From contig JAHQWJ010000124.1 of the NCBI GenBank assembly GCA_029856125.1, positions 1 through 18,934 on the forward strand: a stretch of DNA of 18,934 bases, written 5' to 3'. The position numbers were made by a program, and so were the translations under genes. This document shows positions 1 through 18,934 of this stretch, one piece after another (position 1 is the first letter of the stretch; every line of letters starts with the position of its first letter). Below the pieces are notes generated by a model. The model was not told where the DNA came from and made no database searches. It saw only the letters and a list, made by a program, of their open reading frames with translations. The DNA is from Promethearchaeia archaeon. Lineage in GTDB: Archaea; Asgardarchaeota; Lokiarchaeia; Sigyniarchaeales; SOKP01.

Positions 1-2
1 TT

Positions 3-362
3 TCACTGGTCCCACTACTATTCCTTCCTTTCGGAATTTTTACCGCAGCAGCTTTAATAACGAGTATTGGCGATGGTGTTGCTTCTATTATGGGAGTTAG
101 TTTTGGAAGACACCATTTTCCGAAAACAAGTAGTAAAACAATAATAGGTTATATTTCAGGGTTTTTTGCTTCTTTTGGAGTAAGTTTATTTGCCCTCTGG
201 TTATTTGAACCCTATATTTTACCTTTAAAAATGATTGTTATATCTTTGAGTGGAGCTCTAGTTTTTTTAATAATCGATTTGCTAAGTTTAAAGATTGATG
301 ACAATATTTTGAATCCGATCTTCTGTGGATTGGTTATGACCTTCTTTTACATTATTTTGTAA
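3..362 (+). CDS. CTP-dependent polyisoprenoid/dolichol/diacylglycerol kinase family membrane protein (CTP_transf_1), 5'-truncated by window edge
   Basis: Frame is open from base 3 (SLVPLLFLPFGIFTAAALITSIGDGVASIMGVSFGRHH...KTIIG...IDDN). GDGxAxxxGxxFG, KT-x-x-G and DDN are hallmark motifs of the dolichol/phytol/Dgk1 kinase family. Confidence 0.8.
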   Translation, partial: SLVPLLFLPFGIFTAAALITSIGDGVASIMGVSFGRHHFPKTSSKTIIGYISGFFASFGVSLFALWLFEPYILPLKMIVISLSGALVFLIIDLLSLKIDDNILNPIFCGLVMTFFYIIL

Positions 363-478
363 GGGTATATTATCAAATTTATTGAACCTATATCTTTATT
401 AAGGTTGAAGTTTAACATCTATTTCATATTTCTAACAAAAAAATTTAAAATGAAATTAATTCTTAGACCTGAAAAAAA

Positions 479-1747
479 ATGACTGAAACTACTAACAATC
501 AAATTACGAGATCGAAGTCTTACTTCAAATATCTTATAGGCGTATTAATGTTAGTTCAAATTCTTGACACATATAGCACTCTTTATCCTGGTTCAATTCC
601 TTCTTTGATAATGGCTGAATTTTTTCCTGGAGAGCCAACTAATGTAACAAGTTCCATTGCAGCTTTCGCAGCAGGTATTACATCATTTGGGATGTATTTT
701 CTTTTTTTTAATCAATACTTAGTTGATAAGATTGGCAGAAAACGAATGTTGGCAATCACAGTGCTTGGAATGAGCATTGCCTCCTTAGGTATGTTTTTAT
801 CTATTAATTATGTAATGTATGTATGTTTTTCGTTTTTCCTGAATTTTTTCTTTATGAGTGATATCTGGCTAATTTATGCGAATGAAGAGTCAAAACAAGA
901 TAAACGAGCGTTAAACACAAATATCATATTAATGGCAGGATTATTTGGAGCTGTAATAATGGTAATCTCTCGCTTTGTCTTTATTCCAGATCTAAATCCA
1001 TATTGGAGGGGAATGACATTGTTCCCAATGATAATTGGAATTCCCTTAAGCATAGTGATTTATTTTACTCTCAAAGAGACTAATGAATTTCAATCAATGA
1101 AGGAAACCAGAAAGAAAGATTCAAGATCTTTTATTGGAGATATCAAATCAGTTTTTCAAATAGAAAATAAGAAATCGTTTCTGATTATATTAATAATATC
1201 GTTTTTGTTTGGATTTTCGAATCTGTTTATAGGATTATTTGAGAAATTCATTGCGGATGTTATACCTCAATCACAAATAAATATAATGTTTTTCTTAACA
1301 ATTTTCACCGTAATGATAGCGTATTTGACTAATGGGTTTCTGGCGGATCGAATCGGAAGGAAACCATTATTATGTTTATGGTCATTAATATTGCCATTTT
1401 CAGTGGTTGTGTGGGTGTTGGGAGCGAATAGTTCTCAAAACGCGTTTCTAATAGTTTTCATTGGCTACGCAATAAGCCATATCTCTTTTTGGGGATTATG
1501 GGGGATTATTAGAATTGTTGCGATAGAACTAATGCCTACAGATAGAAGAGGCACCGGGATTGGAATTAGAGGGTTAAGCGGAGCTTTAGGCACTACGATT
1601 GGGCTACTAACGAGTAGTTTTGTCATTCTAGGACTAGGTTTGGGGTTAACATTCATAATTTTTGTCTTTGGAAATCTGATAATAGTTCCTTTAGGATTCT
1701 TTTTTGTTGAAGAGACTAAAGGAGTTGATTTAGCAGATATTAAGTAA
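479..1747 (+). CDS. Major facilitator superfamily transporter
   Basis: 422 aa, about 12 hydrophobic segments, MFS motif A in both halves (VDKIGRKR, LADRIGRK), plus ELMPTDRRGTG and a C-terminal ETKG. Confidence 0.9.
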   Translation: MTETTNNQITRSKSYFKYLIGVLMLVQILDTYSTLYPGSIPSLIMAEFFPGEPTNVTSSIAAFAAGITSFGMYFLFFNQYLVDKIGRKRMLAITVLGMSIASLGMFLSINYVMYVCFSFFLNFFFMSDIWLIYANEESKQDKRALNTNIILMAGLFGAVIMVISRFVFIPDLNPYWRGMTLFPMIIGIPLSIVIYFTLKETNEFQSMKETRKKDSRSFIGDIKSVFQIENKKSFLIILIISFLFGFSNLFIGLFEKFIADVIPQSQINIMFFLTIFTVMIAYLTNGFLADRIGRKPLLCLWSLILPFSVVVWVLGANSSQNAFLIVFIGYAISHISFWGLWGIIRIVAIELMPTDRRGTGIGIRGLSGALGTTIGLLTSSFVILGLGLGLTFIIFVFGNLIIVPLGFFFVEETKGVDLADIK

Positions 1748-1786
1748 AAATTATTTTCTAGAAAAAAATATCCATCTTTTTAATTT

Positions 1787-4700
1787 TTATATGAACCCAT
1801 CCATTTTTTGAAATTCAAGAGTTTCAAAGCTTAAAATATCAATACTAATACCAAGAGCATCAATAAATTGTTCTAGAGCTGATTTCAAAAGCTCTTTGTA
1901 TTTTTTTACATCAATATCTTGCAGATTTGCTGATTCAATTACCTTGGCACCGTTTTTATCTTTACTCTTTATAAACCTTATCGTTTCTCCTTTTTGATAA
2001 CTCCTTTTTATTGCATCGATTTCAACCTCACTAGCGTTGTTGTTTTGTGCTTTACTGATTTCCGTCTTTATGAATGTTCTAGCAGCTCTAACATGTTGCG
2101 GTATTGTTTTTATATAATCATCGATTTTCTTATTCATAGTAATATTTATCGCATAATCGTCTAAGCTGAATGTATTAGGCTTTCCTATTTTTTTAAAATT
2201 TGAAAATATAAGATTTTTGATATTTTTTTTTGCTTTTAAAAATTCATCATCATTAGTGACCTCTTTTAGAATTTCTAGTAATTCACTGAAAACTTTTTTA
2301 ATAAATTCTGGTGTGTTTTTCTTCTTTGCTACAAGACCTTTCATGTCAATATGTTTAGTATCTTTATATACTCCAAGATAATTCTTTTTTCTACCAGAAA
2401 GAGCTAAAAATTGGTACGTCTTTTCTTCTTCTAAGTCTAAATCGAGTTCCTTTTTGCTCCAATCTGATATTTCTTGCATTTGAGAACTGGAAGGGCTAAG
2501 AAGAAAAACAGAATCAGTATCACCATAAAGCACTTTAACGCCAAGTTCTTCCGCTTTCTTTATCGTCTGTTTTATGGAGTATTGCCCAATTCCTGTTGTG
2601 CTTTCTGCGACAGGCAAACAAAACAATGGGAAATTTTGAGATCCAAATACGCCATAACTTGCGTTAATGAACACTTTAAGCGCTTGTTGGATAGTATGGT
2701 TATAGCTTCTCTGTTTTTGAGTTAGATTTTTGTCGCTTGATTTCGGTTTAAAGTATTTTACTCTCGTATCCCGGAAAAAACCAACCACATAAGCAAAGAT
2801 TCCCATTTTATGAGTACAAATATGATAAGGAGTTCCTTCAATAAAGTTATCTTCGTCATCTTTGTGAGGACAGAGAACCGTTTCGTAAGATAAATTAAAT
2901 TCCTTTATGATAGAAGGATACAAGGAAGAAAAATCCATAACAACTACATCATAATGAATTCCAGGAACAGGATCGATAACATAAGCACCTTGAAATTTCT
3001 GATCGTTAGATTTTGACATCAATAATCCACCTTTCTTAGCCCTAGAGATTTCTGATTTTCTCGGAATGAGAATATCTTTTCTACGATGTTCGAAATAAAA
3101 AATATTTTGTATCCAAGTTGAAATTTGCCTGCGTATCATTTCGTGAATCGGCAATTTAGTTATCCGGCATAGCAATATGATCAAATTCCATACTAATGAA
3201 TTATTGAATTTAGTTAAGTCTAAAGTTAATATTGAATCTTTCAGATTATACCAAGAAAGAATATCATATTCCATATCGTGAATATCTTCTTCGTGCGCGT
3301 ATTTTTTTTCTCCTAATAGCGCTTCGCTTATAGCGTTTAAAGAAGAACTTTGATAGGATCCTCCAAATGCGTATCCAGAAATACTTCGATTAAAGAAAAA
3401 GTTAAAAATATCTATATGGATTCCTTTCCTTAAATCGCATTCTGATTTCGCCATTATTCCAAATCCCCTTTTTACATGTATTGGATTCAAATCTTTGTCT
3501 ATTTTCAAATTCCCTGCTCTGTGAAACATATAATTTAAGTCAAAATTGTCTCCATTAAAGGTAATAATCACAGGATAATCCCACATAATTCTAAAAGATT
3601 CAGTTAATAATTCTTTTTCAGACTTAAAGAAGTAAAGTTTTGCATCGTCTGGGAAATCGTCATGAAGTTTATCAAAAATCAATCCTTCTCGTTCTAAAAC
3701 ATATACTAATTTCAATCCATCAGAAGCGACAAAAGAAATACTTATAATTTCTTGTTTTGCTAGACTAGCATCAGGGATTCCATAATCGTGTTCTCCAACC
3801 TTTACTTCAATATCTAATGCTAATCGTTTTACATCAGGAATTGGAGTAAGGAAAATATCTATGAATTTCTCTGAAAACTCTTGCATCTCTGGTTTTTCAT
3901 CTTTAAACAGAGTTCTTAGTTCACTTGTTAATTTTTTAGTTTCTTCAGAACTTTCTTTAAAATCGATTTTTTCAAGTTTACCACTATTAATATTGTAAAT
4001 AAGTCCCGGGATTAACTGTCTATCTAAAATGTAATTTAAATGATACCTTATATCCGCTTCCCAGGCTTTTTTCTCGTTTTCAGCGAGGATATTTTTAATA
4101 TTCAGTCCAGATCCTCCAATATCTATGGGGGTATTTCCATATATCTTCGTTATAGGTATTTCTTTGTCAGTAAGCAATTCAAATCGCTTTATTTCTTCAA
4201 ACTTCTTGAAACCTTCATAATCTACAAGTTTTTTTCTTTGCCCCGCTTTATCTGTATAATTTAGCTGTTCAAGGATTGAAATTGGTTCTTTACTTAAACA
4301 ATAAGGCTCGTGATCGGTTGTATCAACCCATATTTTTATCTCGTCGGTGTCTAAATCGTAAAATTTACAATAAGCTTTATTTAATCCACCATCGTAGTCT
4401 ACATCTAAAAGCAAACCTCTCTCCAAATCTTCTACGATTTCTCCCTTTTCAATTAAATAACGAATATATTTCGAACTTACAGATTCTCTTTTAATAAATT
4501 GTAGCTGTATACCATCCTCTTTTAAGCCAAATGGAATGCCTGAACTTTTGAAATAAAGTTTTTTTTGAACTCTTTTTAATATCGGTTCTTCTTCAGCTTT
4601 TATCTCTTCTTTTAGATCGTTTGTTTTAGGAGGTATCTGGGTTTTTAATTGATCTTTCGATTCCTTCTTCTCTTCTTTTGTTTTGCTAATGCTTTTTTCT

Positions 4701-4807
4701 TCTTTATCAGCTTTAGATTTATCTACAAACGAAAAAAGAGATTTTTGTTTATCATCAACGGGAATTTTTTTCTTAAGTTTTTTAGGGCTAGGCAATTTAC
4801 TTACCAA
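1787..4807 (-). CDS. polB1: Family B DNA polymerase, archaeal PolB1 (crenarchaeal Dpo1-like)
   Basis: ExoI DIE, ExoII FNGDNFD, ExoIII YNLKD; motif A DFSSLYPS, B KVFINASYG, C YGDTDS, KKNY. N-terminal LLLDVDYDG..KAYCKFYD resembles Sulfolobus PolB1, with an N-terminal PIP-like QKSLFSF. TTG start. Confidence 0.93.
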   Translation of the reverse strand: MVSKLPSPKKLKKKIPVDDKQKSLFSFVDKSKADKEEKSISKTKEEKKESKDQLKTQIPPKTNDLKEEIKAEEEPILKRVQKKLYFKSSGIPFGLKEDGIQLQFIKRESVSSKYIRYLIEKGEIVEDLERGLLLDVDYDGGLNKAYCKFYDLDTDEIKIWVDTTDHEPYCLSKEPISILEQLNYTDKAGQRKKLVDYEGFKKFEEIKRFELLTDKEIPITKIYGNTPIDIGGSGLNIKNILAENEKKAWEADIRYHLNYILDRQLIPGLIYNINSGKLEKIDFKESSEETKKLTSELRTLFKDEKPEMQEFSEKFIDIFLTPIPDVKRLALDIEVKVGEHDYGIPDASLAKQEIISISFVASDGLKLVYVLEREGLIFDKLHDDFPDDAKLYFFKSEKELLTESFRIMWDYPVIITFNGDNFDLNYMFHRAGNLKIDKDLNPIHVKRGFGIMAKSECDLRKGIHIDIFNFFFNRSISGYAFGGSYQSSSLNAISEALLGEKKYAHEEDIHDMEYDILSWYNLKDSILTLDLTKFNNSLVWNLIILLCRITKLPIHEMIRRQISTWIQNIFYFEHRRKDILIPRKSEISRAKKGGLLMSKSNDQKFQGAYVIDPVPGIHYDVVVMDFSSLYPSIIKEFNLSYETVLCPHKDDEDNFIEGTPYHICTHKMGIFAYVVGFFRDTRVKYFKPKSSDKNLTQKQRSYNHTIQQALKVFINASYGVFGSQNFPLFCLPVAESTTGIGQYSIKQTIKKAEELGVKVLYGDTDSVFLLSPSSSQMQEISDWSKKELDLDLEEEKTYQFLALSGRKKNYLGVYKDTKHIDMKGLVAKKKNTPEFIKKVFSELLEILKEVTNDDEFLKAKKNIKNLIFSNFKKIGKPNTFSLDDYAINITMNKKIDDYIKTIPQHVRAARTFIKTEISKAQNNNASEVEIDAIKRSYQKGETIRFIKSKDKNGAKVIESANLQDIDVKKYKELLKSALEQFIDALGISIDILSFETLEFQKMDGFI

Positions 4808-4951
4808 ATTTAGTAATTCAAATTAATTTACTAGTTATAGTTATTATTATATAGATTTTAATCTCAACTATTCTGAGTTTAATATATTAAGTTATTTAAC
4901 ATATTTAAAAAAAAAGACAGCTAGAGTTTATTTCAATGTTTTAAGTTAAAT

Positions 4952-5299
4952 TCATTGATTTCCTTTATTTTCTCCTAAAACTTTTTTTATTTCTTCAAGA
5001 AGGAGCTGCTTTTCAGCAATGAAAAAATGAAGCTTACTTTTCTCGGGATGTTCACTATAAATAATTTCAGCTAATTCTTTTATTTCGTCTTTTGTTGGTT
5101 CTATAAGTTCCCCATTGACATTTTCATTCAGTAATAAAACCAGATTGTCCGTTTCAAAGGGTTTTATATCATATCCATTTTTTACATTTTTTAGAATCTT
5201 AACTACAAGCTCAGCTAAGTACCAAACCGATTTGTCGTAACTCTCTGTGGAGCGGTAACGTCGATAAGCGAGCACCTCAACTTCTTCTTTAGTAAACAC
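4952..5299 (-). CDS. Small protein with two DUF2934-like helical repeats
   Basis: GTG start with GGAG upstream. Internal duplication TKEEVEVLAYRRY..KSVWYLAE / TKDEIKELAEIIY..KLHFFIAE. Confidence 0.65.
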   Translation of the reverse strand: MFTKEEVEVLAYRRYRSTESYDKSVWYLAELVVKILKNVKNGYDIKPFETDNLVLLLNENVNGELIEPTKDEIKELAEIIYSEHPEKSKLHFFIAEKQLLLEEIKKVLGENKGNQ

Positions 5300-5431
5300 G
5301 ATAACTAGAGCTCCATTCTATAGATTAATAGTATTAGTATTTAAATAAAGAAAAAGTAAAGCTAACTTTTAATTATATGTATTGAACTTTTTCGATGGTA
5401 AAATCGCAAAATTAATAATTAATTCGTCTTT

Positions 5432-5439
5432 TTTATATA
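5432..5439 (+). promoter_or_regulatory. TATA box of tRNA-Thr gene
   Basis: TTTATATA ending 28 nt before the tRNA 5' end. Confidence 0.55.
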
Positions 5440-5467
5440 TCAATTCACGAACTAAGTGTATCTACAT

Positions 5468-5599
5468 GCCTCTGTGGCTTATTTGTGTAATATTTAATTA
5501 CATAAGGCTAAGCGGTATAGCAGCTGACTTGTAATCAGCAGATCGGGGGTTCAAACATAATAGAAAAATCTCTTTATGGAATAAGTCCCTCCAGAGGCT
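5468..5599 (+). tRNA. tRNA-Thr(UGU) with two non-canonical introns (5482-5511 at 14/15; 5555-5584 at 58/59)
   Basis: Removing both inserts gives a clean cloverleaf: acceptor GCCTCTG/CAGAGGC + T73, D arm GCTTAGCGGTATAGC, anticodon arm GCTGA-CT-TGT-AA-TCAGC (TGT at 5530-5532), T arm GGGGG-TTCAAGT-CCCTC. Both junctions form bulge-helix-bulge motifs. CCA is not encoded. Confidence 0.93.
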
Positions 5600-5606
5600 T
5601 TTTTTT
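5599..5606 (+). terminator. Oligo-T terminator after tRNA-Thr
   Basis: T8 run beginning at the discriminator base. Confidence 0.6.
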
Positions 5607-5722
5607 ATCTACATATTTTACAATTCAACATTTTACTCAATACAAAAATTCTACTACGGATAAAATTTGATAAACCAGCACATAATAGGTAAAACTTAAT
5701 TTTAGTATTAAGCTTTAGATAA

Positions 5723-7315
5723 GTGAATTGGATGAATCAGATAAAACATGTAATTTTTTGCATAATTGATGATGTACGTTCTGATCAATTTTTTAAACTT
5801 ATAGATAAAGGTTCACTTCCAAATTTAAAAAAAATAATGGACTCCGGGATTTATTCCAAAAATTGTATAACAGATTTCCCTTCTTTAACTTATCCAACTC
5901 AAGTTTCAATGATGACTGGTACGTATACGGGAAATTACTTGGAGGAACTATGCCACGGGGTGCCCTCGTTTCATTGGATGGAACGAAGAGAAAATCCCCC
6001 TCGTCTAAGATCGTACAATTCAATAGGGTCGGACGAAAGAATTCAAATTTACAAATTAAATGATGATATGGGTACTAATTGTGAAACTATATTCGAAATG
6101 GTCAAAGAAGGTAACACAGTTAGCATTAGTCAATTCATTAGTAGAGGTGCGAGTTATCTTTTCCCCGAGAGAAAAACTAAATTAATCTTATATTACCTCT
6201 TAATAAAACACTCTTATAACATTAACAAGTACATTACGAAAGCTAACTTAGTTGCTGTAAAGAAGTTGCTAAAAACTTTTGAAAAACCAAAGAAATTTTT
6301 TAATACCAAAGATACTCCGATTGTATCTAACCTGTTATTCGTTTCTTCAGATGTAATGATGCATCTTTACGGTTTTGATTCAGAGTTATATGAACTAAAT
6401 TTGTTAAACATAGATAAAGCACTTGGAATCTTGCTTGAAGGATTAGGAAAATTAGGTCATCTGAATGAAACAGCTTTTGTTATATCCTCTGATCATGGGA
6501 ATTATAAAGCAAAAGCTTTAGGTGATTTTGGGGACTTTTTTAATGAAAATGGTCTAAATAATTACCATCCTCGAAAGGCTGTTAACGGAAATATGAATTT
6601 GGGGGGTTTTAACAGTGTAGGGTTTTTTAATTTTAAATCCAACAACAATGGTAATGGACATAATTGGAATCACCCTACCATTTCAGAAATGGAGAACTAT
6701 GGTCCAAAACGAATCAACCTATTAGAAAAGTTATTTGATATTAAAGGCGTCCGTCTAATGTATTATTGTGAAGAGGGGAACACTTCAAAAAAAGGAAAAA
6801 TCAACTTAAAAAGAAAGGATCAAAGTACTGGTAAAATTGTAAAAAGTTCTATAGAATATACAGGGCATGGTAAAGAATTTAAAACCAAATACTCCACAGA
6901 AGCAGTTGATAGCGATGTGTTTAATTATATCAACGATGATATAGCAAGTAGGTTATTAGATAATAAATTTCACACTATAAATGAATGGTTAGATGCTACT
7001 TTTCACATTGACTTTCCTTTATACCCAGATTTGCTTTCGCGGAACTTTAAAAATCCAAGGAGGGCAGACATAATTGTAAGCACTTGCGGTGATGTTGCGT
7101 ATAATATTAAACACGGCAGAAAGGAAAACAAAAATATGTATTTACATGATATAGGTCTTAAAAAATCAACAGTTGTTCCACTTATTATCGGAGGATCGAA
7201 AGAGATACCGGTTAAAGAAATATCTCATTGTAAGATTACAGATATTGTCCCAACTCTTCTAAAAATGTTAGGAAAAAAACCACATCCTAGCGTTGTCGGT
7301 GAAAGCTTAATTTGA
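5723..7315 (+). CDS. Alkaline phosphatase superfamily / type I phosphodiesterase-nucleotide pyrophosphatase
   Basis: IIDDVR metal ligand, FPSLTYP..SMMTG (Thr nucleophile), DVMMH, SSDHG, late His (YLHD), and the DIVPTLL tail. True start may be ATG 5732. Confidence 0.85.
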   Translation: MNWMNQIKHVIFCIIDDVRSDQFFKLIDKGSLPNLKKIMDSGIYSKNCITDFPSLTYPTQVSMMTGTYTGNYLEELCHGVPSFHWMERRENPPRLRSYNSIGSDERIQIYKLNDDMGTNCETIFEMVKEGNTVSISQFISRGASYLFPERKTKLILYYLLIKHSYNINKYITKANLVAVKKLLKTFEKPKKFFNTKDTPIVSNLLFVSSDVMMHLYGFDSELYELNLLNIDKALGILLEGLGKLGHLNETAFVISSDHGNYKAKALGDFGDFFNENGLNNYHPRKAVNGNMNLGGFNSVGFFNFKSNNNGNGHNWNHPTISEMENYGPKRINLLEKLFDIKGVRLMYYCEEGNTSKKGKINLKRKDQSTGKIVKSSIEYTGHGKEFKTKYSTEAVDSDVFNYINDDIASRLLDNKFHTINEWLDATFHIDFPLYPDLLSRNFKNPRRADIIVSTCGDVAYNIKHGRKENKNMYLHDIGLKKSTVVPLIIGGSKEIPVKEISHCKITDIVPTLLKMLGKKPHPSVVGESLI

Positions 7316-7369
7316 ATTATCCACAAATCTGTAGTAAAAAATGAATGAGGCTTTTTTAAACCTCAATTT

Positions 7370-8479
7370 TTAAGTTGCTTTTAACCTTGGAGGAGGTACA
7401 AAAACTTCCCGGTTCCCTGTTCGTTCTAATTTCATTGCATTTTCGGGACAATGGTGAACACATACACCGCAACCAATACATCTACTACTATTAATTACAG
7501 CGATATCTTCGACCAAATCAATTGCTTCCATAGGACACTTCTCTACACATGTTCCACATCCTACGCATAAATCCTCTTTGACTTCCGCTAAATAACTTGT
7601 ATAGCAATGGTAAGGCGAAATACCCTTCCAAAAAAGCGAAAATATCCCACAACAGCATTTACAGCAGTTACAAATAGCTTCTTCATCCAATTCTGGTTTG
7701 AGGTGAATATGGAACGCTTTATGAACCAGTCCTTCATCAGATGCTTTACTGATTATTGATTTTGCGTCACTTTTTGAGATTTTGTCTCCAAATTTATGTT
7801 CTATAGCAAATTGAGCGCTTTTCCCTAATAGAAAGCAATTTAATCGCTCATCTGTTACGGTACATGAGTGTTCAAGCAAATCTTTTTCATGTCTACAGTA
7901 ACAATGAACCAGAGCAATATCTTCATACTTATCTACTATTCTAGAAGCTTCTTCATGCGGCAATATCTTATCAACGGGAACATCTTTAATTTCCTCTTCA
8001 ACGGGGACAACTCTTGTTATTGGAGGGAATTTTTTATATTGTTCTACGATAGTATCGTAATTTTTTTGAGCTCCTTTACTTAATTCCTTAAAAATATTGT
8101 CGAAAATTTGTGCAAGTTTCTTCTGTTTTTCTCCCGTTTCGCCTCTCATGAACTGCATTTCAAAAATACCGGGGTAGGGTCCGAGAAGTCTATACACCAT
8201 GACACCTGATCTCCTACTAGGAACACCAACGATAACTCCTTTGTTCATTAAATCGTTTAATATCAGTGTTAAAACTTCCTCATCCAAATTAGTCATATCT
8301 TTTAACTGATCAATGCTTAGCGACGGCTTTCTGAAAACTGCGATAAACTCAGCTTGTTCTTCAGTCATAATCAATTTCAAAAGCTCAATAAGATCATCGT
8401 TAACTGCCATAGGAAGTTGCCCTGCTTTGACTATTGTTCGCGCTGCTTTATACCATACCTTACTAGGTTCTTTATCCAT
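7370..8479 (-). CDS. Iron-sulfur protein: N-terminal HTH-like region, Cys-rich core, C-terminal 2x[4Fe-4S] ferredoxin domain
   Basis: CVGCGTCVEKCP and CIGCGVCVHHCP; also CYCR, GLVH, ICNCCKCCCG. Confidence 0.85.
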   Translation of the reverse strand: MDKEPSKVWYKAARTIVKAGQLPMAVNDDLIELLKLIMTEEQAEFIAVFRKPSLSIDQLKDMTNLDEEVLTLILNDLMNKGVIVGVPSRRSGVMVYRLLGPYPGIFEMQFMRGETGEKQKKLAQIFDNIFKELSKGAQKNYDTIVEQYKKFPPITRVVPVEEEIKDVPVDKILPHEEASRIVDKYEDIALVHCYCRHEKDLLEHSCTVTDERLNCFLLGKSAQFAIEHKFGDKISKSDAKSIISKASDEGLVHKAFHIHLKPELDEEAICNCCKCCCGIFSLFWKGISPYHCYTSYLAEVKEDLCVGCGTCVEKCPMEAIDLVEDIAVINSSRCIGCGVCVHHCPENAMKLERTGNREVFVPPPRLKAT

Positions 8480-8609
8480 TAATTATCATCTTCTTAAAAT
8501 GAAATTTTTCAAAAATAATTAGATTGATAAGTTTTTAATTTAATTAAAATTCTGTGTTTAAGGGATAGTATAGCTTTTTTTTACACTTCAGCTTCTTAGT
8601 CTTAAATTA

Positions 8610-9023
8610 TTAGAGCGGTTCTCGTACTAAAAAATAGACTTTTTTACTGTTACAATTGGGGCAGTTTACATGGCGATCTTTAGAAGCTAATTCATCTTTC
8701 CATTCTTCATCGCAATTTAAGCATCCGTATCCTTTATAATCTTGCTTAAGATTAACTGTCCCTCCATAAACGCGGATATCTTTTCCTTCTATAAGAGCCA
8801 GGGTAATTTTCTCGTGAGCTTTCTCTAAAATTCGCGAAAATGTAGGTTGGGACACTCCCATGGTATCAGCGGAACTTTTTTGGGTTAAAGAAATGTAATG
8901 CTTTAACCTTAAGGCTTCGAATTCGGCGATGTTTAATCCAACTGACGAATTATCATTTTCAGATTGAAAATAGAAATTATGTGGCGGATCTTTAACCTGT
9001 CTTAACCTCGTATGACGACCCAT
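8610..9023 (-). CDS. DUF134 (UPF0251) HTH protein with C-terminal zinc ribbon
   Basis: EFEALRLKHY..LTQ..A..MGVSQPTFSRILEKAH.KI..ALIEGK, followed by CLNC...CPNC. Confidence 0.88.
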   Translation of the reverse strand: MGRHTRLRQVKDPPHNFYFQSENDNSSVGLNIAEFEALRLKHYISLTQKSSADTMGVSQPTFSRILEKAHEKITLALIEGKDIRVYGGTVNLKQDYKGYGCLNCDEEWKDELASKDRHVNCPNCNSKKVYFLVREPL

Positions 9024-9269
9024 TTAATTTACTACACCTTTTTCAAATAATTATTCAATAAATATAAATTTAATTAAAATTAAAATTAGATTTTAAGTAA
9101 TCGGTTATAGAATATAAACTAAGCTAAGTTCTAAGGATAAAATTTGATATTTACCTATAATATTTGGTTCGTTCTTGCTTAATTGCTTAATCCTTTTCAT
9201 AAGATTTTTATCTATTTGTGAATGAGTTAGTACAATTTTTTATTTACAAAAATTTGTTTGGTGTTTTAA

Positions 9270-10445
9270 ATTAAAATTGCATATGCAGATAGGATTAACA
9301 AGCTCCCAGGATATATTTTCGCAGAAATTGAGCAATTAATTAATGAAAAGAAAAAGGAAGGAGTAGACATCATCCCATTAGGGATTGGTGACCCGGATTT
9401 AACGACTCCAGATATGATTATTAATGAACTAATTAAGCAAGTAAAAATTCCCGAAAATCAAAATTATCCCTCCAGTAAGGGAGAACAAGACTTCAGAGAA
9501 GCTGTACAGAAGTGGTATGAAGTCAGATTTAATTTAAAATTTGATGCTAACGATGAAGTAACTAGCCTAATAGGAGGAAAGGAGGGTGTAGCTAATATCG
9601 CTAGGGTGTTTATCAATCCCGGAGATATAGTATTGTGTCCTAACCCCGGTTATCCCGTATATGAAAATGGTGCCACTAAATTATGTGATGGAAAAATTCA
9701 TACGATTCCTTTGCTAAGAGAAAACGATTTTTTACCAGATTTTGAAATTATTGAAAGCAATATCTTAAAAAAAGCTAAATTAATGTATTTAAATTACCCA
9801 AATAATCCTACTGGTGCAATCGCAACAAAAAAATTTCTAAAAGAGGCCGTAGATAACGCTGAGGATTATAATTTCATCATTGTTTATGACAATCCGTATT
9901 CAGAATTCACGTACGAGGATTATATAGCTCCATCGCTTTTGCAGATAGATCAGAATCACATAGAAATTAATAGCTCTTCAAAAATGTTTTGTATGACGGG
10001 ATTTAGGTGCGGATGGGCAGTGGGGGATAAGGATATTATTAGTGGGTTAAGGAAGGTTAAGTCTCACATTGATTCGGGATGCCCAGTTTTTATTCAAAAA
10101 GCAGTGATAAAAGGTTTAAATGAATATAAATCGGGAGAAAAACCTAATATCGTGAGAGATAATGTAAAAATATATGAAAAAAGGCGTGATGTTTTAGTAA
10201 ACGGCCTCAATGATATCGGCTGGCCCACGGACAAGCCTAAAGCGACATTTTTCGTCTGGACCCACATACCGGAAGGAGAAACAAATAGCATGGAGTTCAT
10301 TAAAAAATTAATTAATGAGGGCGTTGTCTTAACTCCCGGCACGGGCTTTGGCACTTATGGAGAGGGTTATGTTAGATTTGCATTAACTCAACCAGTTGAT
10401 AAAATAAATGAAGCATTAGAAAGAATAGAAAGAATTCTCAATTAG
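9270..10445 (+). CDS. dapL: LL-diaminopimelate aminotransferase-like class I/II PLP aminotransferase
   Basis: Frame extends upstream of ATG 9414 with the conserved N-terminus ADRINKLPGYIFAEIE...GVDIIPLGIGDPD..TP. Also GGKEG, NYPNNPTG, YDNPY, SSSKMFCMTGFRCG (PLP Lys), GEGYVRFAL. Substrate assignment is by motif resemblance only. Confidence 0.75.
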   Translation: MKIAYADRINKLPGYIFAEIEQLINEKKKEGVDIIPLGIGDPDLTTPDMIINELIKQVKIPENQNYPSSKGEQDFREAVQKWYEVRFNLKFDANDEVTSLIGGKEGVANIARVFINPGDIVLCPNPGYPVYENGATKLCDGKIHTIPLLRENDFLPDFEIIESNILKKAKLMYLNYPNNPTGAIATKKFLKEAVDNAEDYNFIIVYDNPYSEFTYEDYIAPSLLQIDQNHIEINSSSKMFCMTGFRCGWAVGDKDIISGLRKVKSHIDSGCPVFIQKAVIKGLNEYKSGEKPNIVRDNVKIYEKRRDVLVNGLNDIGWPTDKPKATFFVWTHIPEGETNSMEFIKKLINEGVVLTPGTGFGTYGEGYVRFALTQPVDKINEALERIERILN

Positions 10446-10462
10446 GATGCCTTATGTTTAGA

Positions 10463-10669
10463 CTATTTCTTAATAGATTTTCTTTCCCACCAATCATTAT
10501 CTTTATTAATTTCTTCCTCAACTTCAATTTCTCCTGGAACCCAGTTTGAACAATCTAGATATTTCCAAAAAGTATTTTCATTAACGTATGGATTTTCTTC
10601 CTTTATGGGAATAATATTACTTTCGATTATAATCTGACTTTCAATTTTTTCCAGAACTCGTTTTTCCAT
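10463..10669 (-). CDS. Small hypothetical protein A (68 aa), paralog of 11114-11290
   Basis: GGAGGTGA ribosome-binding site at 10674-10681; shares D-x-S-x3-PG-x-IE-x-E with the neighbouring small ORF. Confidence 0.75.
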   Translation of the reverse strand: MEKRVLEKIESQIIIESNIIPIKEENPYVNENTFWKYLDCSNWVPGEIEVEEEINKDNDWWERKSIKK

Positions 10670-10674
10670 TATCT

Positions 10675-10797
10675 CACCTCCAATTTTTTTTACTTTTCCT
10701 GAGGTGCCGGATTCCGCGATGATCTCGATTTAATTATATTAATTTCTTTGATGAGAGAGCAAATTAAAAAGAAGATCGAAAGGGATCGGCTCTCATC
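10675..10797 (-). promoter_or_regulatory. Putative attenuator/RNA switch, unit A
   Basis: Helix 1:3 (10790-10797 with 10750-10757), alternative helix 2:4 (10762-10790 with 10706-10735), and anti-SD CACCTC (10701-10706) complementary to GAGGTG (10675-10680). Confidence 0.6.
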
Positions 10798-10889
10798 TAT
10801 AATAATAATACTACTACTACTACTACAACGCCTAATAGAAGGCTGATAACTTTTACATATGAAAATTTAGTAGTATTATTTGAGATCAT
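10797..10889 (-). CDS. Putative leader peptide A, MISNNTTKFSYVKVISLLLGVVVVVVVLLL (30 aa)
   Basis: ATG about 24 nt downstream of TTTAAATA (leaderless spacing). GTT-(GTA)6-(TTA)3-TAG run ends exactly at the hairpin. Confidence 0.65.
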   Translation of the reverse strand: MISNNTTKFSYVKVISLLLGVVVVVVVLLL

Positions 10890-10912
10890 AAGAATAAATA
10901 AAAAAGTGAGGC

Positions 10913-10920
10913 TATTTAAA
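10913..10920 (-). promoter_or_regulatory. TATA box for unit A
   Basis: TTTAAATA on the minus strand preceded by purine-rich BRE-like AAATGAAACA. Confidence 0.55.
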
Positions 10921-11088
10921 TGTTTCATTTTTTATCCCCATTTTATAAAAAATCATATGAATATAATGAATTTAATATTATGACTTCTAAACTCTTTTAA
11001 AACTGACTATCTATCAATTAAATTAACCTAGAAGCCTTAAGAATATAGATTCTCCAAAATCTTATCGTTCAGAACCAATAAATAATAG

Positions 11089-11113
11089 AAAATAAAAAAT
11101 TGAAAAAAAATAA
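11089..11113 (-). terminator. T-rich terminator after small protein B
   Basis: Minus strand shows consecutive T8 and T5 tracts immediately after the stop at 11114. Confidence 0.5.
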
Positions 11114-11290
11114 TTATTTAGACAGTTTTTTGTATTTTTGTCTCAGATAAGCCATTTTACTTTGGTCCTCGCTTTCAATTTTACCAGGATAAGCATCTGA
11201 AATATCAAAAGACATCATTATGGGAGCTAGATCAGAACTCCAATCTTGATAATACTCCAATATTGATTCAGGACCTATTTTTTCAGCCAA
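11114..11290 (-). CDS. Small hypothetical protein B (58 aa from TTG 11290), paralog of 10463-10669
   Basis: GGAGGTGA at 11299-11306 lies inside the ORF-track start region and 8 nt before in-frame TTG 11290; shared motif FDISDAYPGKIESE. Confidence 0.72.
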   Translation of the reverse strand: MAEKIGPESILEYYQDWSSDLAPIMMSFDISDAYPGKIESEDQSKMAYLRQKYKKLSK

Positions 11291-11439
11291 TTCTCTTTTC
11301 ACCTCCATTCTTTTTTTTAGAATTTACGGCGAGAATTAAGCCCTTATTCCTCTTTTTTCTTAATAATTGAAAGGTTTTTTACTCAGAGAATAAATCCAAA
11401 AAATTATAAGAAAAAGAGAGAAAAAAGGATTTATTCTCT
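11285..11439 (-). promoter_or_regulatory. Putative attenuator/RNA switch, unit B
   Basis: Perfect 13-bp inverted repeat (11427-11439 / 11385-11397) around a U-rich loop; alternative ~26-bp helix (11402-11429 / 11341-11368); hairpin 11285-11342 covering the SD and TTG start. Confidence 0.65.
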
Positions 11440-11529
11440 TCATAATACTGTTACTAAGGGAATAATATTAAAGGCCTTCTTCGTACATTGGCCAACCCAT
11501 GAACCAGTATTATGCCGTGAGAAATTCAT
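11440..11529 (-). CDS. Putative leader peptide B, MNFSRHNTGSWVGQCTKKAFNIIPLVTVL (29 aa)
   Basis: ATG about 27 nt after TTTATTAG; stop TGA directly abuts the 13-bp hairpin; same length and position as leader A. Confidence 0.55.
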   Translation of the reverse strand: MNFSRHNTGSWVGQCTKKAFNIIPLVTVL

Positions 11530-11719
11530 TAATTATATGCATAAAGTAAATACATACTAATAAATATTGTGGGTGTTAATTCCCATTTGTTTGAGTATTT
11601 GAAAAATCTTTGACAATAGCGTAAATAATTTTATTCAATAACTCTTTAAACTCATTAAACATTACCACAGATATTATATCACTAATAGATATAATTTACT
11701 TAATTAACATTAGAGAATA

Positions 11720-13042
11720 ATGAAAAGTAAAATAGTTTTAATAGGAGCGGGTAGCACCTCTTTTGGGCCTTCTACTTTGTTGGACCTTTTTCAGAGTGAA
11801 TTTTTGGATGGATCAACGATTATATTACACGACATCGATAAAGAACACCTAAATATAATTTATGATTTAATTATAACTGAAAACAAAATCCACAACGATA
11901 AATTTATTATTGAGCAAACCACCAACCGTAGAGAAGCATTAAAGGGTGCAGATTTCATTATAAGTTCCATTGAAGTAGGAGATCGGTATAAATTGTGGAG
12001 AGAAGATTACGAAATTCCAAGAAAGTATGGCTCAAAACAAATTTTAGGCGAATGTGGTGGTCCAGGGGGAACTATGCATGCTTTTAGAATAATCCCACCT
12101 ATTGTGGACATTGTGAAAGATGTAGAAGATTTATGTCCAAACGCTTTATTCATAAATTTTTCTAATCCTATGGCTAGAGTATGTTTGGCCATCAAAAGAA
12201 GCGCGCCAAATCTTAAAACTATTGGACTATGTCACCAAATTGGAGCTCTTACGTTCCATTTACCCCAAATACTTAATACAAACTTTGCGAATTTAAAGTT
12301 AAAACCTTATGGATTAAATCACTTTGGATTTTTAATGGGGGTTGAGGAAATCTCTTCTGGAATTGATTTAATGCCGAAATTTAACAAGGTCGCCCCAGAG
12401 TATTTTAGGCAACACGAAGAAAGGTTCGAGTTTTCTTCTTTAACCTTTGAAGTTTTTAAAAGATTTGACTATTTTCCGTACGTAGGGGATAATCACCTTG
12501 GAGAATATTTACAATTTAGTGAGGAATTTACTGAAACACAAGATATGGTAGATTGGATTGATTTTACTGACAAGGTTGGCAAAAGGACTTATAAACGCGT
12601 GATGAGAAATCATAAGCGTCTAAAAGAAGGGAGATATTTTAAAAAAGGAATGTTCTATAAAGGATCATCCGGAGAAAGAGCAATTCCGATAATCGAAGCA
12701 ATTATTTCAGACAGTAATTCGTATGAAAGCGCTGTCAACATTCCAAATAATGGAATTATCGATAATTTACCGCAAGATTTGATTATTGAGTGTCCAGTAA
12801 CAGTTAGTAAAGCAGGTATTCACGGAGTTAAATGGGGAAATTTACCGAAAAATATCGCAGCCCTTCTAAGAATTGAAGCGAGTATCCAGGATCTATGTGT
12901 TGAAGCGATCCTTACAAAATCTAAGGAAGCAGCAATTAATGCATTAGCTATAGATCCTAATGTTGGGAGTTTTGAGATAGCTGAAAGTATATTCAACGAG
13001 ATGAAAGAATTACAGAGTGAATTTTTACCCAAATTTCAATAA
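11720..13042 (+). CDS. Family 4 glycoside hydrolase (NAD+/Mn2+-dependent alpha-galactosidase/alpha-glucosidase, MelA-like)
   Basis: IGAGSTSF Rossmann motif, GECGGPGG, NFSNP, GLCH, GLNHF, N.G.I.NLP. Confidence 0.9.
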   Translation: MKSKIVLIGAGSTSFGPSTLLDLFQSEFLDGSTIILHDIDKEHLNIIYDLIITENKIHNDKFIIEQTTNRREALKGADFIISSIEVGDRYKLWREDYEIPRKYGSKQILGECGGPGGTMHAFRIIPPIVDIVKDVEDLCPNALFINFSNPMARVCLAIKRSAPNLKTIGLCHQIGALTFHLPQILNTNFANLKLKPYGLNHFGFLMGVEEISSGIDLMPKFNKVAPEYFRQHEERFEFSSLTFEVFKRFDYFPYVGDNHLGEYLQFSEEFTETQDMVDWIDFTDKVGKRTYKRVMRNHKRLKEGRYFKKGMFYKGSSGERAIPIIEAIISDSNSYESAVNIPNNGIIDNLPQDLIIECPVTVSKAGIHGVKWGNLPKNIAALLRIEASIQDLCVEAILTKSKEAAINALAIDPNVGSFEIAESIFNEMKELQSEFLPKFQ

Positions 13043-13208
13043 GATTTAATTTTTTTAAACTGTTTCTTTTTATCTCTTTTACTACTTTCGACGACATTAT
13101 CTTTTTTTTACCGGTAAATTCTTACAAATACACCTCTTTTTCATATAAACATTTTTTAATGAAAGCGACTATTTATCTCAAAATAGAGAATGTTACTATT
13201 TTGTTAAA

Positions 13209-14147
13209 ATGAAATCTAATAAAATCGATTCTTCTGATGAGAAGATAACAAAAGCAACAGAATTACTCTGGAAGATTTGGTGGTTTAGTTTTTATTTGAT
13301 AATTGTTCCATCATTAATCGCAGTTGTAGGATTTTTCATTTATTTTTTTATAGGTAAAGACCTTATTGTCTCAGTTGGTTTGTCTATTATAACTTTTATG
13401 TTTGTTTTATTATTCTTTTATAAGTCATTTGACAAATACAGGAAAACTCCCTTTTTTTCCAACAATGTAAATAATCTTTCCGCAAGAATCAATATTATTT
13501 TCTTAATTACTATCCTATCTTTAATCGTTACGCCTATTTTTGTGATATTTACTCCAGGAGATAACTACTTTGAGCTTTTACCTTTAATTTCTTTTAGTAT
13601 CTTGTATAATATTGTATACTATTATTATTATTTTCAACCCATTGGTTTTTTTGATCCTTCAGAAGATAAATTCAATCATGCAATTTCTTCGTCGCAAATT
13701 ATTAGACAACCCTATAATATCATAATCCTTGTGAATTACATTGTTCACATAGTATTCCTCTCTTATACTTTCAATACAAAAGTCTCGTGGTTATTTCCTC
13801 TCATTTGGAACATCGTATTTTATGTTATTTCTCGAGTCTCTAGCGTAAAAATCTGTAAAAATATTAAGATTTCGATCAGCAGCAAGAAACCGTTCATAGT
13901 AGACTTGACAATTTTTAAGAAAAAATTTGTAAATTCTTTATTAAGCTTAGTATTCGTGCTCTTAATTCAAATGCCTTTCGTTATAGTTATCGTCTACATG
14001 TATGTTGGTATTCATCACGACTTAATAGAAATCGTAAACATATCGTTGTTGTCTCTCGTGTTTTTAGCATTTTACTTTAAAATTAGATTATACGTAAGTT
14101 CATTCTACAGTACATTTCTAAGGAGGTTCAAAATCAATGAGTTCTAA
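13209..14147 (+). CDS. Hypothetical polytopic membrane protein (~8 TM)
   Basis: 312-aa ORF of alternating hydrophobic segments and short charged loops; its end overlaps the next ORF by 11 nt. Confidence 0.75.
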   Translation: MKSNKIDSSDEKITKATELLWKIWWFSFYLIIVPSLIAVVGFFIYFFIGKDLIVSVGLSIITFMFVLLFFYKSFDKYRKTPFFSNNVNNLSARINIIFLITILSLIVTPIFVIFTPGDNYFELLPLISFSILYNIVYYYYYFQPIGFFDPSEDKFNHAISSSQIIRQPYNIIILVNYIVHIVFLSYTFNTKVSWLFPLIWNIVFYVISRVSSVKICKNIKISISSKKPFIVDLTIFKKKFVNSLLSLVFVLLIQMPFVIVIVYMYVGIHHDLIEIVNISLLSLVFLAFYFKIRLYVSSFYSTFLRRFKINEF

Positions 14148-17100
14148 CAATGCTGAAGAGGTTGACACTGGTGAGATTAAAAATTTTATCAAGTTAAATT
14201 TCGTTGTCTCAGTCAGTTTAATTATTCTAATCTTCTCAATTTCATCATTGAATAATAATCCTTTAATCAGTGTTATTGCATTGCCAATACTTTTTATTCT
14301 CACCTATTACGAAGAAAGAGCGAACTTTATTACTACTTTTTACAGTAAGTACATATATCTATTTAATAGCCTAGGCATGGTAATCATTGTAATCTTCTGG
14401 ATCTTGCCGTTTTTTGGAATATTGCAGTTTCTTTTTCTCACCCTTTCCTTATATGTAATATTTTATATTTTTGAGAGGCTAAAGTATTTTCAAGAAAAAA
14501 CGGTATTAATAATTCAAAACCTGCTTGTTGTTGCCAGTTTTACTATTATTTTGTATTCTTTCTTCCCAATAATCGAAATCGTATACATACAGTTCATTGT
14601 AGATCCAAGTGTGCTTTTATTCTCCAATATATTAATTCACACTTTTATCGTCTTAGCCATAACATTATTATCGTTTTATTTTTTATATGCTCGCATTCGA
14701 TTATACGAAAAACCTTGGAAACTCTTTAATTATTGTATTGTGACTCTTTTTTTACTATTAGAAACGACTTGGTTTGCATTAGTTATTATTAAGAATCTAG
14801 CATTAGGAATTCTTGCAGTAATTCAAGGAGAATTAATATTTTACACAATTCTACTTCCAATAGTTTTCCTTTTATTCGTGCTTTTCAACTATATTATTCG
14901 CATATTCTCTCGAGAAATCAGCTTGAATTATAGCTATTATGCATGCTGGTTTTTGTTGTTCTCGATTTTTTTTACAATAATCATAATTTTTTGGAATAAT
15001 TTTGTGATTCTGCTTCTAGATTTAGTATTTCTTTCAGTTTTTACTTTAATTAACCTTAGATTTGGACACATTCTAAAAAAAGTAAAAGATTCTACCTTCA
15101 ATTTTATAATTAGAGTTGATAGTTTTGCGATTTTAATTGAAATTTTCTTATTATTTTATGGGATCTTCAGTTTTGTATTCCTTTTGGATGAATTCCTTGC
15201 TTTATTCCTTTCTTGTTGCATCATTGGCCTCATTTTTAATTTAATTCCTTCAAATGTAGTAATTATTCCTAGAAAAGTAAAAATAACTTGGACCTTACTT
15301 ATCTTGATATTTAGTATAGTGATTGCAGGGTTTTTCTTCTTAAGCGCAAATATAGATGAGATTTATGTATATTTAATTGCACCGATTATTTTTTGTTTCT
15401 TGGTTTTCGCTCCGATTTATTACCTGTATGGCGAAAAAGTATTAAAACCTAAATTCATCGCAATTTATACTTATTGTTCGTCATGGGTGCTCATGTTTTT
15501 GTTTTTCGCTTTGAATTTTTTTATAATTGTAATATACTTTGAACTACATCTAATTATTGGTACCATTTTTAACCTATTGTTTATAACCGTTTGTTTAATC
15601 ATCCTAATTTCATACGGAAAGAAAATAAGAATGCTTAAAGAATCAAAATCTAAGTCTCTTTTGAACATTATATCTTATCCCATTGTATTAGAAATATTTG
15701 CTATACTTATTACGATTTTCATGATTTATTTGAAATTAGACTTACTTTTATCTCTGTTTTTAACTCTAACGATAATAAGTCTTATAGTATCTATGGATTC
15801 AAAAGAACATAAACTCTTTCCTAAGGCCCTAACCTTAATATTAAATTCATTTACGTTATATTTAGGCTTATTTATGGTGGGATATTATAGTGCGATTTAC
15901 ACTAAGGACTCGTTCTTAGTTTATTTTATACCTCTCATTTTAGTTAGCTTGCTCTCTTATATTCCCATTTATTATCTCCGCAAAAGAAATGTTATAAATA
16001 AAAAATACTTCCTAATCTATCATTTTATTTGCTCTAGCATCATAGTGCTGTCTGTCTTTATATTTAACTTCTTTATAATTACTACATTGTTTTCACCAAT
16101 CTTAAATTGGTTAATCGTACTTAATATTCTCTATATAACTATTGCGTGTTATTACATTTTGAAATTTGGAGTTAAGATAAATGTTATCTCTATAGAAAAA
16201 GTTATGGTAATTGAAAAATATATTAGCTATTTAATAATGCTAGAAGTTTTCTTCATAATGTTCGCAATCTTTAACCAACAACTTCAATTTGAGCCGCTTT
16301 TTGCAGCGTACATATCGTTCGCTCTTACCTGCTTGATTATCAACTTTTTTACAAACAAGAGAATTTTATTTACAGAAAAAATTTCGATTGGATTTAATAT
16401 AGGAACTTTGCTTTTCACCAGTATTCTCATCTCGTTTTACTTAAATTTATTTCTATCTCCTTCGGTTTACGCATGTATTATCCCTCTGCTGATCTTAAGT
16501 GTAACACTGTTATTCCCTCTGTTTTACTCTTTAAATAAGAATGTGTTCACCAGCTTTGTGCAGAAATTGTTAACATTTGATAGTTTAGTCATATCTGGAT
16601 TAATAATTTCGCTTCCTTATATAATAGGATTAGATTTTATTAGATTAGGTATAGCTGTAGATTATTACATAATCAATAGTTCGGCAATTGCTTTATTTTT
16701 TGGATTTTTAGTTTTTCTAGAATTTCTTTTTGATAAATATAAGCTTAAAGAATCTTATTTCGTTTCTATTAAAACTTGCCAGATTTTCACCTGGGTGGTT
16801 TTATCTTTTGTTGTATCCTTGAAGATTTTTGCGGTTTTAAACTCTTTCACTAGTAATATTGGATTCAATATCAGTTGTTCTTCATTAGTATTTCTAGTTT
16901 TAAATCTTGTTATCTTAATTCCGCTCGAAAATCTCAAGCAGAGGGCATTTGAAAACGATCTAAGTAAATATGATTATTACAGAATCTACAAAATATACGA
17001 ATACACTAAAAACATATCTTATTTTTTCATCGAATTCATGATAGCTTCGCTTACTATTTTTCTGGTTCCGCTGCCTATCATTTATTCACTTCTTCAGCTC

Positions 17101-18934
17101 CAAGAGTCCCTACTATTAACATTAACTACATATGTTGGAATATTTCTGTTAAGTTACCTAGTAGTATCAACTATCAGTCGCTACTTATTCAAAATTGAAT
17201 TTTCAAGACTCAGATGGGCTTTTGATATATCCGCATGGTTAATAATTAAATTTTTAATGTGTTTCTATCTTTTAATATTCCCTGCCCAATTATCTCTTAT
17301 ACAAAGGATTGGTTTACCTTTACTAATTGTAGTCTTCCTCAGCCCTATTACAATTTATTATCTAAGAAATAACTTTTTTATCTCTGATGAAACTCTAATC
17401 CTTTGCAAAAGACTCATCTATTTTTCTTTCTATTTTTTCTTAATTATTATATTCAGTGAATTATACTGGAATTATAGTCAGATTATTCCATTTTACAGTA
17501 CAAATCAACCACTACGACTTAGTATTTTATTCTGTGGTATTTATTCGTTATGCAATTATTATCTGGTTAAATATAATGATAGAATTGAAAATGTTTCTGA
17601 ATTCAAACTAATGAAAATATTACTTGGTCCATCTCTACTTCTATTTACTTTCTTTTCTATTTTTCCTATTTTTCCGAGTGTTTTCGAATATTTTACTTAT
17701 GTATTTTTTATTATTATGATCTATCTCTTTATTTCAAATAGGAATCGCAATTTTGTTTTTCGAACTATTAGCTACTTCTCACTTACCTTGCTAATTTTAG
17801 TAAAATTAATTACAACTCTAAATTATTATATGTTAATTCCTTCATTCGATCTATTCGGCTTATCTTTTTATCTTTTTTATTTCAGTTTTTCGCTAATGAT
17901 TGTCTTATTCTTTTCTATTGTGTTAAACATAGGGAATGGTAATGTAATCGAAAAATTCACTTTATATACATTAATATCGATTATAACCTTTCTTTTACTA
18001 CTCTACAATACCATAATTCCTTTATTATATATCATTTCTTTCTCTCTGTTCTTATTTTTGTTATTAACAGGTAATTTCTACTACAAGCAAAAAAATGATA
18101 TTTACAAGTGGTTCATCCGACCCTGTGTTTTGCTTATGGTATTTAGCCTCATTAGTTTTCTGTCTTACTATATTCTATTTAATAATCCCACTTTTATAAA
18201 TTATAATCCAATACTGACATTCACTCTAACTTTAAGCGTTACTAGTATTTCTTATGTAGGGACCTATAATAAAGCCCCAGAGAAATTCAGACGGAATTCT
18301 TTCTATATTGCCTTTTCCTCCTATATTATTTCTATTCCAACTTTTATGTATTTTTTCCTAAATGCGTCTTTTAATTTACCTGTATGGGATCCTTTCTTGC
18401 TTATAATAACCATCAATATTGGTATCCTTCTTTTCTACCTATCAGTAGGCTTTTACTACTGGAAATTCTCTTGGGTAATATGGAAAATGGGGTGGAGGTT
18501 ATGGATTATTGTTCCCTTCTTAAATTTTTATATCATTAACGAGAGTTTTACTGACATTAATATTTATACCAACGCACTAGATTTCTTTGGGATCAACATC
18601 AGTGGTTCATTTATAATATCTTTTACAATTTGTGTTTTACTTTCTCTACCCTTTTGGTACACATGGATAAAAAAACATTTCTCCCGAATTCTACTAATAG
18701 TTTGGAGTTTTAGCTTATTCTTTTTATATTGGTTTAGTCAAAATGTTTTTACTGAAAATTTAGTGATTACTAATATAGTATTTTTTGTTTTTGCAGTATC
18801 TCTTCTAATGCCGGTTTTTTATAGAATGAGAATGTGGAAGGTTATTACTCTGTTATGGTTATTTTACATTTTTATAAATGTAAGCTTCCTCGTTATATTA
18901 TTCCAAGTAATTTTATTACCACTAGAGATTAACT
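14137..18934 (+). CDS. Giant polytopic membrane protein (>1599 aa, 3'-truncated by window)
   Basis: ATG 14137 (MSSNNAEEVDTGEIKNFIKLNF...) with AGGAGG at 14121-14126. Read codon by codon there is no stop to the window end. Almost entirely hydrophobic helices separated by short loops. Confidence 0.9.
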   Translation, partial: MSSNNAEEVDTGEIKNFIKLNFVVSVSLIILIFSISSLNNNPLISVIALPILFILTYYEERANFITTFYSKYIYLFNSLGMVIIVIFWILPFFGILQFLFLTLSLYVIFYIFERLKYFQEKTVLIIQNLLVVASFTIILYSFFPIIEIVYIQFIVDPSVLLFSNILIHTFIVLAITLLSFYFLYARIRLYEKPWKLFNYCIVTLFLLLETTWFALVIIKNLALGILAVIQGELIFYTILLPIVFLLFVLFNYIIRIFSREISLNYSYYACWFLLFSIFFTIIIIFWNNFVILLLDLVFLSVFTLINLRFGHILKKVKDSTFNFIIRVDSFAILIEIFLLFYGIFSFVFLLDEFLALFLSCCIIGLIFNLIPSNVVIIPRKVKITWTLLILIFSIVIAGFFFLSANIDEIYVYLIAPIIFCFLVFAPIYYLYGEKVLKPKFIAIYTYCSSWVLMFLFFALNFFIIVIYFELHLIIGTIFNLLFITVCLIILISYGKKIRMLKESKSKSLLNIISYPIVLEIFAILITIFMIYLKLDLLLSLFLTLTIISLIVSMDSKEHKLFPKALTLILNSFTLYLGLFMVGYYSAIYTKDSFLVYFIPLILVSLLSYIPIYYLRKRNVINKKYFLIYHFICSSIIVLSVFIFNFFIITTLFSPILNWLIVLNILYITIACYYILKFGVKINVISIEKVMVIEKYISYLIMLEVFFIMFAIFNQQLQFEPLFAAYISFALTCLIINFFTNKRILFTEKISIGFNIGTLLFTSILISFYLNLFLSPSVYACIIPLLILSVTLLFPLFYSLNKNVFTSFVQKLLTFDSLVISGLIISLPYIIGLDFIRLGIAVDYYIINSSAIALFFGFLVFLEFLFDKYKLKESYFVSIKTCQIFTWVVLSFVVSLKIFAVLNSFTSNIGFNISCSSLVFLVLNLVILIPLENLKQRAFENDLSKYDYYRIYKIYEYTKNISYFFIEFMIASLTIFLVPLPIIYSLLQLQESLLLTLTTYVGIFLLSYLVVSTISRYLFKIEFSRLRWAFDISAWLIIKFLMCFYLLIFPAQLSLIQRIGLPLLIVVFLSPITIYYLRNNFFISDETLILCKRLIYFSFYFFLIIIFSELYWNYSQIIPFYSTNQPLRLSILFCGIYSLCNYYLVKYNDRIENVSEFKLMKILLGPSLLLFTFFSIFPIFPSVFEYFTYVFFIIMIYLFISNRNRNFVFRTISYFSLTLLILVKLITTLNYYMLIPSFDLFGLSFYLFYFSFSLMIVLFFSIVLNIGNGNVIEKFTLYTLISIITFLLLLYNTIIPLLYIISFSLFLFLLLTGNFYYKQKNDIYKWFIRPCVLLMVFSLISFLSYYILFNNPTFINYNPILTFTLTLSVTSISYVGTYNKAPEKFRRNSFYIAFSSYIISIPTFMYFFLNASFNLPVWDPFLLIITINIGILLFYLSVGFYYWKFSWVIWKMGWRLWIIVPFLNFYIINESFTDINIYTNALDFFGINISGSFIISFTICVLLSLPFWYTWIKKHFSRILLIVWSFSLFFLYWFSQNVFTENLVITNIVFFVFAVSLLMPVFYRMRMWKVITLLWLFYIFINVSFLVILFQVILLPLEIN
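15061..16640 (+). repeat. Three protein-level tandem repeats of 184 aa (552 nt) within the giant membrane protein
   Basis: Anchors recur at exactly 552 nt: FG/YG/FG at 15061, 15613, 16165; EIF/EIF/EVF at 15139, 15691, 16243; PIYY/PIYY/PLFY at 15412, 15964, 16516. Confidence 0.8.

Follow-up and report, generated by a model that had tools for sequence, protein, structure and literature searches.

Tandem uORF-led units ahead of small-protein genes in a Lokiarchaeia family: candidate ribosome-read attenuators for branched-chain amino acids

Leader-peptide attenuation is a textbook bacterial mechanism, known in enterobacteria from ivbL of ilvBN, ilvL of ilvGMEDA, leuL, trpL and pheM of pheST. Among the mycobacterial leaderless poly-Cys attenuators, the locus that has been tested acts by SD sequestration (10.1101/834739), and in Streptomyces mutation of the control codons of the ilvB and leuA leaders has little or no effect, which is not the behaviour of a classical attenuator (PMC1262725). 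Rho-dependent leader attenuators are also known, such as E. coli tnaC and Salmonella mgtL, at which the position of the ribosome decides the access of the termination factor. No archaeal leader-peptide attenuator was found in the literature searched, the coverage of which is incomplete, and nothing found there runs against the original prediction's statement that no such system has been described in Asgard archaea.

The window, that is the whole stretch of 18,934 nucleotides analysed here, is an entire contig of a 3.69-Mb Lokiarchaeia genome. Its minus strand encodes two consecutive units, flanked by a convergent LL-diaminopimelate-aminotransferase-like gene on one side and by a divergent GH4 glycosidase on the other, a neighbourhood retained at most homologous loci. 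Each unit comprises a TATA box, an uORF of 29-30 codons, a stop-adjacent stem with a U-rich loop, a competing downstream arm, an SD and a small ORF. This anatomy and its conservation within one Lokiarchaeia family (84 units read) are shown by the comparison, the uORF being always 5' of its cognate gene at a fixed distance of 115-160 nt. Nine genomes that carry both units have kept the ATG, stop, frame, stem, U-tract, downstream arm and SD of each, and the spacer between the units has diverged. The shared layout initially described for the two units held, every named part being present, and the finding that would have refuted it, homologs devoid of uORFs or helices, was not made since homologs keep both. 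We consider it likely that in each unit the ribosome reads the supply of branched-chain amino acids and that the resulting attenuation controls a small-protein family not described so far. The attenuation interpretation first proposed is thereby supported by comparative evidence only, in the absence of transcript, ribosome or reporter data. Like enterobacterial attenuators, the units combine a short uORF bearing cognate codon runs with alternative helices, before biosynthesis and aminoacyl-tRNA synthetase genes. Unlike them, they have an archaeal TATA promoter, a probably leaderless uORF and control codons abutting the stop, they have neither a GC-rich hairpin with a trailing U-run, the U-tract being in the loop, nor any Rfam match, and some of their targets are unknown small proteins.

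Three further features of the window were recorded. The conserved N-terminus of the aminotransferase (9270-9414, plus strand) extends upstream of the first ATG, directly after an in-frame stop, and its start is therefore probably an ATT near 9270. A very long and almost wholly hydrophobic ORF of over 1599 aa (14137-18933, plus strand) runs past the contig end, and a 115-aa ORF (4952-5299, minus strand) has an apparent internal repeat and no Pfam match.

The TATA-like box of unit 1, TTTATTAG (11557..11564, minus strand, as are all features of the two units), is replaced by a canonical TTTATAA(A/G) in distant homologs, its first T being mostly 31-36 nt ahead of the leader ATG. Just upstream, an inverted repeat TGGG-N8-CCCA (11570..11585), conserved in the genus, is a possible transcription-factor site, a function that is inferred only; the TGGG-containing repeat is inverted in the source genome and direct in other clades. 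The TATA box of unit 2, TTTAAATA (10913..10920), is found in 11/11 homologs, 31 nt ahead of the leader ATG. The distance of 31-34 nt between TATA and leader ATG in most units fits a 5' UTR of 0-5 nt, and leader uORF 1 is likely leaderless or nearly so, with no TSS data at hand. Furthermore, no conserved TATA exists between hairpin and SD, where strict matches amount to 0.00-0.10 per 15 nt versus 35-100% of units ahead of the leader. This absence is shown, and a promoter proper to the small protein downstream of the hairpin, which would also have refuted the proposal, was thus not encountered.

Leader uORF 1 (11440..11529) has 29 codons, from the ATG at 11529 to the TGA at 11440, and a C-terminal I-I-P-L-V-T-V-L; it is conserved in 63 units, with a dN/dS of 0.46 in 11 close homologs. 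Leader uORF 2 (10797..10889) has 30 codons, from the ATG at 10889 to the TAG at 10797, and ends in Val7-Leu3; its dN/dS is about 1.1 and its length is variable. A 43-aa reading of leader 2 was rejected, as its frame runs through the promoter and its ATG is lost in one homologous locus (L002). Both leaders keep start, stop and frame in the nine genomes, with indels exclusively of triplets, which is independent evidence of coding for leader 1 and not for leader 2, because the indels of the latter lie inside a (GTA)n(TTA)n repeat. That the leaders are translated remains an inference.

The original prediction that the leaders end in Val/Leu/Ile held, strongly for leader 2 and moderately for leader 1. 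The last 10 codons of leader 2 contain on average 4.7 Val and 4.5 Leu (11 homologs), and it ranks first genome-wide among 446 TATA-preceded intergenic uORFs for Val/Leu/Ile in this segment. Leader 1 has a mean of 5.2 V/I/L in its last 10 codons versus 2.5 expected, an enrichment that is moderate only, and its tail is read in another frame in 20 units. Judging from codon content, leader 2 likely senses Val and Leu; the amino acid read by leader 1 is less clear, with about 5/10 V/I/L and the frame-shifted tail.

Two explanations based on the peptides themselves must be considered. Leader 1 might be a nascent-chain arrest peptide whose G-x-K-R-A-x-I-P motif senses a metabolite or a drug and not tRNA charging. 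In favour of this proposal, M, H-N-T, G and I are invariant and K, A and P nearly invariant in one genus, and the dN/dS of this leader is 0.46. Against it, pairing accounts for H-N-T and the final V-L, other genera have a different sequence in place of the motif ahead of the same protein, and the proposal is inapplicable to leader 2; we regard it as very unlikely. A fixed peptide motif of the SecM/TnaC type selected across homologs was not found, the leader 1 motif being limited to part of the family. Nascent-chain arrest, initially offered as an alternative source of stalling, is unsupported for leader 2, because of its dN/dS and variable length, and is a minor option for leader 1. Alternatively, the products of the uORFs could themselves be functional, as small hydrophobic peptides of a type I toxin-like or membrane kind, the hairpin being a mere terminator. 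The 17-residue hydrophobic tail of leader 2 speaks for this view. However, the tail length ranges from about 10 to 17, no selection on its sequence is seen, leader 1 is not hydrophobic, and the constant position of the uORFs 5' of the cognate gene, with no internal promoter, is at odds with it, so that this explanation is also held to be very unlikely.

The RNA core that follows the leaders consists of a stem S1 starting at the stop codon, with a U-rich loop, and of a helix S2 formed by the U-tract with a purine-rich arm that lies some 30 nt downstream, the pairing of which extends into the S1 5' arm. In unit 1, S1 (11385..11439; 13 bp, 11439-11427/11397-11385) encloses the U-tract 11426-11408; the downstream arm (11361-11341, in the element 11326..11361) forms S2 with this U-tract and reaches into the 5' arm of S1. 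The SD of the small protein P1, GGAGGTGA (11299..11306), is near-invariant among homologs. In unit 2, S1 (10751..10796; 10796-10785/10764-10751), with the U-tract 10777-10762, is shortened by a 12-nt deletion present in the source genome and one relative, and covariance model R1 scores this region at E 7e-4 in the source genome. It is followed by an element (10701..10735) holding the downstream arm (10735-10721) and a CACCTC anti-SD (10706-10701), and by the SD of the small protein P2, GGAGGTGA (10674..10681). The either/or pairing originally predicted held only in part: the arm can pair with the U-tract while S1 stands, in a pseudoknot geometry, and S1 and the downstream arm exclude each other because the arm extends into the S1 5' arm.

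With a plain MAFFT alignment, the paired cells amount to 87%, and every slid control is lower. S2 shows 15 compensatory (pair-to-pair double) changes on the tree versus a null mean of 1.0, whereas inner S1 shows a single one, not above the null, and mostly pair-preserving single changes. The claim that the sequences have diverged and the pairings are kept is thus borne out for S2, the covariation of which is shown; inner S1 is conserved and does not covary. Loops with two or more U4 tracts occur in 52/63 aligned elements versus 12% of comparably long AT-rich background windows, and 44/63 elements have no U4 after S1, the U-tracts sitting inside the loop. Compared with shuffles, unit 1 folds with z scores of -3.1 and -4.1 and leader 2 with its stem with a z of -2.3; the post-stop part of unit 2 alone folds no better than shuffles (z +1.1). 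The search of Rfam returned only sub-threshold miRNA-like matches, none near the gathering score. Both leaders also contain a helix, absent from the initial description, between their 5' part and their last codons, in each case with stronger pairing than synonymous recodings give. In unit 1 (11441..11514) it is a 10-bp complement of 11514-11505 with 11450-11441, stronger than after synonymous recoding in 39/43 homologs, and in unit 2 (10804..10880) a 13-bp complement of 10880-10868 with 10816-10804.

The same and related leaders are found before amino-acid genes. A scan of the TATA-preceded uORFs of the source genome placed leader 2 first and returned three more, at leuA, leuS and an FrhB-like gene. 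On another contig, a Leu-run leader with a single hairpin precedes leuA-leuC-leuD (6231-6133, minus strand); a Leu-run leader with the RNA core precedes the archaeal LeuRS gene (25752-25844, also on another contig), and an Ile-rich leader precedes the FrhB-like gene (L115:1480-3143, likewise on another contig). A profile built from the small-protein loci alone detects the leuS leader (E 2.5e-7) and the FrhB-like leader (E 3e-4). The RNA core and a Leu-run leader are present at 28/28 readable archaeal leuS loci, and the core with an Ile-rich leader in 15/15 of the closest orthologs of the FrhB-like gene; more distant homologs of the latter have the leader in 0/9. At leuA, 30/30 loci have a Leu-run leader with a different RNA, the single hairpin, and at trpB2 a Trp-rich leader is found in 27/30 loci, again with an RNA different from the core; in the source genome it lies at L259:388-459. 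The covariance model matches 117/135 genomes of the family, with one to four copies each; although trained on many of the counted loci, it yielded new targets, namely ilvE in one genome and, in other genera, a bacterial-type leuS in three (L251, L246, L248, L250), and the core is therefore attached to non-orthologous genes. The genomes are kin and the counts are not independent, the independent points being five or six distinct target genes.

With covariance model R1, no match was obtained in five genomes from outside the family; no Leu leader was seen ahead of leuS at four loci of another family, nor ahead of leuA at 7/11 loci outside the family. Within the source genome, a second, bacterial-looking LeuRS has no such leader. 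Side observations at these targets include a deletion of about 40 nt after the downstream arm of the source-genome leuS leader, relative to close relatives; the occurrence of the leuA leader with its single hairpin in four genomes from another family; trpB2 leaders of relatives with as many as five Trp; a W-P-W uORF ahead of the trpB2 homolog of two genomes that belong to another family (L299, L300); and the C-terminal ~100 aa of the FrhB-like protein, which by eye look like a winged helix.

The matching of the codon runs to the genes is shown. Mean contents of the last 10 codons are 8.2 L for leuA, 6.1 L for leuS, 4.5 I for the FrhB-like gene and 4.7 V with 4.5 L for leader 2 of the window, against a background of 0.10 L, 0.06 V and 0.10 I per codon; among 1473 intergenic uORFs the leuA leader has the strongest single-residue bias, and its runs mix TTA, TTG, CTT, CTC and CTA. 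A leader composition that tracks the target gene is a hallmark of ribosome-read attenuation, here on comparative evidence only. Independent support for the branched-chain reading comes from the occurrence of the shared RNA core ahead of leuS, ilvE and the gene with the Ile leader. The actinobacterial LEU element and ilvB/leuS leaders (PMC1262725) are similar in their Leu/branched-chain runs before leuA, leuS and ilvB and their pseudoknot versus alternative fold, and unlike the present units in sequence and domain. Of the traits of classical attenuators, cognate codons matching the downstream gene are met for leuS, leuA, ilvE and trpB2, as are conserved alternative helices placed for a choice by the ribosome (S1 versus S2 with its extension, S2 covarying). 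Neither an intrinsic terminator nor a match to an Rfam leader family is found, and because these two tests failed the units are not classed as classical attenuators.

These leaders also bear on a third explanation, a switch bound by a protein or a ligand (e.g. the small proteins or an amino-acid-binding regulator), the codon runs arising merely from selection for helices and from trinucleotide slippage. The runs are indeed mainly GTA/TTA/ATT and paired with the leader 5' part, leader 2 has a dN/dS close to 1.1 and the frame changes in 20 unit 1 leaders, and the Streptomyces result (PMC1262725) provides a precedent that calls for caution with the Lokiarchaeia leaders. Nevertheless, ATG, stop and frame are kept, the identity of the run varies with the target gene and the core is constant, the leuA runs use mixed Leu codons, and the Trp-rich leaders of trpB2 cannot arise from such repeats. 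We deem this explanation unlikely and retain attenuation read by the ribosome.

According to the attenuation model, the TATA promoter would give a leaderless or nearly leaderless transcript beginning at the uORF, as inferred from spacing, and the speed of the ribosome on the Val/Leu/Ile codons before the stop would report on charged tRNA, as inferred from the matched leaders. When amino acids are plentiful, a ribosome at the stop would cover the S1 5' arm and leave the U-tract unprotected, and the small-protein gene would be off. Upon starvation, the ribosome would stall some codons earlier and S1 would form, after which the downstream arm would pair both with the U-tract and with the 5' arm of S1, pairings that rest on folding in silico; the gene would then be on. 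Stalling itself is inferred, as is the sign of the switch (on when starved), which is deduced from the leuS, ilvE and leuA targets. In folding with a ribosome mask, a ribosome at the stop is predicted to prevent S1 and one six codons earlier to permit it. At equilibrium the U-tract is about equally unpaired in the stall and stop states and differences at the SD are small, so the switch must be kinetic; this folding did not discriminate between termination and SD occlusion as outputs.

The output could be purely translational, with the same sensing, the leader or downstream arm hiding the SD and a stalled ribosome freeing it, a sub-case of the main reading. In its favour, unit 2 has its conserved CACCTC anti-SD, with pairing above that of shuffles in 10/11 homologs of this class only, and the predicted accessibility of the SD is higher in the stall than in the stop state for small-protein units (0.55/0.42, 0.25/0.13, 0.56/0.30) and in the stall than in the free state for leuA (0.66/0.39). 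On the other hand, leuS shows no difference between stall and stop (0.55/0.54), the leuS, FrhB-like and P0 classes (P0 being a small protein described below) lack the anti-SD pairing despite the same core, and masking upstream RNA raises SD accessibility trivially. Because of this lack, the shared core does not appear to be an SD trap. The present units, with a uORF inferred from spacing to be leaderless, resemble the mycobacterial leaderless poly-Cys attenuators (10.1101/834739) in their short ORF, cognate codon run, single signal shared by several loci and lack of an intrinsic terminator; unlike them, the Lokiarchaeia units conserve an anti-SD in one class only and have one homologous RNA core across loci. 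Given attenuation, SD occlusion as the output is clearly less likely than not, in its own right and as a rival to termination, and in unit 2 it may be a layer added to termination.

The output that we favour, given attenuation, although with no better than balanced odds, is U-tract-dependent termination or cleavage by aCPSF1/FttA, because classes that have no anti-SD nonetheless retain the core, and the U4 tracts are retained as well. The feature expected of an aCPSF1/FttA terminator, two or more U4 tracts, is met, and an aCPSF1 gene is present in the source genome. The Lokiarchaeum aCPSF1 responds to the number of U4 tracts, which are linked to efficient aCPSF1 termination (PMC8716108). As at tnaC and mgtL, the position of the ribosome would gate the access of a factor to an unstructured loading site; unlike there, the presumed factor is aCPSF1/FttA, a nuclease that recognises U-rich RNA (PMC11616081, PMC8716108), a role not shown here. 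Against the simple version of termination, FttA reads RNA from -1 to -36 (PMC11616081), so that the loop could be read before S1 closes, and a ribosome at the stop might block FttA, which would be the wrong sign for biosynthetic genes. A mixed or other output is possible.

The genes that would be so controlled in the window encode two small proteins under purifying selection, as their dN/dS of 0.20 (P1) and 0.43 (P2) indicate. P1 (11114..11290) has 58 aa and a TTG start at 11290; a 64-aa reading from an upstream ATG was rejected owing to a frameshift in one homologous locus (L006). It is present in 102/134 other genomes of the family, with 19 representatives at 50% identity, and has no credible homolog outside this Lokiarchaeia family; homologs of the small proteins carry the database labels Lokiarchaeota/Promethearchaeota. 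Start codons, inferred from position, are TTG in 22 units, ACG in 15, CTG in 13 and ATG in 10, that is near-cognate in 50/60 units, behind a strong SD; an out-of-frame ATG lies next to the SD in some P1 homologs (L020, L023, L058). P2 (10463..10669; 68 aa) matches a broad P1-family profile with a probability of 95% and an E of 4e-8, narrow P1 and P2 profiles matching only weakly, and the motif originally said to be shared by these 58-68 aa proteins held, P1 and P2 being paralogs by the broad profile. Other genera have a third protein, P0, of 45 aa and ending in I-A-W, behind a Val/Leu-run leader, and P1 comes next under its own TATA, without a leader; two proteins are P0-P1 fusions, both behind Val/Leu leaders, and the P0 family matches neither P1 nor P2 beyond a motif. 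Tandem led copies of small-protein genes arise repeatedly, and paralog arrays include three paralogs behind one leader (L095) and two separately led paralogs (L080/L257).

P1 and P2 have no Pfam, PDB sequence, Foldseek or usable Atlas match, and AlphaFold predicts with confidence a C-terminal helix only (pTM 0.24-0.30). The acidic-hydrophobic motif of P1 may resemble the C-termini of the ribosomal stalk, a likeness on which no claim is based. We suggest, as a weak inference with no known partner and no expression data, that P1 and P2 may be starvation-induced regulators acting via their short conserved motif and C-terminal helix. In a bolder reading, which we hold to be rather more doubtful than probable, Lokiarchaeia would possess an amino-acid regulon read by the ribosome, with its output set by the CPSF73-like nuclease aCPSF1/FttA, a stalled ribosome letting the pseudoknot or long helix hide the U-tract, and with targets including starvation-induced small regulators throttled by ACG/CTG/TTG starts.

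If the attenuation reading is true, transcription-translation coupling would be functional and serve gene regulation in the archaea closest to eukaryotes, for which direct evidence of coupling is scarce (PMC13681488), with a possible tie between the position of the ribosome and the archaeal homolog of CPSF73. The addition made by this window, inferred from comparative evidence only, would be small-protein targets of leader control, and the leaders offer a first hint at the function of an unannotated protein family that roughly three quarters of the genomes of this Lokiarchaeia family encode.

Follow-up and report, generated by a model that had tools for sequence, protein, structure and literature searches.

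A candidate ribosome-read leader-peptide switch with a valine/leucine-rich codon tail upstream of an orphan small-protein gene in Lokiarchaeia

INTRODUCTION

We analyzed a stretch of 18,934 nt (referred to below as the window) from the genome of a Promethearchaeia archaeon of the class Lokiarchaeia (assembly GCA_029856125.1, contig JAHQWJ010000124.1). Its minus strand carries a 30-codon ORF whose last ten codons specify seven valines and three leucines and which on comparative grounds is very probably a translated cis-regulatory leader and not a chance ORF. Going one step further, we are inclined, if only moderately, to regard this ORF as the leader peptide of a ribosome-read RNA switch in which the Val/Leu tail would provide the control codons for the downstream gene protA. 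The analysis compares the genome under study (G000) with its relatives, among them G003, G022, G048 and G056.

RESULTS

Two tandem units on the minus strand

The window has a G+C content of ~31% and encodes PolB, DUF134 and ferredoxin-type proteins. Between positions 11560 and 10463 its minus strand contains two tandem units. Unit B consists of a 29-codon ORF, a 13-bp hairpin, GGAGGTGA and protB, in this order, and unit A of the leader ORF, a hairpin, GGAGGTGA and protA. Their main features are as follows.

11440..11529, minus strand: unit B leader ORF, 29 codons plus TGA, with the tail IIPLVTVL
11385..11439, minus strand: unit B hairpin P3, a 13-bp stem AGAGAAUAAAUCC / GGAUUUAUUCUCU with a pyrimidine loop containing T6 and T5
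11114..11290, minus strand: protB, 58 aa; the true start is TTG 11290, not the listed ATG 11308
10913..10920, minus strand: TATA-like box TTTAAATA, a perfect match, 23 nt upstream of the unit A leader ATG
10797..10889, minus strand: unit A leader ORF, 30 codons plus TAG, with the start M-I-S-N-N-T-T and the tail LLLG-V7-L3
10800..10829, minus strand: Val7-Leu3 codon run, GTT and six GTA (10829-10809) followed by three TTA (10808-10800); candidate control codons
10463..10669, minus strand: protA, a 68-aa acidic protein; the presumed regulated gene

An earlier reading, made from the sequence only, had described the minus-strand ORF of 30 codons at 10889-10797, ending in Val7-Leu3 and having valine, leucine or isoleucine at 17 of its 30 residues, and this description proved exact in both sequence and coordinates. 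The ORF runs from ATG 10889-10887 to the TAG stop at 10799-10797, its last 14 codons being LLLG, GTT, GTA x6 and TTA x3. Within this tail Tandem Repeats Finder detects a triplet microsatellite, seen on the plus strand as (TAC)6 at 10809-10826.

In the ORF list the same frame is extended to ATG 10928, which would result in a 43-aa version. We rejected this start because it precedes the TTTAAATA box (10920-10913), because the site is AAG in G048, the closest relative, and because the M-I-S-N-N/K-T of paralogous leaders, in other genera, begins at the position of ATG 10889. The TTTAAATA box and its 5' flank are invariant across 10 species, and the sister leaders have either TTTAAATA or TTTATAWA ahead of their own ATG. 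Since the distance from the box to the ATG is 23 nt in unit A and 23-27 nt in the sister leaders, the unit A transcript is probably leaderless or nearly so, its start being deduced from the position of TTTAAATA.

The unit B leader ORF is conserved in 45 species belonging to several genera. The start of the gene that follows it, protB, was assigned to TTG 11290 because G003 has a 1-nt deletion between ATG 11308 and this TTG, and because ATG stands at the TTG position in other species. protA is a divergent paralogue of protB, the two proteins aligning around LD.S...PGEIE.E.E. In a profile search the protB family was found in 92/131 genomes of the taxonomic family and in 0/19 genomes of the order's other families. 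Neither protA, protB nor the leader peptide matched any Pfam family, and a profile of protA and protB retrieved only 30 small representatives among 1.84 billion proteins. ESM Atlas contained only unnamed clusters for these proteins, and the AlphaFold model features a short helix and a long C-terminal helix, predicted with modest confidence (pLDDT 75, pTM 0.36). No link of protA to valine or leucine emerged from Pfam, the profile search or ESM Atlas.

The leader ORF is kept open in relatives

Unit A is present in 10/42 genomes of the genus. Its locus aligns over 10 species at 70-88% DNA identity with the positions of ATG and stop conserved, although these species are relatives and counts across them are not independent. 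Variation of the repeat in steps other than whole codons, or loss of the start and frame in close relatives, would have spoken against the sequence-only reading. Neither was observed: in the 10 species the ATG, the frame and the stop position are kept, the repeat changes by multiples of three only, and so do all other length differences in unit A. By itself, this is weak evidence, because whole-codon indels are expected anyway in a triplet repeat. We therefore turned to a frame test with frame-independent limits, the span being set by two conserved landmarks picked regardless of frame, the ATG and the hairpin arm. The sample included 55 leaders, 10 of unit A and 45 of the protB type, which represent about nine divergent sequence classes. 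The ATG frame had 0 stops in 55/55 leaders, whereas the other two frames had 170 and 130 stops, at least one in every leader. The ATG frame is thus under selection to stay open. The leader stop is always found -5 to +7 nt from the arm of the P3 hairpin.

The peptide itself behaves differently. In protB, variation at the first, second and third codon positions (0.10, 0.08 and 0.27) follows the usual coding pattern, whereas the respective values for the unit A leader are 0.19, 0.20 and 0.12. Non-synonymous differences dominate in the unit A leader (370 vs 84 codon pairs). Since the first and second positions are more variable than the third, the sequence of the unit A peptide as such is not under purifying selection. 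A conserved arrest sequence was not found in the leader peptide of the 10 species, in which the amino-acid bias alone is kept.

Predicted fold of the unit A leader

Helices in the unit A leader were derived by single-sequence MFE folding of 10 species and from a consensus fold. The predicted elements, listed from the 5' end of the transcript, are the following.

10882..10889, minus strand: P0' 5' strand AUGAUCUC, the start codon of the leader ORF and the next 5 nt; pairs with GAGAUCAU
10868..10880, minus strand: P1 5' strand AAUAAUACUACUA, the Asn-Asn-Thr-Thr codons; pairs with 10816-10804
10804..10816, minus strand: P1 3' strand UAGUAGUAUUAUU, inside the Val/Leu tail
10790..10797, minus strand: P3 5' arm GAUGAGAG, beginning with the G of the stop codon
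10766..10770, minus strand: T5 run in the P3 loop, 27-31 nt past the stop codon; candidate archaeal oligo-T termination or pause site
10750..10757, minus strand: P3 3' arm CUCUCAUC, from the consensus fold
10719..10726, minus strand: P0' 3' strand GAGAUCAU, forming an 8-bp helix with AUGAUCUC in the consensus fold of 10 species
10701..10706, minus strand: anti-Shine-Dalgarno CACCUC, pairing with GAGGUG of the protA Shine-Dalgarno
10674..10681, minus strand: protA Shine-Dalgarno GGAGGUGA, from sequence and conservation

The P1 duplex of 9-13 bp (-9.8 to -14.8 kcal/mol) forms in 10/10 species upon MFE folding, and a homologous helix was predicted independently by RNAalifold in the protB leaders. 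In consequence of this pairing, the Val/Leu tail doubles as the 3' strand of P1. Through P0' the start codon is able to pair with a segment 165 nt downstream; this helix is almost invariant and displays no compensatory change in the 10 species. The CACCUC/GAGGUG pairing is likewise present in 10/10 species, with both sides invariant or differing by wobble only. Because they are nearly invariant, neither P0' nor the anti-Shine-Dalgarno helix has evidence from covariation. We found no alternative, mutually exclusive helix with covariation in the leaders.

P3 is a 12-bp stem in 8/10 unit A species and is homologous to the 13-bp stem of the sister leaders; G000 and G048 have lost 12 nt from the 3' half of the ancestral 12-bp stem. 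A covariance model of the stop/P3 region (R1), built on all leader types and comprising 12 pairs, matches unit A at 10751-10808 with 38.5 bits (E 0.003). A CTTTTTCTT-like tract is conserved in the hairpin loop of all leader types, and in unit A the T5 run at this place may act in oligo-T termination or pausing. There is thus a conserved hairpin with covariation at the stop, but its U-run is within the loop and not after a terminator stem. An A/T-rich box at ~10745-10730, downstream of P3 and ahead of protA, might serve as a promoter of its own for protA. A second small ORF, overlapping the leader stop (AUGA) and running through P3, was judged incidental; its frame and peptide vary between leader subgroups. 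Inspected by eye, the hairpin region has no C/D-box, H/ACA or K-turn box motifs, and those readings were dropped. A search of the window against Rfam 15 gave no match at the gathering score. In E-value mode every match was sub-threshold (E 0.09-2.2) and fell far short of gathering; most were to eukaryotic miRNA precursor families, with one lncRNA and one snoRNA family besides.

For the protB leaders, RNAalifold, run without prior structure on 28-45 leaders, predicted four helices, P0, P1, P2 and P3. P3 is a 13-bp hairpin directly after the stop, having a pyrimidine loop with oligo-U; in unit B it shows a compensatory UA to CG change and scores 73 bits with R1. In P1, the His-Asn-Thr codons pair with the last codons and the stop, P2 is a small hairpin in the middle of the ORF, and in P0 the nearly invariant UUUCAC (uORF codons 3-5) pairs with GUGAAA of the protB Shine-Dalgarno. 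Over these helices 98% of alignment cells are paired, compared with 40-51% if the partners are slid, and double changes occur in four pairs. The AGUAUUAU segment before the stop is kept in genus g12, although the reading frame differs there and the segment encodes Ser-Ile-Ile, not Val-Leu; this shows that the nucleotides themselves are constrained. We also considered long-range pairing of the unit B Ala-Ile-Ile-Pro codons with a downstream purine tract and rejected it; in the G022 group the tract diverges and there is no compensating change.

A family of four leaders with type-specific tails

Across leader types, 6/12 pairs of R1 have double changes, and the covariation score exceeds those of all 500 shuffles. 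In addition to a structural scan of the whole G000 assembly for leader copies, we scanned the assembly with R1 and found four copies: unit B, unit A, C126:25752-25901 and C129:2979-3122. Five relatives have 1-4 R1 copies each. The four leaders of G000 are built alike. Each has a TATA-like box, 23-27 nt ahead of its ATG, and its peptide begins with M-I-S-N-N/K-T or something close to it; the tail is hydrophobic, and the stop falls at the conserved hairpin, whose loop is U-rich. The genes that they precede are protA, protB, an archaeal-type leuS and an FrhB/TrmB fusion gene. The C126 leader lies 110 nt upstream of a gene for a 962-aa archaeal-type LeuRS (TIGR00395, 929 bits vs the cut-off of 648), and the C129 leader precedes a gene for an FrhB/FdhB protein with a C-terminal TrmB domain.

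The composition of the last 10 codons, given as mean numbers with ranges in brackets, differs between the leader types. In the long ORFs of G000, which served as background, leucine accounts for 9.9%, isoleucine for 10% and valine for 5.7%.

leuS leaders (n=29 species, two genera): Leu 6.2 (5-8), Ile 0.03, Val 0.9
FrhB/TrmB leaders (n=14): Leu 1.6, Ile 4.8 (4-7), Val 1.9
protA leaders (unit A; n=10 species): Leu 4.5 (2-6), Ile 0, Val 4.7 (3-7)
protB leaders (n=45): Leu 1.2, Ile 2.2, Val 1.5; mixed

Each type has its own tail bias, which is conserved across genera. Leucine is written with six codons in the leuS leaders (TTA, TTG, CTT, CTC, CTA and CTG). The Ile-rich leader precedes the FrhB/TrmB fusion gene and not ileS; using PF00133, we found no IleRS gene in G000. 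Upstream of valS, the bacterial-type leuS and metS of G000, no such leader was found either.

In unit A, valine and leucine together predominate in the tail of 10/10 species and isoleucine is absent. The conservation of Val/Leu identity with synonymous changes, which the sequence-only reading had proposed to look for, is borne out in 10/10 species to the extent that some synonymous variation occurs (GTA/GTT/GTG; TTA/CTT/TTG). Such variation is limited in the unit A copy, where 85% of the tail is made up of GTA and TTA, that is, the repeat units. The V7L3 run differs in length between species by whole codons; its exact length is not itself selected and belongs to a slippage-prone triplet repeat. 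Furthermore, the complement of AAU-AAU-ACU-ACU, read as codons, specifies valine and leucine, and part of the composition of the unit A tail is forced by RNA pairing. However, since P1 needs only about four codons, pairing alone fails to explain three conserved biases over 10-14 codons. The type-specific tails, together with the cognate pairing of the Leu-type leader with leuS, are the main argument that the tails may represent control codons.

Alternative readings

It might be argued that the translated uORF gauges translation or ribosome loading in general, without amino-acid specificity, the tail being a by-product of P1 complementarity and slippage expansion. Much of what we observed agrees with this: in 10/10 species the NNTT codons and the tail form the two strands of P1, AGUAUUAU persists in genus g12 in a different reading frame, the repeat varies by whole codons, and in sister leaders both ends of the ORF change together, NKTA occurring with AVLL codons and NNTT with VVLL codons. 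Moreover, UUUCAC of the protB leaders pairs with the Shine-Dalgarno, which mere occupancy of the uORF would unmask. On the other hand, the biased tails span 10-14 codons, several times what suffices for P1, and the leuS leaders keep 5-8 leucines, using all six Leu codons, and do so also where P1 is weak, G000 being an example. Three leader types under the same structural constraint have three different amino-acid biases across genera. We consequently downgraded this explanation to a rival once the genome scan revealed the Leu-rich leuS leaders and the Ile-rich FrhB/TrmB leaders, and regard it as unlikely, though deserving serious attention. In any case it offers a cautionary example: an RNA helix and triplet slippage can between them produce a striking amino-acid run, so that the run alone is no proof of control codons.

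Considerably less probable is that the ORF encodes a functional hydrophobic micropeptide acting in trans, either a single-pass or tail-anchored membrane peptide or one resembling type I toxins, with the RNA fold controlling only its own synthesis. In G000, the 17 C-terminal residues are hydrophobic without interruption, and the start codon is hidden by pairing of the 5' end with a downstream segment, just as in hok-type toxin mRNAs. Yet the hydrophobic run, 12-17 residues in the unit A type, is down to 12 residues in G056, and in the sister leaders it either comprises 6-10 residues or is broken by Gln, Asp or Arg. The residues are not under purifying selection, codon positions 1 and 2 being more variable than position 3, and there is no Pfam match. 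Each leader type is single-copy with conserved synteny, which for unit A includes protA and protB, rather than being scattered or mobile. The single-helix membrane micropeptide, which the sequence-only reading had put forward as its alternative, thus found no support. Least probable of all, and by our estimate hardly credible, is a non-coding structured RNA, or just a promoter and a terminator, with an incidental ORF: several stretches are indeed invariant at all codon positions, much of which the helices explain, and third codon positions are the most conserved in unit A, but the ATG is invariant, its frame lacks stops in 55/55 leaders from about nine classes while the other frames always contain them, and the leader stop never strays beyond -5 to +7 nt from the P3 arm.

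DISCUSSION

Returning to the interpretation that we favor, a ribosome-read switch with Val/Leu control codons, the predicted fold suggests how it might operate. The ribosome would load on the 5' AUG of the presumably leaderless transcript during RNA synthesis. If Val-tRNA or Leu-tRNA were scarce, it would linger on the 10-14 consecutive Val/Leu codons and keep P1 from closing; once only a few codons away from the stop, it would also block the 5' arm of P3. If charged tRNA were plentiful, the ribosome would terminate and leave, and the leader would be expected to adopt the P0'/P1/P3/anti-SD fold. Output would then depend on where the lead ribosome stands: the oligo-U 27-31 nt past the stop may be read through, the protA ribosome-binding site may become exposed, or both may happen. 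Under starvation the response could go in either direction, on or off.

The sequence-only reading had likened the codon run to the control codons of attenuator leaders, and this comparison holds in part. There is a conserved uORF in a cis-acting leader, Val/Leu identity is kept, and a Leu-rich paralogue stands before leuS. Other expectations do not hold: protA is not a Val/Leu gene, valS has no leader, the U-run lies in a loop, and V7L3 itself is a variable repeat and a strand of P1. In attenuators the target gene serves to synthesize, charge or transport the amino acid that is sensed, which is true for the leuS leader only and not for unit A. Therefore, we describe unit A as attenuator-like and not as a proven member of this class.

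Leader-peptide attenuation is a textbook bacterial mechanism, represented by ilvL/ivbL, leuL and trpL of E. coli and by pheM before pheST. As in these attenuators, the leader ORF of the Lokiarchaeia leaders is short and, just before its stop, repeats the codons of one amino acid or of a few; helices overlap it, and a U-run follows downstream. The Leu-rich type, standing before leuS, corresponds to pheM before pheST in that the cognate synthetase is downstream. Unit A differs from the bacterial attenuators in several respects. It is archaeal and probably leaderless, whereas theirs are Shine-Dalgarno-led, and its U-run is inside the loop of the post-stop hairpin, whereas the bacterial U-run comes after a GC-rich stem. 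In unit A the downstream Shine-Dalgarno is masked as well, any terminator/antiterminator pair would be putative, and protA has no known tie to valine or leucine. T-boxes, which are found in bacterial aminoacyl-tRNA synthetase genes, bind uncharged tRNA directly and contain no ORF. The leuS leader is related to them by functional analogy only, as a cis leader that would couple synthetase expression to the charging of the cognate tRNA, and neither a T-box nor any other Rfam family matched at unit A.

In mycobacteria, leaderless short ORFs with polycysteine act as cysteine-responsive attenuators (10.1101/834739). They share with unit A the leaderless short ORF at the 5' end (predicted in the case of unit A), consecutive codons for the same amino acid and control of the downstream operonic gene (presumed in the case of unit A). 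The mycobacterial system, however, is bacterial and concerns cysteine and cysteine-related downstream genes, whereas unit A combines Val/Leu codons and a conserved P0'/P1/P3/anti-SD fold with an orphan target. Translational attenuation of the ermC/cat type, e.g. with ErmCL as the leader (PMC5499644), provides another parallel, since there too the Shine-Dalgarno of the regulated gene is paired and the position of an upstream ribosome is expected to refold the leader. The difference is that erm/cat leaders stall when a drug occupies the exit tunnel, and their arrest sequences are conserved, whereas the unit A peptide is poorly conserved apart from its amino-acid bias.

It is possible, although we advance this tentatively and with somewhat less confidence than the reading of unit A itself, that Lokiarchaeia possess several related leaderless leader-peptide switches, which respond to one branched-chain amino acid each: a Leu-rich leader for leuS, an Ile-rich one for the FrhB/TrmB regulator-like gene and a Val/Leu-rich one for protA. 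protA and protB would then be members of a branched-chain amino-acid or translation-stress response. Our literature search found no published example of leader-peptide attenuation in archaea. If the interpretation is correct, it would mean ribosome-read amino-acid sensing, and hence coupling of translation to either transcription or RNA folding, in the archaeal lineage closest to eukaryotes. Such coupling would be built from archaeal parts, namely a TATA promoter, a leaderless start and an oligo-U site. R1 provides a defined RNA motif for annotating Lokiarchaeia genomes, and the leaders offer a handle on protA and protB, orphan small proteins confined to one archaeal family.

Start codon of protB and other elements of the window

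The 64-aa ORF that begins at ATG 11308 (minus strand, window 11288-11308) does not mark the correct start of protB, the 58-aa protein gene of unit B. We rejected this start because the sequence GGAGGTGA lies within the ORF, because one relative carries a 1-nt deletion downstream of the equivalent ATG, and because TTG 11290 is replaced by ATG in other species. In genus g12, CTG or TTG is often found at the position equivalent to TTG 11290, which points to non-ATG starts apparently being used by the protB family.

Three further elements of the window:
11360-11443, minus strand: second small ORF, its AUG overlapping the stop codon of the unit B leader (UUAUGA)
about 11560-11590, minus strand: conserved motif ATGGGAA-N5-7-CCCAC, on the 5' side of the TATA box of unit B
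13209-18933, plus strand: two overlapping ORFs without any Pfam match, one of 312 aa and one of >1599 aa that extends past the window end

The second small ORF (27 aa in unit B) crosses P3, the hairpin at the leader stop codon, together with its U-rich loop. It is also present in the leuS leaders (loci L096-L099; 14-24 aa), and in unit A an ATG immediately follows the leader TAG. Since both frame and peptide vary among leader subgroups, the ORF may be incidental; a role in termination-reinitiation may also be considered. The upstream motif is seen at loci L020-L049 and L071-L086. Its halves are inverted relative to each other in genus g1; in g12 they form a direct repeat, TGGG...TGGG. The motif is a candidate transcription factor operator.

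Hairpin P3 in unit A

Compared with loci L011-L018, unit A of this genome lacks 12 nt (TTTTTCTTGGAT; window 10758-10770), and the closest relative, G048, has the same deletion. Most of the ancestral P3 3' arm is lost with it. The stem that is left has 8 bp and is shorter than the ancestral one, and the unit A switch may be weaker in this lineage.

Leaders of other genes in the genome

Three other contigs hold the following genes:
C126:25957-28845 and C94:20470-23262: two LeuRS genes
C129:2979-4642 (locus L125/L140): Ile-rich leader, a member of the leader family, and FrhB/TrmB fusion gene

The LeuRS gene on C126 is archaeal-type and has the leader; the one on C94 is bacterial-type and has none. 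As contamination of the assembly is 6%, the bacterial-type copy could be foreign. A PF00133 search of this assembly, rated 99% complete, found no IleRS gene. The Ile-rich leader, with tails such as SIIIVAVLIR, is kept in 14 species. The 474-aa product of the gene behind it joins an FrhB/FdhB-type iron-sulfur protein and a TrmB-type winged-helix domain in one chain; this uncommon combination resembles a redox-linked regulator.

Follow-up and report, generated by a model that had tools for sequence, protein, structure and literature searches.

In the window studied here, an entire contig of 18.9 kb with approximately 31% GC, two units on the minus strand each combine a short upstream open reading frame (uORF), a set of competing RNA helices that co-vary among homologs, and a small downstream ORF, and in the wider set of such leaders the type of codon at the end of the uORF matches the class of the gene that follows. 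The reading that we consider probable, even though appreciable doubt attaches to it, is that both units are cis-acting leaders belonging to a single RNA family, which occurs in one family of Lokiarchaeia, and that each functions as a ribosome-mediated attenuator sensing branched-chain amino acids. In such a leader, pausing of the ribosome would decide between the helices, and the helix formed would in turn set the output.

The named homologs of the window genes come from Lokiarchaeota/Promethearchaeota metagenome bins, and both leader units are located between two genes of the opposite strand:

11720-13042, plus strand: glycoside hydrolase family 4 (GH4) gene, divergent neighbour of the leader units
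9414-10445, plus strand: aminotransferase gene resembling LL-diaminopimelate aminotransferase, convergent neighbour of the leader units

This order of divergent GH4 gene, leader-microprotein cassette and convergent aminotransferase gene is kept across the genus and in at least four genera (loci L064-L081). For the aminotransferase at 9414-10445 (plus strand), the match to LL-diaminopimelate aminotransferase profiles begins only at about profile position 47, and the true start of the gene is probably further upstream or at a non-ATG codon. The elements of unit B are the following:

11557-11585, minus strand: promoter, with a TGGG-N8-CCCA palindrome (11585-11570) and a TATA-like TTTATTAG (11564-11557), present in all orthologs
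11440-11529, minus strand: uORF of 29 codons, MNFSRHNT..IIPLVTVL, with ATG at 11529 and TGA at 11442-11440, the stop adjoining segment 1
11514-11527, minus strand: 5' strand of helix P0 (uORF nt 3-16), partner 11330-11320, from the cognate versus non-cognate duplex test
11320-11330, minus strand: 3' strand of P0, GCCGUAAAUUC, from the same test
11441-11514, minus strand: helix P1, CAUAAUACUG (11514-11505) with CAGUAUUAUG (11450-11441), from RNAalifold and pair counts
11493-11490 with 11476-11473, minus strand: hairpin P3 inside P1, GGCC with GGCC, with compensatory changes
11427-11439, minus strand: segment 1, AGAGAAUAAAUCC, perfect 13-bp complement of 11397-11385
11398-11426, minus strand: segment 2, pyrimidine/U-tract loop (U6, U5, U6), pairing with segment 4
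11385-11397, minus strand: segment 3, GGAUUUAUUCUCU, pairing with segment 1 (1:3)
11368-11341, minus strand: segment 4, purine tract, 25 pairs with segment 2
11340-11331, minus strand: segment 5, CUUAAUUCUC, resembling segment 3 and pairing with segment 1, from pair counts for state II (1:5 + 2:4)
11306-11299, minus strand: SD GGAGGUGA, 5' of the pB small ORF
11114-11306, minus strand: span of the SD and the pB small ORF, with a probable TTG start at 11290 and the stop at 11114

The TTG start of pB is based on the G020 clade, in which an ATG is found at the position of this codon and an in-frame TGA upstream of it. The start codon thus varies by clade among the window (11288-11308) and its orthologs (loci L033-L040); in clades 4-6 an ACG is seen 6-7 nt past GGAGGUG where G017 has an ATG, and this ACG may be a near-cognate start. 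Directly after the pB stop codon, T8 and T6 runs (11114-11135, minus strand) look like an archaeal oligo-T terminator, and units B and A are therefore probably separate transcripts. Unit A is made up of these elements:

10912-10920, minus strand: TATA-like TTTAAATAG, aligning with the unit B promoter at equal spacing to the uORF ATG
10797-10889, minus strand: uORF of 30 codons, MISNNTTKFSYVKVISLLLG V7 L3 and stop, with ATG at 10889 and TAG at 10799-10797
10800-10880, minus strand: helix P1, AAUAAUACUACUA (10880-10868) with a (GUA)n(UUA)n run (10826-10800), from MFE folds
10797-10790, minus strand: segment 1, GAUGAGAG, 8 bp with segment 3
10789-10761, minus strand: segment 2, able to pair with 10735-10706
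10757-10750, minus strand: segment 3, CUCUCAUC, 8 bp with segment 1
10706-10735, minus strand: segment 4, pairing with segment 2
10706-10701, minus strand: anti-SD CACCUC
10681-10674, minus strand: SD GGAGGUGA
10669-10463, minus strand: pA small ORF, conserved in congeners

The unit A uORF is open in 6/6 orthologs, with 26-30 codons and a TAG or TAA stop that adjoins segment 1. We did not accept a longer ORF beginning MKHLNS, with its ATG at 10928, as the leader ORF: the TATA-like element, which aligns with the promoter of unit B, lies downstream of this ATG, and what looks like a conserved "MKHLNS" is in fact promoter DNA. In the window, segment 3 of unit A is 11-12 nt shorter than in five orthologs, whose 1:3 helix has approximately 14 bp, the GAGAUCAU block of segment 4 has the 5' end of the uORF as an alternative pairing partner, and model ensembles show an SD that is largely base-paired (unpaired probability of 0.10-0.27). 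Several congeners (G007, G011, G133, G095) carry in-frame stop codons in the pA paralog, and within parts of the genus the pA / unit A copy seems to be undergoing decay. Directly 5' of the TATA box, every leader has a TGGGAA-N8-CCCA or TGGG motif (11570-11585 in unit B, 10931-10940 in unit A); it could be a transcription-factor site and, in unit B, lies in the intergenic region that this unit has in common with the divergent GH4 gene.

By sequence comparison, units A and B are paralogs: a unit-A profile matches unit B (E = 6e-4), and a single covariance model matches both. An earlier interpretation of this DNA (the sequence-only reading), which had taken the retention of topology without sequence identity as an argument for function, loses that argument through the paralogy of the units. 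Both follow the same order, with TGGG..CCCA or TGGG, a TATA-like box, approximately 30 nt, the ATG, P1 and segments 1-5, and then, after segment 5, an A-rich spacer, GGAGGUGA and a small ORF of roughly 60 aa; the long-range helix P0 is a further part of each. Segment 2 is U-rich in both, a linker follows segment 3, segment 4 is purine-rich and segment 5 is like segment 3. Across genera, CUUUUUCUU in segment 2 is the best-conserved loop block.

All four helices that the sequence-only reading had proposed, namely 1:3 and 2:4 in both units, are present at the positions claimed. In unit B, the 1:3 helix is a perfect 13 bp (11439-11427 with 11397-11385) and 2:4, given as about 26 bp, has 25 pairs (11426-11398 with 11368-11341); in unit A, the 8-bp 1:3 helix was confirmed, and 10789-10761 can indeed pair with 10735-10706. 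Nor are comparable helices common in shuffled controls, for which 2000 dinucleotide-preserving shuffles were cut at the same coordinates. The unit B values of -16.3 kcal/mol for 1:3 and -21.3 kcal/mol for 2:4 were reached by 0/2000 shuffles in either case, while in unit A the 1:3 value (-10.5 kcal/mol) was reached by 0/2000, the 2:4 value alone (-16.4 kcal/mol) by 24/2000, and both together by 0/2000. The z-score of the whole-leader fold is -3.2 in unit B and -1.9 in unit A.

Covariation in homologs, which the same reading had asked for, was found for 1:3 as well as for 2:4 extended by 1:5. The share of paired cells in the 1:3 helix is 91.9%, compared to 40-60% when the partner columns are slid, and the pair types include UA, UG and CG at one position and AGCGAA/UUCGCU in genus g21 (RNAduplex). 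Where MAFFT registers differ between genera, column counts for P1, P0 and 2:4 were replaced by duplex tests that need no alignment. With 16 cluster representatives, cognate 2:4 duplexes gave -18.7 kcal/mol against -14.1 kcal/mol for non-cognate ones (permutation p = 5e-5), and for state II (1:5 + 2:4) in 19 congeners 85.9% of cells are paired and 35 cells are changed on both sides, neither value being reached by any of 500 shuffles. P1 shows an 8:8 exchange between G-C and A-U at one pair and P3 shows compensatory changes (RNAalifold and pair counts). P0, a long-range helix between uORF nt 3-16 and the nucleotides that immediately follow segment 5, is favoured in cognate combinations (-7.9 versus -6.1 kcal/mol, permutation p = 0.003) and has a compensatory change in G050. 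RNAalifold had also proposed that the 5' end of the uORF pairs with the SD; this was rejected, as cognate combinations had no advantage (p = 0.57). Taken together, the support for P0, P1 and 2:4/1:5 points to a final fold in which P0, P1 and a hairpin of approximately 40 bp (2:4 + 1:5) meet at a three-way junction, the 1:3 hairpin competing with this long hairpin. On geometric reasoning we rejected a simultaneous 1:3 + 2:4 pseudoknot: where the loops joining them measure 0-4 nt, stems of 13 bp and about 25 bp could not both form in full.

The uORF is conserved, too. It is open over 20-32 codons in 42/42 distinct orthologous leaders from seven genera, where the +2 frame closes after 3-11 codons and the +1 frame begins on TGA in 33/42; its ATG is invariant, and indels within the genus are all multiples of 3. 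The stop codon is TAA in G007 versus TGA in the other genomes of the genus, and in every leader examined the stop (TGA, TAA or TAG) falls between 3 nt before and 10 nt inside segment 1. An SD motif was not found upstream of the uORF ATG, and the distance from the first T of the TATA box to this ATG is 30-37 nt in 35 of the 43 distinct upstream regions. Given the usual geometry of archaeal promoters, such a distance implies that the uORFs are probably leaderless. The last codons of the uORF are at the same time the 3' strand of P1, and in the pB-type uORF of genus g22 this strand is read in another frame (..IRSIIKRE, then stop), so that the Val/Leu signal is partly a by-product of the helix sequence. 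From genus to genus the uORFs share codon composition and stop position, but not the C-terminus of the peptide.

What the uORF may sense is best appreciated from the wider family. A covariance model (R1) of 77 positions, extending from the P1 3' strand through segment 3, matches 108/135 genomes of the Lokiarchaeial family, the HMM of the pB microprotein matches 96/134, and the leader structure is conserved and co-varying across 11 genera. Many genomes have a second, weaker covariance-model match at another locus, and 10 of the 12 such copies that were fetched are followed, 150-190 nt downstream, by an archaeal leucine-tRNA ligase gene (leuS). The source genome of the window has two further leaders:

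G000:C126:25753-25902 (L095:453-603): leuS leader, R1 40.6 bits, with leuS at L095:658-3546
G000:C129:2979-3123 (L096): fourth leader copy, with its gene at L096:374-1843

The former has the uORF MVLKNAALMSSVKEFLQKKVLLQTLLQLLL and stop, followed by a degenerate 1:3 helix, and the gene downstream scores 929 bits with NCBIfam leuS_arch against a cut-off of 648.5. The fourth copy has an Ile-rich uORF (..LLISLSIIIVAVLIR, then stop) and precedes an FrhB/FdhB-family gene with a C-terminal TrmB-like HTH. Within the last 10 uORF codons, the content of branched-chain codons is as follows:

leuS leaders: Leu 6.4, Val 1.0, Ile 0.1
pA-type microprotein leaders: Leu 4.4, Val 4.4, Ile 0
pB-type microprotein leaders: Leu 1.3, Val 1.7, Ile 2.0

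In the window, the unit A uORF ends in Val7-Leu3, and that of unit B in Ile-Ile-Pro-Leu-Val-Thr-Val-Leu, with 6 of the last 8 codons being Ile, Leu or Val; across pB-type leaders the enrichment is mixed, and at best modest. That the Val/Leu run might be nothing else than the P1 3' strand is partly true, based on the g22 frame, but insufficient given the class-specific codon content. Leu-rich uORFs in leaders before leuS are a signature of ribosome-mediated amino-acid sensing, and the match of codon type to downstream gene class is the strongest argument for the ribosome as the sensor. The pA and pB microproteins themselves had no match in Pfam, NCBIfam or (by profile search) the PDB and fell only into "hypothetical" clusters in the ESM Atlas, and an AlphaFold2 model with a mean pLDDT of 61 was too poor for structure search. 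The leaders had no Rfam match at the gathering score, and at E up to 10 retrieved only chance-level plant miRNA hairpins (24.5 bits at most, against gathering scores of at least 83).

The sequence-only reading had also held that a ribosome at the last leader codons would cover segment 1 and favour 2:4, and here the folding models give a divided answer. Masking of segment 1 abolishes 1:3 and, among seven leaders of other genomes in which 1:3 has an equilibrium probability of 0.5-0.9, shifts six to 2:4 (0.5-0.7), with 2:4 near zero in G087. The units of the window do not follow, however. At equilibrium unit B is in 2:4 with or without masking, which is the single dominant structure that the reading had itself listed as counting against it, and unit A stays in 1:3 (probability of about 0.85), with masking lifting 2:4 only to 0.2. 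In the growing unit B transcript, 1:3 has a probability of 0.98 once segment 3 is complete, keeps it for about 25 nt more and gives way when segment 4 has emerged, so that it is favoured only in a transcription window of approximately 30 nt. The gap between the two states in constrained ensembles ranges from -8.5 to +10.5 kcal/mol and in most cases does not exceed about 5. Of 43 leaders whose SD accessibility was modelled, 17 have a less accessible SD in the 1:3 state, 2 have a more accessible one and 24 show no difference between the states. A simple SD-sequestration switch was discarded, as the effect seen in constrained partition functions is inconsistent from clade to clade. No bacterial-type terminator (hairpin and U-run) was found on the minus strand of 10400-11750. 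The U-runs are within segment 2, upstream of segments 3 and 4 and not after a helix, and for this reason the choice between 1:3 and 2:4 cannot decide intrinsic termination there. Rather, helix choice could control whether a cleavage or termination factor reaches the U-rich loop, or could act on translation initiation; 2:4 might conceivably act by burying the U-tract.

We therefore envisage the following sequence of events. Transcription would start a few nt before the short uORF, leading to leaderless translation of an ORF whose last codons, rich in Val, Leu and Ile, form the 3' strand of P1. A ribosome pausing on these branched-chain codons, or at the stop, would cover segment 1, to which the uORF stop is in fact seen to be adjacent. 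With segment 1 covered, no local 1:3 hairpin would form as segment 3 emerges, and the RNA would fold directly to 2:4 + 1:5, whereas with the ribosome absent or already released 1:3 would form first and display the U-rich segment 2 as a loop. The two folding paths would result in different expression of the downstream small protein, possibly because the archaeal machinery would terminate transcription early or cleave the RNA at the exposed U-tracts, or because translation initiation would be altered, and the leader would hence report on the charging of Val, Leu and Ile tRNAs. The interpretation offered by the sequence-only reading survives in part: the conserved uORF reaching the foot of segment 1, the competing helices kept by compensatory change and the Leu-rich uORFs before leuS all argue for it, but not the retention of topology without identity, nor the outcome of masking in unit B.

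Other explanations need to be weighed against this one. Chance complementarity in an AT-rich, low-complexity purine/pyrimidine sequence would be a natural suspicion, as such tracts pair promiscuously and even non-cognate combinations of segments 2 and 4 average -14 kcal/mol; it can practically be dismissed, however, and is already refuted by the cognate/non-cognate, slid-column, shuffle and pair-count tests, with 0/2000 shuffles matching and a structure that is conserved and co-varies across 11 genera. A further possibility, which we hold to be highly improbable, is that the uORF peptides are themselves the product, as small hydrophobic membrane peptides whose translation is tuned by the hairpins as in bacterial type I toxin messages. 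The mRNAs of the hok type do have long-range 5'-3' pairing and metastable hairpins, of which the leaders are reminiscent, and approximately 17 residues at the C-terminal end of the unit A peptide form a hydrophobic stretch, but the unit B peptide is not hydrophobic, the C-terminus is in different frames depending on the genus, the length of the Val/Leu run is hypervariable, and an antisense RNA feature was not found.

Two further alternatives accept the structure and dispense with amino-acid sensing. A bistable RNA could be switched by a protein or small ligand (its own microprotein, or a U-tract binder such as an Sm-like protein), with P1/P3 as the sensor and the uORF being incidental or serving for one-time unfolding. 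The compact three-way junction of P1, P3, P0 and the long hairpin, with its covariation, would suit this explanation, as would the duplication of RNA and small ORF together as one module and the weak codon enrichment in pB-type leaders. We nonetheless find it unlikely: the frame is preserved in 42/42 leaders with a stop that varies in identity and keeps its position, codon type tracks gene class with Leu-rich leaders before leuS, the P3 loop is variable in both length and sequence, and Rfam provided no match. Quite unlikely, too, is a folding or stability element devoid of amino-acid specificity, such as a cold- or temperature-sensitive or exonuclease-protective 5' structure of which 1:3 would be a transient co-transcriptional intermediate. 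States mostly within about 5 kcal/mol of each other, helices rich in AU and GU pairs, the transient preference for 1:3 in unit B and the origin of the DNA in a sediment metagenome lineage all agree with it, yet it does not account for a uORF that is conserved with its stop in a fixed position, nor for the Leu-rich versions before leuS. The ribosome-mediated attenuator, on its part, has to contend with window targets that are two microproteins without a family match and without a cognate pathway to Val, Leu or Ile, with an equilibrium winner that is 2:4 in unit B regardless of masking and 1:3 in unit A, and with an SD accessibility that differs between states in just 19/43 leaders. Of the features that define an attenuator, the leaders have a short leader ORF (its translation being predicted from the sequence), a codon run near the end of this ORF and exclusive helices adjoining it; an intrinsic terminator is not one of the alternatives, and curated covariance models do not place the leaders among riboswitches or Rfam cis-regulatory elements.

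Leader-peptide attenuation, which depends on the coupling of transcription to translation, is among the textbook mechanisms of bacteria, and ivbL-ilvBN, ilvL-ilvGMEDA, leuL and pheM-pheST are enterobacterial leader-peptide transcription attenuators. As in those systems, the leaders described here have a short ORF that ends in a run of codons for the amino acid presumably sensed and competing helices that start from the ORF end, and one version precedes, as would befit its control, an aminoacyl-tRNA synthetase gene. Unlike those systems, they are archaeal, with a uORF that is probably leaderless, without a GC-rich hairpin and U-run terminator, with U-tracts in the loop of the first helix and, in the window, with microproteins lacking a family match as targets. 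Ribosomes that halt close to the end of a leader ORF and there remodel or mask the adjacent RNA, as proposed here, are also known from ermC and cat (translational attenuation) and from tnaC, where, with Rho in the tna operon, a termination-factor loading site beside the stop is masked. These, however, sense a drug or free tryptophan via a specific arrest peptide, whereas the C-terminus of the Asgard leader peptides is not conserved between genera. T-box leaders couple synthetase expression to tRNA charging via a two-state RNA, a logic analogous to that of the leuS copies, but the T-box binds uncharged tRNA directly and has no uORF, while the Asgard leaders do have one and gave no match to the Rfam T-box. 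The closest analogue that we retrieved, as described in its abstract, is a mycobacterial system in which cysteine-responsive leaderless polycysteine uORFs attenuate the expression of downstream genes (bioRxiv 10.1101/834739). It shares with the leaders discussed here a leaderless short ORF with a run of codons for one amino acid; it is bacterial, though, and the abstract does not describe an architecture such as the 1:3 / 2:4 / 1:5 / P0 of the Asgard leaders.

Judged by their sequences, the leaders look like an archaeal variant of leader-peptide attenuation with a bacterial-style sensing of amino-acid supply. We know of no established case of leader-peptide attenuation in archaea, and none was found in full-text literature searches for an archaeal leader-peptide attenuator. 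It is a real possibility, although one that we would not yet call probable, that these leaders represent the first archaeal example of ribosome-mediated amino-acid-sensing attenuation, in which a pioneering, transcription-coupled ribosome on a leaderless uORF would pick the fold, the output would be of archaeal type (exposure of U-tracts to a termination or cleavage factor, or translation initiation) instead of a bacterial terminator, and the tandem microproteins would be effectors of a branched-chain starvation response in Asgard archaea, the closest prokaryotic relatives of eukaryotes. The comparative set, with more than 100 genomes and at least three gene classes with matching codon runs, makes this hypothesis directly testable. 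If it proves true, ribosome-based metabolite sensing would exist in the archaeal domain, the leaders would provide a natural reporter for transcription-translation coupling and for the poorly understood step of archaeal termination, and two unannotated microprotein families would be singled out as regulated effectors.
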